Shown: one piece after another, positions 1 through 64,000 of the stretch
Layout of the letters: each line of letters begins with the position of its first letter
Numbering within the stretch: position 1 is the stretch's first letter
Source of the DNA: Vicinamibacteria bacterium
GTDB lineage: Bacteria > Acidobacteriota > Vicinamibacteria > Marinacidobacterales > Marinacidobacteraceae
Assembly: GCA_964291235.2 (NCBI GenBank)
Contig: OZ219816.1
Coordinates: 608,001-672,000, forward strand
Length of the DNA stretch: 64,000 nucleotides
Direction of reading: 5' to 3'
The notes under the pieces: model-generated
What the model was told of the DNA's origin: nothing
Database searches by the model: none
The model's input: only the letters and a program-made list of their open reading frames with translations
Program-made: the position numbers and the translations under genes

Positions 1-1
1 T

Positions 2-601
2 TTCGGGAGCCCGACGGAAGCGGGACTCGACTTCTTCGACGCCAAGGCGACCGTCGAGCACATCCTGGACGGCCTGCGGACGGCGGCGACCTTCCGGCCG
101 GTGGAGGCCTTCGGATTCCTCGCGGGACGCACCGCTGAAATCGCCGCGGCCGGGACCGTGGTGGGGGTCGTGGGCCAACTGCATCCCGAGGCCGCCGCCG
201 CGTTCGGGGTCGAACGGGACGCCTTCTTGTGGGAGCTGAACCTTTCCCGGCTGCTCGCGGCCGCCCCCGGCATGACGGCTCCGCCGCTCGCGGCGCCGCT
301 TTCCCGTCATCCCTCAGCCGTCGAGGACTTCGCACTGCTCGTCGGACCGGACGTCCTGGCGCAGGATCTGGTTCAGGAAGCCCTCGCCCATCCGCTGGTC
401 GTCGAGGCGCGCGTCTTCGACGACTACGTATTGAACGAAGCAGGCGGTGGGGTTGCCGGCGGCGCCCGGTCGCTCGGCATTTCGGTCCGCTACCAGGCGC
501 CGAACCGGACTCTGAACGAGAACGACATTGCCAAGGTGCGGCGCACCATCCTGAAACGGCTGAAGGCGAACCACGGTGCGGTCGTCCGGGAACGCGGCTG
601 A
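2..601 (+). CDS. pheT: Phenylalanine--tRNA ligase beta subunit, C-terminal part (5' truncated by window edge)
   Basis: Frame open from base 2: DFFDAKATVE...VGQLHP...LWELNL, then FDX-ACB anticodon-binding domain (EDFALLV...VFDDY...RSLGISVRYQAPNRTL). Confidence 0.9.
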   Translation, partial: FGSPTEAGLDFFDAKATVEHILDGLRTAATFRPVEAFGFLAGRTAEIAAAGTVVGVVGQLHPEAAAAFGVERDAFLWELNLSRLLAAAPGMTAPPLAAPLSRHPSAVEDFALLVGPDVLAQDLVQEALAHPLVVEARVFDDYVLNEAGGGVAGGARSLGISVRYQAPNRTLNENDIAKVRRTILKRLKANHGAVVRERG

Positions 602-1577
602 CCGGATTCGCTTTCCGGCGGGCCTGGTTGCCGCCTCGCCCGCGATGCGGACACTGCTTCTTGAGGCTGGCCGCGCCGCGCGCTTCGATGTCCCGGTACT
701 GATCGAGGGGGAGACGGGTTCCGGGAAGGAACTCCTCGCCCGCTACGTGCACGACCAAAGCCCCCGGCGCCAGCGCTCCCTGGTCCCCGTGAACTGCGCG
801 GCAGTTCCGGACGAGTTGCTGGAGGCCGAGTTTTTCGGTCACGTCCGGGGCGCCTTCACGGGCGCCGAATCGGCGCGTCCGGGCCTTCTGGAGGCGGCGG
901 ACGGCGGCACCCTGTTCCTCGATGAGGTGGGAGAACTGTCGCCTCGAGGGCAGGGGCTCTTGTTGCGGGCTCTTCAGGAGCGGGAGTTCCGGCGGGTGGG
1001 TGAGACGCGGCTCCGGCGAGCCGACTTCCGCCTGGTGGCGGCAACCCACCGCCCACTGGCCGATCTGGCGGCGAACGGCGGGTTCCGTTCGGACCTGTTC
1101 TACCGGCTGGGGGTCATTCGGCTCCGCCTGCCGGCGCTCAGGGAACGAAGGTCCGAGATTCCCGAACTCGCCGCCACGCTCCTGATGCGGCTGGCCCGGC
1201 GGCACCGGCTGCGGCTACCCCGGCTCTCGTCCGAGGCCCTCGAGGCGCTCGCGAGCCGCGATTGGCCCGGGAACGTCCGCGAGCTGGAATCGGTGCTCGC
1301 CGGCGCGCTCCTGCGCCAGCCCGATGTCCGGGTCATCGGCCCGGAGATGGTGGCGGTGCCGGAGCCGCCGCCGCGCGGTTCCGGGGAGACGCCCGCCGAG
1401 CCCCTCCTGTCCGTTTTGGAAATTCGCAGACTGGTGGCGGCGCGGGCGGCCTTCGAGAGGATCGTCCTGTTGCGCGCCCTGCGCCGGACGGCGGGGAGCC
1501 GCGCCCGCGCGGCCCGCGAACTGGGCATTTCCCGGCAGGCGCTGTGGCAAAAACTGCGGCGCCACGGAATCGCGTAG
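576..1577 (+). CDS. Sigma-54-dependent transcriptional activator (AAA+ domain, Fis-type HTH), no N-terminal sensor domain
   Basis: GETGSGKE Walker A, GAFTGA loop, LFLDEVGE Walker B, FRSDLFYRL, WPGNVREL, C-terminal AARELGISRQAL HTH. Start uncertain. Confidence 0.9.
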   Translation: MRSSGNAADRIRFPAGLVAASPAMRTLLLEAGRAARFDVPVLIEGETGSGKELLARYVHDQSPRRQRSLVPVNCAAVPDELLEAEFFGHVRGAFTGAESARPGLLEAADGGTLFLDEVGELSPRGQGLLLRALQEREFRRVGETRLRRADFRLVAATHRPLADLAANGGFRSDLFYRLGVIRLRLPALRERRSEIPELAATLLMRLARRHRLRLPRLSSEALEALASRDWPGNVRELESVLAGALLRQPDVRVIGPEMVAVPEPPPRGSGETPAEPLLSVLEIRRLVAARAAFERIVLLRALRRTAGSRARAARELGISRQALWQKLRRHGIA

Positions 1578-1584
1578 AGCGCCA

Positions 1585-1759
1585 GGAGCGCGGGCCTCCG
1601 GCCGGCATCGCCGAGCAAAGCGAGGCGAAACTCCCGTCGCTCATCCGCCTCACGGCACCCAGCCAAACGGGGACGGCGCAACGCCCGTGTGCTCTTGCGC
1701 CGTACGGCTGAGGGGCGATGCGCGTTTCGCTCCCCTGTGGGGAGCGATGCCGGCCGGAG
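1585..1759. repeat. REP-like palindrome pair (REPIN/BIME-like); second REP interrupted by IS3
   Basis: GGAGCGCGGGCCTCCGGCCGGCAT at 1585-1608; inverted copy ATGCCGGCCGGAG (1747-1759) continues as GCCGGCGCTCC (3013-3023). The spacer shares CCAAACGGGGACGGCG.AACGCCC with the array at 30.8 kb. Confidence 0.8.
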
Positions 1760-1818
1760 TGGAGTTGCCCCGGGAAAACGGACCACTCATAGTGCCAGTG
1801 GCACAAAGGAGGTCTGAG

Positions 1819-2121
1819 ATGGGTAGTCCTGGCCGCCGATATACGGCGGAGTATCGAAAGCGGGTGGTTGCGCTGGTTCGCTCGGGACATAGCGCCGAGG
1901 AAGTCGCGGAGGAGTATGAGGCGAGTCCGCGAGCGATCCGGCGTTGGGTGATGGACGCGGATGCGGCGGAGGGCCGCGGGGGCGACGGCTGGACGAAAGA
2001 GGAGCGGGAGGAGTTGAAGCGGCTGGAACGTGAGAACCGGCGGCTGCAGCGGGAGAACGCCTTCCTAAAAAAAGCGGCGGCCTGGTTCGCGCGGGAGACA
2101 TCGTCGGGAGGTACCGACTGA
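1819..2121 (+). CDS. IS3 transposase OrfA (HTH)
   Basis: AAGGAGG RBS, RRYTAEYRKRVV...RRW HTH, leucine zipper ELKRLERENRRLQRENAFLKKAAAWFA; A7 slippery run at 2067-2073. Confidence 0.92.
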   Translation: MGSPGRRYTAEYRKRVVALVRSGHSAEEVAEEYEASPRAIRRWVMDADAAEGRGGDGWTKEEREELKRLERENRRLQRENAFLKKAAAWFARETSSGGTD

Positions 2122-2969
2122 TGGATGCGAGCCAGGCCGTGATGAGCGTGCGGGAGATGGGGCGCCTGCTGGGAGTGTCCCGCAGTGGGTACTACGCCTG
2201 GCGTGGCCGCGGGGCCAGTGCACGGGTTCAGGCGGACGAGCGCCTGAAGGTGGAGATCGCGGCGGCCCATGCGGCGAGTCGCGGCACCTATGGGGCGCCA
2301 CGGATCCGGGCGGAGCTGGCGGCGCGGGGGATCCGGACCAGCCGGAAGCGGGTTGGCCGGCTGATGCGGGCGTTGGGGATCTGTGGTGTAAGCCGCCGGC
2401 GCCGCGTCCGCACCACGATCCGGGACGGCGAGGCGCGGCCGGCACCGGACCTGGTGGACCGGAACTTCGAGGCCACGGCTCTGGACCAGCTCTGGGTGGC
2501 CGACATCACCTACATCCCGACGCTGACGCGGATGCTGCACCTGGCGGTGGTTGTGGACGCCTGCAGCCGGCGGGTGGTGGGCTGGGCAATGGCGCTGCAT
2601 GCGCGGGCCACCCTGGTCCTGAAAGCCTTGGACATGGCGCTCGAGCAGCGGCGGCCCCAGGGAGTGATCCACCACTCGGACCAGGGATGCCAATACACCT
2701 CGGTGGCGTTCGGGCGCCGCTGCCGGGCCACCGGGGTCCGGCCTTCCATGGGTTCGGTGGGGGACTGCTACGACAACGCGATGGCGGAGTCCTTCTTCGC
2801 CACCCTCGAGTGCGAGGTGCTCGACCGGACCCAGTTCCCCAACCCCAAAGCTGCCGGCGAAGCGGTCTTCGAGTTCATCGAGGCTTGGTACAACCCTTAC
2901 CGGCGGCACTCCGCCCTCGGCTACCTGTCGCCCGTAGACTTCGAACAACAACTCCGGGGGCCGCTATGA
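2121..2969 (+). CDS. IS3 transposase OrfB (DDE integrase core); probably also made as OrfAB by -1 frameshift
   Basis: WVADITY, VVDACSR, HHSDQGCQY, DNAMAESFF, YN..RRHSALGYLSP motifs; the -1 frame is open from the A7 run into OrfB. Confidence 0.95.
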   Translation: MDASQAVMSVREMGRLLGVSRSGYYAWRGRGASARVQADERLKVEIAAAHAASRGTYGAPRIRAELAARGIRTSRKRVGRLMRALGICGVSRRRRVRTTIRDGEARPAPDLVDRNFEATALDQLWVADITYIPTLTRMLHLAVVVDACSRRVVGWAMALHARATLVLKALDMALEQRRPQGVIHHSDQGCQYTSVAFGRRCRATGVRPSMGSVGDCYDNAMAESFFATLECEVLDRTQFPNPKAAGEAVFEFIEAWYNPYRRHSALGYLSPVDFEQQLRGPL

Positions 2970-3212
2970 ACCGGCGCTCCCACTGGTCCGAGAAACTGGG
3001 GCAAGCTCAGAGGCCGGCGCTCCGACTCTATGTCGGCGTAAACGCCCGGGGACGACGTAACGCCCGGGCGCCGGCACGCCGTACAGCTGAGCACCGATGA
3101 GCATTTCGCTCTCCTCCGGTAGCGGAACGCTCATCGCGAATCCTCACTGATGGCGCAGTCTTCCCGGGCCTTCCCATACGCTACCCGACCCATATCCGCC
3201 CGGAGAGTCCGC

Positions 3213-6179
3213 ATGATCCAACGCGCCCTTTTTCTGTTGGCCTTCAGCCTCAGCCTCACCCTCGAGCCGGTTCCGGCCGCCGCCCAGGACGCCGACCGAC
3301 ACGAGCCACTGCCCGTCATGGACGACCTGCGAATGAGGTCCATCGGGCCGGCGGTGATGGCCGGCCGGATTTCCGATCTGGCAGTGGTCCCCGGCCGTCC
3401 GTGGGAGTACTACGCCGCCACCGCCTCCGGAGGGCTCTTCCGGACCCGGAACAACGGCGCTACCTGGGATTCGCTCTTCGACCACTTCACCACCACGTCG
3501 CTGGGCGCCGTGGCGCTCTCACCATCCGATCCCGCGACCGTCTGGGTCGGCACGGGTGAGCCGGCGAACCGGCAGAGCTCCTCGTTCGGCGACGGTGTCT
3601 ATGTGTCCTTCGACGGTGGAGACACCTTCCGCCACGCGGGACTCGAGGAGAGCGAGCACATCGGACGCATCGTGCCCGACCCGGAGCGGCCCCGGCGCGC
3701 GTTCGTGGCCGCGCTCGGGCCGTTATGGCGGTCCGGCGGCCAGCGCGGCGTCTTCCGGACCGACGACGGCGGCGCGACCTGGGACCACGTGCTGGACATC
3801 TCGGCCGACACCGGGGTGGTGGACCTGGAGATGGACCCCCGGAATCCGGCGATTCTCTACGCCGGCGCCTATACGCGGCGGCGGACCCCCTGGGGCTTCA
3901 ACGGTGGAGGCCCCGACGGCGGCATCTTCCGGACCACCGACGGCGGGGACACCTGGGAGCGCCTCCGGGACGGACTGCCGGAGGGCCCGGTCGGCCGCAT
4001 CGGCCTCGAGATCTCCGGCTCGGATCCGCTGAGCGTCTTCGCCCTCGTCGAGCACGCCACTGAGTCGGGGCTGTTCCTGTCCCGCGACCGCGGCGCCTCC
4101 TGGGAGCGGATTTCGGACTTGAACCCGCGCCCCATGTACTACTCGCACATCGAGGTGGACCCCACGGACATCCGCCGGGTCTATGTGCTGGGCTCGCAGG
4201 TCCACCTTTCGGACGACGCCGGACGCACGTTTCGCACGAACCGGGACATGACCCCGACCTACGACATCGGCGTCCACGGCGATCACCACGCGCTCTGGAT
4301 CGATCCCGAGGCTCCCGAGCACCTGCTGCTGGGCAACGACGGGGGAATCTACGAGTCCTGGGACCGGGCGGTCACGTGGAGAAAGATCAACAACATTCCC
4401 CTGACCCAGTTCTACGCGATCTCGCTCGACCACGAAACCCCCTACAACATCTACGGCGGGGCGCAGGACACCCACTCCTGGGTGGGGCCCTCCGCCACCC
4501 GGAACCAGGCCGGCATCCTGAACAGTGACTGGCGGCAGACGAACTTCGGCGACGGGATGGACCAGGAGGCCGTTCCCCGGGAGCCCGGGATCGCGATCGC
4601 CTCCTCCCAGAACGGCAACCCGGTGCGGATCGACACCGCGACGGGAAACCGGACCACGGTCCGTCCCTTTCCCGACGAAGACGAGGACCGCTACCGGTTC
4701 CACTGGCTCTCCCCGCTGGGGGCCTCCCCGCACACCCCCGGACGGGTCTATATCGGAGGAAACCGGCTCTTCCTGTCGGACGATCTGGGGAGCGCCTGGC
4801 GCGCCACCGAGGACCTGACGCTGCGTGAGGACCGCAGCGAGCTTCCCATCCTCGGCGTGCTGCCCGCGGAGGGCATGCTGTCCATGCACGACGGGGTCAG
4901 CGACTGGGGCGCCCTCACGACCCTGGCGGAATCGCCCCTCGTCCCCGGCCTGATCTACGTCGGCTCCGACGACGGCCGCGTCGCCCGCTCGGACGACGAC
5001 GGCCTCACCTGGGAGTTCCTGGAAGCCAACCTCCCGCTCGAGGCGCTCCGCGCCACCATCAGCCGCGTCACGCCCTCGGCGCACCGGGAGGACCGTCTCT
5101 ACGTGGCGGTGGACCGCCATCACCTCGGCGACTTCGCGCCCCACGTCTTCGTCTCCGAGGACCGGGGAGCGAGTTTCGCTCCGATCGGCGCGGGACTGCC
5201 GCGCGGATGGGTCAACGACGTTGTCGAGCATCCCCAGGGCGAGAACCTGTTGGTAGCCGGCACCGAGGTCGGCGCCTTCTACTCGTTCGATCGGGGCGAG
5301 ACCTGGATGCGGGCGGGCGGGGGGCTTCCCCACGTGCCGGTGGACGACATCGAAATCCATCCGCGCGAGCGTGATCTGGTCTTCGGCACCCACGGGCGCT
5401 CCATCTACATCCTCGACGACAGCGCTCCGCTTGCCTGGCACGACCCCGAAACCACCACGGCCGAACTCTTCGAGCCCCGGACGGCCCGGCTGTTTCTGCC
5501 CTGGAAACACGAGAGCTACGAGGGGCAGGCGCGGTACGCGGGGGAGAACCCTCCGGTCGGAGCGCTCCTGACCGTGTTCCTCCCGGCCGGTGGCGAGGTC
5601 TCCCCGGCCCTCGAAATCCGAACCTCCGCGGGTGCGCTGGTGGCAAGTCTCGCGGCGGAATCCCGGTCCGGCTTCCAGCGGATCGTCTGGGACCTCAGGG
5701 CCGGCGCGGCTTCCGGGGATGCCCGCGGCGCCTGTGGTAGTCCGCCGCCGCGGGTGCCGGTCGACAGCTACGAGATCCGCCTGACGGGCGCCGGAGAGGT
5801 GCCGCCGGTTCCGCTCGAGGTCGAGCTGGACCCTTCGGTCCCGGTAAGCGAGGCCGCCTATGCCCAGCGCGCCGCCTTCCTGTCCGAGATCCACGGCGTC
5901 ATTCAGGATGCGTGCCGGGTGGGCGCTGCCGCGGGAGATCCGGACAGTCTTTCCGCGGCGGCGGGGGATGCCCTCCGCGAGCTTCGGCCGGGCGGCGGCT
6001 TCCGGAACCCCTCGACGCTCGGGCGTCTCGGGCGTCTCTACGGCGAGTTCACCGGCGACGATGTCCGGCAGGGAACGCTGGACGCCCCCACCGTGGTCCA
6101 CCGCCAACGTTTCGAGCGGTTGCGGATCGGAATCGAGGAGGCGATGGAAGTCGTGAGGGGGGCCGGCGGCGGGCGGTAG
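3213..6179 (+). CDS. Secreted VPS10/sortilin-like BNR-repeat beta-propeller protein (glycosyl hydrolase-like)
   Basis: Signal peptide, RSIGPAVMAGRISD start, many Asp-box S/T-x-D-x-G-x-T/S-W repeats, HGDHHALWIDP, GTHGRSIYILDD. Confidence 0.85.
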   Translation: MIQRALFLLAFSLSLTLEPVPAAAQDADRHEPLPVMDDLRMRSIGPAVMAGRISDLAVVPGRPWEYYAATASGGLFRTRNNGATWDSLFDHFTTTSLGAVALSPSDPATVWVGTGEPANRQSSSFGDGVYVSFDGGDTFRHAGLEESEHIGRIVPDPERPRRAFVAALGPLWRSGGQRGVFRTDDGGATWDHVLDISADTGVVDLEMDPRNPAILYAGAYTRRRTPWGFNGGGPDGGIFRTTDGGDTWERLRDGLPEGPVGRIGLEISGSDPLSVFALVEHATESGLFLSRDRGASWERISDLNPRPMYYSHIEVDPTDIRRVYVLGSQVHLSDDAGRTFRTNRDMTPTYDIGVHGDHHALWIDPEAPEHLLLGNDGGIYESWDRAVTWRKINNIPLTQFYAISLDHETPYNIYGGAQDTHSWVGPSATRNQAGILNSDWRQTNFGDGMDQEAVPREPGIAIASSQNGNPVRIDTATGNRTTVRPFPDEDEDRYRFHWLSPLGASPHTPGRVYIGGNRLFLSDDLGSAWRATEDLTLREDRSELPILGVLPAEGMLSMHDGVSDWGALTTLAESPLVPGLIYVGSDDGRVARSDDDGLTWEFLEANLPLEALRATISRVTPSAHREDRLYVAVDRHHLGDFAPHVFVSEDRGASFAPIGAGLPRGWVNDVVEHPQGENLLVAGTEVGAFYSFDRGETWMRAGGGLPHVPVDDIEIHPRERDLVFGTHGRSIYILDDSAPLAWHDPETTTAELFEPRTARLFLPWKHESYEGQARYAGENPPVGALLTVFLPAGGEVSPALEIRTSAGALVASLAAESRSGFQRIVWDLRAGAASGDARGACGSPPPRVPVDSYEIRLTGAGEVPPVPLEVELDPSVPVSEAAYAQRAAFLSEIHGVIQDACRVGAAAGDPDSLSAAAGDALRELRPGGGFRNPSTLGRLGRLYGEFTGDDVRQGTLDAPTVVHRQRFERLRIGIEEAMEVVRGAGGGR

Positions 6180-6212
6180 GCGACGGCCGGTGCGCCGGCG
6201 CGGAAGTTCTGC

Positions 6213-6923
6213 TCAGCAGCCCACCGCGCTGAGCAGGGCCGCGGTGCGACAGGGCCGTTCCGCCGCGTCGAGCGCCCGGATCTCGGCCGCGAGGCGGAGC
6301 AGGTCCTCGGGACGGTCCACGTCCCAGTAGAGGGGCAGTTCGCTGAACCGCAGACCGGCGCGGCCGGCGGCCTCGGCGGTGGCTCGGCCAACCTCGGCGG
6401 TGCCCCAGGGAATGTCCGAGAACAGGCATTCGATGGCCGGCCCGGGCAGTCGCCCCACGGCGACGGCCACCAGGACGTAGCCACCGTCCTCGGCCGGAGC
6501 CAGGACCGCGTCCTGGGTGTCGAGGGTCGAAAACGCCGATTCCACCAGCGGGACCGGCAGCAGCGGGGCGTCCGAGCCGATCATGACGAGGCGGTCAAGT
6601 CCCTCCGCTTGCGCCGATCGGGCGGCGCGCGCCAGCCGCTCGCCCAGGTCTCCCGGCCCCTGGGGCACGACAGCCCAGCCGGCGGGGATGTCCAGGCTTC
6701 CCGGCACGGGTTCCCGGTCGCAGCGAACCTCCCGGGAGAAGAGCCCGGGCGCGCCAGTGTCCAGGGAGCGATCGAGCCGTTCGAGCAGGTCTTCCGTCAT
6801 GGCGCGCTGGAGCGTCGCGGCCTCGGCCGGGGTGAGCGGGGGAACGAGGCGCGTCTTGGCGGCGCCGGGCACGGGTACGCGCGTGAACACCGAGATGCGC
6901 CGGCGCGGAGCCGCGAGAGTCAA
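6213..6923 (-). CDS. DUF2064 / TIGR04282-like glycosyltransferase
   Basis: VFTRVPVPGAAKTRL, QGPGDLGERL, IGSDAP, LAPAEDGGYVL, IPWGT, DVDRPEDL motifs. Confidence 0.85.
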   Translation of the reverse strand: MTLAAPRRRISVFTRVPVPGAAKTRLVPPLTPAEAATLQRAMTEDLLERLDRSLDTGAPGLFSREVRCDREPVPGSLDIPAGWAVVPQGPGDLGERLARAARSAQAEGLDRLVMIGSDAPLLPVPLVESAFSTLDTQDAVLAPAEDGGYVLVAVAVGRLPGPAIECLFSDIPWGTAEVGRATAEAAGRAGLRFSELPLYWDVDRPEDLLRLAAEIRALDAAERPCRTAALLSAVGC

Positions 6924-7001
6924 CGGATCGGTCCCCTCGTCAGCGCCAAGCTTCAGGCCCTCCGCACTCCCGCCCGTGTGGGGTGCTTTCCCCCCGGGGT
7001 G

Positions 7002-9222
7002 CTAACTGCCGACGCGCGCCTCGGCGGCGCCCCGGTTCCCCATGTCGTCCTCCACCTTCACCACCACCGATCCGGCGTCCTCCGGAAAATCCGGGAGCCG
7101 GGTGTCGTAGTCCTCATTCGGGGAGTCGGCGATCCCGTCCACCGGGCGCACGACGCGCGCCGGCCCGCCGTCCACGGTTATCGAGGCGCGCCGTATCGGG
7201 CTCCCGCCGTCCTGGGCCTGGAAGCGGATGGCGCCATCGGCCGACACCGTGAGACCCGTGATCACCGGCGGGGTGTTGTCCACGGTGAACGGCCGGCTGA
7301 TCCGGTTCCCGGCGAGAGACTCTCCGGGAGGATTGTCGGGAGAGTCAGACGCCTCGACCCGGAGTTCATAGCGGCCGTCAGGCATGGTCGAGGTGTCCCA
7401 GGCGACGATCGTCTCGGAGAGTCCGGACCGGAGGGGCTGCCAGGGGACGTCTCCCTGGCGCCGATAGGAAACCCGGTAGCGGAGCCGGTCACCGTTCGGA
7501 TCCTCGGCCCGGAAGCTGGCGGTGCGCACTCCGTGCAGGTAGAGCTGGCGTCCGCTCCCGGCGGGGAAGGAAGAGCCCGATTGTCCCCGCCTGGCGGCAT
7601 CGGTCCGCTCCGGCCGGTTCGCCATTCCCTGAAGACGGGGGGACGAACTGTTGAGCATTTCCTCGAACGCAATCCCGGGAGGGTGGAGGGTGATTCCGGT
7701 TACCCGGGGAGCGAGGTTGACCGGGAGATAGGCAGCTTCGAGAGAGGCCATCTCCGGTGAGGAGTTCCCGTCCGACCGCAGCGTCGCCCGCCACTGGAAA
7801 AAGCGCGCGGCGGGGCTGGGAACGGCCGTGTCCGCGGTGGCCGCCATCCAGTTGCTCCAGGTGTCGTCGGGTTCTTCCGAGTTTCCCGGTGCGCGTCTCG
7901 ACGCTCACCGCGGAGCCAGGCGGGGTCCGGGTGTCCCAGGAAATCCGGCCGAAATGGGCCGCGCCGCCGGCGTCGAGCACGCGGGACAGGTAGCTGCCCT
8001 CGGTGCGCGGGGAAGCGGAGAGCTCAAGGACCCTCCCCGGGTTCGAAGCGCCGAGCAGGGTGACCCCGCCCTCGGACACGGCCGCGGTCACCTGCTCCGA
8101 ATCGGCCCGAAACAGGAGGGTGACGTCGCCGTCGCGCGTCACGCGATAGACCCGCCCGCGGTCTCCGGTTCCGAGCAGGAGACGTTCGTCGCGCAGCATG
8201 GCCAGGGAGAGCGGCCGATCGGTGGCGGACCTCCAGATGGTCCGGGCTGCCCCGGTTGGCGCGATGCGGTAGAGCGCCCCGGCCGTCCCGTTTGCCGCGG
8301 CGGCCGCCGGTCCGGGCGCCGAGGCCGGCGCTGCCCCGGCCAGCACGCGGAACGAGGTGGTGGCCACTACCCCCGCCGCTGGAGAAGAAGTCTCCGGAGG
8401 CGGCGGGACCGCTCCGCCGCCGGTCGCCGCGCCGCGCCCGGTGTCCGCCACCGCGGCCGCGAATACTTCGCCCGCCGCGTTGACTGCCAGGGCCCGGATT
8501 TCCGCGAGGGGACTGTCGTAAAGCGCCATCGCGCCCGATGCCGCGTCGATGCGGAACACGATCCCGGACGGTTCCGTTCCGAGGTGGATCGTGCCATCGG
8601 TCGCGCGATGGAGCGCGGTGACGTTTTCCTCGCTCGTGGTGAAGACGGTTTCCGCGCTTCCCGAGGGCTGAATCCGGATCACCGAAGCCGGCATTCCGGT
8701 CGCCACCAGGATGCTGCCTCCCGGTTCGGGAACGATGGCCCAGATGTAGCGCGCTTCCGGCTGGAAGAAGACTCCGCGCTCCCCTCCGGGGAGGATTCGC
8801 TGCACACTCCCGCCCGGTGCGGTGGCGAAATAGACGGCGCCGTCGGGTCCCACCGCGACGGCGTGAATTCCGGCTTCTCCAGTGTCGGCGAGCACCTCCG
8901 CCGCTCCGTCGCGGACCCGGATCAGGGTCCCCTGAGCCCCTCCGCCGGCGACTACCCCACCCGAGCCGTCCGGGGCCAGGGACCACACGAAAGGCTGCTC
9001 CGATTCGTGCAGGGCGCGCAGCGCGGGCGCCAGCCGGACCTGGCCCTCCGGCCCGATGCTGACTCCCTCGCTCTCTCCCGCGAGGAAGTCCTCCGACGTT
9101 TCGAAGCGCCAGAAGTCCCGGTTCCCTGCAAAACCCGCCGCCGCGGCTGCCGCCGCCAGCAGTGCGGCCAGCACGCGGGGCTTCCAGGCGCCCGGGTTGC
9201 GGCGCGCGATGCACGTGCTCAT
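7002..9222 (-). pseudogene. Secreted beta-propeller plus FN3-like protein, interrupted by a single +1 frameshift near 7883 (or a sequencing error)
   Basis: ORFs 7489-9294 and 7002-7847 join into one plausible protein (SVETRTG|NSEEPDDTWSNW) if one base is removed from GGGAAAC; ATG overlaps the stop of the upstream S55 protease gene. Confidence 0.75.
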
Positions 9223-11066
9223 CGGGATTCCACCTGCAGGGTCAACTGCCGGGAACCGGTAACGGTGGCGTCGAAGTCGAGATGTCCCTCCCACAGCACC
9301 GAAGCGGGAAGTTCCCGAATGAGACCGCCCGAGGAATCCCGGGAAATCACGGATCGCACGCTGGGCGGCAGCGACGGCAGGTACTCGCCGCCGACGACCG
9401 CCGCGTTTCGCCCGGATCCGAGGAGCCGCACGTAGAGGCGGCTCTGCCGGCGGTGGCGGGCGATGGCGCGATAAATCTGTTCCACGCTGACCGGCGTGCC
9501 GCTGACGCCCTGCCGCTGGTCCGAGAGCGCCGCCGAGAGGGCGTCGGCGACGAGCAGCGTCAGGCGACTGCCCGCGGCGCTCCGGGGGATCGGCACTTCC
9601 ACCTCGCGGGTGCGTTCCGATCCGCGGAAGTCCTTCAGCGCGATCCGGAGGGTGGCGCTCTCTCCGGGCCGGACTCTCGATGAACGGAGCCAGGCGCGGC
9701 TCAGGGTAGCGGCCTGCGCCTCTTCGCTGGCCGAGATCTCCACCTCGATCTCCCGGACCGGAATCCGCTCCACCGGGTTGCCCAGGAGGAGCGCGAGCGG
9801 AGCGGCCACCAGGGCGGCGGCGCTGGTGACCACGCCGGGACCGCCGGAGGCGAAGACGTCCTCGACCGGGAGAGTGCGACCACCGTCGAGGCCGATGCGG
9901 GCGCCGAGCCGGATTGTCTGGGTTCCCGCGGGACGTTCTTCCTGGGTCAGGATGGACACCAGGCCGGAGAAGGCCAAGAGCGGACTGAACAGGTCGTGAT
10001 CCACGAGTTCCAGGTTGTACTGGCGGCGGCCGCCGCGACTGCCTTCCACCTCGATCCGCATCGGGATGGTGCGGGCGCGGGCCCCCAGCCGGCCCCTGAT
10101 GCCGGTGGCTCGATCCTGCTGCCAGACGCCGATCGGGGCCCCGGCGCTCGCCAGCTTGAACGAGTTCTGGAGCGAGGCGACGCTTGCCTCCACGCGAGCC
10201 GCCTGCATGGGAATCGAGATGCTGCCGAGGCCGGTGAACGGGTGTCCGAACGCGAACACCTCACCCGTGCCCTCGTCCACGTGGGTGACGGTTCCACTGG
10301 CCATCAGGACCATGTCTCCGCCGATGAGGGTGGCGCCCACCGGACTTCCCGGACTGAGGGCGGGCGGGTCCGGCTGCTGGCCGGCGCCCCGGCGAGCGGT
10401 CCCCGTGAGTCCGCCGTGAGCGAGCTCCATCCCCAGTTGGCGGAACAACGGCGCGAGGATCCGGTGTGCGCTGGAACTGAGGCCACTCGCGGTCACCGGG
10501 GTCCGGATGGGAAGCAACTGTTGCCCGTCCCGGTCGATACCGGGCTCGGAGACCGGCGCCGGATCGAAAGAGGGCTGCCCCGCGGGGGAAAAGCGCAGGG
10601 CGGGAGCCGCCCCGGAAGAACCGCCGCTGCTGAGGGGCATTTCGGTGAACCGGACCATCTCCTCGAACGGGGTGATGCCGCAGATGGGGTCCTTCGCGAA
10701 GGGGAACGCGTACGCCACGGCGCCCAGCAGGCGCCCGTCCACGTACACCGGGCTCCCGCTCATCCCCTGCATGACTCCGGTGTGGGCGAGCGGACCGCCG
10801 GACAGGTTGGCCAGCACGATGCTGCGGCCCGGCATGGCGCCCTCCAGCACCCCCACGATTTCCACCCCGAAGGTCTCCACCTCCTCGCCCGAAAAGGCGG
10901 TGCGGCCCTCTCCCACCATCCCCGGCCGCACTTCGTCGAGGGGCAGGATGGCGGTCTGGGCGGCGGCTTGGGATGCGACGGCGGTCCATGCGACGAGCAG
11001 ACACGCCCCGCGAAGATGGGCTTTCAAGGTGAACTCCGGGGAGGGCGGAATGCTACCGCCCGTCAT
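9219..11066 (-). CDS. SpoIVB peptidase S55 domain-containing protein
   Basis: GVMQGMSGSPVYVDGRLLGAVAY serine-protease motif, AFGHPF, signal-peptide-like N-terminus. Confidence 0.88.
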   Translation of the reverse strand: MTGGSIPPSPEFTLKAHLRGACLLVAWTAVASQAAAQTAILPLDEVRPGMVGEGRTAFSGEEVETFGVEIVGVLEGAMPGRSIVLANLSGGPLAHTGVMQGMSGSPVYVDGRLLGAVAYAFPFAKDPICGITPFEEMVRFTEMPLSSGGSSGAAPALRFSPAGQPSFDPAPVSEPGIDRDGQQLLPIRTPVTASGLSSSAHRILAPLFRQLGMELAHGGLTGTARRGAGQQPDPPALSPGSPVGATLIGGDMVLMASGTVTHVDEGTGEVFAFGHPFTGLGSISIPMQAARVEASVASLQNSFKLASAGAPIGVWQQDRATGIRGRLGARARTIPMRIEVEGSRGGRRQYNLELVDHDLFSPLLAFSGLVSILTQEERPAGTQTIRLGARIGLDGGRTLPVEDVFASGGPGVVTSAAALVAAPLALLLGNPVERIPVREIEVEISASEEAQAATLSRAWLRSSRVRPGESATLRIALKDFRGSERTREVEVPIPRSAAGSRLTLLVADALSAALSDQRQGVSGTPVSVEQIYRAIARHRRQSRLYVRLLGSGRNAAVVGGEYLPSLPPSVRSVISRDSSGGLIRELPASVLWEGHLDFDATVTGSRQLTLQVESR

Positions 11067-11142
11067 GCGCCTCTCTCCGCCAGGGGAAGTGAGAGCGCGT
11101 CCGGGAGCGGGCGCGGCGCCGGGTTTGGCTGCGAATTGGCGC

Positions 11143-11586
11143 CTATGGCGCTGGCCCGGCTACGGACAGCGGCCGCACGACCCGGTAGCAGCGATCCATC
11201 CACTCGTCGTACTGGGATTCCTGCGCCCCGGCAAGCGCGTTCTCGTATCCGCGTTCGGGATCGAGCAGGAAGCGGAACGCCCGGAAGTGATCGTCGCAGG
11301 TGTCGGCCAGGTACTGGGACTCGGCTCCGGCAAGCCGGGCCCGGACGACATCCACTCCGTCCTGAGTGTCGTCGCCGTCATTCATGGCCACCGAAACCAT
11401 GACCACCAGGACCTGCATGCACTCCTGATAGGCCACCAGCTCGACCGATTGGCGGAGCTGGTCGCGGAACTGGATGGGGATCTGCTGCGCCGCGGTTTGG
11501 GCAAGCACCGTGCACGTGGCGCGCAGCGGGAGCTCCCCGCCCGGCAGGTCCGTCGGATGTGGCGTGTCGTCTGCAGGAGACATCAT
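11143..11586 (-). CDS. Hypothetical acidic protein
   Basis: Protein-like composition (not the Arg/Pro/Gly-rich pattern of shadow ORFs); fills the gap between known genes; no family recognised. Confidence 0.55.
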   Translation of the reverse strand: MMSPADDTPHPTDLPGGELPLRATCTVLAQTAAQQIPIQFRDQLRQSVELVAYQECMQVLVVMVSVAMNDGDDTQDGVDVVRARLAGAESQYLADTCDDHFRAFRFLLDPERGYENALAGAQESQYDEWMDRCYRVVRPLSVAGPAP

Positions 11587-11756
11587 CTGGATCGTCGTAC
11601 AGCCGAGTCCGGCCGACACGAGCAGGGAAAGGGTGAGTCTCAGGATCCGACCATCCTCTCACGACGCGCACGCATTCGACGTGCCAGACCGATCCGGGGC
11701 CCATGAATCGCGACCCTGATCCCTTCCGAGTCCTACACTCTCCGGTTTGGCGCACG

Positions 11757-12812
11757 ATGTCCGACGACCGCTACTCCCGCCAGACGCTCTTTTCCGGAAT
11801 CGGCGTCGAGGGACAGGAACGATTGGGCCGCGGCCGGGTCCTGGTAGTGGGAGCCGGAGCGCTCGGCTCCGCCGCGCTCGACATGCTGGTGAGAGCCGGG
11901 GTCGGAACGGTGCGGTTCGTGGACCGTGACACCGTCGAGACTTCGAACCTGCAGCGACAGTCCCTCTACGACGAACAGGACGCCCGCGAGGGAATCCCGA
12001 AGGCCGAAGCGGCGCGCCGGCGGCTGGCGGCGGTGAACCCCGAAGTAACGCTCGAGCCGCTCGCGCTCGATCTCCACCCCGGGAACATCCGCGAAGTCAT
12101 GGGCGGAGCGGACCTGGTGCTGGACGCCACCGACAACTTCGAGACGCGCTATCTCATCAACGACGCGGCCATCGCCACCGACACTCCCTGGATCTACGCG
12201 GCGGTGGTCGGGAGCTACGGGATGACGCTCACCGTCCTTCCGGGCCGTACCGGGTGTCTGCGCTGCGTGGTCCCCGACATCCCGCCTCCGGGCGTCTCCC
12301 CGACCTGCGACACCGCGGGGGTGATCGCGCCGGCGGTGCAGGCGGTGGCGTCCTACGCGGTAACCGAGGCCCTGAAGCTCCTGGCCGGGCGGGAGGAGGC
12401 GCTTTCCAGCGGCATCTGGCATCTCGATGTGTGGGAGCGAAACGCCTACCGCATGGATGTCGGCGCTCCCGATCCCGAATGCCCCGCGTGCGGCCGGCGC
12501 GAGTTCCCGTTTCTGGACGGAGACGCCGGCGGATCGCTGCTGACCCTGTGCGGGCGCAACGCGGTCCAGGTGCGGCCGGCTGCCGCGAGCCCTCCGGCGG
12601 GAGCCGGCGATGCGGATTTTCTCGACCGGCTGGGTGGGCGGCTCGGCGCGTTGCCCGAGGTGCGCGACTCGCTGCGGGTCACCCGGCACCTGCTGCAATT
12701 CGAAGTCGGAGAGCGGCGCCTGGTGGTCTTCCCCGATGGGCGGGCGATCGTGCACGGAAGCGGCGACCCGGCGGAGGCGCGAACGCTGGTCTCCCGCTAC
12801 ATCGGAAACTGA
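11757..12812 (+). CDS. ThiF/MoeB family adenylyltransferase
   Basis: RYSRQ, GAGALG, DRDTVETSNLQRQ, DATDNFETRY, CLRC and CPAC zinc motifs, CDTAGV. Confidence 0.92.
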   Translation: MSDDRYSRQTLFSGIGVEGQERLGRGRVLVVGAGALGSAALDMLVRAGVGTVRFVDRDTVETSNLQRQSLYDEQDAREGIPKAEAARRRLAAVNPEVTLEPLALDLHPGNIREVMGGADLVLDATDNFETRYLINDAAIATDTPWIYAAVVGSYGMTLTVLPGRTGCLRCVVPDIPPPGVSPTCDTAGVIAPAVQAVASYAVTEALKLLAGREEALSSGIWHLDVWERNAYRMDVGAPDPECPACGRREFPFLDGDAGGSLLTLCGRNAVQVRPAAASPPAGAGDADFLDRLGGRLGALPEVRDSLRVTRHLLQFEVGERRLVVFPDGRAIVHGSGDPAEARTLVSRYIGN

Positions 12813-12814
12813 CG

Positions 12815-13915
12815 ATGACATCCTCGGACTCGTTGTTGCGGGCCCCCTCCGGGGCGGTCACCCACGTGGGAGACGCGGCGCGCCGCCGCCGCCGCGTGGA
12901 GGAAACCGCCGCCGGGGTGTTCCGCGGTTGGGGCTACGAGGAGATCCTCCTGCCGCTCTTCGACCACGCGGACGTGTTCGCGCGGGGCGGGGGGCGCTGG
13001 TCGGAGCGATCCAGTTACCGGTTCACCGAGGGCGGAGACCTGCTGGCGCTCCGGGCCGACTTCACCGCGCTGGCGGCGCGCGCGGCCGTGACCCGGCTGT
13101 CTCCGGAAACGGAGCGCCTCTTCTATCGCGGCGAGGTGGTGCGGCGTCCGCGCCGCGGACTTGGACCGTCCGCCTTCCGGGAGGTGGGGCTGGAGCACTT
13201 CGCCGCCGGGCCGGCGGCCGATCTCGAGATTCTGATGGTCGCGCTCGAGGTGCTGGAGCGGCTCGGGCTGCCCGGGTTCGTGTTCACGTTGGGGCACGCC
13301 GGCTACCCGTTGGGCCTCCTGGAGGAGGCGCTTTCCGGGGTTTCGGATCGGGATGAGCGGCGCGCGGAGGCGCTGCGGGGTCTCTGGCGGCGCGATCCGT
13401 CCCGGATCCGGTCCGCCCTCGGGTCAGGCGGAGCAAGGCTCGTTCAGACGCTCGAACTCTTTGGCGGGAAGGAAGTGCTGGCAATAGCGGATCGGGGCTC
13501 CCTCCCCGGGCGGGCGCGACAGGCTGCCCGCGAACTCGCCGGAACCGCCCGGGTACTCGAAGACCTGGGCCTTTCGGAGCGGTTCCGCTTTGATCTGGCC
13601 GAACTGCGCGGCTTCGACTACTACACGGGGCTCATCTTCGAGATCCATGCCCCCGGCGCCGGCCGGGAAATCGGGGGAGGGGGCCGCTACGACGACCTGC
13701 TCGCGAACTTCGGCGCCCCGCGCCCGGCGGTGGGATTTTCGCTCTCGGTGGACGGGGTCGCCGGGGTCCTGCCGCAAGCTGCGGAATCCGCCGGCGGCGC
13801 GATCGAGTCCATTGAGCGGGGAGCGGACACCGAGACCGGGCTGGCGGCCCGTTTCCGGGCGGCCCGAACCGCCCGGCGCGGCGGCGCGTCCGTCCGTTTC
13901 GAGTCTTCCTCCTGA
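12815..13915 (+). CDS. hisZ: ATP phosphoribosyltransferase regulatory subunit
   Basis: HisRS-like: WGYEEI, LALRADFT, RLFYRGEV, DYYTGLIFE, GGGRYDDL, AVGFS; directly upstream of short hisG. Confidence 0.9.
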   Translation: MTSSDSLLRAPSGAVTHVGDAARRRRRVEETAAGVFRGWGYEEILLPLFDHADVFARGGGRWSERSSYRFTEGGDLLALRADFTALAARAAVTRLSPETERLFYRGEVVRRPRRGLGPSAFREVGLEHFAAGPAADLEILMVALEVLERLGLPGFVFTLGHAGYPLGLLEEALSGVSDRDERRAEALRGLWRRDPSRIRSALGSGGARLVQTLELFGGKEVLAIADRGSLPGRARQAARELAGTARVLEDLGLSERFRFDLAELRGFDYYTGLIFEIHAPGAGREIGGGGRYDDLLANFGAPRPAVGFSLSVDGVAGVLPQAAESAGGAIESIERGADTETGLAARFRAARTARRGGASVRFESSS

Positions 13916-13987
13916 TCCCGGCTGCGGGAGGCGCCCGCGACCCGGTCCTCCGTGTGGAGGCCGCCCCCTAGAATCCCCGGCTCGCCC

Positions 13988-14611
13988 ATGGAACCTCCGC
14001 TCGTCGCCGCCCTCCCCACTGGGCGGCTGCTGCGGGCGGCGGGCGAGGTGCTGCGGCGGGCGGGAGTGCCGCTGCCCGATGGGAGTGCCGATCGCCGGCT
14101 GCGCCTTTCGGGGAACGGAATGGAGGTGCTGTTCGCGAAGGACCGCGACGTGCCCATCTACGTGGAGCACGGGGTGGCGGACCTCGGCGTGGTGGGCCGC
14201 GACATTCTCGAGGAGCAGCCGGCCCACATCTACGAACCGCTCGATCTCGGTCTCGGCCGCTGCCGGATGGTGATGGCGCGCCCGGCAGCCCGGCCCCTGC
14301 CGGAGCCGCCGCTCCGGATCGCGACCAAGTATCCGTCGGTAACGGCCCGGTATTACGGCGCCCGAGGGATTCCCGTCGAACTCATCCGGCTTTCCGGCGC
14401 CATCGAGCTGGCGCCGACCATGGATCTTGCCGATGCCGTCGTCGATCTCGTGGAAACCGGCGCCACCCTCCGCGAAAACGGCCTTCTCGAGGAGGAAACC
14501 CTTTTCGAGAGCAGTGCCCGGGTGGTGGTGAACCGCGCCGCCTTCCGCCTTCGCGGGCCCGAGCTCCAGTCGCTTCTGCGCCGCTTCGAAGCGGCAATGG
14601 CGAGCGGATGA
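13988..14611 (+). CDS. hisG: ATP phosphoribosyltransferase, short form
   Basis: ALPTGRL, DVPIYVEHGVADLGVVG, IATKYP, IELAP, DLVETGATLRENGL. Confidence 0.95.
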   Translation: MEPPLVAALPTGRLLRAAGEVLRRAGVPLPDGSADRRLRLSGNGMEVLFAKDRDVPIYVEHGVADLGVVGRDILEEQPAHIYEPLDLGLGRCRMVMARPAARPLPEPPLRIATKYPSVTARYYGARGIPVELIRLSGAIELAPTMDLADAVVDLVETGATLRENGLLEEETLFESSARVVVNRAAFRLRGPELQSLLRRFEAAMASG

Positions 14612-15969
14612 GCGGGGCGGCTCCGGAGCCCCCGGGTCCTTTCGAAGTCCCGATTTTCGAGGGGATCGATTCCTACCGCAACGATCCGAGGCTCGCCGGG
14701 ATGAGTCATGGAGCGGGCGATCCGGCCGTTCGGGAAGCCACCGCCGGCATCCTGGAACGCGTGCGGCGGGAAGGAGACGCCGCCCTCGTCGATCTGGCCC
14801 GCCGGTTCGATGCGCCTGATTTCGATGCCTCCCGGCTTCGGGTGTCGCCGGATGAGCTTGGCCGGCTGGCCGCGGGCGCCGGGTCGGAGGAACGCTCGCT
14901 GCTCGCCCGCACCCGGGACCGCATCGCCGCCTACCACGGGCGCCAGCACGAGGCGTCGTTCCGGATGGACATCGACGGCGGCTCCCGTCTCGAGTGGCGC
15001 ACGCTGCCGATCGCGGCCGCCGGTGTGTATGTGCCCGGCGGCGCCGCGGTCTATCCCTCCACCGTCCTGATGAACACCGTTCCCGCCGCGGTGGCCGGGG
15101 TTCGGCGAATCGCGCTTGCCACCCCTCCCGGCGCGCTCGAACGGAGCCCGGTGCTCGCGGCGGCGATCGAAGCGGCGGGGGTGACCGAGGTGTACCGGAT
15201 CGGCGGGGCCCAGGCCATCGCCGCCTTCGCGTTTGGAACGGCGACGGTGGGCCCGGTAAACATGGTGGTGGGACCGGGGAACGCCTACGTGGCCGAAGCC
15301 AAGCGCCAGCTCGCCGACCGGATCGGCACCGACGCCTTCGCCGGACCTTCGGAGGTGGTGGTGCTCGCCGACGGGACCGCCCGCGCCGACTGGGTCGCCG
15401 CCGATCTGCTGGCGCAGGCCGAACACGGTTCCGGAGAAGAGCGGGCCGTCCTGATCACGACGTCCCCCGAGCTTGCCGAGGCCACGGTCGCCGAGCTGGT
15501 GCGGCAGGCGCCCGGCCAGCCGAATGCGGAGACGATCGCCCGGGCGCTCGCCCGTCACGGCGCCGTGGTGGTCGTCGAAGGCATCGAGGAAGCTGTCCGG
15601 CTGGCCGAGGAACTCGCCCCCGAGCACCTGCAGGTAATGACGGCCGACCCGGAAGCGCTCGCGGACCGGTTGCCGGGGGCCGGCGCGGTACTGCTCGGCC
15701 ACCATTCGCCCGTGGCCATCGGAGACTACGGCGCGGGCCCGAACCACGTCCTGCCAACCGGTGGAACGGCCCGCTTCGCCTCTCCGCTCTCGGTGGGCGA
15801 TTTCCAGAAGCGGCAGAGTGTTCTTTCGTACCGGCGCGAAACCCTGGCAGCCCAGCGGGAGGACTTCGAGCGCTTCGCCCGCATCGAGGGGTTCGAGGCG
15901 CACGCCCGATCCATCGCGGTGCGGTTCGGCGACCGCCGCGCGCCCGAGACTCCGGCAACTCCCGATTAG
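14608..15969 (+). CDS. hisD: Histidinol dehydrogenase
   Basis: GVYVPGG, GGAQAIAA, GPGNAYV, AGPSE, DLLAQAEH, APEHL, GPNHVLPT. Confidence 0.96.
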   Translation: MSGAAPEPPGPFEVPIFEGIDSYRNDPRLAGMSHGAGDPAVREATAGILERVRREGDAALVDLARRFDAPDFDASRLRVSPDELGRLAAGAGSEERSLLARTRDRIAAYHGRQHEASFRMDIDGGSRLEWRTLPIAAAGVYVPGGAAVYPSTVLMNTVPAAVAGVRRIALATPPGALERSPVLAAAIEAAGVTEVYRIGGAQAIAAFAFGTATVGPVNMVVGPGNAYVAEAKRQLADRIGTDAFAGPSEVVVLADGTARADWVAADLLAQAEHGSGEERAVLITTSPELAEATVAELVRQAPGQPNAETIARALARHGAVVVVEGIEEAVRLAEELAPEHLQVMTADPEALADRLPGAGAVLLGHHSPVAIGDYGAGPNHVLPTGGTARFASPLSVGDFQKRQSVLSYRRETLAAQREDFERFARIEGFEAHARSIAVRFGDRRAPETPATPD

Positions 15970-15990
15970 CGTTCCGCTAGATTGCCAGCC

Positions 15991-17118
15991 ATGAAACCAG
16001 TTCCGCTGGACGCGATCCGGGCCGAGGTGTTCGAGCTCGCCCCCGACATCGGATCCCGTCCGGACGTCCCCATCTACCTCGATTGGAACGAGAGTCGCTG
16101 GCCGCTTCCCGAGGGTGTTCTCGCCGGGATGGCGGAGGCGGTCGCCGGCACGGACGCCCGGCCGTATCCCGACCGCGGGTATCCGGAGGTTCGCGAGGCG
16201 ATCGCGCGCCTCGCGGACTGGACGCCGGAAGGAGTGGCGTTCGGAAACGGCGGCGACGACATGTTGGCGTTGATCGCGCTCGCCACGACCGGTTCCGGAC
16301 GCCGCGCCCTGTACCCATCTCCGGGTTTTTCCATGTATCCGTGGGCGGTTCGGCTCGCGGGCGGGGAGCCGAGTCCGGTGTCGCTGGCGGAGGACCTCTC
16401 CTACGACGTCCCCGCGTTCCTGCGGCGGATCGAGTCCGAGCAGCCCTCGCTCATCTTCATCACGAACCCTCACAACCCGACGGGACAGCGGCTGCCGCTC
16501 GACGCGCTTCGGGAACTGGCCGAGGCGGCGCCGGGATTCTTGCTGGTGGATGAGGCCTACCACGAGTTCAGCGGGCAAAACGCCCGTCCGCTGCTGGACG
16601 AGTTCCAGAATGTGATCCTGTTGCGGACGTTTTCGAAGGCGATGGCGATGGCGGGCGCCCGGCTCGGCTATCTGCTCGGCGCCCCGGACGCGATCTTCAA
16701 CATCCGGCGGGCCCAGCCGCCGTTCCCGGTCGGTGTCTATACCTGCCGGGCGGCTTCCGCGGTCATGAGGCGGCGCGACGCCCTGCTCGAAATGACCGTC
16801 AGGATCACGGCGGAACGGGAATCGCTCGCGGGGCGGCTGGCGGCGGTGCCCGGGGTGTCGGTCTGGTCTTCGCACACGAATTTCCTCCTCTTCAGGACCC
16901 CGATGGAGAGCACCGTGCTGGCCCGCCGGCTTCTCGACCGGGGGGTGGCGCTCCGCGACTTCTCGCGTCATCCGCTCCTCCAGGGCACGCTCCGCGTCAC
17001 CGTGGGGACACCGGAGGAGAACGTGGTCTTCCTGGCAGCGCTTGCAGATTCGTTGTCCCGGCGGGTTCAGGATTCGGAACTTCAGGTTGCCGGGGAACCG
17101 GAGTCTCCCGTCGCATGA
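15991..17118 (+). CDS. hisC: Histidinol-phosphate aminotransferase
   Basis: NES, YPD, GNGGDD, NPHNPTG, DEAY, RTFSKAMAMAGARLGY PLP motif. Confidence 0.93.
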   Translation: MKPVPLDAIRAEVFELAPDIGSRPDVPIYLDWNESRWPLPEGVLAGMAEAVAGTDARPYPDRGYPEVREAIARLADWTPEGVAFGNGGDDMLALIALATTGSGRRALYPSPGFSMYPWAVRLAGGEPSPVSLAEDLSYDVPAFLRRIESEQPSLIFITNPHNPTGQRLPLDALRELAEAAPGFLLVDEAYHEFSGQNARPLLDEFQNVILLRTFSKAMAMAGARLGYLLGAPDAIFNIRRAQPPFPVGVYTCRAASAVMRRRDALLEMTVRITAERESLAGRLAAVPGVSVWSSHTNFLLFRTPMESTVLARRLLDRGVALRDFSRHPLLQGTLRVTVGTPEENVVFLAALADSLSRRVQDSELQVAGEPESPVA

Positions 17119-17738
17119 GCGGTTCCGCTCCACCGCAAGCCGGGGCGCGCCGGCGCACGGCTGCCCGGTTGCGGGAGACGCGCGAAACGCGCGTCCGGAT
17201 CGCGCTCGATCTCGACCCGGCGGTCCCGGCGGCCGAAGTCTCCACCGGTATCGGTTTTTTCGATCACATGCTGGAAGCGTTGGCCCGTCATTCCGGGATC
17301 GCGCTGACCGTAGAGGCGGCAGGCGACCTGCATGTGGACGCCCACCACACCATGGAGGATGTCGGGCTGACGCTCGGCGACTGCCTCGCCGAGGCCCTCG
17401 GCGACCTGAAGGGGGTACGCCGATTCGGGACCGCGCACGTTCCGCTCGACGAGGCGCTCTCGCGTGTCGTGGTGGATCTCTGCGGCCGGCCGTTTCTGGC
17501 CTGGCGGGTGGCCTTCTTTGCCGAGCGGGTAGGCGAGACCCCCACGGAACTCTTCGAGGACTTCTTCCGCGCCCTGACCGACCGGGGCCGGTTCACGGTC
17601 CACGTGGACGGGCTCACCGGCCGCAACAGCCACCACATCGCGGAGACGGTTTTCAAGGCCTTCGCCCGGGCCTTCGCCGACGCGAAGGAAGTCGTGGGAG
17701 GCGCGGTTCCCTCGACCAAGGGCTCGCTCTCGGTCTGA
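17115..17738 (+). CDS. hisB: Imidazoleglycerol-phosphate dehydratase
   Basis: RETRET, TGIGFFDHML, DAHHTMED, NSHHIAE, PSTKG. Confidence 0.96.
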   Translation: MSGSAPPQAGARRRTAARLRETRETRVRIALDLDPAVPAAEVSTGIGFFDHMLEALARHSGIALTVEAAGDLHVDAHHTMEDVGLTLGDCLAEALGDLKGVRRFGTAHVPLDEALSRVVVDLCGRPFLAWRVAFFAERVGETPTELFEDFFRALTDRGRFTVHVDGLTGRNSHHIAETVFKAFARAFADAKEVVGGAVPSTKGSLSV

Positions 17739-17739
17739 C

Positions 17740-18369
17740 GTGGGCCCCGAAACCGTCGTCGTGGATCACGGCGCCGGGAACCTGGCGAGCGTAGTCCGGG
17801 CGCTCGGGAGACAGGGCGCCGACGCCTCCCTCAGTTCGGATCCGCAGCGCGTCGCCGCGGCCCGGAAACTGGTTCTGCCCGGCGACGGACACTTCGGCGA
17901 GGCGATGCGGGCACTGCGCGCCCGGGGTCTGGAAGCGCCGGTGCGCCAGGCCATCGAGGCCGGGGCGTGGCTCCTCGGAATCTGCGTCGGGCTGCAGATG
18001 CTGCTCGGGGAGAGCGACGAGGCGCCGGGGATCTCGGGACTCGGTTTGCTTTCGGGGCGCGTGCGCCGTTTCGCGAGGGGGCTGCCGGTGCCGCACATCG
18101 GCTGGAATCAGCTCGAGGGAATCGACGGGAGCCCCCTGTTTCAGGGTATTCCCGAAGGCGGCTACGCCTACTTCCTGCACTCGTTCTACGCGGACCCCTC
18201 CCAGCCGCAACACCGGCTCGCGAGTACCGAGTACGGGGTCCGGTTTGCTTCGGCGGCCGGGAAGGGCAGGGTGTTCGGGATCCAGTTCCATCCGGAAAAG
18301 AGCGGCCGTCTCGGGGCAGCGGTGCTCTCGAACTTTCTGGCGCTCGGCGGGTCGCCGGCCGGCCGGTGA
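17740..18369 (+). CDS. hisH: Imidazole glycerol phosphate synthase glutamine amidotransferase subunit
   Basis: GAGNLASV, LGICVGLQ, VPHIGWN, YFLHSF, QFHPEKS. Confidence 0.96.
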   Translation: MGPETVVVDHGAGNLASVVRALGRQGADASLSSDPQRVAAARKLVLPGDGHFGEAMRALRARGLEAPVRQAIEAGAWLLGICVGLQMLLGESDEAPGISGLGLLSGRVRRFARGLPVPHIGWNQLEGIDGSPLFQGIPEGGYAYFLHSFYADPSQPQHRLASTEYGVRFASAAGKGRVFGIQFHPEKSGRLGAAVLSNFLALGGSPAGR

Positions 18370-19148
18370 TCGAAACGGGCATCGAGCCGATTCCGGCCGT
18401 CGATCTCTCCGGCGGGCGCGTGGTCCGGCTGCTGCGGGGGATTCGCGACCGGGAAACTGTGTACGGCGAAGATCCGCTCCAGGTGGCGGCGGGCTTCGCC
18501 GCCGCCGGAGCCCGGTGGCTCCACGTTGTGGATCTCGACGCCGCGTTCGGTGACGGAGGAAACCGCCACGCCGTGCGGGCCCTGCTCGCGTCGTCACCCC
18601 TCGAAGTCCAGGTGGCGGGAGGCGTCCGGACGGCGCGCTCCTACGCGGAGCTACGGGAAGCGGGGGCCGCCCGGGTGGTATTCGGAACCGTCGCCGTCGA
18701 AGCACCCGAGGTGGTGGAGGAGGCCATCGGGATGGATCCCGCGGGGGTCGTGGTCGCGCTCGACGTGCGGCGCGGCCGCCTGCAGACCCGGGGGTGGGTG
18801 GAGCCCGATCCGGGCGGGACCGGAGTCCGGGGCGCCGCACCCGAATCGGCGGCCCGCCGGTGGGGAGAGAGGGGCGCTGCCGGCCTCGTGTACACGAGCG
18901 TGGAGCGGGACGGGACGATGGAAGGGCCGGACGCGGAAGCGGCTCTACAGGTGGCCGCCGCGTCCGGACTTCCCACGGTCGTGGCCGGCGGGGTCGGGAC
19001 CCTGGCGCACCTTCAAGCGGTGGGGGCCGCCGCCCGTGAAGCCGCGTCGGGCGGCCGTCGAGGGGGCGGGTTGAGCGGAGTGATCCTCGGGCGCGCGCTC
19101 TATGAGGGGCGCTTCACCCTTGCCGAGGCCCGGCGGGCGCTTGAGTAG
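18366..19148 (+). CDS. hisA: Phosphoribosylformimino-5-aminoimidazole carboxamide ribotide isomerase
   Basis: IPAVDLSGGRVVRL, LHVVDLDAA, QVAGGVR, RDGTMEGP, GRALYEG; GTG overlaps the hisH stop. Confidence 0.94.
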   Translation: MIETGIEPIPAVDLSGGRVVRLLRGIRDRETVYGEDPLQVAAGFAAAGARWLHVVDLDAAFGDGGNRHAVRALLASSPLEVQVAGGVRTARSYAELREAGAARVVFGTVAVEAPEVVEEAIGMDPAGVVVALDVRRGRLQTRGWVEPDPGGTGVRGAAPESAARRWGERGAAGLVYTSVERDGTMEGPDAEAALQVAAASGLPTVVAGGVGTLAHLQAVGAAAREAASGGRRGGGLSGVILGRALYEGRFTLAEARRALE

Positions 19149-19157
19149 CCCGTTTCC

Positions 19158-19798
19158 TCAGCTCTCCCGGGGCGGGAACCGGCGGGTGACTTCCGCCGCC
19201 ACTTCCCGGCCGTCGATTTCGAGATTCTCGAGCAGCACGAGCAGGTGGTAGAGAAGATCCACCGACTCATTCACGACCTCGCTCTTGGAGCCGGCCGCGG
19301 CGGCCAGCGCCACCTCGACGCCTTCCTCTCCCACCTTCTGGGCGATGCGGCGGGTTCCGGCCTGCAGCAGGGCGGCGGTGTAGGAGCCTTCGGGACGGCT
19401 CGCGGCGCGCTCGCGGACAATCCGCGTGAGCTCGCCGAGCGCCGGCCCGAGTTCCGAGACGGCGGCCGCGGGCGGCGTGCTCTTTCCTCCTTCGAGGGGT
19501 TCGAAAAAGCATGACGTCTGCCCGGTATGGCACGTGGGTCCGGCGGGATCGGCATGAACCAGCAGGGCGTCACCGTCGCAGTCAATCGCCAGCGAGCGCA
19601 GATGGAGTTCGTTGCCCGAGGTCTCGCCTTTCTTCCACAGGGCCTGGCGGCTTCGCGACCAGAAATGGACCCGGCCGCTCTCGATCGTCCGCGCCAGGGC
19701 TTCGTCGTTCATCCACCCGAGCATGAGGACCCGGCCGCTGACCGCGTCCTGGACGACGGCGGGCACCAGCCCGGCCTCGTTCCACCGAATCTGCTGCT

Positions 19799-19802
<4 letters not shown>
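19158..19802 (-). CDS. hisIE: Bifunctional phosphoribosyl-AMP cyclohydrolase / phosphoribosyl-ATP diphosphatase
   Basis: [40 protein letters not shown]. Confidence 0.96.
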
Positions 19803-20602
<800 letters not shown>

Positions 20603-20654
20603 CGGGCGATTCTAGGCCGCGCGGCGAGGCCTTCCCGACCCCTAAGATTCCCGG

Positions 20655-21395
20655 ATGGACCCGACGCTGCCGCTGCACCCGGGAGGGGGATCGGTTCCTT
20701 CGCAGGGGCCCAGCCAGGAAATCCGCGCCCGGCGCGACCGCATCCGGGAGCAGGTGGGGAGCGAGCGGTGGCGGGCGTCCCGCGACCTGCTGGTGGTGGA
20801 AGCCGCCCGGGCGACGCTGCAACTGACCGGGACAGCCATCCCGGAAACGGAACTCCGGGCTGCTGTCGAGGGAGCGCCCACCGCCACCTTCGCCCCGGCG
20901 CTCGGGGCGCTCCGCCTGCTCCAGCGGGCGGCGGCGGACCGGGATCCCACCCGGGAGCTGATTCGTGAGGTTCACGCGGTTTCCGCCGGGGAAGCCGGAG
21001 CGAGTCCCTTCCGCGGCCACCAGATCGAGCCGCAGTTCCAGGGCGCGGGCCTCTCTCCCCCGCAGACCATTGAAATCCGGCTCGCCGAGCTTCTCGAATG
21101 GATTTCGGGGACCAGCGGTCAGGATCTCGAAACCGCGCCGCGCGCGGCCCTCTTCTTCGCCCGGTTCCTCGAGATCTCTCCTTTCGTGCGCGCCAACTTC
21201 CGGGTGGCGCACCTGATGCTCACCTTCTTCACGCTCGCCGACGACCAGCCGCCCGTCTGGTTCGAGGCGGAGGATGCGCCCGGTATCCGCGACGATGTCT
21301 CGCGGGCCTTCCGCTTCGACACGGGTCCCCTGACGGCGCGCATCGAGAGTTCCCTCCACCGCTCCCTCGACCGTGTCTCGGGTCCGGAGAGTTAA
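20655..21395 (+). CDS. Fic/Fido-domain protein with degenerate active-site motif
   Basis: IREVHA...FR...AALFFARFLEISPFVRANFRVAHLML aligns with F..IHPF.DGNGR..R. Confidence 0.7.
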   Translation: MDPTLPLHPGGGSVPSQGPSQEIRARRDRIREQVGSERWRASRDLLVVEAARATLQLTGTAIPETELRAAVEGAPTATFAPALGALRLLQRAAADRDPTRELIREVHAVSAGEAGASPFRGHQIEPQFQGAGLSPPQTIEIRLAELLEWISGTSGQDLETAPRAALFFARFLEISPFVRANFRVAHLMLTFFTLADDQPPVWFEAEDAPGIRDDVSRAFRFDTGPLTARIESSLHRSLDRVSGPES

Positions 21396-21630
21396 GAGCC
21401 CATGGCAAAACCCGCGCCCCCCCACCGGGAGAACTGGCACTTCGCGGCGCGTAGCGTCGCGGGGGTGGGGTGCGGGGAGGGGTTTCCCCTCCCCGTGAAA
21501 GACGATGCTGCGAATCGCACAGCGATTCGCAGCATCAACTCGTGGTGAAAGCGCCCCGCACGCACGCAAACCACGGATTTGGTGCGCGAGATCTCCTGGG
21601 GCTCGTGCGGGGTGCTTTCACCACGGGCTG
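21396..21630. mobile_element. MITE-like element, divergent composite copy with nested inverted repeat
   Basis: Ends GAGCCCATGGCAAAAC / TTTCACCACGGGCTG flanked by TTAA on both sides; internal IR CGTGGTGAAAGCGCCCCGCAC...GTGCGGGGTGCTTTCACCACG. Confidence 0.7.
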
Positions 21631-21702
21631 TTAATCGCCCGCTACAATCCGAAGCATCGGGTGATGCGGGGGCTTCCTCCCGGCTCCGCCCCGATATCCG
21701 AA

Positions 21703-21993
21703 ATGTTTCTGTGGTTCGGGCTACCCGGCTCTCTCGTCTCCGGCGTTGCCGGCCTTGGGGCGATGCTCCAGCAGCGGCAGACGGTCGAGTTCGTCACTCT
21801 CCCGAACCCCGAGCCGCCCCGCGGAATCCTGACGCTGATCCTGGAGTCCTTCGCGCTTGCCGGGACACTCCTGCTGGGAACGGTGCTGGTCGGACTCGGT
21901 TTCGGACTCTTCCGAATCTGGCTCATCCGCCGGTATCCGGACAACCGCTTCAACGGAAGCGGACGGGACACTCCCCGGCTCGACCTCAGTTGA
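21703..21993 (+). CDS. Small hypothetical membrane protein
   Basis: Hydrophobic segment LILESFALAGTLLLGTVLVGLGFGLF followed by basic residues; stop overlaps the TTG of the next gene. Start uncertain. Confidence 0.6.
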   Translation: MFLWFGLPGSLVSGVAGLGAMLQQRQTVEFVTLPNPEPPRGILTLILESFALAGTLLLGTVLVGLGFGLFRIWLIRRYPDNRFNGSGRDTPRLDLS

Positions 21994-22406
21994 GCGCGGC
22001 GGCGGATCTCCGGACCCCCGACCCGGTTCCCCTGGTCATCTATGACGGGGGCTGAGGTTTTTGCACACGCGCCGCGGTCGCGGCGGCCCGTTTCGCCGGC
22101 GATCGGCCGATTCGGTTTGCCGCTCACCAGGAACTGACGGACGACCGGCTGGCCGAGCTCGGCATCTCGCGGACGGCATGTGAGAGGCGGGTCCGGTTCC
22201 GGGATCCACGAGGCCGCTTTCACGGCGGGGCCTTCGCCGTGAACCGATTTCTGCTCTACGCCGCGCCGCCGGGGCTCCCGGGGTTTCCCTCCCGGGCGCT
22301 CGCGCTCCTCTGCTACGCGTTCCCGCCGCTGCTCCTCGCCGAACTCCTCGCCTACGAACTCGTCGCGCGGAACCGCGACTGCCGTCTGCTCAATCCGTCC
22401 GATTAG
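21990..22406 (+). CDS. DCC1-like / DUF393 thiol-disulfide oxidoreductase, probable selenoprotein (TGA at 22053-22055 read as Sec)
   Basis: Manual translation through the TGA: ...LVIYDGG-U-GFCTRAA...FHGGAFAVNRFL...LAYELVARNR...; carries the family motifs YDGxCxxC and YxxVAxNR; 138 aa, TAG at 22404-22406. Confidence 0.82.
22056..22090 (+). promoter_or_regulatory. Putative bacterial SECIS hairpin
   Basis: CGCCGC-GGTC-GCGGCG (22070-22085); the loop starts 20 nt after the UGA and resembles the GCA-GGUC-UGC apex of the E. coli fdhF SECIS. Confidence 0.65.
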
Positions 22407-22446
22407 ACGGTATCCTGCCCCACCGACCTATCCGAGGAGATTTCCC

Positions 22447-23325
22447 ATGTCCCGCTTTCGTTCCCTGACCCTCGCCTGCGCTCCGCTGCCGCTCCTCCTG
22501 GCCTGTGGCGCCCCTCCCGCCGAGGCGCCGATGGCCCCCCCCACGGTCGCGGTGGACGACCAGCCGGCCGGGGAATACGTTCGTTTTGCCGGCGCTTCGG
22601 GCGGGGCCGCCTGGGGCCGTATCGAAGGCGAAGAGATCGTGGTCCTGGGCGCGGCTCCCTGGGACGGCGGGGCGCCCACCGGAGAGCGGGTGGCGCGTTC
22701 CGGCGCCCGCCTGCTGGCGCCTGCCGACCCCGGCAAGGTGATCGCGATCGGTCTCAACTACGCCTCCCATCTTGGGGACCGCGAGCCGGCTTCCTATCCG
22801 GGGGTCTTCGCGAAGCTGCCGACGAGCATCGTGGGGCCGGGCGACGCGATCGAGATGACCGATGATGCCGGCAACGTCCACTACGAAGGCGAACTGGTGG
22901 TCGTGATCGGCAAGACGGCGCAGGACGTCTCCGTGGACCAGGCCCAGGACTACGTCTTCGGCGTGACCGCGGGCAACGACGTGAGCGAACGCGATTGGCA
23001 GGGCGCCGACCTCCAGTGGTTCCGGGCGAAGGCCTCCGACACCTACGGGCCGATCGGGCCAGTGATTTCCCGCGGCGTCAACTACGACGACCTCGAACTC
23101 ACGACCCGGCTGAACGGCGAAGTCGTGCAGCAGCAGCGCACCAGCGACCTGATCTTCGACACCAGCGACATCGTGAGTTACGTGAGCCGCTACGTGACGC
23201 TGATGCCCGGCGATGTCATCTTCACCGGGACCCCCGGCACCACCCAGGCGATGAACGAAGGGGACATGGTGTCGGTGGAGGTCGAGACGGTGGGCGTGCT
23301 CGAGAACCCGGTCGCCCGTCGCTAG
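22447..23325 (+). CDS. Fumarylacetoacetate hydrolase family protein with lipoprotein-like signal
   Basis: AIGLNYASH, FAK, HYEGELVVVIG, GNDVSERDWQ, KASDT, GDVIFTGTP; N-terminal LLLAC; GAGGAG RBS. Confidence 0.9.
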   Translation: MSRFRSLTLACAPLPLLLACGAPPAEAPMAPPTVAVDDQPAGEYVRFAGASGGAAWGRIEGEEIVVLGAAPWDGGAPTGERVARSGARLLAPADPGKVIAIGLNYASHLGDREPASYPGVFAKLPTSIVGPGDAIEMTDDAGNVHYEGELVVVIGKTAQDVSVDQAQDYVFGVTAGNDVSERDWQGADLQWFRAKASDTYGPIGPVISRGVNYDDLELTTRLNGEVVQQQRTSDLIFDTSDIVSYVSRYVTLMPGDVIFTGTPGTTQAMNEGDMVSVEVETVGVLENPVARR

Positions 23326-23385
23326 CCGGGACGGATCCCCGCTCCACTCCCGGTCCCGCCGCGCGGCCGACGCCGCGCGGGACCT

Positions 23386-23688
23386 TCAGGCGCTTGCGGC
23401 AGCCTTTTGCAGGCGGCGTCCGAGATGTTCCTCGATGGCGGAGCAGGGGACGAACATCGGCTTCTCGTCCACGTCGATCCGGAACGAACAGCCGCCACCG
23501 CCGTTGTCCGTGACTTCGAAGGTCCCCGAGAAGTTCCCGAGCGGCGTCGGCAGGGAGAATTCGCCGAACCCGGCGGAATCCTCGCCCCCGTGGACGGTGC
23601 CACCGAACCGGGCGAAGTCGGCCCGGAGGGCTTCCAGAAGCCGTGCGGCCTCGACACCGAGGCTGAAATCGAACTGACAGGCGGACAT
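23386..23688 (-). CDS. Small hypothetical protein
   Basis: About 100 aa, protein-like composition (MSACQFDF...DEKPMFVPCSAIE); follows the M20 peptidase on the same strand. Confidence 0.65.
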   Translation of the reverse strand: MSACQFDFSLGVEAARLLEALRADFARFGGTVHGGEDSAGFGEFSLPTPLGNFSGTFEVTDNGGGGCSFRIDVDEKPMFVPCSAIEEHLGRRLQKAAASA

Positions 23689-23703
23689 GCCCGACCCCAC
23701 CAG

Positions 23704-25014
23704 CTAGTTCGCCGCTTCGAGGCCGGCTTCGGCCAGCACGAGCAGCAACGCCTTCTGAATTCCGAGGTGGCCGTCCCGGTTGGCCCACCACTCGTGAAGC
23801 GAGTGAGCGCCGAAGCCCTCCCCGCCGCTCCCGATGGTGGTGGCCGGAATGCCGCGGGCGATGGGAACGTTCGAGTCCGTGGAACCCATGCTGAGCTCCG
23901 GTTCCGCTCCCACGGCCCGGGTCGCCGCGAGCGCCCGCTGAATGAGGGGGGTGTCGATGGCGACCATTCCGGAGGGCCGGTCTCCGATCATCTCGATGTC
24001 CACGGTGAGTTCCTCGCCGTCCCGGCGCATTTCGTTCTGCTCCGCGAGGGCCTCGGTCATGGCTTTCTGGAAGATGGCGTCGATCTCCTGCAACCGTCCC
24101 GGTTCCATGGAACGCATGTCCACTTCCATCCAGTTTTCGAACGGGATCGAGTTCACCGAGGTTCCGCCCCCGATGCGGCCGATGTTGTAGGTGGTCTTGG
24201 CTCCCGCGGTGACGTACTCGCCCGCCCGATCGTCGAACAGCTTGATGGCCCGGGCCATCGCATGGGCGGGATTCCCGAGGCCGAAGGCGCCCCAGGAGTG
24301 CCCGCCGGGTCCGAGGAAGCGGACCCGGTAGCGGTGGGAACCGATCGCGTGGTTCAGGACCCGGGTGTTGCTCGTGCCGTCGATGGCGATGAACGCGTCG
24401 ATCTGCGGTCCCCCGTCCCGGAAGAGGTGCTTGACTCCCCGCAGGTCACCGATGCCCTCTTCGCCGACCGATCCGACGAACAGCACGTCATCGCGCGTCT
24501 CGAGCCCGTGGCGATTCAGGAGCTTGACGATGGTCAGCATCGTCACCAGGCCGCGGGTGTCGTCGGCGATTCCCGGGGCCATGAGCTTGTCGCCGTCCCG
24601 GGTAACGGTGACGTCGGTCCCTTCGGGAAACACCGTGTCGAGGTGGGCCACGACCGCTACGGTCCGGCCACCGGTCCGGCCCTTTCGGCGCGCGACCACG
24701 TTGCCGATCTCGTCGAGTTCGGCCTCCAGCCCCGCTTGCTGAACCAGTCCCCGATAGTGCGCCGCGCGCACTTCCTCCTTGAAGGGTGGCGCCGGGATCT
24801 CGGTCAGTTCGATGAGCAGGCGTTCGTTCGCCTCGTCCATCGCGAGGACCTCCTCGAGCGCCGCCGAGACCCGGGAGTCGGCCGTGATCTCCGCCAACTC
24901 GGCCTCGTATTCGGGGAGCACCTCGAGCTGTTGGGCCCGGGCCCCGAGTGCCGGGAAGGCCAGGGCGGCGACCAGGACGGAAAACAGTTGTGTTCTGGAA
25001 TGCGATAGCGGCAT
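23704..25014 (-). CDS. M20/M25/M40 family metallopeptidase, secreted
   Basis: IPAPPFKEEVR, AHLDTVF, PGIADD, GEEG, GGHSWG, GSTDSN, AHSLHE; signal peptide. Confidence 0.9.
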   Translation of the reverse strand: MPLSHSRTQLFSVLVAALAFPALGARAQQLEVLPEYEAELAEITADSRVSAALEEVLAMDEANERLLIELTEIPAPPFKEEVRAAHYRGLVQQAGLEAELDEIGNVVARRKGRTGGRTVAVVAHLDTVFPEGTDVTVTRDGDKLMAPGIADDTRGLVTMLTIVKLLNRHGLETRDDVLFVGSVGEEGIGDLRGVKHLFRDGGPQIDAFIAIDGTSNTRVLNHAIGSHRYRVRFLGPGGHSWGAFGLGNPAHAMARAIKLFDDRAGEYVTAGAKTTYNIGRIGGGTSVNSIPFENWMEVDMRSMEPGRLQEIDAIFQKAMTEALAEQNEMRRDGEELTVDIEMIGDRPSGMVAIDTPLIQRALAATRAVGAEPELSMGSTDSNVPIARGIPATTIGSGGEGFGAHSLHEWWANRDGHLGIQKALLLVLAEAGLEAAN

Positions 25015-25119
25015 AACCGCCCAATGCTACCCGAGTCGGTGTCCGGTTCCGCCGCTGCGCTTTCGACGGGGAAAGGGTTGCCAGCAGCGTCGGTTGCTCG
25101 CTGTAACCTCCCCGCGCCG

Positions 25120-27324
25120 ATGTCGTTTCGCAGCCTTCCCGCCTGGCGGGGGCGCGCTCTCCGGGCCACGCTGTTTCGCCGGCTCTGCCCGGTGCTCGTC
25201 GTCGCCGCTTCCCACCTCCCGGGGTGGGCAAGCGAAGCGCACGCCCAGCCGCCGCAGCCGGAGCGGGTGGTAGTGCTCGGTTTCGACGGAGCCGACCCGG
25301 ACACCATCGCCGGGATGATCGCGGAGGGCGACCTTCCGAACCTCGCGAAACTCGCCCGGGAGGGAACCTTCGCGCCGCTCGCCACCACGAAACCGTCGGA
25401 GTCCCCGGTGGCCTGGGCGACCTTCGCCACCGGGATGAACCCCGGCCGCACCAGGATCTTCGACTTTCTCGAAAAGCGCGAAGACACCTACGTCCCTCAA
25501 ATCGCGCTCGTGCGGCAGGCATCGAGGGAGCTGCCGGGGACGCCGATCCGGGTGGGTGCGGTCCTGGTGTTCGCGCTCGGGGCCGGAATCGCCGCCACGT
25601 GGCTCCTCTCCCGCACCCGGTTGCGCCCTCGGGTCCGCTGGGTGATTCTCGGGGTGCTGACGGTGGTTCCCGGGGTGGCGGCAGCTCTCGTTGCGGCATG
25701 GGTGCCCGCCGCCGTCCCGCAGGCGATCCGGGCCCGGCAGGGAGACGCCTTCTGGAAGCTCGCTGGCGGGGCAGGGGTGCCCACGGTGGCGCTCCAGGCC
25801 CCCATGGAGTTCCCGGTCGAAGAATCGCCCGGCGCCCGCATCCTTGCCGGATTCGGAGTCCCCGACGTCCGCAAGTCGTTCGGACTCTGGTCCGTGTACA
25901 CCACGGACCTCCTGGAGGAGGAGTCCACGGAAACCGGCGGCACCCGCTTTCCGCTCCGTTTCGAAGCCGGCGTGGCGACGAGCGTGATCCGCGGGCCGCG
26001 AAATTTCGCCGCCGCGACCCGGGAGGCGGATCAGCCCGAGGTCGAGATTCCGGTCACCTTCCGCCGGAGCGCGGACCGCCTCGAGATCGCGACCTCCGGC
26101 ACGGTTGCCCGTCTTGCCGCGGGAGAGTGGTCCGACTTCGTCCCGGTTCGATTCTCTTTGAATCCGCTGATCAGCCTCGCCGGGCTGGTGCGTTTTCGGG
26201 TGCTTTCCCTGGAGCCGAACGTGTCGGTTTACATGGAGCCGATCAACTTCGACCCCGAGCGACTGCCGCCGATCGTGGACCTGTCGTTCCCCCGGGATTT
26301 TGCGGGCGATCTGGCGCGGCGCACGGGGTCCTACGAGACGATCGGCTGGAAGATCATCACCAACCCGCTGCGTGATGAGGCGGTGGACTTCGAGGCCCTG
26401 CTCGAGGACGCACGGTTCGCCCGGGAGTCGAACGAGCGGCTCCTCATGGAGACGATCCGGGAGGACTCATGGCGGCTGCTGACGGCTGTCTTCCTGTTTC
26501 CCGACCGCATCCAGCACATGCTGTATCGCTTCGCCGACCCCGAGCATCCAAACCACGATCCGGAGCTTGCCGCTCGCTACGGCGGAGGCATTTCCGACGC
26601 CTACCGGGACGTGGACCGCATCGTGGGCGCGGCGATGGAGTCAGCGCCGCCGGACACCCATTTCCTGGTGGTCTCCGATCACGGCTTCCATTCCTTTCGC
26701 AAGCAGTTCAACGTGAACACCTGGTTGGCCGAGAACGGGTACCTGCGGGCCATGGGAGATTCGGGGGAACGCCGGCTCGAGGATCTCTTCGACCCCGACG
26801 CGCTGTTCTTCGTCGGCGTCGATTGGAGCCGGACGAGCGCCTTCGCCCTGGGCCTTTCCGGGATCTATCTGAACCAGCGGGGCCGCGAGCCGGAAGGGAT
26901 CGTCGCGCCCGGCGCGGACCGCGAGCGGCTCATCGAGCGGCTCATCAGCGATCTCAGGGCGTTCCGCGATCCGGAGACCGGCGCGCCGGTGGTCCGGACG
27001 GTGTACCGGCGCGAGGACATCTACCGCGGCCCGTTCGTGGAGGAGGCTCCCGACCTGATCCTCGGTCTCGAGCCCGGCTACCGGATCGGGTGGCAGAGCA
27101 CGCTTGGCGGCATGCCCGCGTCCTCGATCACCCCCAATCTGGACAACTGGAGCGGTGACCACTGTTCGATGGAAGACACCGAGGGAGTGCTCCTCTCCAC
27201 GCTGCCGCTCCAGGAGCCGGCGGCCCTCCGGGATGTCGCCCCGACGGTCCTCGACCTGCTCGGCGTCGAGGCGCCGGAGGAAATGGACGGAATCTCCCTC
27301 CTGTCCCCGCCGCCGCCTCGCTGA
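25120..27324 (+). CDS. Alkaline phosphatase superfamily (type I phosphodiesterase/nucleotide pyrophosphatase-like) membrane protein
   Basis: VLGFDGAD, SPVAWATFATG.NPG, DRIQH, VSDHGF, WSGDH, DVAPTVL; two TM helices inserted. Start uncertain. Confidence 0.85.
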   Translation: MSFRSLPAWRGRALRATLFRRLCPVLVVAASHLPGWASEAHAQPPQPERVVVLGFDGADPDTIAGMIAEGDLPNLAKLAREGTFAPLATTKPSESPVAWATFATGMNPGRTRIFDFLEKREDTYVPQIALVRQASRELPGTPIRVGAVLVFALGAGIAATWLLSRTRLRPRVRWVILGVLTVVPGVAAALVAAWVPAAVPQAIRARQGDAFWKLAGGAGVPTVALQAPMEFPVEESPGARILAGFGVPDVRKSFGLWSVYTTDLLEEESTETGGTRFPLRFEAGVATSVIRGPRNFAAATREADQPEVEIPVTFRRSADRLEIATSGTVARLAAGEWSDFVPVRFSLNPLISLAGLVRFRVLSLEPNVSVYMEPINFDPERLPPIVDLSFPRDFAGDLARRTGSYETIGWKIITNPLRDEAVDFEALLEDARFARESNERLLMETIREDSWRLLTAVFLFPDRIQHMLYRFADPEHPNHDPELAARYGGGISDAYRDVDRIVGAAMESAPPDTHFLVVSDHGFHSFRKQFNVNTWLAENGYLRAMGDSGERRLEDLFDPDALFFVGVDWSRTSAFALGLSGIYLNQRGREPEGIVAPGADRERLIERLISDLRAFRDPETGAPVVRTVYRREDIYRGPFVEEAPDLILGLEPGYRIGWQSTLGGMPASSITPNLDNWSGDHCSMEDTEGVLLSTLPLQEPAALRDVAPTVLDLLGVEAPEEMDGISLLSPPPPR

Positions 27325-27333
27325 CACGGTTAA

Positions 27334-27566
27334 CAGCCTGTGGCAAAACCCCCGCGGCGTCCGACGGGCGATGCCTCCTGGCTGGCCCCCACCGGGAGGA
27401 CTGGCCGCGCCTCTGCGAGGCGCTCATCGTTGCGTTTCGGTCGAAATACACTCGGTATTCCTCCCTCACGCGCCGCCCCCACCGGGAGAACTGGGTCAGC
27501 CAAGCGCCTCACCCCCAGTTCTCCCGGTGGGGGCCTCGGCGCTCACGGGGGTTTCACCACAGGCTG
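27334..27566. mobile_element. MITE, 233 bp
   Basis: TIRs CAGCCTGTGGCAAAACCCCCG / CGGGGGTTTCACCACAGGCTG; TTAA duplicated on both sides; homologous to 44138-44316 and 62742-62974 in the opposite orientation. Confidence 0.9.
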
Positions 27567-27609
27567 TTAACGGGGCCCGGTTTCGCCGGTTTTCCGGGTG
27601 CGGCCGGGA

Positions 27610-29379
27610 TCAGTTGCTGCGGTTGCGGAAGATCCAGACCGCGGCGCCGACCGCAATGCCCGCGACTACCAGGGAACCGGCGTTGACCGGTCCCAGCGAC
27701 CCGGACCACAGGATCGCGTAGCCGAGCGCCCCGGGTAGCAGGGCGTAATACACGAAGGGCACCAGGGTGCGCCGGATCACGGCGCCTTCCCGGCCGACCA
27801 GACCGACCACCGCCGAGGCGGCGACCACGTTGTGGACGCAGATCATGTTTCCTGCCGCCCCTCCGACGGCCTGCAGGGCGACCACCCAGCCGGGATCCAC
27901 CGACAACCGTTCGCCCACTCCGAATTGGAAGAGCGAGAACATCATGTTGCTCACCGTGTTGCTGCCGGCGACGAAGGCGCCGAGGCCGCCGATGAAGGGT
28001 GCGAAGAACGGCCACGCCGACCCCGCGACCTGCGCGGCGCCCTCGGCGAGCGCGATCGGCATCGAGGCCAGGCCCGCGGCTCCGCCGCCGGTATTCAGGA
28101 AAACCTGCACCATGGGAACGGTGAAGACGAGCGCCACGGACGCGAGGCCGGTGCTCCGGAGCGAGGCGGAGACCGCGCGCCCTATCTGTTGACCGTCCAT
28201 ACGGTGCAGCACGGCGGCAAACAGGGAAGCCGCGATGAACACCGCGCCGGGCAAAAAGAGCGGGGCGGCGCTGGCGGTGATGCCGCTGCCGAAGATGTCC
28301 GGCCAACGGATCACCACCCCCGAGAGGAACTCCTTGAACGGCAGCGACGGCAGGCGGGTCAGGACCAGCAGGCCTCCGACCACCGCGTAGGGGGCCCACG
28401 CGGACACCGTTCCGATCGTCCGGCCCGCGGCCGGCTGGATGTCGGAGACGAGTTTGCCGCCGACCCAGTCGGGCTCCCACGAGGAGCGCGCCGGGAATTC
28501 GAAGTGCTGGTCGGGAGGGGGCATGAAGAGCCCGCGCCTGGCGGCCGTGACCACGATCCCAAGCCCGATCAACCCGCCGAGCAGCGCCGGGAACTCCGGA
28601 CCGAGGAGCCAGGCGGTGAGCAGGTAGGGGGCCGTCATCGACACCGCGGCGAAGAGAGCGAACTTCCAGACCGCGAGGCCCTCGCGGAAACTGCGCCGCT
28701 CGCCGAAGAACCGGGTCATGGTGGCGACCACGATGAGAGGAACCAGGGTGCCGGCGACGGTGTGGAGCACGGCGACCCGGAAGCCGATGAAGGCGAGAAA
28801 ATCAGTCCACTCCACGAGACCGAGTCCCGCGGCATAGGCGGTCACCGCCTCGGATCCGGAGAGCCCGGTCGAGACACCGACCAGGATCGGGGTTCCGGCG
28901 GCGCCGAACGAGACGGGAGTGCTCTGAATCAGCATCCCCGCCACCACGGCGGCGAGCGGCGGGAAACCGAGCCCCACCAACAGGGGCACGGCGACGGCCG
29001 CCGGGGTCCCGAAGCCGGCGGACCCCTCGATGAACGCTCCGAAGAGCCAGGCAATCAGAAGGACCTGGATGCGCCGGTCCGGAGTGATACCCACAAATCC
29101 CCGGCGGATGACGGAGAGCGCTCCGCTTTCCTGCATGGTGTGGAGCAGCAGGAGCGCGCCGAAAATGATGTAGAGGAGGGTCGCTGCGACGACCAGTCCG
29201 TTGATCGAGGCGGCGGCGATCCTGACGCCCGAGATGCCCCAGACGCCGAGGGCGAGCCCGGCGGCGGCGAGCCAGCTCAGCGGCATGGCGCGGGACGCCG
29301 GCCAGCGCAGTCCGACCAGGAAGAGGGCGACCACCGCGATCGGCACGAGTGCGACCGCGGCAAGACCGAGAGTTCCCAT
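27610..29379 (-). CDS. lctP: L-lactate permease (LctP family)
   Basis: Many TM helices; [55 protein letters not shown]. Confidence 0.9.
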
Positions 29380-29450
29380 GAGAGTTACCTGCCTTTTGCT
29401 CCTCGCGCCGCCTCGTGGGCTACGGAGGACCGGCTGCTAGGCTCCCGGCC

Positions 29451-30848
29451 GTGCCACGGGCATCGTTTACTTCGCTCGGCTGTCGTCTCAACCACACGGA
29501 GGCAGCGAACTGGGCAGGGCAGTTCGCGAGCAAAGGCTACACGATCGTCCCCTGGGGGAACCCGGCCGATCTGGTGGTGATCAACACCTGTTCGGTGACC
29601 CATCGGGCGGAGGCCCACTGCCGGAACACGGTGCGGCGGACGCTTCGCCATTCCCCCGAGGCCTTTGTGGTGGTGGCCGGGTGCTACGCGCAGTCCGGCC
29701 TCGACGCGCTGCGCGAAATCCCCGGGGTGGACATGATCGTGGGGACCGAGTTCAAGGAGAGTTTCCCCGACTACCTGGATCGGCCCCGGAAACTCCCCGA
29801 GCCGATCGTCCTTCACTCGGCGCGCATTTCGCGACACGAATTCGAGGTTCCGTCCACCGGACGCTACGACTCCACGCGCGCCAATCTCAAGGTGCAGGAC
29901 GGGTGCGATTTCTTCTGTTCGTTCTGCATCATCCCCTACACGAGGGGGCGCGAACGGAGCCGGCGTTTCGAAGATCTGGTCCGGGAGGCTCATGAACTCG
30001 CCGAGGCCGGCTATCGGGAACTGGTGCTCACCGGGGTGAACATCGGGCGCTACCGGAGCGGCGGGCGGACCCTTGCCGATGTCGCTGACCGGCTCGAGGA
30101 AATCTCCGGTGTGCACCGGGTCCGGATCACATCCATCGAGCCCACCACCGTGGAGGACCGTCTGCTGGAGCGGATGGCCGAGCGTGGGACGCTCTGCCGC
30201 TATCTGCATCTCCCGCTTCAGAGTGGCGACGACCAGGTGCTCGCGGGAATGGGCCGTCGCTACGGCAGGCGCGATTACCGCGAGTTTGTGGACCGGGCCG
30301 TCGATCTGGTGCCCGGACTCGGGTTGGGGACGGACGTGATTGTCGGATTTCCGGGAGAGACGGACGAGGCGTTCCAGCGCACCTGCGACAGCCTGGAGGA
30401 AATGCCGTTCGCCTACTACCACGTGTTCAGCTACTCGTCACGCGCGGGGACCAGGGCGGCGGGACTCCCCGGGCACCTCCCGCCGGAAGTGGTCGCCGAC
30501 CGGAGCCGGACGTTGAGGGAACTCTCGGACCGGCGCCGCGACGCGTTCGCAAGGCGCCACGTGGGCCAACGGGTGGAAGTGCTGTTTGAACAGCGGGATC
30601 GGTCGGGGCGCTGGACCGGTCTGACGGACTCCTACCTTCGGGTCGGGGTGGTTTCCGCCGAGCCGCTCGAAAACTGCATCCGTGAGGTGCGGATCAACCG
30701 GGTGGCGAGCGACGCGCCAGGCCTTGCCGTGGGAACCCTGGAGCGCCGGCCAGGAGCGCCGGCCTCCGGCCGGCATCGCGGCCAAAGGCCGCGAACCTCC
30801 CAGACTCAGTCAGCCTTGATGGCGGCAACCCAAACGGGGACGGCGTAA
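29451..30848 (+). CDS. mtaB: tRNA t6A37 methylthiotransferase (radical SAM)
   Basis: SLGCRLN, INTCSVT, GCYAQ, KVQDGCDFFCSFCIIP, LTGVNIG, TSIEP, HLPLQSG, HVFSYS.R.GT. The last ~30 codons lie in the REP array. Confidence 0.9.
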   Translation: MPRASFTSLGCRLNHTEAANWAGQFASKGYTIVPWGNPADLVVINTCSVTHRAEAHCRNTVRRTLRHSPEAFVVVAGCYAQSGLDALREIPGVDMIVGTEFKESFPDYLDRPRKLPEPIVLHSARISRHEFEVPSTGRYDSTRANLKVQDGCDFFCSFCIIPYTRGRERSRRFEDLVREAHELAEAGYRELVLTGVNIGRYRSGGRTLADVADRLEEISGVHRVRITSIEPTTVEDRLLERMAERGTLCRYLHLPLQSGDDQVLAGMGRRYGRRDYREFVDRAVDLVPGLGLGTDVIVGFPGETDEAFQRTCDSLEEMPFAYYHVFSYSSRAGTRAAGLPGHLPPEVVADRSRTLRELSDRRRDAFARRHVGQRVEVLFEQRDRSGRWTGLTDSYLRVGVVSAEPLENCIREVRINRVASDAPGLAVGTLERRPGAPASGRHRGQRPRTSQTQSALMAATQTGTA

Positions 30849-31421
30849 CGCCCTCGTGCCTTTGCACGGTCGGGTGGACGGCCTCCTGGCCCGCGTAGCT
30901 CCCACGCGTTGGGGGCCTTCGCCGTCACGGATTGGGTCCGGGACGTGAGGGCAGATCAGGTTTGGGAGTTTCGCCCGCTGCGCGGGCGATGCCAGCCGGA
31001 GGCTGGCGCTCCTGCCCGCGTAGCTCCCACGCGTTGGAGGTCTTCGCCGTCACGGATTGGGTCCGGGACCTGAGGGCAGATCAGGTTTGGGAATTTCGCC
31101 CGCTGCGCGGGCGATGCCAGCCGGAGGCTGGCGCTCCTGGCCGCGAACTCCCAGACTCAGTCAGCCTTGAAGGCGCCCATCCAAGCGGGGACGGCGTAAC
31201 GCCCTCGTGCCTTTGCACGGTGGGGTGGACGGCCTCCTGGCCCGCGTAGCTCCCACGCGTTGGGGGTCTTCGCCGTCACGGATTGGGTCCGGGACGTGAG
31301 GGCAGATCAGGTTTTGGAGTTTCGCCCGCTGCGCGGGCGATGCCAGCCGGAGGCTGGCGCTCCTGTTTGGGAGGTTCGCGCGCGCTGCGCGGGCGATGCC
31401 AGCCGGGAGGCTGGCCCTCCT
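30753..31421. repeat. REP/BIME-like mosaic array (REP-A-B-B-A-B-partial)
   Basis: Unit B (~125 bp) at 30889, 31014, 31240, each ending in ATGCCAGCCGGAGGCTGGCGCTCC; unit A (~100 bp) at ~30787 and ~31139; oppositely oriented REP at 30753-30776; lies between convergent mtaB and nrdJ. Confidence 0.9.
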
Positions 31422-31441
31422 ACTCCTCGCTCGTGGCGTTC

Positions 31442-34186
31442 CTACGAGCAGCCGGAGGTGGCGCCGCAGTTCATGCACTTGAAGCAGGTGCCACTCCGAA
31501 CCATCAGGGCGCCGCAGGTCGAGCATGGAGGCGCATCCGCGAACACCGCGGCGGACTCCAGCACCGTGCCGCGGCGGGGGTACCGCCGCTGGGTCTTGGC
31601 CGGTGCCGAGGCGGGTGGTGACGGCTCGTTCTCCTCCGCTCCCAGGTCGTCGGAATCGGTCAGGAAACGATGTCCCAGCCAGCGGAAGATGTAGTCGGTG
31701 ATCGAGTCGGCATGCGGGATGTCCGGGTTACCGGTATAGCCCGAGGGTTCGAAGCGGGTGTGCGAGAACTTGTCGACCAGCACCTTGAGGGGAACCCCGT
31801 ACTGGAGGTTGTAGGAAACCGCCCGCGCGAAAGCGTCCATCAGCCCGGAAACGAAGGAACCTTCCTTGGCCATCCGCAGGAAGATCTCGCATGGCGAGCC
31901 GTCCTCCCGTAGCCCGACCGTGAGGTATCCCTTGTGTCCCCCGATATCGAACTTGTGAATGATGGCTTCGCGTTCGGGCGGCAGATGCTCCTTGTCCGCG
32001 GAGTCCGCGGCGCCCGCCGACTCGGAGGTGGATTCGCCACGATTCAGCGGCTGCGACTGCTTGCTGCCGTCCCGATAGATGGCGACCGCCTTGAGGCCGA
32101 GCTTCCAGGATGCGAGATACGTCTCCTCGACGTCCTCGACAGTGCTCTCTTCGGGCATGTTGACGGTCTTCGAGATTGCGCCCGACAGGAACGGCTGGAC
32201 CGCATGCATCATCTTCACGTGGCCCATGTAGTGAATGGAACGCTCGCCGCCGAACGGTTCGAGCGCGCAATCAAACACCGGGAGGTGTTCCTTGCGGAGA
32301 TCGGGCGCCCCCTCGACGTGGCCGTGCTCGTCCACGTAGTCCCAGATCCGCTGGATCGCCCCGTCGTCATAGCCGAGCCGCTGGAGCGCCGAGCGAACCG
32401 TCTGGTTGACGATGCGAATGATCCCGCCGCCGCTGAGCTTCTTGTGCTTGATCAGTGAGAGATCGGGTTCCACACCGGTGGTGTCGCAATCCATCATCAG
32501 GCCGATGGTGCCGGTGGGGGCCAGTACCGAAGCCTGGCCGTTCCGGAATCCATGGTCCTCGCCGAGGGCGATGGCCTCATCCCAAGCCTGCTGCGCTCGC
32601 GAAAGGACTGCCTCCGGGACGTCCGATGCCTCGATCTGCAGCGACGCATCCCGATGCATGCGCATCACCTCGAGGAACGGTCGCTCATTCTCCGGGTAGC
32701 CCTGGAACGGTCCGGTGACCTCGGCAATCCGGGCCGACTGGCGATAGGCCCGGCCGGTCATCAACGAGGTCAGGGCGGCGGCGATCGATCGGCCGCTGTC
32801 GCTGTCGTAGGGGACGCCCCGGTGCATCAGGAGCGCTCCCAGATTCGCGTAGCCGAGTCCGAGAGGCCGGAAATCGTGCGAGTTGCGTTCGATGCGCGGC
32901 GTCGGGTAGCTCGCGTTCCCGACGATGATTTCCATGCCGGTAAGGACCACATCCACCGCGTGCTCAAAGCCCTCGGCGTCGAACTCACGTTCCTCGCTGA
33001 CGAACTTCATCAGGTTCAGCGAGGCCAGGTTGCAGGCGCTGTCGTCGAGGTACATGTACTCGGAACACGGGTTTGAAGCATTGATCCGACCGGTCTTCTT
33101 GGACGTATGCCAGCGGTTGACGGTGTCGTCGAACTGCATTCCCGGATCGCCGCACCGATGTGCCGATTCGGCGATCTGCCGGAACAACTCCCGGGCGCGC
33201 ATGGTGTCCATCGGCGCACCCGAGGTGATCGCGCGGGTGGACCACTCCTCGTCGTTCTCGACGGCGCGCATGAACGCATCGCTCACCCGGACGCTGTGGT
33301 TGGCGTTCTGGTACTGGATGGATGCATAGGCCTCGCCGTTCAACGACCCGTCATAGCCGGCGTCGATGAGCGCGTGCGCCTTTTGTTCTTCGCGGGACTT
33401 GCAGTCAACGAACTCCAGGATGTCCGGGTGATCCACATTGAGAATCACCATCTTGGCGGCTCGCCGCGTCTTGCCACCGCTCCGGATGACCCCGGCGAAG
33501 GAGTCGTACCCCTTCATGAAGGAGACTGGCCCGGAAGCCTTCCCGCCACTGGACAACTGCTCACGCGAGCTGCGGATCGTGGAGAGGTTCGTTCCGGTCC
33601 CGGAGCCCCATTTGAACAGCATCCCTTCGGTCTTGGCGAGGGTCAGGATGGAATCCATGGTGTCCTCGACCGAGTTGATGAAGCAGGCCGAGCACTGCGG
33701 CTGCTCCTCGACGCCACAGTTGAACCAGACCGGCGAGTTGAACGCCGCGAACTGGTTGAGCAGCAGGAAGGTGAGCTCGTCACGGAACGTATCCGCTGCC
33801 GCCTGATCCGCGAAGTACCCATCCTTCACTCCCCAGGCGGCGATCTGGTCGGCCACCCGCCCGACGAGCTGGCGGACGCTCGACTCGCGTTCGCCCTTCT
33901 CGAGCGATCCGTGGAAGTACTTGGAGGCGACGATGGTGGTCGCCATCATGGACCACGACTTCGGGAACTCGACACCGTACTGGGCAAAGATCGTGTTGCC
34001 GTGTTCGTCAGTGATGATGGCGTCGCGTTTCTCCCACTCCACCTGGTCGTAGGGTGAGACACCACGCTCGGTGAAGCGGCGCCGGAATTCGAGACCGCCG
34101 GTCCGACCGTTCTTCTGTTCCTTTCCGTGTTGCGAATCCTCCCCGGAGCGGGGTCCCACCGCCGTGGGTTCTACGGCTACTTGCAT
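31442..34186 (-). CDS. nrdJ: Vitamin B12-dependent (class II) ribonucleotide reductase
   Basis: FNSPVWFN, QCSACFI, GGKTRRAAKM, SNPCSEY, CNLASLN, APTGTI, SKTVN, YRDGSK; C-terminal TSCPD-like domain and zinc ribbon ending GCS. Confidence 0.96.
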   Translation of the reverse strand: MQVAVEPTAVGPRSGEDSQHGKEQKNGRTGGLEFRRRFTERGVSPYDQVEWEKRDAIITDEHGNTIFAQYGVEFPKSWSMMATTIVASKYFHGSLEKGERESSVRQLVGRVADQIAAWGVKDGYFADQAAADTFRDELTFLLLNQFAAFNSPVWFNCGVEEQPQCSACFINSVEDTMDSILTLAKTEGMLFKWGSGTGTNLSTIRSSREQLSSGGKASGPVSFMKGYDSFAGVIRSGGKTRRAAKMVILNVDHPDILEFVDCKSREEQKAHALIDAGYDGSLNGEAYASIQYQNANHSVRVSDAFMRAVENDEEWSTRAITSGAPMDTMRARELFRQIAESAHRCGDPGMQFDDTVNRWHTSKKTGRINASNPCSEYMYLDDSACNLASLNLMKFVSEEREFDAEGFEHAVDVVLTGMEIIVGNASYPTPRIERNSHDFRPLGLGYANLGALLMHRGVPYDSDSGRSIAAALTSLMTGRAYRQSARIAEVTGPFQGYPENERPFLEVMRMHRDASLQIEASDVPEAVLSRAQQAWDEAIALGEDHGFRNGQASVLAPTGTIGLMMDCDTTGVEPDLSLIKHKKLSGGGIIRIVNQTVRSALQRLGYDDGAIQRIWDYVDEHGHVEGAPDLRKEHLPVFDCALEPFGGERSIHYMGHVKMMHAVQPFLSGAISKTVNMPEESTVEDVEETYLASWKLGLKAVAIYRDGSKQSQPLNRGESTSESAGAADSADKEHLPPEREAIIHKFDIGGHKGYLTVGLREDGSPCEIFLRMAKEGSFVSGLMDAFARAVSYNLQYGVPLKVLVDKFSHTRFEPSGYTGNPDIPHADSITDYIFRWLGHRFLTDSDDLGAEENEPSPPASAPAKTQRRYPRRGTVLESAAVFADAPPCSTCGALMVRSGTCFKCMNCGATSGCS

Positions 34187-34277
34187 GACGAACAGATATC
34201 CCCTCGTTGGAAAAAAAGGAGAGTCGGCGCGAAGCCATTTCTCCCAGCCTGCCGAAAGAGCATTGGATGAAACTAAA

Positions 34278-34325
34278 ACACAACATGTTGCGGTATGCAA
34301 CCGGCAAGACCACAACCCGTTGGGG
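34278..34325. promoter_or_regulatory. Tandem NrdR boxes upstream of nrdJ
   Basis: ACACAACATGTTGCGG (34278-34293) and weaker CCACAACCCGTTGGGG (34310-34325), 32 bp apart; consensus acaCwAtATaTwGtg. Confidence 0.75.
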
Positions 34326-34531
34326 GTCGAACGCTGGCCAACCAGGGGCGAATCTCCCCCATCGGCAACGCCGCGCGGTGGCAAACCCGGGTCGGCAAAC
34401 CGGTATTGGCCCGGAAGCCTGAAAGGCTCGGGAACGCGGCGTCGGAGGAAATCCTCGGACGAATTGCCGCCCCGACGCGAACGCCCGGCGGCTGGGCCGC
34501 CGGGCGTTCGCCGGTAAGAACCGAACGACGC

Positions 34532-36949
34532 CTAGTGGTTGTTCGGCCGCCGGCTTCCGCTCGAACCGCTGCCGCTTCGGCTGACGGCGGTGCTACCGCC
34601 GCCGCTACCACCGCCGCCGCCGCCGCTGGCCCGGCTTCCGCCACCGCCGCCGCTGGCCCGGCTTCCGCCACCGCCGCCGCTGCCGCTCACCGCGGTGCCG
34701 CCGCCACCGCCGCCACCGCCGCGGCTCATGCCGCTGCGGCTACCGCCGTTCCGCGTGCTCCCCGCAAAGCGCGAGAACCCACCGGGACGGCCTCCCCGGG
34801 AGGCGCCGCTCGGGCGCGTGCGGGACGTCGCGCTGGGCCGGCTGCGGGAGCCCGCGTTCGGTCGGCTTCGGGAAGCGCCGCTGGGCCGGCTCCGGCTGGC
34901 CCCGCTCGGGCGGCTGCGACTGGCGCCGCTACTAGGCTGGCTTCGGGAAGCGCCGCTGGGCCGGCTCCGACTGGCCCCGCTCGGGCGGCTGCGGCTGGCG
35001 CCGCTACTGGGCTGGCTTCGGGAAGCGCCGCTGGGCCGGCTCCGGCTGGCCCCGCTCGGCCGGCTTCGGCTGGCTCCGCTACTGGGCTGGCTGCGGGAGG
35101 CGCCGCTGGGCCGGCTCCGGCTAGCTCCATTCGGCCGGCTGCGGGTAGCGCCGCTGGGCCGGCTGCGTGGAGTTCCAGACCGTCCTGCCGCGGCAGCGCC
35201 GCTCCGTGGAGATGAGGGGCGGACCGTTGACGGCCTTCGCGCTCCCGTGGTCCCCGTCCGTCCGGAAGCCCGTGGCCGGGGGGATGTCGCCGGCCGGTTT
35301 CCGGTCGTGGGGCGGCCGCCGCGGGCGGCCTCGGGGCGTCCGCCCCGGCGGGTGGAGGTGGCGGCGTCGGCGGTCCCGCTACCCCGAGCGGCGGCTCGGG
35401 ACCGGCCTGACTCCGTGCCCGCGGAACTCTCGCGCGGTCCGACCGCTCCGCGGGACAGGACCGCCCGGTCCCTTTCCGCCGCGGCCGCCGACCGCGTGCT
35501 GCGGGCTCGCGCTGCGTTCGAAGGAACGGCGACGCGCTGCCCGCGGAGGGTGCTGCGGGCCGCGCCCGCCGTGGAGCGGCCCGCAGCGGATGCTGCCCGG
35601 GAGGCGGCGACCCGCGAATTCGAGAGTCGTCGGTTCGTGGCCTTGGCGGAGCGGGTCATCGCGGTAACCCCCACCGCGCGCTGCCGGAATCCCCGGTCGA
35701 GGACGGCTCCCTGGGACAACACCCGGGCCTCTTGCAGGTTCGTCAGACTGGAGGCGGACAGGCGGTTGCGGGAGGCCGGACGGCCAACGGCCTCCCGGCT
35801 GGTGAAACTCCACGATCCCCGATCGCCCACGGACCCGCGGGGAACTGCCTTGCCCCGAATCTGCCCCCGGCGAGGGACGTTGCCCCCCCAGCCGCGGCCG
35901 TCGTAGTCCCCACGGCTGTAGTAATCCCAGCCGTAAACGGGATAGCCCCAGTAGTTCAACGGGGACCACCCGACCCAGTTGGGGCCGTAGCTCCAGGAAA
36001 CCCAGGCCGGACTCCAGACCGACCCCGGAAGCCAGTACCAGCCGAGGGGTCCGTGACCCCAGCGGCCGTAGTGATAGGGGGCCCATCCCCAGGAGTCGTA
36101 GGAGATCCAGGTCAAACCGAAGGGCGTGTGCGACCACCGCCCCAGCCGGTAAGGCGCCCAGTCGGCGGCGACGGCCGGATACCAGAGCCAGCCCAGATGG
36201 ACATCGTGGTGCCAGCGACCGTGTTGCGCCAGATCGGGGGCGTACTCCTGCACTTCCTCGGGCAGTTCGTCGTAGTGCGTTTCGGCGCTGGTGACGAACC
36301 GCTGCCGGCGGCCTTCGGTCCATGCCAGAAAACTGTCGTTGCCCAGGAACTCCTCCGGCGACGCCGGGGCGGCGCCCTCGGAAGCGATGGTCCGCTGACC
36401 GGACCCCACGAGCACCGAGCCCCACTCGGTGGAGACCGTTGCAATCCCCGAGTACACGACGAATTGGACGGTGCGGCCATCCTCGAGCAGATCGGTGCGG
36501 TACTCACCCTCTCCCTGTGGGGAGAAGGTGCCGCCAGGCGTTTCCACGACCACTTCCGCATCGCCCGCCATCCAGACGATCAGACTTCCGGTCCAGAACC
36601 CGAGACGGTGCGGGCTGTCGCCTTCCACGTAGTCCAACTTGGTCGCCTGGTCCATCCAGGCGGTGACCCGTCCCGCAAAGCGCAACTCGACCTGGCCGGG
36701 TTCGCGGGTCCAGATGCGGTCGCCCGGAAGGAAGGGGCTGCCGCGCTCCGCCTCGTGCGCGCCGAAATCGTCCGCCCGCTGGTGCCAGACGTCGCCGTCC
36801 ACCACGCTGAGATTCCCGTAGGCGTAGGAACGCCCGGTCTCCTCGTCGGCCTGCCCGAGCGCTGCCGGCGCTTGGCCCAGGACCAGAAACAGACTCAGAA
36901 TGCCTGCGTGCCCCAGGGTCTGATTACGCATGTTGGGTCTTTTGTGCAT
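34532..36949 (-). CDS. Secreted FecR-like / DUF6600-like Trp-rich protein with Arg/Ser/Gly low-complexity tail
   Basis: Signal peptide, GDRIWT FecR-like region, WAPYRLGRW...WGWAPYHYGRW...WSPAWVSW...VGWSPL, repetitive C-terminus. Confidence 0.82.
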   Translation of the reverse strand: MHKRPNMRNQTLGHAGILSLFLVLGQAPAALGQADEETGRSYAYGNLSVVDGDVWHQRADDFGAHEAERGSPFLPGDRIWTREPGQVELRFAGRVTAWMDQATKLDYVEGDSPHRLGFWTGSLIVWMAGDAEVVVETPGGTFSPQGEGEYRTDLLEDGRTVQFVVYSGIATVSTEWGSVLVGSGQRTIASEGAAPASPEEFLGNDSFLAWTEGRRQRFVTSAETHYDELPEEVQEYAPDLAQHGRWHHDVHLGWLWYPAVAADWAPYRLGRWSHTPFGLTWISYDSWGWAPYHYGRWGHGPLGWYWLPGSVWSPAWVSWSYGPNWVGWSPLNYWGYPVYGWDYYSRGDYDGRGWGGNVPRRGQIRGKAVPRGSVGDRGSWSFTSREAVGRPASRNRLSASSLTNLQEARVLSQGAVLDRGFRQRAVGVTAMTRSAKATNRRLSNSRVAASRAASAAGRSTAGAARSTLRGQRVAVPSNAARARSTRSAAAAERDRAVLSRGAVGPRESSAGTESGRSRAAARGSGTADAATSTRRGGRPEAARGGRPTTGNRPATSPRPRASGRTGTTGARRPSTVRPSSPRSGAAAAGRSGTPRSRPSGATRSRPNGASRSRPSGASRSQPSSGASRSRPSGASRSRPSGASRSQPSSGASRSRPSGASRSRPSGASRSQPSSGASRSRPSGASRSRPSGASRSRPNAGSRSRPSATSRTRPSGASRGGRPGGFSRFAGSTRNGGSRSGMSRGGGGGGGGTAVSGSGGGGGSRASGGGGGSRASGGGGGGSGGGSTAVSRSGSGSSGSRRPNNH
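34864..35165 (-). repeat. Intragenic tandem repeat, 75-bp period x ~4, built from 24+24+27-bp subunits (SRSRPSGA / SRSQPSSGA)
   Basis: GGCT(T/G)CGGGA(A/G)GCGCCGCTGGGCCGGCTCC recurs at 34864, 34939, 35014, 35089. Confidence 0.9.
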
Positions 36950-37091
36950 GGGCTACCTCCTCGAGGCTGCCACTGCTAGCTGCCGCAATCCCTATGCCAG
37001 AAGCGAACCGGTTTCTTTCGAATTTCGTGTGTTTTGGGGGGCAGCCGCCGAACCCGGAGCGCCGCCGGGTCGCGGCGCTGCCGACGTGGCA

Positions 37092-37508
37092 TCAAACGAG
37101 CCGGCCCAGGAACTCGGACGCCTGGATGCGGGCGCGGGCCGCGCGGAATTCTCGCCAGGCAGGCCGGACGTTTCGATCGCGGTTCACGAGTTGTGCGAGC
37201 TTGCTCCCGTCGGGGTCGTCCTCGAGCAGGGCTTCGAGACGGAGCCGCATCTCGCCTTGTGGAAGCGACTCGACGAACGCATCCTGCTCGCTGAGGGTGT
37301 CCTCGAGCCGCGGCTTTGGTACGGCCACGAAGCGGCCTCGAATGTCGGACTCCAACTGCCAGACGATTTCCTGGGTCGAAGGATCCTCGTGGTCCTCCGC
37401 CACGCTGACCATGCGGGCGGTATCCCGATCGTAGTAGTAGGTGCGTTCGGGCCCGTCGTCCACGAAGGCGGCGGCCAGCGCCTCAAGCAGAGAAGGATCG
37501 GTCTCCAC
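37092..37508 (-). CDS. UPF0158-like protein
   Basis: LEALAAAF.D...YYYDRDTA...RFVAVP...FVESL...LRLEALL...WREFR pattern. Confidence 0.65.
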   Translation of the reverse strand: METDPSLLEALAAAFVDDGPERTYYYDRDTARMVSVAEDHEDPSTQEIVWQLESDIRGRFVAVPKPRLEDTLSEQDAFVESLPQGEMRLRLEALLEDDPDGSKLAQLVNRDRNVRPAWREFRAARARIQASEFLGRLV

Positions 37509-37615
37509 GGACTCGCAACCGTCGCAATCGGGAACTGAGGGGGAGAAAAGCCCCCGCTCCAGAGAGACTAATCGAGAGGACCCGCCTACGCCAATTGCGG
37601 CAGTCCCTTCCCATT

Positions 37616-38596
37616 TCAGGCGCTCCGGCGCCGGGTGATGCGGGTCAGTTCGGGAGGTTCGTTGGTGATCTGCAGGGTATGGGTCTCGATGCCGTTCGGG
37701 CCGAACCGCACCCCCCGGACGAGGGCTCCGTCGGTCACCCCGGCGGCGCAGAAGATGAGGTTCCGGCCGGGCGCCAATTCGGCGGTGGTGAGTATGCGAC
37801 CTGGATCCTCGACACCGGTCTCGCGGAGCCGCTGCTGCTCCGCTTCGTTGCGTACCAGCAGCTGCCCCAGCATCCCGCCGCCCAGGCACCGCAGGGCCGC
37901 CGCGGCAATCACTCCCTCCGGAGCGCCGCCCGAGCCCATGGCCGCGTGAACTCCCGATCCCGGCATCGCGCTCAGGATGCCGGCCGAGAGGTCGCCGTCT
38001 CCGATGAGGCGTACGCGGGCGCCGGCGCGCCGCAGCCCGGCAATCAACTCGGCGTGCCGAGGGCGCTCGAGCACGACGACAGTGATCTCGCTCGCCGGAC
38101 GGCCCTCGGCCTCGGCGATCGCGCGAACGTTCTGCTCGGGGGAGTGATCGAGCCGGATCTCGTCACCGAGGAGGCTGCGACTGGCTGCTCCCACCATGAT
38201 CTTCTCCATGTAAACGTCGGGCGCGGTGAGCAATCCCCCGCGTTCCGAACCGGCCAGCACCGCGATGGCGCCGGGGCCTCCCGTGGCGCACAGGTTGGTA
38301 CCTTCGAGAGGGTCCACCGCGATGTCCAGCGTGGGGCTTGCCTCCCCGCCGTCGCCGAACTCTTCGCCGCTCCACAGCATGGGAGCCTGGTCGCGTTCGC
38401 CCTCCCCGATCACGACCCGCCCGCGGACCGGAACCCTGTCCAGAACCCGGCGCATGGCGGAAACCGCGACCTGATCGGAGTGGTGCCGGTCTCCCTGGCC
38501 GATCGTGCGGGCGCAGGAGATCGCTGCTTCCTCGACCGTTTGGACGAGGTGGGAGCTTACGGCCGCCAGCGGACGGTCGAACGCCGTCCCGCTCAA
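37616..38596 (-). CDS. glpX: Class II fructose-1,6-bisphosphatase
   Basis: VVIGEGERDQAPML, DIAVDPLEGT, APDVYMEK, LERPRH, DGD, GGAPEGV, GVTDG; TTG overlaps the upstream stop. Confidence 0.95.
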   Translation of the reverse strand: MSGTAFDRPLAAVSSHLVQTVEEAAISCARTIGQGDRHHSDQVAVSAMRRVLDRVPVRGRVVIGEGERDQAPMLWSGEEFGDGGEASPTLDIAVDPLEGTNLCATGGPGAIAVLAGSERGGLLTAPDVYMEKIMVGAASRSLLGDEIRLDHSPEQNVRAIAEAEGRPASEITVVVLERPRHAELIAGLRRAGARVRLIGDGDLSAGILSAMPGSGVHAAMGSGGAPEGVIAAAALRCLGGGMLGQLLVRNEAEQQRLRETGVEDPGRILTTAELAPGRNLIFCAAGVTDGALVRGVRFGPNGIETHTLQITNEPPELTRITRRRSA

Positions 38597-39807
38597 CGCT
38601 CTTCCGGCGCCGGGAGCGTGACGCGCGTGGGGCGATCCTGCCGGTACCCCAGGGCGTAGTCGGCCTGCATGAGGGTGTGGATTTCGCGAGTTCCCTCGTA
38701 GATGACGGCGCCCTTGGAGTTCCTCCAGAAGCGTCCCACCGGATACTCGTCGGAGTAACCGTAGGAGCCGTGGATCTGGATGGCGTCCGAAGCCGCCCGT
38801 TCCGAGGCGACCGTGGACACCCACTTGGCGAGGGAAGTCTCGCGGGTGTTGCGGCGCCCGCGATTCTTCAGCTCTCCCGCACGGAGCCACAGGAGCCGGC
38901 TGATCTCGTAGTCCCGCTCCATGTTTGCGATCATCTGCTTGACCAGTTGGTGCCGGCCAATCTCCTGACCGAAGGTCGTTCGGGCGCGCGCCCACCGCAC
39001 GCTCTCGTCCCGGCAGGCGCGGATGAGTCCGGTGGCGCCGGCGGCGACCGTGTAGCGGCCCTGATCCAGGGCGAACATCGCGATCTTGAAGCCTTCGCCC
39101 TCTTCCCCGAGCCGGTTCTCTGCCGGAACGCGAACCTCGTGCATTCGGAACCAGCCCGTGTTGCCGGCGCGGATTCCCCATTTGTGGGTCATGTTTCCCG
39201 ACTCGAAGCCCGGGAAGGAGCGCTCCACGATGAAGGCCGAGAGTCCCGAATGATCCCTCCGGGCGCGTTTGTCCGGGTCTGTCCAGGCGATCACCAGGAA
39301 GTTGTCGGCAATCTCCGCCAGGGAGATCCAGTGTTTTTCGCCTGTCAGCACGTAGTCGGCCCCATCGCGCCGGGCCGTGGCTCGAATGCCGACCGCGTCG
39401 CTGCCGGCGTCGGGCTCGGTAAGCCCGTAGGTGGCGATCTCCTTCCCCTCGGCCTGCGGCCGCAGGTAGCGCTCCTTGTGGAACTCGGTGCCCCACGCCA
39501 GCAGCGAGAGGGAATTCAAACCTGCATGGACGGACATGATGACCCGCAGCGAGGTGTCCACGTACTCGAGTTCCTCGCAGGCCAACCCCAGGGAGATGTA
39601 ATCGAGTCCGGCGCCCCCGTGGCGCTCGGGCACACAGATCCCCAGGATGCCGAGCTCGCCCAGTCCCTTGAGAACGTCGCGATCGAAAACCTTGGCCGCG
39701 TCGTTGTCGCGGATATGCGGCGATACCTCGCGGGTGGCGAATTCGCGAACCAGCGATTCCGTCGCGCGGTGTTCCTCGTTCAGATCAAAGTTCAGACTGT
39801 CAGCCAA
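38593..39807 (-). CDS. Acyl-CoA dehydrogenase family protein
   Basis: LTEPDAGSD, GEKHWIS, GEEGEGF, LDQGR, RTTFG, QIHGSYGY, IYEGT. Confidence 0.93.
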   Translation of the reverse strand: MADSLNFDLNEEHRATESLVREFATREVSPHIRDNDAAKVFDRDVLKGLGELGILGICVPERHGGAGLDYISLGLACEELEYVDTSLRVIMSVHAGLNSLSLLAWGTEFHKERYLRPQAEGKEIATYGLTEPDAGSDAVGIRATARRDGADYVLTGEKHWISLAEIADNFLVIAWTDPDKRARRDHSGLSAFIVERSFPGFESGNMTHKWGIRAGNTGWFRMHEVRVPAENRLGEEGEGFKIAMFALDQGRYTVAAGATGLIRACRDESVRWARARTTFGQEIGRHQLVKQMIANMERDYEISRLLWLRAGELKNRGRRNTRETSLAKWVSTVASERAASDAIQIHGSYGYSDEYPVGRFWRNSKGAVIYEGTREIHTLMQADYALGYRQDRPTRVTLPAPEER

Positions 39808-40081
39808 GATTCCTGTTGCCTTTCCCGGTCCGATCGAGCAACCCACCAACGCGCGAACCGGTTTTCGAGTGGCGGTCCGTCCCGGCCGGCTCACGACGCT
39901 CCCGGTGGCGACCTGGTCGCCCGGTGTGCCCCCGGATGGCGCCTGACCCGCCCGGCGGGTTGCCGGTCCTGATGCTCGCCCTTTCGTTGTCCACGGATTG
40001 CCGGCCACTTCCGGCCGCGGTGCGGAGGGGCGGAGTATATGGGTGATTTGCGACTCGCCGGCCTGTCGGGGGCCGGCGCGG

Positions 40082-41695
40082 TCAGATCCCGCCGGCGAGC
40101 GCGGCGGCGGCCGCCTCGGCCTCCGCCTTGCGTTTGCTGGGGCCCACCCCTCTTCCCAGCGCGCGGCGCCCCGCGAGCACCTCCATGACGTAGGTCTTGT
40201 CGTGTTCGGGACCGCTCTCCGAGATGAGCCGGTACACCGGAAGCCGGCCCTCTTTCTTCACGAGCGTCTCCTGGAGAGCGCCCTTCGGGTTCTCCGTGGC
40301 GTCGGTCGCCGGCGCGGTCTTGTCGCGCGCTTCTGGTTCGGCGCCGGAGGGCGGGGCTCGCCTGGCTCCCCTCCGGCTCCTGGCGGACTGTTGCTCGAGG
40401 CGCGCGAGCGCTTGGCGCGCCGCATCTTTCTCGGCTTCCTTCAGGCCGCGGCCGGTGCCCGTTTCGACCAGTCCGCCCGCCAGCCGCAGGGTCACCGACA
40501 CCGCACCCTCGCCCCGCGAGTTCCGTCCGCCGCGCTTCACGTCGTACCGTGGCGCCTCTTTACCGGCCTGCGCCAGGCGGTTTTGGAGAAGTGTCTTGGG
40601 GTCCAGGAGTTCCAGGTCGGGATCCTCGAGTTCCTCGAGGGCCGCCCGGAACGGCCGGCCCAGGGCACGCCGTGCGGCTCCCAGGCCGCCGTCGAGGTAG
40701 AGCGCCCCCATCACGGCTTCCGCGGTCGCGGCGCTGTCGTCATCGTTCCCCAGGGACCAGTGCTGGCTCAGCACCTGCGTGAATTCCCGGCTCTGCAGCC
40801 GCATCCTGGCGAGCGTCATCCGTCCTTCGTCCCAGTCGGGGAAATGGTTGTGGAGCGCCTCGGCGAGCATGAGATGCATGACGTCGCGCCCGAGAAAGCG
40901 CAGCGCCGGCCGGTTGGCAGTCCGGGCCGACCGGTCATGCCCCGGCGATCGCGGCCCCGGGCCCCGTCGTCCCCGGCCCCCCCGTTGCCGGCCGCGCCGC
41001 GGTCCCGAGGAGCGTTCCCCGTCGCTCTTCTCGAGCGCCACCGCCAGGATTGCCGGATCGGCGAAGGTGTATCCCAGTGCTCGTTCGACGTCCTTCCGAA
41101 GCAACAGCAGACGACGGGTGAAACGGACACCGAGCGGACCCACGGCTCGTAGCCCGGTTCCCAGGCGACGGCCCCATCCCGGAACGCCTTCGAGCGGCTC
41201 CAGCCGGAATCGCTTGAGTTTCCTCGCAAAAGCTGCTCCCAGGATCCCCCGCGCCGCCGGCATGCCGCCGTCGAGATAGGCGGCCCCGAGGACTGCTTCG
41301 AAGACGTTCGCCAGGATGCGGTCGGAAGACCGGACTTCTTCTCCGGAATTCCGGCCGCGTCCAACCCGGATGCCCTCGTCCAGTGAAAGAGTTCGCGCCG
41401 CCGCCGCCAGCGACTGGTTGCTGACCAGCTCGGACTTGGTCTCCTGACGCCTCTGGCCGTCCCAGTGCGGCCGCTGCCGGTGCACGGACTCGGTGACGAC
41501 GAGTCCGAGTGCCGCGTCCCCGACAAACTCCAGTCGTTCGTAGTCCGCCACCGCGTGGTCGTTGCGATACGAGCCATGCGTCAGGGCTTCCTGGAGCAGC
41601 TCGATGTTCCGGAATCGGTACCCGAGTCCGCGGGCAAACTCCACGACCGGGCGATGGTTGGAGGCCGATGTGCGCCGGCGTCGTCGTCTGGCCAT
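40082..41695 (-). CDS. rnc: Ribonuclease III, atypical tandem architecture (RIII, degenerate RIII, two dsRBDs)
   Basis: Domain 1: LGYRF...ALTHGS, ERLEFVGDAAL, FEAVLGAAYLD. Domain 2: LGYTF, LRFLGRDVM, EGRMT, AEAVMGALYLD. dsRBDs: DPKTLLQ...KEAEKDAA and NPKGALQE...GPEHDK...SKRKAE. Confidence 0.85.
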   Translation of the reverse strand: MARRRRRRTSASNHRPVVEFARGLGYRFRNIELLQEALTHGSYRNDHAVADYERLEFVGDAALGLVVTESVHRQRPHWDGQRRQETKSELVSNQSLAAAARTLSLDEGIRVGRGRNSGEEVRSSDRILANVFEAVLGAAYLDGGMPAARGILGAAFARKLKRFRLEPLEGVPGWGRRLGTGLRAVGPLGVRFTRRLLLLRKDVERALGYTFADPAILAVALEKSDGERSSGPRRGRQRGGRGRRGPGPRSPGHDRSARTANRPALRFLGRDVMHLMLAEALHNHFPDWDEGRMTLARMRLQSREFTQVLSQHWSLGNDDDSAATAEAVMGALYLDGGLGAARRALGRPFRAALEELEDPDLELLDPKTLLQNRLAQAGKEAPRYDVKRGGRNSRGEGAVSVTLRLAGGLVETGTGRGLKEAEKDAARQALARLEQQSARSRRGARRAPPSGAEPEARDKTAPATDATENPKGALQETLVKKEGRLPVYRLISESGPEHDKTYVMEVLAGRRALGRGVGPSKRKAEAEAAAAALAGGI

Positions 41696-41696
41696 C

Positions 41697-43898
41697 TCAG
41701 TCCACCCGCACCAGGACCATCGTCAGGTCATCGGTGTACGTCTCGGAGCCCGTGAACTCCAGGACCGCGTTTTCGACCCTCCGCTGCAGATCTGCCGGCG
41801 GCAGGGCCGCCCCCTCCTCAAGGAGCCGCATCAGTCTTTCCTCCCCAAACATGTCGGACTCGGAGTTCATCGCTTCGGAGACGCCGTCCGTAAAAAAGAG
41901 CCAGGTTTCCCCGCGGTTGAGACGCTCGGAGCGCTCTTCGAGGATTTCGTCGAAGACCGGTCCGGGATCCAGGGCCAACCCGAGCCCGGCGGGAACCAGC
42001 GCTTCCGAGCGAGGCCAGTCCCCGTCCCGCCGGATCAGGTGAAGGAGCGGGCTGTGGCCCGCCCGCGCGAAAGTTACCCGACCTGCCGCGGAGTCGAACA
42101 CCGCGTAGGTGATGGTGATGAAGGTGCGGGCATCGAGTGCGTTGTGAAGCACCCGGTTGGCCTCCACCAGAACCTTGCGGGGAGATTCGTGGATTCGGCT
42201 CAGGGCGAGCATCAGGCCCTTGAGTTCCGCCATGATGAACGCCGCCCGGGTCCCGGTCCCGGAGACGTCCGCGATCACGACCCCGAGCCGATTCGGCCCC
42301 AGCGGGATCAGGTCGTAGTAGTCGCCCCCGACCTCGGTTGCCGGCCGGCAGACGGCGGCGAGGGCGAATCCCGGCACGAGGACGGATCCCTCGGGAGGGA
42401 GAAGGCGCGCCTGCGACTGCCGCGCCGTTTCCATCTCCTGCTCGAGCACCGCCGCGCGCCGCAGACGTCCCATGTCGTCGGCAATCTTGGCGGTCATGAT
42501 GTTGAAGGAACTGGCGAGCTCTCCGAGCTGGTCGGGGGACGCGGCGTGCACCTGATGGCCGAAATTTCCGCTGCGAACCAGGTCCGTTCCCTGGCTCAGC
42601 GCCTCGACCGATCGGGTGATCGAGCGCGCCAGCCGGAGCCCGGCGGCGAACGCGACACCCTCGATGAGCAAGAAGACGACGGCCAGGGCGCCGAGGACGA
42701 GCAGCAAACCGCTGCGCCAATCCTGGTTGCTGATGGCCACGGACTCCGAGAGCCCGCTCGTGGTCCCCTGGATCAGGTGGATCGGGGCGAAGCCGATCGC
42801 CACCATGACCGTGCCTCCCTCCATGTCGGGTCCCCAGGGAACGGCCTCGAGCAACAGCGGCTCGTCCCAGTCGATGGTGAAGCGGTCGCTTTCGGCCCCC
42901 GGGAAACGCAGTGGCGCCGGCGGGTTCTCGCTCTCGTCGCCGAGGTAGAGCGCCCAGACGGTGCGAACGATCAGATCTTCCTCCCGGGCGCTTTGCTCGA
43001 GGAGCGGCGCGAGCGGAGACAGCACCAGCGCGAGGCGATCCCCGCCCGGGGCCGGGACCAGGGCGCCGAACCAATCGTCGTCCTCCATCTGCACCACGCC
43101 CTCGTAGGGGCCGAGCGCCCACTCCGGGACCGGATCGGACTCCCGGATGGGGCCGCCGTCACCGGAACCCGTCAGCTGGACGATGCGGCCCTCCTCGACT
43201 TCGAGAAGCCAGGCCGCCGCGCCCGGAGCGAAAGGAGTGACCCGGGCGACGGCCTCCTCGAGTCCGCGAGCGATTTCCGGCGGAGCGGATCCTGGTGGAA
43301 TCTCCAGGAGGGTTTGCCTGGCGGCGGAAGCGAATGCCATGCCCCGGGCCCCCAGGTTCGTCTGGAAGGCGTAGGACCCGTAGAGCCCCAACACCACGTA
43401 GAAGGCGAGCAGGAAGAACGCACTGAGCAGCAGGACGGGTAACAGCCCCACGAAGAGATAGGAGACCGCCAACTTCCGGCGCACCGGATAGAGCAGCCAC
43501 TGAAGCAGGTCGCGCCCGAAGTACACGACGACCGCCCCCAGCGTGATGGCGAAGACCGTCCAGGCGTCGGCCGTCCAGGAGCGGGGCAGGGCGCCCGCCG
43601 AGGACAGCGAGGCGACGGCTCCGACACCGAGCAGGAATCGACCGGGCCAGGAGCGGGCCAGCGCCCGTGCCGCGCGCTCGAGGCCCTTGAGGAGCGAGCC
43701 GGAGTGCGCCGGCGTCGCCGGGGAGGAGGCGGGAGGGGAGGCCGGCGTGGCCGGACGTCCCGTGGGCTGCGTTGAGTCTTGGGTTGAGATGTTCTGGTGT
43801 GCGGGTGTTTCAGGAAGGGCAGTTGGCCGGATTGCCGAATCCGGGCCGTTCCCCGTGAGCTCCGGTTCGGCGCTTTTCGGCGGGGTACGCGCTCTCAC
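41697..43898 (-). CDS. Membrane HAMP plus PP2C/SpoIIE (RsbU-like) serine phosphatase
   Basis: TM segments, HAMP (ITRSVEAL...DQLGELASSFNIM), VGGDYYD, IADVSG, RAGH, TDGVSE, DDLT. Start uncertain. Confidence 0.9.
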   Translation of the reverse strand: MRARTPPKSAEPELTGNGPDSAIRPTALPETPAHQNISTQDSTQPTGRPATPASPPASSPATPAHSGSLLKGLERAARALARSWPGRFLLGVGAVASLSSAGALPRSWTADAWTVFAITLGAVVVYFGRDLLQWLLYPVRRKLAVSYLFVGLLPVLLLSAFFLLAFYVVLGLYGSYAFQTNLGARGMAFASAARQTLLEIPPGSAPPEIARGLEEAVARVTPFAPGAAAWLLEVEEGRIVQLTGSGDGGPIRESDPVPEWALGPYEGVVQMEDDDWFGALVPAPGGDRLALVLSPLAPLLEQSAREEDLIVRTVWALYLGDESENPPAPLRFPGAESDRFTIDWDEPLLLEAVPWGPDMEGGTVMVAIGFAPIHLIQGTTSGLSESVAISNQDWRSGLLLVLGALAVVFLLIEGVAFAAGLRLARSITRSVEALSQGTDLVRSGNFGHQVHAASPDQLGELASSFNIMTAKIADDMGRLRRAAVLEQEMETARQSQARLLPPEGSVLVPGFALAAVCRPATEVGGDYYDLIPLGPNRLGVVIADVSGTGTRAAFIMAELKGLMLALSRIHESPRKVLVEANRVLHNALDARTFITITYAVFDSAAGRVTFARAGHSPLLHLIRRDGDWPRSEALVPAGLGLALDPGPVFDEILEERSERLNRGETWLFFTDGVSEAMNSESDMFGEERLMRLLEEGAALPPADLQRRVENAVLEFTGSETYTDDLTMVLVRVD

Positions 43899-44137
43899 AC
43901 TCGAAACCCGACGGCTCGGCGCCGGCTGCGGAACGGGTCAAATGCCCAACTGCGGTGCGGTGCCGAGATGCCGGGTCTGGCGACGGTTCTGAACCGGAAC
44001 GCGCAATAGATCGGCCAGATTCCGCCAGGCGAGGCCCCGCTTGGAATGGTCCGAACACCGCGATACGGGTCGGAAGCGCCGGCGCGCGCCGGTCTGGTGT
44101 GATCCGCCGACGTCCCGAGTGCTCCATGGAATCCTAG

Positions 44138-44316
44138 CAGCCTGTGGTGAAACCCGCGTGAGCGCCGAGACGGGCGAGGCGCCCGGCTGACAAGGCGCGT
44201 GAGGGAGGAATACCGAGTGTATTTCGACCGAAACGCAACGATGAGCGCCTCGTAGAGGTGCGGTTCAGCCGGGATGCACCGCCTGTTGAACGCCACGTGG
44301 GTTTTGCCACAGGCTG
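44138..44316. mobile_element. MITE, 179-bp form without the 18-bp modules
   Basis: TIRs CAGCCTGTGGTGAAACCC / GGGTTTTGCCACAGGCTG; CTAG duplicated on both sides. Confidence 0.9.
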
Positions 44317-44377
44317 CTAGCAGCCCTTGAACTGGGTCAGCCGGGCGGCGCGCCGTACACTCCGGCTGGTCACCGCC

Positions 44378-45151
44378 ATGGGTCTTGCACATCGCTGCCT
44401 CCCCGGAGCCCTCGTTCTGTTGGCCGGGCTTGCCGCGGCCGAACCGATGCCCGTTTCCCAGGTTGCCGAAGAAGGGCCGTTTGCCGTGCGGCTCCATGGG
44501 GTGGTGAAACAGCAAGCCGGGGGGATGGCGCTCTTGCAGTTCGGCGCCGGTCGGCCGCTCACGCTCCGGGTCGGCGATTCCCATGGGGGATTCACGTTGG
44601 TTCAACTGCTCGCCGATGGCGTGCGGATGAAGGCTCCGGACGGTGAGACGTTCGACGTGGATTTGCCCGGTGCTTTCGCCCCAGCGGAGGTTGGGAAGTC
44701 TCCGACCGCTCCGCAGCCCTCCGCGCGAATGGGGTCCCCGGCGGAACCTCCGTCCGGCGCCGCAGTGCTGCTGGAATCTCCGCCGGACATACCGCTCGCG
44801 GCCCCGGCCTCGGGGGATCCGGAGGCAACGGGAGAGAGGACCTTTTCGCGAGACGAGGTGCGCCTCCGGCTCCAGACCGAGCTACCGCGGATCCTGGCGA
44901 GTGCGGTCGTGGCTCCGCGGGTGCTGGGACACGAGGTCGCCGGACTGGAACTGGTCGCCTTTCCGACGGATACGGTGCTCGGCGAAACGGGACTGGTTCC
45001 GGGCGACGTCTTGTTGACCGTCAACGGCAGGGACGTTCGCGGAGCCGAGTCCCTGGCCGTACTCGTCCAGCGGTTCCAGACGGCAAGCCAGATCGACCTG
45101 ACGGTGGATCGCGACGGAGAGATTCTTCCGTTGCGCTACCGGATCGAGTAG
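44378..45151 (+). CDS. GspC-like (type II secretion protein C) PDZ-domain protein
   Basis: N-terminal hydrophobic segment, LHGVV...LRVGD HR-like domain, C-terminal PDZ GLVPGDVLLTVNG...VDRDG..LRY. Confidence 0.65.
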   Translation: MGLAHRCLPGALVLLAGLAAAEPMPVSQVAEEGPFAVRLHGVVKQQAGGMALLQFGAGRPLTLRVGDSHGGFTLVQLLADGVRMKAPDGETFDVDLPGAFAPAEVGKSPTAPQPSARMGSPAEPPSGAAVLLESPPDIPLAAPASGDPEATGERTFSRDEVRLRLQTELPRILASAVVAPRVLGHEVAGLELVAFPTDTVLGETGLVPGDVLLTVNGRDVRGAESLAVLVQRFQTASQIDLTVDRDGEILPLRYRIE

Positions 45152-45275
45152 GCGAGCCTTCGAACCCATTCCAGGCGCCGTCCCGCAAGCGCGCCGGAAC
45201 GCGTGTTGTGGGGCCGCGCGTCGGTCCGCGTCAGTGAAACGTCGGTGAGAGATCCGATGCGATGTCCGGGAGGCG

Positions 45276-45689
45276 TCAGCGCGGTGTCCGGGCGCCTGGT
45301 CCGGGCGGTTGGAGCAAGACGACGATCTCACCCGGCTCCACCAGTTGGTGATGGGTCTTGGCGTGGACTTCGAGTGCGGCCGGATCCTGCCGCAGCGACG
45401 CGATGGAATCCCGCAGCCCGGTGGCTTCCAGGGAAAGGCGCTCCACCTCGGTGGCCAACCGGTCCCGAAGCCGGCCCTGTTCGGTCAGCGATTCGAGGCC
45501 GCTGACGCCGACGGCGGCGGCGGACACCCCGATGAGCACGATGGCGACGATGGGCGCCGCCCGCCCGGTCCGCTCGACCGCAATCCGCCCCCATCCGGCA
45601 ACGCCCTGCAGAACCCGACCGGCGGCAGCGGCGAGCTTGCGACGCGACTCGCCAAGCGTGGAGTTGACCGCCTCAATTGAGAAGTTCAT
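45276..45689 (-). CDS. FtsB/DivIC septum formation initiator family protein
   Basis: One TM helix, coiled coil, LRQDPAALEVHAK...LVEPGE motif. Confidence 0.75.
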   Translation of the reverse strand: MNFSIEAVNSTLGESRRKLAAAAGRVLQGVAGWGRIAVERTGRAAPIVAIVLIGVSAAAVGVSGLESLTEQGRLRDRLATEVERLSLEATGLRDSIASLRQDPAALEVHAKTHHQLVEPGEIVVLLQPPGPGARTPR

Positions 45690-45773
45690 GGATCCGGCAA
45701 GAAATCTGCCGAGGTAGGGCTTCGCGCCCATTGTATGCGGAAGGGCGGTAGCGCCGGCCGGATCTTGGCATGA

Positions 45774-45829
45774 CAGCCCGGTGGTGAAACCCGCGTGAGC
45801 GCCGAGAGGCGGGGTCTTGCTGGCGGCTG
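45774..45829. mobile_element. Degenerate internally deleted MITE remnant
   Basis: GTGGTGAAACCCGCGTGAGCGCCGAGA identical to the start of the 44138 copy; decayed other end GGGTCTTGCTGGCGGCTG abuts the valS stop. Confidence 0.65.
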
Positions 45830-48742
45830 TTAGCGGGCCGCGCCGAGTTGCTCGGCAAGTTCCGCGAGTCGCTCGGCCTGATCGTTCAGGGAGGCGAGCC
45901 GCTCCCGCGCCTTGCTCACCACCGCGGGATCGGCGCGTTCGACAAAGCCGGCATTGGACAGGCGTTTCCGGGTGCTCTCCCGCTCCTTGTCGATGCGCTG
46001 CCGCTGTTTCGCGAGGCGGTGCCGCACGGCTTCGAGATCGACCGCCTGGCCCAGGTTGGTGCGCGCTTCGAACGCCGGGTCCACGACCGAAACCTGCCCC
46101 GCCGCCGTGGCCTCGTCGGCGTCTCGGCCGGTTGCCGATCCCGCTTCGGCGCGGCCGGCCACCGAGATGGACGACAAGCGGGCCAGGGAGCAGACCGGGC
46201 CGCTGCACTCCGCGAGCAGCGAGCCGAATCCGGTCAGCCCGCGGGATTCCCGCACCGACACCGCAAGTCGCAGGTCCGGGGGCAGTCCCGCATCGGCCCG
46301 GATCTTCCTGATCCCGCTGACCAGCCGCTGGAGGGCCTCGAATCGTTCTTCCAGCGCCCGGTCCCGCATTCCTCCCGCCGCCGGAAAGGCAGAGCGGGCC
46401 AGCAGGTCCTGGGTCGGGCGGTTGCCGTTCCACAGGTTCTTCTGGTCCATGGCCAGTCGGAGCCGGGAGAAGAGGTGCTCCGTTACGTAGGGAGTTACGG
46501 GATGAAGCAGGTGCAGGGTGTCGCTCAACACCGTCCCGAGGGTGGCGGCAGTGCGTCGCGCCGCCGCCGGGCCGGAGCGCAGGCGCACCTTGGCGAGTTC
46601 GACGTACCAGTCGCAGAGGTCGTTCCAGACGAATCGGTAGAGGACGCTGCCCACCGCGGAAAAGTCGAACTCGTCGAGGGCTCTCCGGACCTCATCGGCG
46701 CAGGCGCTCGCCCGGGAGATGATCCACCGGTCCTCGGCCTGCGGGTCCCCCAGGGGGCCGTCCGCTTCGATCTCGTCGAGAGCGAGCAGCGCGAAGCGGG
46801 ACGCATTCCAGAGCTTGGTGAGGAAGCGCCGGCCGATCTCGTGGAACTTGGCCAGCGACAGGCGCATCTCCTGTCCCTCGGAGCAAAGCCGCACCAGGGT
46901 GAACCGCAAGGCGTCGGCGCCCACGCCCTCGAAGCCATCCGGGAAACTCCGCTCGACCCGGCGCAGCAACTCCTTCATGTTCGTGGGACGCGCCTCTCGG
47001 ACCGGCCGCTGGAGGTCCGACAGCGTGGCGCCGTCGATCACCGCGAGCGGGTCCACTCCGTTTCCCTTGCTCTTGCTCATGACCGCGCCCCGTTCGTCGA
47101 GCACGGTGGGATGGATGTAAACATCCCGGTAGGGGAGCTGGCCGGTCATCTCGATCCCGGCGAAGTTCATCCGCGCGACCCAGAAGAAGAGGATTCCCTT
47201 GTCGGTGGAGAGGACTGACGTGGGGAAGTAGCGCGCCAGGTCCGGCGTCTCGTCCGGCCATCCGAGGGTGCTCATCGGCCAGAGCCAGGAACTGAACCAG
47301 GTGTCCAGGACGTCTTCGTCCTGACGCCAGGAGTCCGGGTCGGCGAGCACCTCCGGGGGAGTCTCCACCCCCACTGCCACGCGGCCCGTCTCCCGGTGAT
47401 GCCACGCGGGGATGCGGTGCCCCCACCAGATCTGCCGGCTGATCGTCCAGTCGCGGATCTCGATGAGCCAGCGGGCATAGACCTGTTCCCAGCGGGCCGG
47501 ATGGAAGCGGACCTCCCCCTCGCGCACCTTTGCCCATCCGTCCTCGCGCTTCTCGAAGCCGCTGCGACGAAGCGCCCGGTCGGCGAGCGGGCGCATCCGC
47601 ACGAACCACTGGTCGGAAAGGCGGTATTCGATGGGAGCTCCCGAGCGCTGCGCCCGGCCGAGCGGCACCTGATGCGGGGTCACCGCCTCGAGAAGGCCGG
47701 CGGCGTCCAGCGCGGTGACGGCTTCCCGGCGCGCCTCGTAGCGGTCGAGGCCACGGAACGCCTCGGGTACTTCGTCGTTGAGGGTTGCATCCTCATGCAT
47801 GACGTTTCGGGGAACGAGGCCGTGACGCTCTCCGATTTCGAAGTCGTGCGGGTCATGCGCGGGAGTGATCTTGAGACAACCGGTCCCGAAGTCCCGCTCC
47901 ACCCCGGAGTCGGCGATTACCGGAATTGACCGCCCGGTGAGGGGGAGGTGGACCTTCCGGCCGATGAAGTCGCCATACCGGGGATCTTCGGGGTGTACCG
48001 CGACCGCAACGTCTCCGAACAGTGTTTCGGGCCGGGTGGTCGCCACCGTGAGGCGCCGGCCGGGATCGCCCACCAACGGGTAGTGGATGCTCCACAGGTG
48101 ACCCGCCTCTCCCTCGGGCGCCGTTTCGACTTCGTCGTCGGAGAGTGCGGTCCGGTCCACCGGACACCAGTTGACGACGCGTTTCCCGCGATAGATGAGT
48201 CCACGGTCGTAGAGCGCCGCGAAGACGGTGCGCACCGCCCGGGAAAGCCCCTCGTCCATCGTGAACCGGGTGCGGCGGAAGTCGCAGGAACATCCCAGCT
48301 TCCGAAGCTGTTCCAGGATGACCCCCCCGAACTCCTCCCGCCATTTCCAGACCCGCTCCACGAAAGCCCCCCGTCCCAGCGCCCGGTAGTCCACGCCCTG
48401 GGCATCGAGGTGCTTGCGGACGACGGTCTGGGTGGAGATGCCCGCGTGGTCGGTTCCGGGGACCCAGAGGGCGTCGCGACCCTCCATCCGCCGGTAGCGG
48501 ACCAGCACATCCTGAATCGTGTTGTTGAGCGCGTGCCCCATGTGGAGGCGGCCGGTGATGTTGGGAGGCGGGATGACGATGGTGAAGGGTTTGCGTCCCG
48601 GGTCGCCGTCCGGCCGTATCCGGCCGGCGGAGTCCACCTCTGTTTCGAAGGCGCCGGCCCTTTCCCAGCGGTCCCACCCTTCGGCCTCGACGGCCGCCGG
48701 GTCGAAGCGGGTCGCGAGCGCTCCGTCCGGCCCGGTGCTCAT
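45830..48742 (-). CDS. valS: Valine--tRNA ligase
   Basis: PPPNITGRLHMGH, GTDHAGI, ATTRPET, DWTISRQIWWGH, DVLDTWFSS, VMSKSKGN, C-terminal coiled coil. Confidence 0.97.
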   Translation of the reverse strand: MSTGPDGALATRFDPAAVEAEGWDRWERAGAFETEVDSAGRIRPDGDPGRKPFTIVIPPPNITGRLHMGHALNNTIQDVLVRYRRMEGRDALWVPGTDHAGISTQTVVRKHLDAQGVDYRALGRGAFVERVWKWREEFGGVILEQLRKLGCSCDFRRTRFTMDEGLSRAVRTVFAALYDRGLIYRGKRVVNWCPVDRTALSDDEVETAPEGEAGHLWSIHYPLVGDPGRRLTVATTRPETLFGDVAVAVHPEDPRYGDFIGRKVHLPLTGRSIPVIADSGVERDFGTGCLKITPAHDPHDFEIGERHGLVPRNVMHEDATLNDEVPEAFRGLDRYEARREAVTALDAAGLLEAVTPHQVPLGRAQRSGAPIEYRLSDQWFVRMRPLADRALRRSGFEKREDGWAKVREGEVRFHPARWEQVYARWLIEIRDWTISRQIWWGHRIPAWHHRETGRVAVGVETPPEVLADPDSWRQDEDVLDTWFSSWLWPMSTLGWPDETPDLARYFPTSVLSTDKGILFFWVARMNFAGIEMTGQLPYRDVYIHPTVLDERGAVMSKSKGNGVDPLAVIDGATLSDLQRPVREARPTNMKELLRRVERSFPDGFEGVGADALRFTLVRLCSEGQEMRLSLAKFHEIGRRFLTKLWNASRFALLALDEIEADGPLGDPQAEDRWIISRASACADEVRRALDEFDFSAVGSVLYRFVWNDLCDWYVELAKVRLRSGPAAARRTAATLGTVLSDTLHLLHPVTPYVTEHLFSRLRLAMDQKNLWNGNRPTQDLLARSAFPAAGGMRDRALEERFEALQRLVSGIRKIRADAGLPPDLRLAVSVRESRGLTGFGSLLAECSGPVCSLARLSSISVAGRAEAGSATGRDADEATAAGQVSVVDPAFEARTNLGQAVDLEAVRHRLAKQRQRIDKERESTRKRLSNAGFVERADPAVVSKARERLASLNDQAERLAELAEQLGAAR

Positions 48743-48754
48743 TCCTGCGGCGAT

Positions 48755-49918
48755 CTATCGGCCGATGGCAGCAGCCAGCGTTGCTGCGCGGTCGGTGCTC
48801 TCCCAGGGAAAACCCGGGCCCTCGTGCCCGAAATGGCCGCCTTTCGCGGTGTTTTCGTAGATCGGCCGGCGCAGTTGAAAGTGGGCGATGATTTCTTTCG
48901 GGGTCAGACCGAAGACATCCCGCACCGCACGCTCGATCTCCCCATCGTCAGTCCTTCCGGTCCCGAACGTGTCCACCCGGACCGAGACCGGCTCCGCGCG
49001 CCCGATCGCGTACGCGATCTGTACTTCGGCCCGGCGCGCGAGGCCCCCCGCGACCACGTTTTTCGCGATGTAGCGCGCCATGTAGGCGGCCGAACGATCC
49101 ACCTTCGTCGGATCCTTCCCCGAAAAAGCGCCGCCGCCGTGGCGGGCCATCCCGCCGTAGGTGTCAACGATAATCTTCCGGCCCGTGAGTCCGCAGTCGG
49201 CCGCCGGGCCACCCTCCACGAACTTTCCGGTCGGGTTGACGAGCACTGCCGGTGATCCGACGCGAAACTCTTCCGGCAGTACGGGGAGCACCACCCCTTC
49301 CTCGATGTCGCGAACCACGCGGTCGAGAGCCTGCTCCTCGTGCTGGGAGGAAGCCACGACCGTGGGAACGGCAACAGGATTGCCGGTTGGGTCGTAAGCC
49401 ACGGTGACCTGCGCCTTCCCGTCCGGCCCCAGATACGGGATGTCGCCGTTTCTCCGCGCTTCGGTGAGCCGCCCCGTAATACGGTGGGCCAGCATGATGG
49501 GAAGCGGCATGAGCTCCGGCGTTTCATCGCACGCGAAGCCGAACATCATCCCCTGGTCTCCGGCGCCTCCGGTATCCACACCCATCGCGATGTCCGCCGT
49601 CTGGCGGCCCATGTGGATCTGGACGTCCACCGTGTCGGCGTCGAAGTCGTCGTCCCGGCCGGTGTACCCGATGCGGCGGATCGTTCGCCGGACCACCGCC
49701 TCGAGTTCGCCCCGGGTCGGGCCTCCCCGCGCCGTCGCTTCTCCGGCGATCACCGCGCGACCCGCGGTGACGAGGGTTTCGCAGGCGACCCGGGCCAGGG
49801 GATCCCGGCTCAGGAAGGTGTCGAGAACGGCGTCAGAGACCTGGTCCGCGACCTTGTCGGGATGGCCTTCGGTTACTGACTCGGAAGTAAAGAGCCGCAC
49901 GTCGCGGTCGGTTTGCAC
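48755..49918 (-). CDS. metK: S-adenosylmethionine synthetase
   Basis: [49 protein letters not shown]. Confidence 0.97.
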
Positions 49919-50015
49919 GCTTGCAGAACACCTTCCTCGTCTTGGGTTCGTTGACCGGATGGGGGGGAGACGACCATCACCAATCGTCTCGGGAGCCGTC
50001 GCTGGGCGGCGCGCG

Positions 50016-50024
50016 ATGATAGCA
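50016..50024 (-). promoter_or_regulatory. Putative extended -10 promoter for metK
   Basis: TGCTATCAT on the minus strand about 100 bp upstream of the GTG. Confidence 0.35.
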
Positions 50025-50089
50025 GTCCGGATGCCACCCGAAGCCGCGCCGACAGGCGCACGGGCGGCGTCCGTGGCGGTGGTGAACCA

Positions 50090-51223
50090 GTGACGCCAGC
50101 CCCGCCCCGGCCCACTGCGGTCATCCTGCTTGCGGGGAAGTCGCAGCGGACCTGGCCACTCACCGCCGACTTCCCGAAACCGTTGTTGCCGCTTTGGGGA
50201 AGACCCCTCACGGAGCGGGTACTCGACCAGTTGCACGGGCTGGTGGACACCGCAGTGCTGGTGGTCGGATACCGGAAGGAGCGGATCCTCGAGCACTTCG
50301 GCAAGAGCTACCGCGGGATCCGCCTGGTGCCCGTCGAGCAGGAGAGCGCCCGTGGCACCGCGGATGCGCTGCGGGTTGCCGCCACTGTGGTCGCGGGTCC
50401 GGTGCTGGCCTTGAACGGCGATGACTTCTACCACCATGAAGACCTCGCACGGGTGAGCGAGCACCCGACCGCCATCCTTTGCAAGGAGGCCAGTGACCCC
50501 TGGAACCGGGCGACCGTCACCGTGACCGACGGCGACTGGCTGGTGGACATGGAGGAAAAGCCGCCGGAGGCGAAACCGTGGGAGTTGAGCAGTGTGGGCG
50601 CCTACTCGTTGTCGCGGCGGGATCTGGACCATCTCGGCGAAGTCCAGGAGAGCGTGCGCGGCGAACTTGAATTGCCCGATCTCATTCGGATCCTGGCGCG
50701 TTCCCCGGGGGTGCGCGCCGTACGGGCCCGCCGTCCCTGGATTCCGCTCACCTATCCGTGGGACATCATCGGCCGCATCGTGCCGCTCTTCGGAGGTGAC
50801 CCGCCCGGAGAGGGCGCGCGCGCCCTCGGGTTCGAAACCGCCACCGGCGCGATGGGAGAGGGGGCGGTCTTTCTTGGAGAGGGCGCGTCGGTCCACCCGG
50901 ATGCCCGGTTGCGGGGGCCGGTTGAGCTCGGCCCCGGAGCCCGGATCGGGGCCGGGGCGGTCGTCGAACGGGCGGTCCTGATGGAAGGGGCGCGGGTCGG
51001 GCCGGAGGCGATTGTCCGGGACAGCGTGCTCGGACGCGGGGCCTTGGTGGGAGCTGGGGCCCGATTGCTCTCGGGGCCGGTCGAGCGGATCGAAGTGCTG
51101 GGGCACACCGCTCGGGTGGGGGTACCCGTCGTGGGGGCCTGCCTGGGGGCGAATGCGAGCGTTGTCGGCGGGGCGGAGCTGCCTCCGGGCACCCTGTTGG
51201 GTCCGGACGAGCGTTTCCGGTAG
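50090..51223 (+). CDS. Sugar-1-phosphate nucleotidyltransferase with left-handed beta-helix (GlmU-like)
   Basis: [42 protein letters not shown], hexapeptide repeats. Confidence 0.82.
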
Positions 51224-51253
51224 GCGGCCTCCGCCGCTGGTGACGCGGTCAGG

Positions 51254-53524
51254 TCAGCGGCGCTGAAGCAGCAGAAAAACGGAGGCGAGGCCGAAAAAGA
51301 GGTTCGGAGACCACGCCGCGAGCACCGGGTCAAGCAGTTCCGCGTTCCCGATCGAGCGGAAGAACTGGGTGGCGACCAGGTAAACGATCGCGATCGCGAA
51401 GGCGATCGCGGTGCTGGCCCAGGCGCTTTGGTTGGTTCTCCGGAACGCGAACGGCAGCCCGATGAGTACCGTCACCAGGGACGCGAAGGGGAGCGCCGCC
51501 TTGGTTTCGAGGGCCACGTGGAGGGCGGGGTCGTGGTGACCCGCGGCCTCGATCGTTTCGATTCGCTCGTGGAGCTGGCGGAAGGGCAGGTGGTCGGTGG
51601 CCAGGTCCTGCTGAAGAAGAGAATCAGGGACCGAGACATCGGGAATCTCACGGACGGCGAAGGGTTCGGCAGCCCGGCCGCGCTGGAGGTCGCGCTCCCA
51701 GCCTCCGATGCCCGTCCAGGTTCGATCCGCGTCGGACCAGTGAGCGGCGGCCGCGTAGCTGCGGGCGGCGAGCGATGCACCGTCCGGGCTCAGTCGAAAG
51801 ACGGAGAGCCCGCTCAGAACGACGTTATCGGCGTCGAACTCGTCGTAATGGTAGATCTGGCCTTGAGGGCCCATTCCCCAATGGCGTTCCAGCGGATTCA
51901 CGGTCCGCCGCGCTTCCCCGCGGATGCGAGCGCCGGTGTCCTCGCTTTCGGGGGCCGTCATCGGAATCAGCCGTTCCTGAAGCCCGAAGCCGACGCCGCT
52001 CACCGCCAGCCCCGCCACGAGCGCCGGCAGCACGAGCCGCGTCCGGCTGACCCCGCCGGCCAGAAAAGCCGTGACCTCGTTGTGGCGGCTGAGGAGCCCA
52101 AAGGTCACCAGCGTCGCGGTGAGGGTCGCGAGTGGCAACATCTGCGCCGCGAACGCGGGTATCGAGAGACCGAGGAAGCGAAGCACGGTCGAAGCCGGGA
52201 TGTTCCGCTCGAAGGCGTCGCCGATGACCGCATTCAACAGGCCGATCAGTTCCCAGGACAGGAGTGCGGCGAGCGCGATGGCGAGGAACGTGCCGTAGCG
52301 GGTAATGACGTAGCGATCCAGGATCGTGGGCAGCCCCGGCGGACGCCAGCGGCGCACGGCCGACCGGCGGGGGGTAACGAGGCGCCCCAGGCGGCGAACG
52401 AGGCGCAGCGTCGCCGCCAGCGGGTGCATCTCCCGCGACGCCAGCGCCAGCAGCGCGATGCCGGCGGCGACGGTCACGATGTTGGCGCCCCACATGGCGA
52501 TCCAGGGGGAGAGTTCTCCCGCGGCGGCAAGTTGTTCGCCGAACATGATCGGGGCATACCACGCGAGGATGACGAGGATCGCCATGGCGAACGACCCTGC
52601 GCGCGCCGGCCCCGGAGAGGGTCGGATTCCGAGAGCCAGGCCGAGTAACCCGAACGCCAGGCAGGCGAAGGGAAACGCGAATTTCTTGTGGATCTCCACC
52701 AGGTAGATCGGGTGATCCGTGCCTTCGTAGGCGGTCACCAGATCCGGAAGCAACATGGCCCGGGCGCTGCGGCTCGGACTCGGGGTCTCGGAGCCGAACA
52801 CTTCGTCGGCGTCGAGCGGCAAACGGATGCGTTCGGCGCGCTGAATGCGGTACTGCCCCGGGTCGTCAAGACCGGCGTTGTGGACCTCCACGCCGGTGAG
52901 TTCGAGGAATGCCAGCCGCTCCTCGGAAACCGTCACCAGCCGGCCGCGGTCCGCGACGAAGATGGTGGGCTCGTCGGATCGCGCGGTGTCGGCCAGAAAG
53001 ACGCGCCTCCAGCCGTCCTCGCGCGTAGGGACTTCGCCGACCAGCAGAACCCGGCCGTCGAGGAGCTCGTCGTAAAACATGCGCGGCTCGATTTCTGTCC
53101 GCAGCCGGGAGTTCAGGAGTTCGTCCCTCAGTTCCACGAACCGCTGGTTCGCGGGCGGGACGACCTCGAGCATCAGCACGAGGCAAATCCCGAAGGCGAT
53201 CCCCGCCGCGGTGGCAATTGGGAGAAGGAGACGCCAGGGAGAGATTCCCCCGGCCCGCATGGCGATGAGCTCGTGACCGCTCGAGAGGCGGTTGAGGGCC
53301 AGCAGGATGCCGAGCAGCAGGGCGCTCGGGACTGCAACCGCCAGCAGGGCGGGGATCAACTGGGCAAAGGCCAGCCCCACCGTTGACGGGTTCGCTCCCT
53401 GAGTGACGATCAACTCGATGTTGACAATCAGCTCGTTCAGCAGCAGCGCGAACAGGAAGACTCCGGTCCCGAGGAATACGCCGGGGGCGATGAGCCGGAG
53501 GATGTAGCGGTTGAGGAGACCCAA
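51254..53524 (-). CDS. Fused LptF-LptG LPS export ABC permease
   Basis: Two YjgP/YjgQ units: LLNRYI...ELIAMRAGGIS...EIHKKFAFP and ILDRYV...NEVTAFLAGGVS...AAWSPN. Confidence 0.9.
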   Translation of the reverse strand: MGLLNRYILRLIAPGVFLGTGVFLFALLLNELIVNIELIVTQGANPSTVGLAFAQLIPALLAVAVPSALLLGILLALNRLSSGHELIAMRAGGISPWRLLLPIATAAGIAFGICLVLMLEVVPPANQRFVELRDELLNSRLRTEIEPRMFYDELLDGRVLLVGEVPTREDGWRRVFLADTARSDEPTIFVADRGRLVTVSEERLAFLELTGVEVHNAGLDDPGQYRIQRAERIRLPLDADEVFGSETPSPSRSARAMLLPDLVTAYEGTDHPIYLVEIHKKFAFPFACLAFGLLGLALGIRPSPGPARAGSFAMAILVILAWYAPIMFGEQLAAAGELSPWIAMWGANIVTVAAGIALLALASREMHPLAATLRLVRRLGRLVTPRRSAVRRWRPPGLPTILDRYVITRYGTFLAIALAALLSWELIGLLNAVIGDAFERNIPASTVLRFLGLSIPAFAAQMLPLATLTATLVTFGLLSRHNEVTAFLAGGVSRTRLVLPALVAGLAVSGVGFGLQERLIPMTAPESEDTGARIRGEARRTVNPLERHWGMGPQGQIYHYDEFDADNVVLSGLSVFRLSPDGASLAARSYAAAAHWSDADRTWTGIGGWERDLQRGRAAEPFAVREIPDVSVPDSLLQQDLATDHLPFRQLHERIETIEAAGHHDPALHVALETKAALPFASLVTVLIGLPFAFRRTNQSAWASTAIAFAIAIVYLVATQFFRSIGNAELLDPVLAAWSPNLFFGLASVFLLLQRR

Positions 53525-53545
53525 GGCGGTGTTGCCGGATTCTAG

Positions 53546-53611
53546 GAGCCTGTGGACAAAGTGACGTGAGCACCAGGAAGCGGGCCGCGTGACTTTGTCC
53601 ACCGACGGCTC
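53546..53611. repeat. Short inverted-repeat element related to MITE ends
   Basis: CTAG-GAGCCTGTGGACAAAGTGACG ... CGTGACTTTGTCCAC-CGACGGCTC; 15-bp IR with one mismatch. Confidence 0.5.
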
Positions 53612-53745
53612 GGAGCCCGGTGACGGTTCCGGGCGGGGCGCTCACCCGGGATTCGGGGGGCTGGCCGCCGCCCGCCGCCCCCCGGGGCGGCTCCGTGGTC
53701 CGCCTCGGGAGGACGGCTTCGCCGCCGGCTCCCGGTAGTTCCCAG

Positions 53746-53817
53746 CCACCGTATCTTGGGGGTGCGGATCCCTTCAGGCACAACATATTGTGGCTGAGGC
53801 CCACAAACGCTTAGAAT
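53746..53817 (+). promoter_or_regulatory. Tandem NrdR-like boxes overlapping a putative smc promoter
   Basis: CCACCGTATCTTGGGG (53746-53761) and GCACAACATATTGTGG (53778-53793), 32 bp apart; TTGTGG-N18-TAGAAT (53788-53817). Confidence 0.65.
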
Positions 53818-53867
53818 CCGGTTGGGCCTCGGCAGCGCCGCAGCCACAATCTTCAGGTGACAATCGA

Positions 53868-56800
53868 GTGAGGATCGAGCGGCTCGAAATCGCCGGCTTC
53901 AAGAGCTTCGCGGAGCCGGTGACGCTCGAATTCGGCCAGGGCGCCACCGCGGTCGTAGGTCCGAACGGTTGCGGCAAGAGCAACATCGCGGACGCTGTCT
54001 TTTGGGTGCTCGGCGAGTTGGGTGCGGGAACCATCCGGGCGCGGGGCAAGGAGCTCATCTTCAGCGGGAGCGCCCTGCGTGAGCCCCTCGGGATTGCCGA
54101 GGTGCGGCTCCACGTCAGCGGCGTGCGTGTGTCCGGCTCGGGTTTTTCGGCAAACGGCATCACCGGGAACGGCGCGTCCCGAGCTGCCGCCCCGCCGGAA
54201 GGGACCCGGAAGAACGGCGCCACCGCACCCGTTCCGGAATCCGGGCTTGCGGCGCGCGAACTCCACCGGGAGGTGGTGGTCGGCCGCCGCGTGGACGCCA
54301 GTGGCCAGTCGGTCTATGAGATGGACGGCCGCCGCTGCACCCGGCGGGACATTCGCCGCTTGTTCGCCGGCACCGGATTGGGTCCGGGCTCCTACGCGTT
54401 GATTGAACAGGGGCGCGCCAACGAAGTGCTCAGCCGCAAACCCGCGGACCTCAGGCTCCTGGTCGAGGAGGCGGTTGGATTGGGCACCTATCGCCTGAAT
54501 CGGCGGGAAAGCGAGACGAACCTGCGGGCGGCCGAGAAGGCGCTTGAACGCGTGCGCGAACGGCTTGCCGAGCTCGACCGTTACATCCGGGTGGCCCGTC
54601 GCGATTCGCGGACGGCGAGCCGGGTTCGCGAGGCAACCGATCAGGCGCGGCTGCTGGGCGTCGCGGAGCAACTGGCCCGGCGGGAAGCGCTCCTTTCCCG
54701 TATCCGGAAAGACGCGTCTCCCGAAGAGACCCTGAGCGCCGCGCGAACCCGGCGGCGCGCGAGTCTGGCGACTTTCGAAACATTCGTCGAAGCTATCCGC
54801 GAGCAAGTCACCGGAACGGATGTCGAGATCCGCGAGGCGACGCGGGAGATTGGCGATCTGGGTGCGCGCCGGGCTCGAGCGGTGGCCGTCCTTGACGAAG
54901 GCGCCCGGGCCGCGTCGGTCCGTGCGTCGCAGGTTTCCCGCCTCGAGACGGAAGCCACGACGCTCGGCGCCCGCCTCGATGACCTCGACCGGGAACGGCA
55001 GGAAAGCGCGCGGCGGGCGGAGGAGTTCCCGGGTCGGCTCGCGGAGTTGAGCGAGGCGGCAGCGGAGCGGGCGGAGGCGAGGGACCGGGTGCTGGCGGAG
55101 GAGCGCGAAGCGCACTCCGCCGTCTGGGAATTGCGGCGGGAGACCGATCGCTTGCGCGGGAGCGTCCGATCGTTCCGGCTTTCACGGGAGCAGTACGCGG
55201 CCCGGCGGGACCGGCTGGCGGCGGCGGAGCTCGAACTTCGAGGAAGCCGGAGGGAACTTGACGCTCGTCTCGATCACGTCACCGCGGGACTGTCCGCAGC
55301 CACTTCCCGGGTCGGTGCGCAGGAGGACGAAACCGCCCGGCTCCAGGGGCAAATCGAGACCGCCGAAGCGTCGTGGCGCACCGCGAAATCCAGAGCGGAG
55401 ACAGCGCGCGACGGCGAGGAACAGGCCGAGCGGGATCAGGCGGCCCTCTCAGCGAAGCTCCGTTCGCTGCGGGCGCTGGTCGTTTCGCGCGAGCAGCTGG
55501 GGGAGGGCGCCGCGAAGCTGGTTGAGGCGGCCCGCCGCCGCGGAGTTGCGCTCGGGGGCGCCGTCGGGGAGCTGGTGGAAGTGGAACCGGGTTACGAGCT
55601 GGCGGCGGAGCGGCTGCTTGGCGTGCACCGGCTCCGCATCGACCGCGTTTCCGACATACAAGATCTGGTCGAAGAGCTCGGCGGCAACGATGCCGGGCCT
55701 TCCGAAGTCGTGGTCTCCGAGTTGCTCGAGGCCTGCGCTTCCGCCACGCGGCCGGCTTCCGATGGAGACGACCGGTTGAGCGACCACCTGACGCCGGTGG
55801 ACGCGGCGCTCGATCCCATTATCCCGAATGCGGTGGTGACCCATGACCTCAAGGAAGCGCTGGAGGCGTTCGCAGCGAAACCCGGCGTCTATGTGACACG
55901 CGAGGGCGCCAGCGTGGTGCATCCCGGCATCGTGCGCTTCGGGCGCGGGGGACCTGGTGAGGGATTCCTGAGCACCAGGCGGGAAGTAGCTGAACTCGAA
56001 GCCGAAGAAGAGGAGGGCAGGCTTCGCCTCGCGGCGCAGTCGCGCGACCGGGCGGTGGCCGCCGAGGCAGCGGAGCAGGCGGGAAAGGCGCTCGAAGAGC
56101 TGCGCGCGGCCGGCGCGCGCGCGGAGCATCTCCTCGTGCGCCTGCGGCTCGAGTCGTCCCGTCAGGCGGAAGCGGTCGAAGGCGCCCGGGAGCGGTTGGC
56201 GGAGCAGGAAGCGGAGGCTTCCCGCCAGTCCGAAGAGCGGGAGCAAAACGACCAGGACGACGCGCGCGCGGCAGCTCAGTTGGCGCGCGACGAAGCGCGA
56301 CTCGAGGAAGCGTCCCGTGAACTGGCCGAACGCGAAGACGTACATGCGGCTCTGAGGCGTGAGCTCGAGGCCCGGGAGCGGCGGTGGCGGGATGCGGACC
56401 GCGAACTGGCACGCCAGAATGCGGTGGCAGGCGAGGTTTCCGACCGAGCCCGGGAGCTGGAACGACAGGTGGGTGACGACCGCCAGCGGTTGGACCGGGT
56501 CCGCGCGGAGTGCGTCGCGGCACGGCGCGCGGAGGCGGAATGGCGGGAGCGGCGGGAGTCCGCGATCGCGGGGCGACAGTCGGCAGAAACGGCGATCGGA
56601 GAATGGGAAGCGCGCGAAAGCGATCTGACTCGCATCGCTCGAGACCTCCGGGGCCGGCTGGAGAGCGCCGCCGAGGCGGCGCGTCACCGTCGGACCGAGA
56701 TCCGGGACCTCGAGGAAAAGTTGCACCAGCTGCAGTCCGGGACCCAGGAGGCCCGGGGCCTGCTGCGCGAGTTGGAGAACGAGTTCCGGCTGGCGCACGG

Positions 56801-57743
56801 ATGTGCGCTCGATGAGGCAGCGGCGTCGCTTCCCGCCGCTCTTCGCGGCCGATCCCGCGAGGAGATCGCGGAAGAGGCGCGGCAGGTCCAGGACCAGATC
56901 CAGAAACTGGGCCCCGTCAACGAGATTGCCGAAGCGCGACTCCGGGACCTGGAAACGGAGCGCCGCGAACCCGAGTTGCACCTGAGGGATGTGGAGCAGG
57001 GCATCGCGGATGGACTCGCGGCAATCCGCCGCCAGGACCGCGAGGCGCGCCGCATCTTCCGGGAGGGCTTCGAGGCCGTGAGCGCCGGATTCGACGCAGC
57101 CTTCCGCCAGCTCTTCGGCGGCGGCCGCGCGGAGCTGCGGCTGGTCGAGATGAAGGATCCCGCGAACGAGACGAGTCCGGGTGAGAACCCCTCTCCTGGC
57201 GAGCCCGTCCCGTCACCGGGCCAGGCGCTCCACAACGGCGTCGAAGACGCGGGCGGGGACGAACCGCGGGAACACCTTGGGAGCTGGAACGGCAACGGGT
57301 CGTCTCTGGCGCCCGAGATGCCGGAGGACGCCCATTTCGGAGTTGAGATTGCGGCGGAGCCTCCGGGCAAGAAGCTGCAAAGCGTCCGCCTGCTCTCCGG
57401 CGGGGAAAAAGCGATGACCGCGATTGCCTTCCTGATCGCGCTCTTCCGATATCGCCCCGCGCCTTTCTGCCTTCTGGACGAAGTGGATGCTCCTCTCGAC
57501 GACGCGAACGTGCAGCGGTTCGCATCCATGCTCGGCGAGCTCAAGCGGGATACCCAGTTGGTGGTCATCACCCATAACCGCCTGACGATGGAGGCCTGTG
57601 AGCATCTCTATGGAGTCACCATGGAGGAGCCGGGCGTTTCCCGGCTGATCTCGATGCAACTCGGAGCCGAAGTGGAGAGCTGGATCGCCGGCGCCCCGGA
57701 TGCAGAGTCGGATGCTGAGGCTGCCGCGACGATTCATGTCTGA
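53868..57743 (+). CDS. smc: Chromosome segregation protein SMC
   Basis: GFKSFA, VGPNGCGKSN, IEQG, long coiled coils, hinge region, LGPVN, LLSGGEK, LDEVDAPLD, ITH, GVTMEEPGVS. Confidence 0.95.
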   Translation: MRIERLEIAGFKSFAEPVTLEFGQGATAVVGPNGCGKSNIADAVFWVLGELGAGTIRARGKELIFSGSALREPLGIAEVRLHVSGVRVSGSGFSANGITGNGASRAAAPPEGTRKNGATAPVPESGLAARELHREVVVGRRVDASGQSVYEMDGRRCTRRDIRRLFAGTGLGPGSYALIEQGRANEVLSRKPADLRLLVEEAVGLGTYRLNRRESETNLRAAEKALERVRERLAELDRYIRVARRDSRTASRVREATDQARLLGVAEQLARREALLSRIRKDASPEETLSAARTRRRASLATFETFVEAIREQVTGTDVEIREATREIGDLGARRARAVAVLDEGARAASVRASQVSRLETEATTLGARLDDLDRERQESARRAEEFPGRLAELSEAAAERAEARDRVLAEEREAHSAVWELRRETDRLRGSVRSFRLSREQYAARRDRLAAAELELRGSRRELDARLDHVTAGLSAATSRVGAQEDETARLQGQIETAEASWRTAKSRAETARDGEEQAERDQAALSAKLRSLRALVVSREQLGEGAAKLVEAARRRGVALGGAVGELVEVEPGYELAAERLLGVHRLRIDRVSDIQDLVEELGGNDAGPSEVVVSELLEACASATRPASDGDDRLSDHLTPVDAALDPIIPNAVVTHDLKEALEAFAAKPGVYVTREGASVVHPGIVRFGRGGPGEGFLSTRREVAELEAEEEEGRLRLAAQSRDRAVAAEAAEQAGKALEELRAAGARAEHLLVRLRLESSRQAEAVEGARERLAEQEAEASRQSEEREQNDQDDARAAAQLARDEARLEEASRELAEREDVHAALRRELEARERRWRDADRELARQNAVAGEVSDRARELERQVGDDRQRLDRVRAECVAARRAEAEWRERRESAIAGRQSAETAIGEWEARESDLTRIARDLRGRLESAAEAARHRRTEIRDLEEKLHQLQSGTQEARGLLRELENEFRLAHGCALDEAAASLPAALRGRSREEIAEEARQVQDQIQKLGPVNEIAEARLRDLETERREPELHLRDVEQGIADGLAAIRRQDREARRIFREGFEAVSAGFDAAFRQLFGGGRAELRLVEMKDPANETSPGENPSPGEPVPSPGQALHNGVEDAGGDEPREHLGSWNGNGSSLAPEMPEDAHFGVEIAAEPPGKKLQSVRLLSGGEKAMTAIAFLIALFRYRPAPFCLLDEVDAPLDDANVQRFASMLGELKRDTQLVVITHNRLTMEACEHLYGVTMEEPGVSRLISMQLGAEVESWIAGAPDAESDAEAAATIHV

Positions 57744-57749
57744 CGGCAC

Positions 57750-58772
57750 GTGATCGGCGCCGGGCAGGGAACCCGCGCGGTCCGGTTTCCGCGCCGCGCG
57801 ATGGTGTTCGCCGCCGGGCGGGGCGAGCGGATGGGCCCTTTGACGGCGGGCCGGGCGAAACCGGCGCTCCCCTTCTGCGGGGTGCCGCTCCTGACCCGAC
57901 TCCTCGGCTGGCTCGCCGCCGCCGGGATTGCCGAGGTGGTGGTGAACCTCCACCAGCATCCCGAGACCCTGGAGCGACTGCTGGCGGCCGCCGAGCGGAC
58001 GGAGCGCGGGCTCACCGTGCACCGCTCCCCCGAACGAGAGCTGCTCGGCACGTCGGGGGGACTCTCGCGCGCCGCGACCCGCTTTGGACTGGGAAGCGGG
58101 GATGGCGGGCCGGTCGTGGTGCTGAACGGCGACACGCTTCCCACCTTCGATCTCGGGGAGATGGTTCGTTTCCACGGGGTGCGCGGAGGGGAAGCCACCC
58201 TGCTCTGCGATCCGGACCCCGGGATGGAGTTTCTCGGAGAGCGCCGGATCGAGGCGGACCCGAACCAGGTCATCAGCGGACTCAGCGGGCCCGGAGGGCC
58301 GGGATTCGGTTTCGCCGGGGTCTGGCTGCTCGAGCCGGCGGCGTTCCGCCATCTGCATGGAGGTCCGGGCGGTCTCTCGCAGGACCTCCTCCCGGGCCTC
58401 ATCGCGGCGGGAACGGGTCGCGCTTTTGCGAGCCGCGCTCCCTGGTTCGAGATCGGGACACCCAGGCGCTATCTCGAAGCTTCGCTGCGCGCGCTGGCGA
58501 GCGATCTGTTCCCCCAGGGTCCGGATCCGGGGCACACCGGCAGCCGCGTGCGCCTGGGAACCGGCGCGCGCGGATGCCCGGCCGAACTGATCGGCGCGGG
58601 GAGCGTCCTGGAGGCGGCCGCCTGCGTCGAGGGATCGGTACTTCTCGAGGACGTCCGCATCGGCGCGCGGGCCGTGGTCCGGGGGTCGGTGGTCGCGGCC
58701 GCGGAAAGCGTGCCCGCCGGGGCCCGGATCGAGGACTCGCTGTTTGCGGGTGGCGCCGCGCTACCGCTTTGA
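57750..58772 (+). CDS. NDP-sugar pyrophosphorylase family protein (MurU-like)
   Basis: AMVFAAGRGERMGPLT..AKPAL, VNLH, ELLGTSGG, LNGD, WFEIGTP; adjacent to an AmgK-like kinase. Confidence 0.8.
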   Translation: MIGAGQGTRAVRFPRRAMVFAAGRGERMGPLTAGRAKPALPFCGVPLLTRLLGWLAAAGIAEVVVNLHQHPETLERLLAAAERTERGLTVHRSPERELLGTSGGLSRAATRFGLGSGDGGPVVVLNGDTLPTFDLGEMVRFHGVRGGEATLLCDPDPGMEFLGERRIEADPNQVISGLSGPGGPGFGFAGVWLLEPAAFRHLHGGPGGLSQDLLPGLIAAGTGRAFASRAPWFEIGTPRRYLEASLRALASDLFPQGPDPGHTGSRVRLGTGARGCPAELIGAGSVLEAAACVEGSVLLEDVRIGARAVVRGSVVAAAESVPAGARIEDSLFAGGAALPL

Positions 58773-59905
58773 GCAGCTCGCGGTCGCCAGGCGCTCTGGC
58801 TCCGAAGGCTCCGACCTCGGACGCCAGGGGCCGGCTCCACCGTTTCCTCGGCAGTTCCCGGGCGCTGGCGCCGGAGTTCGCCGCGGAGGTGGCCGTCGAG
58901 CCCCTGGTCAAGGAGGCCGGCGAACGGGTCTATTTCCGGATTCGCCCCGCGGCCCCGGTCACCCGCGAAACGGGGACGGATGCGAGAACCCTCGTCCTCT
59001 GCGTCATGGCCGAACCGTACGCGCCCGGGACGCTGCCGTTTGCGAATTCCACGCTGCTGTACGAGGAACTCGGCGTTCGGACACCGAGGATTCTGGAAGA
59101 GGCTCCGGCACTCGGAGTGATTGCGCTCGAAGATCTCGGAGACGATCTGCTCCAGACGATTGCGCTCGCGGGCGACCCCGAGGTGTCGGCGCTCTACGAC
59201 GAGGCCGTGGAGATCATCTGCCGGATCCAGCACGAAGGCGCTCGCATTGCCGGGACGCGGGCGGCGAGCCGCTTCCGCGCGTATTCCGCGCACCTCGACT
59301 CCTCCCTTTTCCTGCGGGAACTCCTGTTCTTTTCCGAGCATTTCCTGACGGACTGCGCCGGGGTGCGGCCGAGCGGCCCGGCCGGCCGGGAGATCGAGTC
59401 GCTCTGGGCGGGGCTCGCCGAGGAAGCGGCCAGTGGTCCGGCGGCGCTCGCCCATCGGGACTTCCACTCTCGGAATCTGATCGCGAGCGCCGACTCCGAA
59501 GCCTCGGTCGCCGCCCGGGCTCTACGAGTGATCGACCACCAGGATTCCCGCATGGGACCGCGCTCCTACGATCTGATGTCCCTCGTCCGCGATCCGTACG
59601 TAGCGGGGGGCGGCGCTGCGCGGATGCCGTTTCGGGAAGACGAACTGATCGGGCGTTTCGTGGACGCGGCCGGCATTCGCGGGAGTCCGGAGGAACGGCG
59701 CGCCGAGTTCGATGCGGTGGCGCTGCAGCGCAACCTGAAGGCGCTCGGCACCTACGGTTTCCAGGTTTCCCGGCGGGACAACGATGTCTATCGCGGCTAC
59801 ATTGCACCGACCTTGCAGATGGTTCGGGACAACCTCGAACGTCACTCGGAACGCGCCGACCGCCGCCGCCTGCGGAGACTCCTGGCGGACGTTCCCGACC
59901 GCTGA
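58769..59905 (+). CDS. Aminoglycoside phosphotransferase family kinase (AmgK-like)
   Basis: RVYFR, LEDLGD, HRDFHSRNL, IDHQD, YDLMSL.RDPY, QRNLKALGTYG; TTG overlaps the upstream stop. Confidence 0.85.
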   Translation: MSSSRSPGALAPKAPTSDARGRLHRFLGSSRALAPEFAAEVAVEPLVKEAGERVYFRIRPAAPVTRETGTDARTLVLCVMAEPYAPGTLPFANSTLLYEELGVRTPRILEEAPALGVIALEDLGDDLLQTIALAGDPEVSALYDEAVEIICRIQHEGARIAGTRAASRFRAYSAHLDSSLFLRELLFFSEHFLTDCAGVRPSGPAGREIESLWAGLAEEAASGPAALAHRDFHSRNLIASADSEASVAARALRVIDHQDSRMGPRSYDLMSLVRDPYVAGGGAARMPFREDELIGRFVDAAGIRGSPEERRAEFDAVALQRNLKALGTYGFQVSRRDNDVYRGYIAPTLQMVRDNLERHSERADRRRLRRLLADVPDR

Positions 59906-59932
59906 CACGTACACTCCCACGCCGCTTCCTTC

Positions 59933-61291
59933 ATGTCCGCAGAACCCGCCCGCACCCCGACCGAGTCCTGGAAGGATCGGCGTCTCCCGACGATTGCGTC
60001 GCTGAAGCGGATTCTTGCCGGGAGCAGCTCACCGGATGGAGTCCCGGCCACTCTCCGGGGCTGGCTGGCGGGGAGGCGCTCGAGCGGCAAGCTGCTCTTC
60101 TTGAGTTTCCGGGACGGTTCCGGCTTTGCCCAGGTCGTCGTCGTGAAGTCGGCGGTTTCCGCCGATGCCTTCGAGACCGCCAGGCACTGCCCGCTCGAGA
60201 GTGCGGTCGAGATCGTCGGCGCCGCCTTTGCCGACCCGCGCGCACCCGGAGGCATGGAGATCCGCGCCTCCGGCTTTTCGGTCCTCCATGCCGCCGATCC
60301 GTATCCGATCACCCCGAAGGAACACGGCGCGTCATTTCTGCTGGACCACCGGCACCTGTGGTTGCGGTCGAAAAGGCAGCACGCCCTGCTCCGGATCCGC
60401 GACGAAGTTCTTCACGCCTTTCGGGAATACCTGCGGGAACAGGACTTCGTCAATGCCGACACGCCGATCTTTACGCCGAACGCCTGCGAGGGGACGACCA
60501 CCCTTTTTGAAACCCGCTACTTCGATCGCCAGGCCTATCTGAGCCAGAGCGGCCAGCTCTACAACGAGGCCGTCGCCATGTCGGTTGGACGGACGTATTG
60601 CCTGGGTCCCACTTTTCGGGCCGAGAAGTCCAAGACCCGGCGTCATCTCATCGAGTTCTGGATGCTGGAGCCCGAAGTCGCCTTCGCCGAACTCGGGGAC
60701 ATCATCGACCTCGCGGAGGGATTGATCTGTCACGCCGTTTCCCGGATCCTGGAAAACCGGGGGGCCGAGCTGGAAGTCCTCGGCAGGGATCCCGAACCGC
60801 TCCGTCGCATTCGGGCTCCATTTCCCCGGGTTACCTATGACGAGGCAGCCGAGATCCTCGCCGGCAAGGGAACCGGCTTCACCCCGGGAGATGATTTCGG
60901 GGCGCAGGACGAGACCGCCCTGACCGAAGACCTGGATCGGCCGCTTTGTGTCACCCACTTCCCCGCGGCCATCAAGGCCTTCTACATGGAGCCCGATCCC
61001 GAGCGCCAGGACCGGGTTCTTTGTCTCGACATCATCGCTCCGGAGGGATACGGCGAGGTTGTCGGCGGTGGCCAGCGCATCCACGACCACGAATTGCTAC
61101 GCCAGCGAGTCCGGGAACACGACCTGCCGGAAGATGCCTTCGAGTGGTATCTCGACCTGCGGCGCTACGGAACGACTCCGCACTCCGGGTTCGGGCTCGG
61201 AATTGAGCGTTTCGTCGCCTGGATGTCCGGCCTTTCGCATCTCCGGGAAGCGATTCCGTTCCCTCGCACGCTCTACCGGCTGGCCCCATGA
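59933..61291 (+). CDS. asnS: Asparagine--tRNA ligase
   Basis: RHLWLR, EGTTTLF, YLSQSGQLY, FRAEKSKTRRHLIEFWM, KAFYM, YLDLRRYG, GFGLGIER. Confidence 0.96.
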   Translation: MSAEPARTPTESWKDRRLPTIASLKRILAGSSSPDGVPATLRGWLAGRRSSGKLLFLSFRDGSGFAQVVVVKSAVSADAFETARHCPLESAVEIVGAAFADPRAPGGMEIRASGFSVLHAADPYPITPKEHGASFLLDHRHLWLRSKRQHALLRIRDEVLHAFREYLREQDFVNADTPIFTPNACEGTTTLFETRYFDRQAYLSQSGQLYNEAVAMSVGRTYCLGPTFRAEKSKTRRHLIEFWMLEPEVAFAELGDIIDLAEGLICHAVSRILENRGAELEVLGRDPEPLRRIRAPFPRVTYDEAAEILAGKGTGFTPGDDFGAQDETALTEDLDRPLCVTHFPAAIKAFYMEPDPERQDRVLCLDIIAPEGYGEVVGGGQRIHDHELLRQRVREHDLPEDAFEWYLDLRRYGTTPHSGFGLGIERFVAWMSGLSHLREAIPFPRTLYRLAP

Positions 61292-62697
61292 AGCCGACCA
61301 CGGTGGGGCTGGTGAGCCTCGGATGCGCGAAGAACCTTCTCGACAGCGAAGTCATGGCCGGCGTCCTCACGAGCCGCGGCTTCGAGATGACCTCCGACCC
61401 GGCGAACGCGGAGGCGCTGATCGTGAACACCTGCGGGTTCATCGGTCCCGCCAAGGAGGAGGGGATCGGAAAGATCCTCGAGCTGGCGCGGCTCAAGAGC
61501 GAGGGCCGCTGTCGGCGCCTGGTGGTCGCCGGATGCCTTGCGCAACGGTACGCGAGCGAACTCACCCGCGAGATTCCCGAGATCGATGCCGTCATCGGGC
61601 TCGATGAAGTCGAGCGGATCGGCGATGTGCTGGAGGCGCCCGACCGGCGGACCCCTCCACTGCGCGCCGATCACTCGGTCACCTGGCTCTACGACCACAC
61701 CACCCCCCGGATCCGTTCCACTCCGCCGCACATCGCCTACATCAAGGTGGCGGAGGGCTGCGACTATCCGTGCTCCTTCTGCGTGATCCCGCAGATCCGC
61801 GGCCACTTCCGCAGTCGCGATCCCGATTCCGTCCTCGCCGAGGCCGAATCGCTGGCCCGTACGGGGACCCGGGAACTCGTCCTGGTCGCCCAGGACACGA
61901 CCGCCTACGGCAAGGATCTCGGCATCCGGCACGGCCTTGCCAGGCTGCTGCGCGAACTCGCGGAGGTCAGCGGGATCGCCTGGGTACGGTTCCTCTACGC
62001 CTACCCGACGACCCTCGACGACGAGGTTCTCGCCGCGATGGCGGATGTCCCCGAGGTGTGTCGCTACGTGGACATCCCGCTGCAGCACGCGAGCCGGCGG
62101 GTGCTGCGGGATATGCGCCGTCCGGGAAATCGGGAGAGCAACGGGCGCCTGTTGGCGCGGATCCGCGACGCGGTGCCGGGAGTGGCGATACGAAGCACCT
62201 TCATCGTCGGATTCCCCGGCGAAACCGAAGCCGAGTTCCAGGAACTCTTCGAGTTTGTGGAAGCGTCCCGATTCGACGCCATGGGTGCGTTCTTGTATTC
62301 GAACGAGGAATCGGCGGGTTCGTTCGTTGACAACGAAGTGGTGTCGGAGACCGAGAAAGAGGACCGCCGGGCCCGGCTGATGGAGTTGCAACGCGGCATC
62401 GCGCTGGCTCGGCACCGCGAGATGATCGGGAGCGTGGTTCCGGTCCTGGTGGACGGAACCGCCGAGGAAAGCGAACTGCTGACCGCCGGCCGCACCGAGA
62501 AGCAGGCGCCGGATGTGGACTCCCGCATCCTCATCGTGGACGGCGTAGCTCCGGTGGGCGAGTTCGTGGATGTGAAGATCACCGAGGCTCATCCGGAGGA
62601 TCTGGTGGGCGAAGCGGTTTCCGCGCCTTCCGCGGCACCCGACTTCGCCCGGACCGGTAGCGCTTCGGAAGCCCTGAGCGGCACTTCGCCGGTCTGA
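61288..62697 (+). CDS. rimO: Ribosomal protein S12 methylthiotransferase
   Basis: SLGCAKNLLDSE, VNTCGFI, GCLAQRY, KVAEGCDYPCSFCVIP, AQDTTAYG, YAYP, DIPLQH, APDVD. Confidence 0.95.
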   Translation: MKPTTVGLVSLGCAKNLLDSEVMAGVLTSRGFEMTSDPANAEALIVNTCGFIGPAKEEGIGKILELARLKSEGRCRRLVVAGCLAQRYASELTREIPEIDAVIGLDEVERIGDVLEAPDRRTPPLRADHSVTWLYDHTTPRIRSTPPHIAYIKVAEGCDYPCSFCVIPQIRGHFRSRDPDSVLAEAESLARTGTRELVLVAQDTTAYGKDLGIRHGLARLLRELAEVSGIAWVRFLYAYPTTLDDEVLAAMADVPEVCRYVDIPLQHASRRVLRDMRRPGNRESNGRLLARIRDAVPGVAIRSTFIVGFPGETEAEFQELFEFVEASRFDAMGAFLYSNEESAGSFVDNEVVSETEKEDRRARLMELQRGIALARHREMIGSVVPVLVDGTAEESELLTAGRTEKQAPDVDSRILIVDGVAPVGEFVDVKITEAHPEDLVGEAVSAPSAAPDFARTGSASEALSGTSPV

Positions 62698-62741
62698 CGC
62701 GGTTCTCCCAGGCAGCCAGCCGTCTCCCTTGCGGCCATTAG

Positions 62742-62974
62742 CAGCCTGTGGTGAAACCCCCGTGAGCGCCGAGGCCCCCACCGGGAGAACTGGGGGTGAG
62801 GCCCAGTTCTCCCGGTGGGGGCCCGGCTGACCCAGTTCTCCCGGTGGGGGCGGCGCGTGAGGGAGGAATACCGAGTGTATTTCGACCGAAACGCAACGAT
62901 GAGCGCCTCATGGAGGCGCGGTTCAGGCGGGATGCATCGCCCGGCGAACGCCGCGGGGGTTTTGCCACAGGCTG
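62742..62974. mobile_element. MITE, 233 bp
   Basis: TIRs CAGCCTGTGGTGAAACCCCCG / CGGGGGTTTTGCCACAGGCTG; flanks TTAG / TTAA; core shared with the other copies. Confidence 0.9.
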
Positions 62975-63010
62975 TTAAATCTGCTGTAAGTGGGAGAGCT
63001 CCCTCTGGGG

Positions 63011-63060
63011 TATAATCAGTCGTTCGGGTGCGGCCGGTGTGGGGTCGCTCCCTTTTGTTT
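63011..63060 (+). promoter_or_regulatory. Putative -10 box and rimP-leader-like hairpin
   Basis: TATAAT at 63011-63016; GGGG-TCGCT-CCCC followed by TTTTGTTT upstream of rimP-nusA. Confidence 0.55.
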
Positions 63061-63197
63061 CATGACCCGTCGCACTCCGGTGCGGCGGGTTTTCTCCGAT
63101 CCCCCAATTTCGAGAGGCTCTACGTATTTCGCACGAAGAACCCGACCCGCGGCGCCTTCAACGAGCGGGCGACGATCTCAATGCGCAGATCGAAGGA

Positions 63198-63674
63198 TTG
63201 GCGCGACGAGCAGCGGCGAGTGCTCAGGTTGAGTTGGCATGGATCGAGATCAAGGGCCCGCGCAGCGGGCGTCGAGTACGAGTCTTCATCGAGCGAACCG
63301 ACGATGCGGTAGGACTGGCCGAGTGCGAACGGATGAACGAAAAGCTCTCCGCCCTCCTCGACCTGGAGGATCCGATCCCAGGTTCCTACACGCTGGAGGT
63401 GAGCACTCCGGGACTCGATCGTCCCTTGCACTCGGCCGAGGAATGTCGGCGGTTTCTCGGGCGGCGAGTGCGGATCCGCCACCGGACGGAGACGCGCAAG
63501 GACACCGTGACGGCAACCCTGCGGGCGGTGGAGGGGGACGCCGTCCTTTGCCTGAATGGGCCCGACGGAGAGCGGCGGATCGCGTGGAGCGCCGTGGTCG
63601 CCGCTCGTCTCGCTCCGGACTTCGAAGCCCTGTTCGGAAGACGTCCCGGCGACCGGAGGCGCCTGTCGACCTGA
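63198..63674 (+). CDS. rimP: Ribosome maturation factor RimP
   Basis: VRVFIE, LDLEDPIPGSYTLEVSTPGLDRPL; TTG start uncertain, the frame is open further upstream without an ATG. Confidence 0.92.
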   Translation: MARRAAASAQVELAWIEIKGPRSGRRVRVFIERTDDAVGLAECERMNEKLSALLDLEDPIPGSYTLEVSTPGLDRPLHSAEECRRFLGRRVRIRHRTETRKDTVTATLRAVEGDAVLCLNGPDGERRIAWSAVVAARLAPDFEALFGRRPGDRRRLST

Positions 63675-64000
63675 TGGCCGCTATCGAAGAACTCGCCGTC
63701 GAGGTAGATCGGGCCGAAATCATCGCGGGCGTGGAGCAGGCGGCCGGACTCGCCGCGTCGAGGAGTAGCGGCCGTTCCCTCAGCGCCCGCCTCGATTCCG
63801 AAGAAGGCCGCCTCGTGTGTTACGTCGTGAAGCGGGTGGCCACGGAAGTGGAGGACCCCGAATCCGAGGTCGCCGCCGATGCGGCCCCGGAAGGATCTTC
63901 GCCGGGCGATCTGGTGGAGATGCCGGTTCCCTTCGGCACTGCCGCCCGCAGCGCCGCCCGAGCGGCGCGCGCCGTGCTCGAGGCGCGTCTTGGAGCTGCC
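63674..64000 (+). CDS. nusA: Transcription termination factor NusA, N-terminal part (3' truncated by window edge)
   Basis: ATG overlaps the rimP stop; MAAIEEL...KRVATEVEDPESEV...GDLVEMP...ARSAARAARAVL resembles the NusA NTD; rimP-nusA synteny. Confidence 0.75.
   Translation, partial: MAAIEELAVEVDRAEIIAGVEQAAGLAASRSSGRSLSARLDSEEGRLVCYVVKRVATEVEDPESEVAADAAPEGSSPGDLVEMPVPFGTAARSAARAARAVLEARLGAA

Follow-up and report, generated by a model that had tools for sequence, protein, structure and literature searches.

Results

Gene arrangement and reading frame

Two overlapping forward-strand genes are of concern in the window, by which we mean the whole stretch of 64,000 nucleotides that was analysed (Table 1). 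The upstream gene encodes a small membrane protein, and the downstream gene encodes a DCC1-like protein whose frame contains a TGA that is very probably a selenocysteine (Sec) codon. Under translation table 11, the ORF listing at the locus has, as the original prediction had said, no full-length gene; it has a 55-aa tail ORF only. Read through the TGA, the frame has 138 codons and no other in-frame TGA. This read-through frame, the TTGA overlap of its start with the upstream stop, and the hairpin that follows the TGA had all been predicted from the letters of the window, and all lie where they were placed. The residues around the predicted Sec site are ...VIYDGG-U-GFC.... Between the end of the upstream gene and the TGA, the TTG is the only codon of the ATG, GTG and TTG set; an in-frame CTG lies 7 codons 5' of the TGA. 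Past the TTGA, the N-terminal tail of the Sec-type genes varies both in length, from 21 to 27 codons, and in sequence.

Table 1. Features of the membrane protein and DCC1-like genes, in window coordinates
Feature	Position	Strand	Remarks
Small membrane protein gene, 96 aa	21703..21993	+	ORF; TGA stop 21991-21993 overlaps the DCC start
Predicted DCC1-like (PF04134) selenoprotein gene	21990..22406	+	138 aa, TTG start, TAG stop 22404-22406; predicted thiol-disulfide oxidoreductase
TTG start codon	21990..21992	+	Overlaps the upstream stop as TTGA (21990-21993)
Predicted Sec codon, TGA	22053..22055	+	Residue 22, first position of D19-x-x-U22-x-x-C25
TGC, Cys25	22062..22064	+	Presumed resolving Cys of UxxC; invariant in 27/27 orthologues
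Invariant 23-nt block, proposed SECIS core	22068..22090	+	Identical across 15/15 full-length Sec-type genes
Hairpin	22070..22085	+	6-bp G+C stem, CGCCGC 22070-75 / GCGGCG 22080-85; GGUC tetraloop 22076-79
C-terminal family motif, Y122-E-L-V-A-R-N-R129	22353..22376	+	From the alignment of orthologues

The assignment to the DCC family, also part of the original prediction, is borne out. The match to Pfam PF04134 spans the TGA, running from residue 16 to residue 129 at 39.1 bits against a cut-off of 27.8 (E 2.1e-9), and it covers profile positions 1-107 of 113. Both motifs of the family are present. In the DxxCxxC-type motif, which here reads D19-G-G-U22-G-F-C25, D19, position 22 and C25 are invariant in 27/27 orthologues, with U for the first C in the Sec clade. 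In the C-terminal YxxVAxNR motif, searched for with the pattern [ALI][AG]YEx[VF]ARNR, residues Y122, A126, R127 and R129 are invariant, and E123 and N128 nearly invariant, across the 27 orthologues. The curated NCBI models (NCBIfam), selenoprotein models included, gave no match to the DCC protein at E <= 0.1. For the clade, public collections have only unnamed C-terminal calls of 83-90 aa, which begin at a Leu codon within ...DDQL/ARLG... and from which the active site is absent.

An AlphaFold2 model of the protein (pLDDT 77.4, pTM 0.67) has a strand at residues 15-18, then U22, a helix at 23-36, and three further strands. In this model residue 22, lying between the strand and the helix, is at the active-site position of a thioredoxin fold. 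When the model was compared with the PDB by Foldseek, there were 0 matches at E <= 0.001; the ten best were all glutaredoxin, thioredoxin or PDI, and the best of these, glutaredoxin 2, is a weak match (E 0.046, TM 0.34). A PDB sequence search with the DCC protein found no relevant solved relative.

What is the upstream gene? Its 96-aa product has a hydrophobic N-terminus, a conserved VEF/YxTLPxPEPPRGIL sequence, one long hydrophobic segment and a basic tail, ...RRYPDNRFNGSGRDTPRLDLS. An ORF with the conserved tail lies upstream at 26/27 family loci. The alignment of the small membrane protein (A3), which is without L045 (no upstream ORF found) and without L046 and L049 (no Met found), comprises 24 sequences with 70% mean column identity. 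No Pfam or NCBIfam match was found for 21703-21990, and a Pfam search with the entire ORF, 21505-21993, brought up nothing but a match to SLAC1 below threshold. An Atlas search with the protein returned hypothetical proteins of Acidobacteriota and nothing else. Of the co-translation that had been suggested for the two genes, the part that stands is the 4-nt TTGA stop/start overlap, kept in 15/15 Sec-type genes.

The TGA column among relatives

Is the TGA peculiar to one assembly? The original prediction would have suffered had it been so, and had asked for homologues with TGA or Cys at the same column; both kinds are found. Each of the 15 full-length genes in the genus, from the window's own genome and 14 congeners, has TGA at the identical column. 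In a fifteenth congener, G015, the gene is split over two contigs and the TGA is present in the N-terminal fragment; the codon analyses, the tree and the alignment are without G015. Three contigs from metagenomes, which belong to the Sec clade at 74-76% identity, also have TGA, and the TGA is present in contigs from two samples with 0 differences. The sequencing runs listed for this stretch include no RNA run. The 12 orthologues from six sister genera all have TGC at the column. Cys occupies the Sec column at 50/53 metagenome loci and 4/19 genome loci, and every other locus belongs to the Sec clade. Proteins of the Sec clade are 72-85% identical to the window's protein (a divergence of up to 28%), and the direct orthologues of Cys type are 49-66% identical to it.

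Across the class, 111 genomes were sampled and every match was listed; TGA-bearing PF04134 matches occur in all 13 of the genomes that belong to the genus. Outside the genus, this sample has one weak TGA-bearing match, in an unpublished genome, to a DCC-like gene unrelated to the window's. A phylum-wide search with PF04134 matched 220/401 genomes, with 256 matches; among the best 150 of these 256, none has TGA and one has TAG, and Sec forms could sit among the other 106, because a read-through stop lowers the score. In the tree, a branch with support 92/94 separates the Sec rows from the rest, and they lie nested among Cys rows.

We note that the 15 genomes are close kin, and that TGA and hairpin are among them one inherited state rather than 15 independent events.

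Is the sequence on both sides of the TGA under selection as protein? Pooled Nei-Gojobori estimates from the 105 pairs of Sec-type genes give a dN/dS of 0.094 in the 9 codons before the TGA. After it, dN/dS is 0.007 in codons +1 to +4, 0.107 in +12 to +31, and 0.152 in +32 to +112. Since purifying selection acts on both sides, both sides are translated, and in the same frame. Among the features by which a selenoprotein gene is judged, a Cys/Sec pair, coding conservation to either side of the TGA and a Pfam match that spans it are found at this locus.

The hairpin downstream of the TGA

The hairpin had been expected to recur in homologues if the prediction was right, and it is conserved letter-for-letter in all the Sec-type genes. 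It lies in a 23-nt invariant block, whereas the next longest such run of the gene has 6 nt. Within the block, 7/7 codons of four-fold or greater degeneracy, all consecutive, are fixed, whereas 2/47 are fixed elsewhere (Fisher p = 2e-7), and pS is 0 in the block as against 0.37-0.71 in the flanks. The same stretch varies freely in the 12 Cys-type orthologues. The hairpin of the Sec-type genes is constrained at the RNA level.

How well does this hairpin agree with what is expected of a bacterial SECIS? The model set out in the Fig. 2 legend of PMC13188914 has a loop of 3-9 nt, a stem of 4-16 bp, a G in the first loop positions, a spacing of 16-37 nt and an MFE limit of -7.5 kcal/mol. The hairpin fits all the constraints given in that legend, with a loop of 4 nt that begins exactly 20 nt after the TGA, a stem of 6 bp, and an MFE of -10.8 to -12.2 kcal/mol, the 23-mer being at -12.2 kcal/mol. 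Some hairpin also passes this loose model in 6/12 Cys-type orthologues, and in a 68% G+C, Ala-rich context a pass counts for little as evidence.

When the 66 nt of 22045-22110 are folded by themselves, they are no stabler than shuffled sequences (z +1.27, with 185/200 shuffles folding at least as well), and the hairpin is absent from the MFE structure. RNAalifold, given 8 of the 15 Sec-type sequences, recovers the hairpin in its consensus with 0 compensatory pairs; covariation is absent because the hairpin never varies. By itself, then, the hairpin is not significant, and its significance comes from being invariant across the Sec-type genes. Rfam searches of both strands of 21500-22600 at E <= 10 gave chance-level matches only, the best scoring 19 bits where the gathering score is 70. 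An invariant block with a hairpin, following a TGA, is how a bacterial SECIS shows itself in sequence.

The SECIS of E. coli fdhF is a hairpin within the coding sequence, shortly after the UGA, with a GGUC apical loop and a bulged U in the upper stem. By analogy, the putative SECIS of the window resembles it in its place in the coding sequence, in the GGUC letters of its loop and in a spacing of about 20 nt, but the stem here is a perfect 6-bp G+C helix in which no bulged U is evident. Nor does it have a conserved lower stem, because the invariant block extends past the stem by no more than 2 nt on the 5' side and 5 nt on the 3' side.

Sec machinery

The genome also encodes the Sec machinery for which the original prediction had told us to look. 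It has selA (498 bits), selD (249.5 bits) and selB (311 bits summed, C-terminal part included), each above the curated cut-off, and a tRNA-Sec at 69.7 bits, likewise above cut-off, with the anticodon tca (UCA) according to ARAGORN. All 28 of the 28 genomes of the family have selA, those of the Sec genus and those of the Cys-keeping sister genera. With the machinery accounted for, each of the tests named beforehand as able to refute a Sec-containing DCC oxidoreductase has gone its way, and the prediction of such a protein is supported.

The same genome has a second gene with an in-frame TGA, for a peroxiredoxin (...DWTGG-U-T..., PF00578 at 78.5 bits); a search of the genome for FdhA (TIGR01553) gave no match. 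A genome-wide screen for TGA, hairpin and GC3 periodicity gave 1320 raw candidates and 8 after filters. Among these 8, 7 resemble ordinary stops that separate genes of the same frame, and 1 is the peroxiredoxin. The DCC gene itself was lost to the strictness of the filter, and the screen is therefore no census of the selenoproteome.

Discussion

What protein does this interrupted frame encode? We put at about 90% the probability that it is a DCC1-like redox protein of thioredoxin fold in which Sec replaces the first Cys of DxxCxxC, with selenium inserted by the standard mechanism. SelB, carrying Sec-tRNA(Sec), would bind the hairpin during translation, Sec would be delivered to the UGA, and the ribosome would continue to the end of the 138-aa protein. 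Sec22 would serve as the nucleophile that attacks a substrate disulfide or an oxidised thiol, and Cys25 would resolve the intermediate as a selenenylsulfide. Through the TTGA, the DCC gene may be translationally coupled to that of the 96-aa membrane protein, a probable partner in function.

Might the TGA instead be a true stop, in a gene that is broken or split, with the 83-90 aa C-terminal fragment as the functional product? Public collections do hold only such fragments for the clade, and table 11 offers no full-length ORF. One would then have to explain, however, why the 9 codons before and the 31 after the TGA, all of them upstream of an 85-aa call, have a pooled dN/dS of 0.08 at a pS of 0.45. 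A nonsense mutation would not last at one column over up to 28% protein divergence in 16 genomes, the Pfam match runs across the TGA, and the C-terminal fragment is without the family's active site; a true stop is scarcely credible. Read-through that inserts something other than Sec, by a near-cognate Trp or Cys tRNA or through reassignment of TGA in the lineage, would by itself explain selection on both sides. Yet TGA is an ordinary stop in this lineage: it terminates 6/15 of the Sec-type genes, and across the Sec clade the stop of the upstream gene is a conserved TGA. Near-cognate read-through has no role for a hairpin that never varies and lies at the distance of a SECIS. All the relatives examined have Cys at the column, a classic Cys/Sec pair, and the full Sec machinery is present in the genome, all of which makes non-Sec read-through very unlikely.

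Might the 23-nt block be conserved for a reason that has nothing to do with Sec? It could be an antisense RNA or a site of DNA binding, or the codons of the Ala-rich helix could be under strong constraint. G+C-rich Ala codons easily give palindromes, similar hairpins occur in 6/12 Cys-type genes, the hairpin is without covariation, and a contig found elsewhere in two runs matches 22070-22105 with 5 differences. Against such origins, the invariance coincides exactly with the TGA clade and is absent from 12/12 Cys-type orthologues. Nor can codon preference account for GCC and GCG being fixed in alternation across 15 species when the gene's other Ala codons vary. Rfam has no known RNA here on either strand, and position and loop fit the SECIS model of the Fig. 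2 legend (PMC13188914). We regard a conserved block of non-Sec function as extremely improbable, and prefer Sec insertion directed by a SECIS within the block.

How does the proposed selenoprotein relate to those already described? Table 1 of a 2026 catalogue (PMC13188914) names, as bacterial Sec families with UxxC and a thioredoxin fold, thioredoxin, glutaredoxin, Prx-like thiol:disulfide oxidoreductase, DsbA-like and thiol-disulfide isomerase-like proteins. With these oxidoreductases the window's protein would share a UxxC where helix 1 of a thioredoxin-like fold begins (here taken from the model), an in-frame bSECIS-type hairpin after the UGA, Cys homologues that are much commoner, and Cys-to-Sec conversion as the likely origin. 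It differs from them in its family, PF04134 (DCC1-like/DUF393), and in a Sec form confined to one genus in the searches made. The main text and Table 1 of PMC13188914 give no DCC1-like family name, DUF number or PF04134. In the searchable literature, a scope apart from the supplementary lists (deep-Sep, BSepDB, and the 2016/2022/2026 surveys), which may use another label, DCC/DUF393/PF04134 was not found as a selenoprotein family. DCC1-like/DUF393 is thus apparently a selenoprotein family uncatalogued so far.

Compared with the Cys-type DCC1-like proteins of PF04134, the window's protein is alike in its Pfam match above cut-off, its D-x-x-[C/U]-x-x-C and Y-x-x-V-A-x-N-R motifs, its length and its predicted secondary structure. 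It differs in the predicted Sec in place of the first Cys and in the putative SECIS within the codons of helix 1, and nothing ties it to complex I.

What evolutionary steps would account for the Sec form? Most probably a Cys ancestor gave rise to it a single time, at the base of one marine genus of Vicinamibacteria (Acidobacteriota) whose family was already equipped with the Sec machinery. We think it probable that DCC1-like/DUF393 (PF04134) is a selenoprotein family absent from the published catalogues, that a single recent Cys-to-Sec switch took place in one genus, and that Ala-rich codons encoding the helix of the active site were recruited as the SECIS, in a stretch where the sister Cys-type genes already tend to form hairpins.

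The mechanism being the standard one, our proposal extends known biology and is no surprise. It would add a protein family to the bacterial selenoproteome, and it would correct a systematic annotation error, the public calls seen for the clade being unnamed fragments. For G+C-rich genomes we note that a generic SECIS model discriminates poorly, and that the usable signal is invariance of synonymous sites across congeners. What does Sec buy a thiol oxidoreductase? The question of Sec versus Cys is raised as open in section 8 of the 2026 review (PMC13188914), and the Sec genus and its Cys sister genera, all with selA, make a clean comparative system for it. If our reading is true, they offer a closely matched natural pair of Cys and Sec orthologues, with a coupled membrane partner, in which that question can be asked. 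The switch itself may perhaps have happened more than once, as the weak TGA-bearing match in an unrelated DCC-like gene hints.

A DCC1-like gene with a single internal TGA

The original prediction described a 138-codon frame with one TGA, a TTG start overlapping the upstream stop as TTGA, and a hairpin whose loop lies 20 nt past the TGA, and each of these is present in the sequence (see the list of features). The Table 11 ORF listing for the locus lacks the full-length ORF, its in-frame piece being a 55-aa tail only. With the TGA read as selenocysteine (Sec, U22), the protein matches PF04134 (DCC1-like thiol-disulfide oxidoreductase; E 2.1e-9, 39.1 bits, cut-off 27.8) over residues 16-129, hence across the TGA, and carries the active-site motif D19-G-G-U22-G-F-C25 and the C-terminal family motif Y122-E-L-V-A-R-N-R129. 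In an AlphaFold2 model built on a 27-sequence alignment (pLDDT 77.4, pTM 0.67), a strand (15-18) is followed by residue 22, a helix (23-36), three more strands and three C-terminal helices. Foldseek with this model against the PDB found no match at E <= 0.001; the best matches, weak throughout (best E 0.046, TM 0.34), are all glutaredoxins, thioredoxins or PDI domains. The protein would presumably have redox chemistry.

The gene is mis-called in public records. For the window's clade the public protein collections hold only unnamed C-terminal fragments of 83-90 aa with no Pfam domain, which start at a Leu codon within ...DDQL/ARLG..., and NCBIfam has no model matching the read-through protein at E <= 0.1.

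Features of the DCC locus and of a second gene with an in-frame TGA
Feature	Position	Strand	Remarks
Putative DCC selenoprotein gene	21990-22406	+	138 codons, one frame, single internal stop
TTG start	21990	+	overlaps TGA stop of upstream ORF as TTGA, 21990-21993
In-frame TGA (U22)	22053-22055	+	sole internal stop of frame
Hairpin	22070-75, 22076-79, 22080-85	+	stem CGCCGC, loop GGTC, stem GCGGCG
Terminal stop TAG	22404-22406	+	
Upstream membrane protein gene	21703-21993	+	96 aa
Fic/DOC-domain protein gene	20655-21395		246 aa; PF02661 at 29.6 bits; directly upstream of membrane protein gene
Peroxiredoxin gene with in-frame TGA	contig C2, about 1803978-1804631 (locus L072:179-832)		same genome, outside window

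Selection on both sides of the TGA

Is the frame beyond the TGA still a gene? Among Sec-type genes, the orthologues with TGA at the first Cys column, dN/dS is low on either side of the TGA, and therefore both sides are translated in the DCC frame and kept by selection. A pseudogene is ruled out by this selection on both sides, as is the 85-aa product of the public gene callers.

Selection along the Sec-type genes (pooled Nei-Gojobori estimates, 105 pairs; codons numbered relative to the TGA)
Codons	pS	pN	dN/dS
-9 to -1	0.374	0.047	0.094
+1 to +4	0.711	0.014	0.007
+5 to +11 (hairpin)	0	0	n/a
+12 to +31	0.447	0.069	0.107
+32 to +112	0.460	0.101	0.152

Distribution and origin of the Sec form

A search of 61 genomes, the window's own and its relatives, with the read-through protein found orthologues throughout the rest of the family (27 of 27 genomes) and, outside it, in just two. 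The gene has an in-frame TGA in 15/15 congeneric genomes (72-85% identity), in one of which the gene is divided between two contigs, the N-terminal fragment carrying the TGA; in the 15 full-length genes, one from the window's own genome and 14 from congeners, the extracted, translated loci agree at this column, ...IYDGG-U-GFC[T/A]RAAVAAARFA.... All 12 orthologues that come from the family's six other genera, at 49-66% identity and here called Cys-type, have TGC there. Across 111 genomes sampled at class level, with all PF04134 matches considered, each of the 13 genomes of the genus had a TGA-bearing match, and outside the genus there was a single one, sub-threshold, in an unpublished genome. 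These tallies, the 61-genome search and 111-genome sample among them, include the unpublished genomes G036, G083 and G209. Of 53 loci in a metagenome scan, 3 of the same clade (74-76% identity) have TGA and 50 have Cys, though one of the two patterns used contained the Cys, which biased the scan against other Sec forms.

Did the Sec form arise more than once? In a maximum-likelihood tree, rooted by midpoint only, a branch with support 92/94 separates the 15 Sec rows from the rest, and they are nested among Cys rows, as expected if Cys gave way to Sec once, at the base of this one genus. A lead to a second Sec-type DCC-like gene, the sole result that depends on one of these unpublished genomes, comes from G036. 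This distant ORF (L126/L127, contig C298, about 106-555, minus strand; PF04134 22.8 bits, below cut-off) has TGA in place of the first Cys codon of its CxxC motif, and no relative of it turned up at E <= 1e-6 when the order's 54 other genomes were searched. It could represent a Sec form that arose independently, a contaminant contig or an error. In a metagenome homologue (L125, about 1504) TGA stands in place of the Trp of close relatives (...PREG-W-ILYDGGC...), which probably reflects a nonsense variant or an error.

A candidate SECIS element

The mere presence of the hairpin is weak evidence for a SECIS. The stretch codes for an Ala-rich helix in a genome of 68% G+C, the surrounding 66 nt fold no better than shuffles (z +1.27), and 6 of the 12 Cys-type orthologues have some hairpin there that passes a published bacterial SECIS model. 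The telling evidence is instead its invariance. The 23 nt at 22068-22090 are identical in 15/15 Sec-type genes, no other invariant run of the gene exceeds 6 nt, and the same stretch varies freely in Cys-type orthologues. The gene has 54 codons whose amino acid never varies and whose degeneracy is at least four-fold; in 9 of them the nucleotides do not vary either: 7/7, consecutive, inside the hairpin versus 2/47 outside (Fisher p = 2e-7). RNAalifold on 8 of the 15 Sec-type sequences recovered the stem with its GGUC loop and no compensatory changes, because no variation exists in the stem. Minimum free energies are -10.8 kcal/mol (stem-loop) and -12.2 kcal/mol (23-mer). In its letters the loop resembles that of E. 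coli fdhF; the bulged U of the fdhF SECIS is not evident here. With a 4-nt loop, a 6-bp stem, G at the first loop positions and the 20-nt spacing, the hairpin agrees on all four counts with the bacterial SECIS consensus model, as quoted in section 5 and the Fig. 2 legend of a 2026 review (PMC13188914).

The G+C-rich 22070-22105 is also matched, at 5 differences, by a second contig of 1319 nt found in runs X1 and X2, so the community or genome contains a similar palindrome of Ala codons elsewhere.

Sec decoding capacity

The genome (3.45 Mb, two contigs, 90% complete) contains selA (498 bits, cut-off 268), selD (249.5, cut-off 125), selB (285.7 for the N-terminal part, 311 with the same-frame C-terminal part, cut-off 242) and tRNA-Sec (69.7, gathering score 47; anticodon tca by ARAGORN). 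FdhA was searched for in it and not found. A genome screen brought up another gene interrupted by an in-frame TGA, for a 217-aa peroxiredoxin (...DWTGG-U-T..., PF00578 at 78.5 bits), probably a second selenoprotein, and Sec decoding therefore appears to be in use. Since selA is found in 28/28 genomes of the family, the machinery is older than the Cys-to-Sec switch.

The peroxiredoxin has a signal-like N-terminus, and its gene an 8-bp hairpin (loop AGTT) 37 nt past the TGA. The SelD match (C1:1307759-1308700) sits in a 795-aa open frame without internal stop; this SelD appears to be joined to a further domain and itself to lack Sec.

The original prediction of a Sec-containing DCC protein missed by gene callers is upheld: the TGA, the selection, the invariant hairpin and the Sec machinery agree, and the homologue, hairpin-conservation and machinery checks proposed with it all bore it out. 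Judged from sequence, the DCC gene is a selenoprotein gene using the ordinary bacterial mechanism, in which SelB would bind the hairpin and selenium would be inserted at U22.

In the searchable literature the family is not listed among selenoproteins. A full-text search found no paper pairing "selenoprotein" with "DUF393", no link between "selenoprotein" and DCC names among the papers listed, and none between "selenocysteine" and DUF393, PF04134, COG3011, DCC1-like or YuxK. "DCC", "DUF393" and "PF04134" are absent from the main text, Table 1 included, of the 2026 catalogue (PMC13188914); term look-up, supplements aside, found neither "DCC" nor "DUF393" in BSepDB (PMC13326102), deep-Sep (PMC12013277), the GOS paper (PMC2398784), a 2022 review (PMC9312934) or a 2016 survey (PMC5029168). 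DCC1-like (PF04134) is thus apparently an uncatalogued selenoprotein family, as judged from term look-ups and the passages they showed.

Neighbours and a paralogue

The upstream membrane protein belongs to no Pfam or NCBIfam family and is conserved at 26/27 family loci. The stop/start overlap is TTGA in 15/15 Sec-type genes, and of the Cys-type genes four of 12 have GTGA and four CTGA. This conserved overlap suggests that the two genes are translationally coupled and share a function, and the two proteins may well be partners. Across loci L024-L049 (21703-21993 in the window) the membrane protein is 81-96 aa long, and its gene is always found ahead of the DCC gene. For the CTGA overlap to work, translation would have to start at CTG or re-initiate with no canonical start. 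The other neighbours are unremarkable: hisF and genes for the Fic-domain protein, an FAA-hydrolase family protein and an M20 peptidase.

The genome also has a Cys-type DCC1-like paralogue (C1:476625-477032), 35% identical to the Sec form and lying inside a 486-aa open frame; in congeners the paralogue lies in open frames of about 406-652 aa, and it is possibly a fused form.

Follow-up and report, generated by a model that had tools for sequence, protein, structure and literature searches.

To our knowledge, a working and a disabled RNase III domain (RIIID) have so far been found side by side only in eukaryotic Drosha/Dicer and in the trypanosome editing enzymes. According to PMC8708148, current classifications give bacteria class 1 RNase III only, with one RIIID per chain and a symmetric homodimer as the active form, and regard chains with two RIIIDs as a eukaryotic feature; the same text describes RNC1 of maize chloroplasts, which has two RIIIDs per chain, both inactive. 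In the trypanosome RECC, KREN1-3 are paired with the non-catalytic KREPB6-8 so that a single active site is present (PMC9508840 and PMC3867540); this pairing is thought to restrict cleavage to one strand, and the 2022 paper calls such catalytic/non-catalytic RIIID pairs so far unique to kinetoplastids (PMC9508840). When one subunit of E. coli RNase III is inactivated by engineering, the resulting heterodimers, left with one functional site, are active and nick dsRNA (Conrad et al. 2002; Meng and Nicholson 2008, both as summarised in PMC3867540). Our literature searches, which covered few of the subscription journals, turned up no earlier account of a bacterial RNase III with tandem RIIIDs.

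We analysed a window of 64,000 nucleotides from a Vicinamibacteria bacterium (contig OZ219816.1, positions 608,001 to 672,000), in which the reading frame at 40082-41695 on the reverse strand translates to 537 aa, the length given in a first-pass annotation made from the DNA letters. Its domains run in the order RIII-1, RIII-2 (interrupted by a Gly/Arg-rich insertion), dsRBD1, dsRBD2, as follows:

40082..41695 (-), tandem RNase III coding sequence, 537 aa plus stop, ATG start; the whole protein scores 247.6 bits with TIGR02191 (NCBIfam; cutoff 166.25)
41654..41695 (-), N-terminal basic tail, aa 1-14 (MARRRRRR...), pLDDT <50
41201..41653 (-), RIII-1, aa 15-165, catalytically complete as judged from Pfam, residue states and structure match
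41111..41200 (-), inter-RIIID linker, aa 166-195, two predicted helices (model, family alignment)
41030..41110 (-), N-terminal helices of RIII-2, aa 196-222 (sequence, models)
40913..41029 (-), Gly/Arg-rich disordered insertion within RIII-2, aa 223-261, pLDDT <50
40622..40912 (-), RIII-2 core, aa 262-358, RNase III fold (Pfam, residue states, separate fold)
40388..40612 (-), dsRBD1, aa 362-436, divergent, about 10 aa past RIII-2 (Pfam, dsRBD tree, model)
40301..40387 (-), Arg-rich disordered linker, aa 437-465 (sequence, model, family alignment)
40085..40300 (-), dsRBD2, aa 466-537, canonical-type (Pfam, dsRBD tree, sister-family alignment)
41697..43898 (-), HAMP plus SpoIIE/PP2C phosphatase gene upstream of the tandem rnc, its stop one base ahead of the rnc start

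Pfam was run both on the full-length chain and on four separate segments of it, and the whole protein exceeds the curated cutoffs of both PF14622 (121.6 bits, cutoff 35) and PF00636 (99.8 bits, cutoff 27). TIGR02191 searched against the genome matches this single frame three times: model positions 3-143 fall on RIII-1, positions 146-216 on dsRBD2, and positions 30-219 on RIII-2 plus dsRBD1 (72.7 bits, E 2e-20). The size and architecture depart from class 1, which has one RIIID and one dsRBD in about 220-260 aa, and no Pfam match to a PAZ, helicase, platform, Pro/RS-rich region or zinc finger was found in the 537-aa protein. The motifs named in the first-pass annotation lie at aa 53-60 (ERLEFVGD), 129-134 (ANVFEA) and 263-271 (PALRFLGRD), the Gly/Arg-rich insertion that it assigned to RIII-2 maps to aa 223-261, and its two dsRBDs are recovered by Pfam dsrm at 34.5 bits (dsRBD1, aa 366-433) and 56.1 bits (dsRBD2, aa 470-534). 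What the annotation described from the sequence is borne out throughout.

Surveying the distribution of this architecture, as that annotation had suggested, we find the tandem gene in 28/28 genomes of the host's family-rank group, uncultured marine-type Acidobacteria of 7 genera, and it is full-length in all 27 genomes other than the host's. In the host genome and in each of those 27 it is the sole RNase III; whether a canonical rnc exists elsewhere in the host genome had been posed as a check, and a profile search found no second copy there. A whole family-rank lineage has swapped its housekeeping rnc for a covalent asymmetric version.

Both sister families carry an ordinary rnc of about 250 aa, directly after the same PP2C gene in 5/6 loci, and the PP2C-rnc adjacency, also present in 5/5 other family genomes sampled, is kept across the order. 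The sister-family rnc aligns to the outer domains of the tandem protein, its RIIID to RIII-1 and its dsRBD to dsRBD2, in keeping with the earlier remark that the domain order is not that of a simple head-to-tail duplication. Because the rnc of the sister families is syntenic, the tandem gene is taken to have descended in place from an ordinary rnc, with the second RIIID and the second dsRBD gained within the reading frame. We computed maximum-likelihood trees of 110 RIIIDs and 107 dsRBDs, using as background 25 of 135 ordinary-length representatives (random draw) and 21 genes from the phylum. RIII-2 (stem 1.80) and dsRBD1 (stem 0.9) stand on long separate branches, and neither RIII-1/dsRBD2 nor any sampled group is their sister in these trees; with branches so long and separate, the trees do not discriminate between internal duplication, insertion of a nested rnc copy and two partial tandem duplications.

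Further single-chain proteins with several RIIIDs were found in metagenomes only, either as RIII-RIII-dsRBD (P0090/P0098/P0200 type) or as RIII-dsRBD-RIII-dsRBD (P0084). In the P0200 type, with only about 8 clusters found, the second RIIID is also degenerate. We considered kinship between the tandem family and the P0090/P0098/P0200 proteins and rejected it, since both RIIIDs of the latter group together (SH-aLRT 95), apart from the family's RIII-1 and RIII-2, and the tree shows an independent duplication.

RIII-1 is matched by Pfam at aa 30-153 (PF14622 97.3 bits, PF00636 70.9 bits), carries E53, E56, D60, N130 and E133 together with the ball residue F57, and superposes on 3o2r_A with Z 21.3 (rmsd 1.7 A, 143 aligned). 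E56, D60 and E133 are kept in RIII-1 of 28/28 family members; in a reference of 156 ordinary domains (21 from the host phylum and 135 representatives) their counterparts are present in 156/156, 156/156 and 154/156, respectively. We take the metal-binding acids to be E41, D45 and E117 in E. coli RNase III numbering and the Asn of ANVFEA to stand at the position of E. coli D114. Asn130 was considered as a possible defect of RIII-1 and rejected: Asn occupies this position in 14/21 rnc of the phylum and in 26/135 representatives, and RIII-1 is not impaired by a residue so common in ordinary rnc. By its residue states, RIII-1 is catalytically complete.

RIII-2 has arginine in place of both signature acids (R266 and R270), as the first-pass annotation had noted, and alanine (A323) in place of the third acid; arginine at both signature positions is found in 28/28 family members vs 0/156 ordinary domains. 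Pfam recognises aa ~264-317 with PF00636 at 35.0 bits (27-bit cutoff, E 2.5e-8), over profile positions 2-53 of 102 only. Whether this second region models as an RIII fold had been singled out for checking, and it does: modelled alone, its best match among 48,161 PDB representatives is E. coli RNase III (7r97_B; Z 16.7, rmsd 2.4 A, 139 aligned). RNase III-domain or RNase III-like chains dominate ranks 1-30, after which Z drops from 8.8 to 5.8, and the RECC1 chain 9dei_D matches with Z 10.1 (rmsd 3.0 A, 116 aligned). Estimated from the sequences, one loop of RIII-2 is about 14 aa shorter than in RIII-1. The ball residue F267, G269 and E326 are invariant (28/28), and the core has a mean pairwise identity of 0.65 within the family, compared with 0.72 for RIII-1 and 0.18-0.33 for the linkers. 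To judge from its residues RIII-2 is certainly non-catalytic, yet the invariant positions and a conservation near that of RIII-1 indicate a dead domain that is maintained.

Between and around these domains the protein is variable in length across family members: the N-terminal tail spans 0-19 aa (36% Arg+Lys), the Gly/Arg insertion 17-72 aa (33% Arg+Lys), and the inter-dsRBD linker 17-135 aa, with a third dsRBD inside it in some members; the inter-RIIID linker spans 22-30 aa. All four domains are under purifying selection.

Prediction of the RIII-1/RIII-2 interface, proposed together with the original annotation, pairs the two domains as in Drosha/Dicer in the whole-chain model and at the canonical dimer surface in the two-chain model. 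The whole-chain AF2 model has a pLDDT of 78.8 and a pTM of 0.62, and a Foldseek search with it returned Drosha or Dicer chains for all of the top 30 matches. In superpositions (VIA), it matches Drosha 5b16_A with Z 27.6 (rmsd 9.1 A, 363 aligned; model 16-434, chain 875-1333), Dicer 7zpi_A with Z 27.3 (rmsd 5.8 A, 354 aligned), Dicer-2 7w0a_A with Z 24.8 (rmsd 4.2 A, 294 aligned; model 4-365) and Giardia Dicer 2ffl_A with Z 21.0 (rmsd 4.4 A, 297 aligned). In these superpositions both RIIIDs of the model superpose together, and the match extends over both RIIIDs and dsRBD1, which in the model sits where the C-terminal dsRBD of Drosha/Dicer sits. In the two-chain prediction RIII-1 (aa 14-170) was set against RIII-2 (aa 171-365), with 3 runs and 3 controls, giving an ipSAE of 0.88 (median of 3 runs) vs 0.00 for the best control, a mark that 116/157 solved complexes and 2/215 mismatched pairs reached; at least 88% of contacts agreed between runs, and partner pLDDT was at least 72. 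The predicted interface is the canonical dimer surface, with the signature helices 53-69 and 263-282 paired and F57 contacting residues 278, 281 and 282.

Solved look-alike complexes may lie behind part of the two-chain score, and both structure predictions could be reproducing remembered dimers of RNase III, Drosha and Dicer; moreover, the monomer model contains no second copy of RIII-1, so it can show no preference for RIII-2 over RIII-1'. We therefore treat the intrachain pairing at the canonical dimer surface as a prediction. Conservation at the predicted interface was scored on shallow alignments (28 and 20 rows), all from a single family: columns with at least 90% conservation account for 14/22 of the RIII-2 interface vs 29/104 elsewhere (p 0.002) and 18/22 of the RIII-1 interface vs 55/129 (p 0.0006), the RIII-1 figure being dependent evidence because that interface overlaps the catalytic signature motif.

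We favour, with some confidence, a covalent pseudo-dimer with 2 RIIIDs and 2 dsRBDs per chain, one catalytic centre and one strand cut per binding event. The chain would fold as a covalent version of the RNase III homodimer, with RIII-2 docking on RIII-1 through the ball-and-socket dimer surface to give a single dsRNA-binding valley. The metal-binding acids would lie solely in the RIII-1 half of this valley, and for that reason one strand would be cleaved per binding event, so that dsRNA would be nicked or its strands cut in separate uncoupled events. The invariant R266 and R270 would probably grip the backbone phosphates of the strand that is not cut, and RNA affinity would come from both dsRBDs together with the Arg-rich tail and the Gly/Arg insertion. 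What we infer is that the enzyme is a monomer, that it cleaves a single strand, and what the arginines do. The narrower proposal of a natural bacterial dsRNA nickase, a monomer whose dead half grips one strand with its two arginines and whose live half cleaves the opposite one, we hold tentatively and would sooner doubt than assert. Two points weigh on the pseudo-dimer. As a rule it is RNase III that cleaves rRNA processing stalks on both strands; with nothing but a one-site enzyme, a lineage would have to do without coupled cuts, which counts against this reading. The pseudo-dimer also leaves unexplained why RIII-2 invariably keeps E326, which corresponds to the catalytic Glu of greatest importance.

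Among the alternatives, the one that survives best, though we think it unlikely, is a dimer of tandems in which RIII-1 pairs with RIII-1' and both strands are cut, while RIII-2, alone or with RIII-2', forms with dsRBD1 an accessory non-catalytic module that binds dsRNA or selects the substrate. RIII-1 does retain the whole dimer surface of an ordinary RNase III, ball residue F57 included, and the conservation of the RIII-2 surface would be expected equally from RIII-2:RIII-2' pairing in such a dimer. Coupled double cuts by the sole RNase III would also leave rRNA processing unchanged, and ordinary bacterial RNase III is a homodimer (PMC8708148 and PMC3867540). However, several indirect points speak against it: one chain already contains exactly the domains that a homodimer has, the inter-RIIID linker is short and constrained in length (22-30 aa), both predictions put RIII-1 on RIII-2 at the canonical surface, and the known two-RIIID enzymes Drosha and Dicer, which serve as an analogy, pair their domains within the chain in solved structures.

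It is improbable that RIII-2 is instead a regulated pseudo-subunit, capping the RIII-1 dimer surface until its displacement lets an active RIII-1:RIII-1' form, in a switch perhaps controlled by the co-transcribed HAMP-PP2C phosphatase. The end of the PP2C gene one base ahead of the rnc start, the adjacency across sampled family genomes and sister-family loci, and the predicted position of RIII-2 on the RIII-1 dimer surface would all suit such a switch, but PP2C also adjoins the ordinary rnc of the sister families, so the adjacency predates RIII-2 and has no special tie to it, and invariant arginines at former metal sites suggest RNA contact over simple capping. We give very little credence to a non-catalytic RNA chaperone or binding factor like maize RNC1, a two-RIIID precedent without catalysis (PMC8708148): although RIII-2 is certainly non-catalytic, every universally conserved catalytic residue is present in RIII-1 of 28/28 family members, and this gene is the only RNase III in all 28 genomes. 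An artefact, whether the assembly chimera that the first-pass annotation had feared or two genes fused by a sequencing error, can be set aside with near certainty, given the same architecture in 28/28 genomes with an uninterrupted frame in the 27 others and several assembled as one contig, 70 clusters of at least 480 aa among 73 close homologues, the tandem frame in 20 named public records, and the purifying selection on all four domains.

The tandem enzyme offers a natural, small, probably soluble model for the change from a symmetric homodimer to an intrachain pseudo-dimer, the step assumed at the origin of Drosha/Dicer. The lineage itself tests whether a one-site RNase III alone is viable and how it affects rRNA maturation and antisense control, and the protein is a candidate strand-selective dsRNA nickase and possible reagent. 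If the nickase proposal is true, this family would process rRNA stalks as well as antisense or sRNA-mRNA duplexes strand-selectively, for example with the target destroyed and the regulator spared, and bacteria would have independently invented both the intrachain dimer of Drosha/Dicer and the active/dead pairing of trypanosomes. Together with the unrelated metagenome tandems, single-chain RNase III would then have at least three separate origins in bacteria.

Among the closest known systems is class 1 Rnc (E. coli, Aquifex aeolicus, Thermotoga maritima): RIII-1 and dsRBD2 are the ordinary Rnc domains, and the gene occupies the syntenic position of rnc as the sole RNase III of the genome, but a dead RIIID and an extra dsRBD are present between the ordinary domains. 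The metagenomic P0090/P0098/P0200/P0084 proteins are likewise single-chain and of bacterial type but carry a single dsRBD or alternate RIIIDs with dsRBDs. In Drosha and Dicer (class 3 and 4), too, two RIIIDs per chain are followed by a dsRBD; in contrast, both of their RIIIDs cut, whereas RIII-2 has arginine at the signature acids, and the tandem protein has one more dsRBD and lacks PAZ, helicase, platform and Pro/RS-rich region. Since the tandem gene occupies the place of an acidobacterial rnc and is orthologous to it, its origin is bacterial and independent of Drosha/Dicer. RNC1 differs in that RIII-1 of the tandem protein is catalytically complete. The engineered heterodimers are artificial point mutants of a homodimer, whereas the tandem is a natural, covalent, long-diverged pair. 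With KREN/KREPB it shares one competent and one non-competent RIIID, a likeness observed in the residue states and predicted for the pairing; there the two are separate polypeptides with zinc fingers in a large mitochondrial complex, whereas here they form one bacterial chain with two dsRBDs.

Two RNase III domains (RIIIDs; RIII-1 and RIII-2) and two dsRBDs lie on a single chain encoded by rnc. Pfam, run on the entire protein and on its four segments separately, gives this layout as the first-pass annotation had claimed, and every motif quoted there is found in the protein:

40082..41695, minus strand: tandem RNase III coding sequence, ATG start, 537 aa
aa 30-153: RIII-1 (PF14622, 97.3 bits; PF00636, 70.9 bits)
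aa 223-261: Gly/Arg-rich insertion, disordered in both structure models (whole chain; RIII-2 alone)
aa ~264-317: RIII-2 (PF00636, 35.0 bits, cutoff 27; profile positions 2-53 of 102 only)
aa 366-433: dsRBD1 (Pfam, 34.5 bits)
aa 470-534: dsRBD2 (Pfam, 56.1 bits)

The protein belongs to the RNase III family; it scores 247.6 bits against TIGR02191 (the NCBIfam RNase III equivalog), which on the genome gives three matches in the rnc frame, with model positions 3-143 corresponding to RIII-1, 30-219 to RIII-2 plus dsRBD1 (72.7 bits), and 146-216 to dsRBD2. Across the window's family-rank group (hereafter, the family), the insertion spans 17-72 aa and is 33% Arg+Lys. Three homologous protein clusters of 657-674 aa (P0052, P0054, P0055), from one genus of the family (genomes G415 and G416), have a third, dsRBD2-like dsRBD in the linker before dsRBD2, and the Arg/Gly insertion of RIII-2 is also much longer in this genus.

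In an alignment of 28 family members and 156 ordinary RIIIDs (21 from the phylum and 135 representatives from other bacteria), columns were numbered by what we take to be the E. coli RNase III sites E38, E41, D45, D114, and E117:

E38 column: RIII-1 E53 (28/28); RIII-2 variable; ordinary E in 128 and Q in 28 of 156
E41 column: RIII-1 E56 (28/28); RIII-2 R266 (28/28); ordinary E (156/156)
Ball Phe column: RIII-1 F57 (28/28); RIII-2 F267 (28/28); ordinary F (148/156)
Gly column: RIII-1 G59 (28/28); RIII-2 G269 (28/28); ordinary G (156/156)
D45 column: RIII-1 D60 (28/28); RIII-2 R270 (28/28); ordinary D (156/156)
D114 column: RIII-1 N130 (28/28); RIII-2 Ala, Gly, Pro, or Ser; ordinary N in 14/21 phylum rnc and 26/135 representatives
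E117 column: RIII-1 E133 (28/28); RIII-2 E326 (28/28); ordinary E (154/156)

E. coli E117 is E110 of the Aquifex enzyme, according to a passage of the Nicholson review. Judged by its residues, RIII-1 is a normal, complete RNase III domain, and the fourth metal-site acid (D114 column) varies much more than the other three. The N130 codon occupies 41306-41308 of the window; Cys stands at this column in 2 more of the 21 ordinary phylum loci (L008-L018, L028-L037). In RIII-2, the Arg reported earlier at both signature acids (R266 and R270) recurs in all 28 members, and the domain is unable to bind catalytic metals in the usual way. One of its loops is, by an estimate from the sequences, ~14 residues shorter, and Pfam consequently matches the domain in two pieces. 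RIII-2 is nonetheless not decaying; mean pairwise identity in the family is 0.65 for its core (28/97 columns invariant), 0.72 for RIII-1, 0.62 for dsRBD1, 0.70 for dsRBD2, and 0.18-0.33 for the linkers.

The tandem gene is real, conserved, and the sole RNase III of the family. A search of 5.8 billion protein clusters gave 73 close homologues (P0002-P0074; 49-98% identity), 70 of them at least 480 aa long and 3 of them fragments; beyond these lie ordinary RNase III of ~296 aa, with only 23-25% of the query matched, and in a library clustered at 50% identity, two full-length representatives plus fragments are all that remain of the family. The gene is full-length in 27/27 other family genomes (seven genera; several single-contig), in which no second RNase III locus was found, and TIGR02191 and PF00636 searches of the window's genome (3.45 Mb, 2 contigs, 90% complete) found no other locus, that is, no canonical rnc elsewhere. 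In the two sister families, an order-level search of 55 genomes gave nothing but an ordinary rnc (7/8 and 19/19 genomes; the one without a match is 73% complete). Across the phylum, 383 of 400 other genomes give a match; the 149 matches listed besides the window's own are all confined to the RIII-1 region (query ~2-170, 33-49% identity), 263 further matches lie beyond these, and none of the 400 genomes has a best E-value (lowest 2.6e-28) approaching that expected of a full-length orthologue. Some of the 17 genomes without a match are incomplete, and the search applied a stricter first look. Four of the genomes counted are unpublished (G024, G152, and G049 in the phylum tallies, G403 among the sister families); these give ordinary-type matches only, and no conclusion hangs on them alone. 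Twenty named public records carry the tandem gene, titled MAG Candidatus Marinacidobacterium sp. (4), Vicinamibacteria bacterium (6), Acidobacteria bacterium (8), and Acidobacteriota bacterium (2); NCBI taxonomy places Candidatus Marinacidobacterium in Acidobacteriota, class Vicinamibacteria.

An ordinary rnc evolved, in place, into the tandem gene. All of the other family genomes sampled (5/5, five genera) share the order ValRS, HAMP-PP2C phosphatase, rnc, acyl-CoA dehydrogenase, (glpX), DUF6600, with the DUF6600 gene in the block downstream of rnc. In 5/6 sister-family loci, the gene immediately following the orthologous PP2C gene is an ordinary rnc; the PP2C-rnc adjacency thus extends across the order and arose before the tandem architecture. 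The window's neighboring genes include the following:

34532-36949, minus strand: DUF6600-domain protein, 805 aa, part of the conserved gene block that follows rnc
37616-39496, minus strand: glpX-type fructose-1,6-bisphosphatase ORF, 626 aa, domain at aa 314-614
41697-43898, minus strand: membrane HAMP + SpoIIE/PP2C phosphatase gene, 733 aa, upstream of rnc
48755-51106, minus strand: SAM synthetase ORF, 783 aa, domains at aa 405-769

The HAMP-PP2C TGA stop falls one base before the rnc ATG (41693-41699), no promoter- or terminator-like site was found on the minus strand at this junction, and the two genes are likely co-transcribed. The glpX and SAM synthetase ORFs, which start about 300-400 codons ahead of their domains, are most likely over-extended open frames in ~69% G+C DNA.

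Sister-family rnc aligns through its RIIID to query aa ~17-157 (RIII-1) and, where a second piece is given, through its dsRBD to aa 462-534 (dsRBD2; 46-48% identity), marking the outer domains as conservative ancestral counterparts and the inner two as divergent. The trees agree: dsRBD2 is nested among ordinary rnc dsRBDs and dsRBD1 forms a separate long-branched clade, and the RIIID stems measure 1.80 for RIII-2 vs. 0.98 for RIII-1. The inner pair could have arisen when an rnc copy was inserted within the gene (a nested insertion), or the RIIID and the dsRBD could each have undergone a partial tandem duplication; the latter is plausible because P0052, P0054, and P0055 carry an extra dsRBD copy before dsRBD2; domain duplication is still in progress in this gene. 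The earlier view that this is not a simple head-to-tail duplication stands under either route.

Folded alone (aa 171-365, 20-row alignment), RIII-2 has a core pLDDT of 88-96. Among 48,161 PDB representatives compared without prefilter, its best match is E. coli RNase III (7r97_B; Z 16.7, rmsd 2.4 Å, 139 aligned), so the region does model as an RIII fold; human Dicer RIIIDb follows (2eb1_A; Z 16.3, rmsd 2.9 Å, 139 aligned), and ranks 1-30 are mostly RNase III-domain or RNase III-like chains, after which Z falls from 8.8 to 5.8. With the whole-chain model (mean pLDDT 78.8, pTM 0.62), the best 30 Foldseek chains are all Drosha or Dicer. VIA-align places model residues 16-434 on Drosha 875-1333 (5b16_A; Z 27.6, rmsd 9.1 Å, 363 aligned), and the two RIIIDs alone on Dicer-2 (7w0a_A; Z 24.8, rmsd 4.2 Å, 294 aligned, model 4-365), Giardia Dicer (2ffl_A; Z 21.0, rmsd 4.4 Å, 297 aligned), and Drosha (6lxe_A; Z 20.9, rmsd 4.8 Å, 294 aligned); ~143-149 residues align with single RIIIDs. 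These superpositions indicate that in the model the RIIIDs pair within the chain as in Drosha/Dicer, and that dsRBD1 stands where those enzymes have their C-terminal dsRBD.

Two-chain prediction of RIII-1 (14-170) with RIII-2 (171-365) gave an ipSAE of 0.88 (median, three runs) and controls 0.00 (best of three), against a mark that 116/157 solved complexes and 2/215 mismatched pairs attain. The runs share at least 88% of contacts (partner pLDDT at least 72), and the predicted interface is canonical, with signature helix 53-69 against 263-282 and F57 contacting 278, 281, and 282; this pass may be due to likeness with solved complexes and is not proof that these copies bind. Columns conserved at 90% or more are enriched (one-sided Fisher) at the predicted interface of RIII-2 (14/22 vs. 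29/104 elsewhere, p 0.002) and of RIII-1 (18/22 vs. 55/129, p 0.0006). The RIII-1 interface columns overlap the catalytic motif; in RIII-2, where catalysis is lost, conservation is better explained by docking.

One tandem chain has the domain complement of an ordinary homodimer, two RIIIDs and two dsRBDs, and we lean toward a covalent pseudo-dimer that has a single catalytic centre. RIII-1 would cleave one strand, and the RIII-2 half of the valley would grip the other, probably via R266 and R270, which occupy the former metal sites, and via the conserved TLARMR helix. RNA affinity would come from dsRBD2, dsRBD1, the Arg-rich tail, the insertion, and the linker together; of the GPxH loop and KRKAE helix, motifs we take to be typical of RNA-binding dsRBDs, dsRBD2 retains both and dsRBD1 the helix motif without the loop. 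One cut per binding event would leave a nick, double cuts arising only via two independent events in opposite orientations. There are two precedents: engineered E. coli RNase III heterodimers with one site nick dsRNA, as a passage of PMC3867540 describes, and cleavage by trypanosome KREN/KREPB pairs is, in a passage of PMC9508840, thought confined to the mRNA strand. A one-site enzyme could serve as the housekeeping RNase III, because 16S/23S rRNA separation would need only one stalk-strand cut.

The main rival, in which two tandem chains dimerize through RIII-1 and RIII-1', is unlikely but serious: the monomer model has no means of choosing between partners, and the surface conservation of RIII-2 fits RIII-2:RIII-2' equally. 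That the conserved RIII-2 is a regulated capping pseudo-subunit seems quite improbable, a purely RNA-binding role for a protein with a complete RIII-1 still more so, and an artefact is barely conceivable for a gene found throughout the family.

Besides this putative pseudo-dimer, RIII-RIII-dsRBD and RIII-dsRBD-RIII-dsRBD occur in metagenomes as two further independent bacterial single-chain architectures, making single-chain RNase III rare but recurrent in bacteria. A small metagenome family of ~437-444 aa (P0090, P0098, P0200, P0240-P0244, P0275; ~8 clusters, of which one is partial at 377 aa and another has just 32% identity) has a bacterial-type RIII-RIII-dsRBD layout, the first RIIID reading (E/R)RLEFLGD and the second degenerate (e.g., ARLKFLGHS, GRLAFLGDA); its two RIIIDs group together (SH-aLRT 95), indicating a duplication independent of the window's family. 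Among metagenome or NCBI proteins, P0084 (480 aa) is plainly head-to-tail RIII-dsRBD-RIII-dsRBD with ERLEFLGD in both halves, and P0088 (605 aa, cut at its end) has three RNase III domain matches.

In a 2021 review (PMC8708148), all bacterial RNase III are class 1, with one RIIID per monomer, and chains with two RIIIDs occur in Drosha and Dicer only; a 2022 paper (PMC9508840) describes the pairing of a catalytic with a non-catalytic RNase III as so far peculiar to the editing complexes of kinetoplastids. The full-text literature searched, most subscription journals being outside its scope, held no description of a bacterial tandem-RIIID enzyme. The tandem protein departs from the defining architecture of class 1, and, unlike Drosha and Dicer (classes 3 and 4), it has neither two active sites nor accessory domains. 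It would work most like a covalent version of a KREN/KREPB pair.
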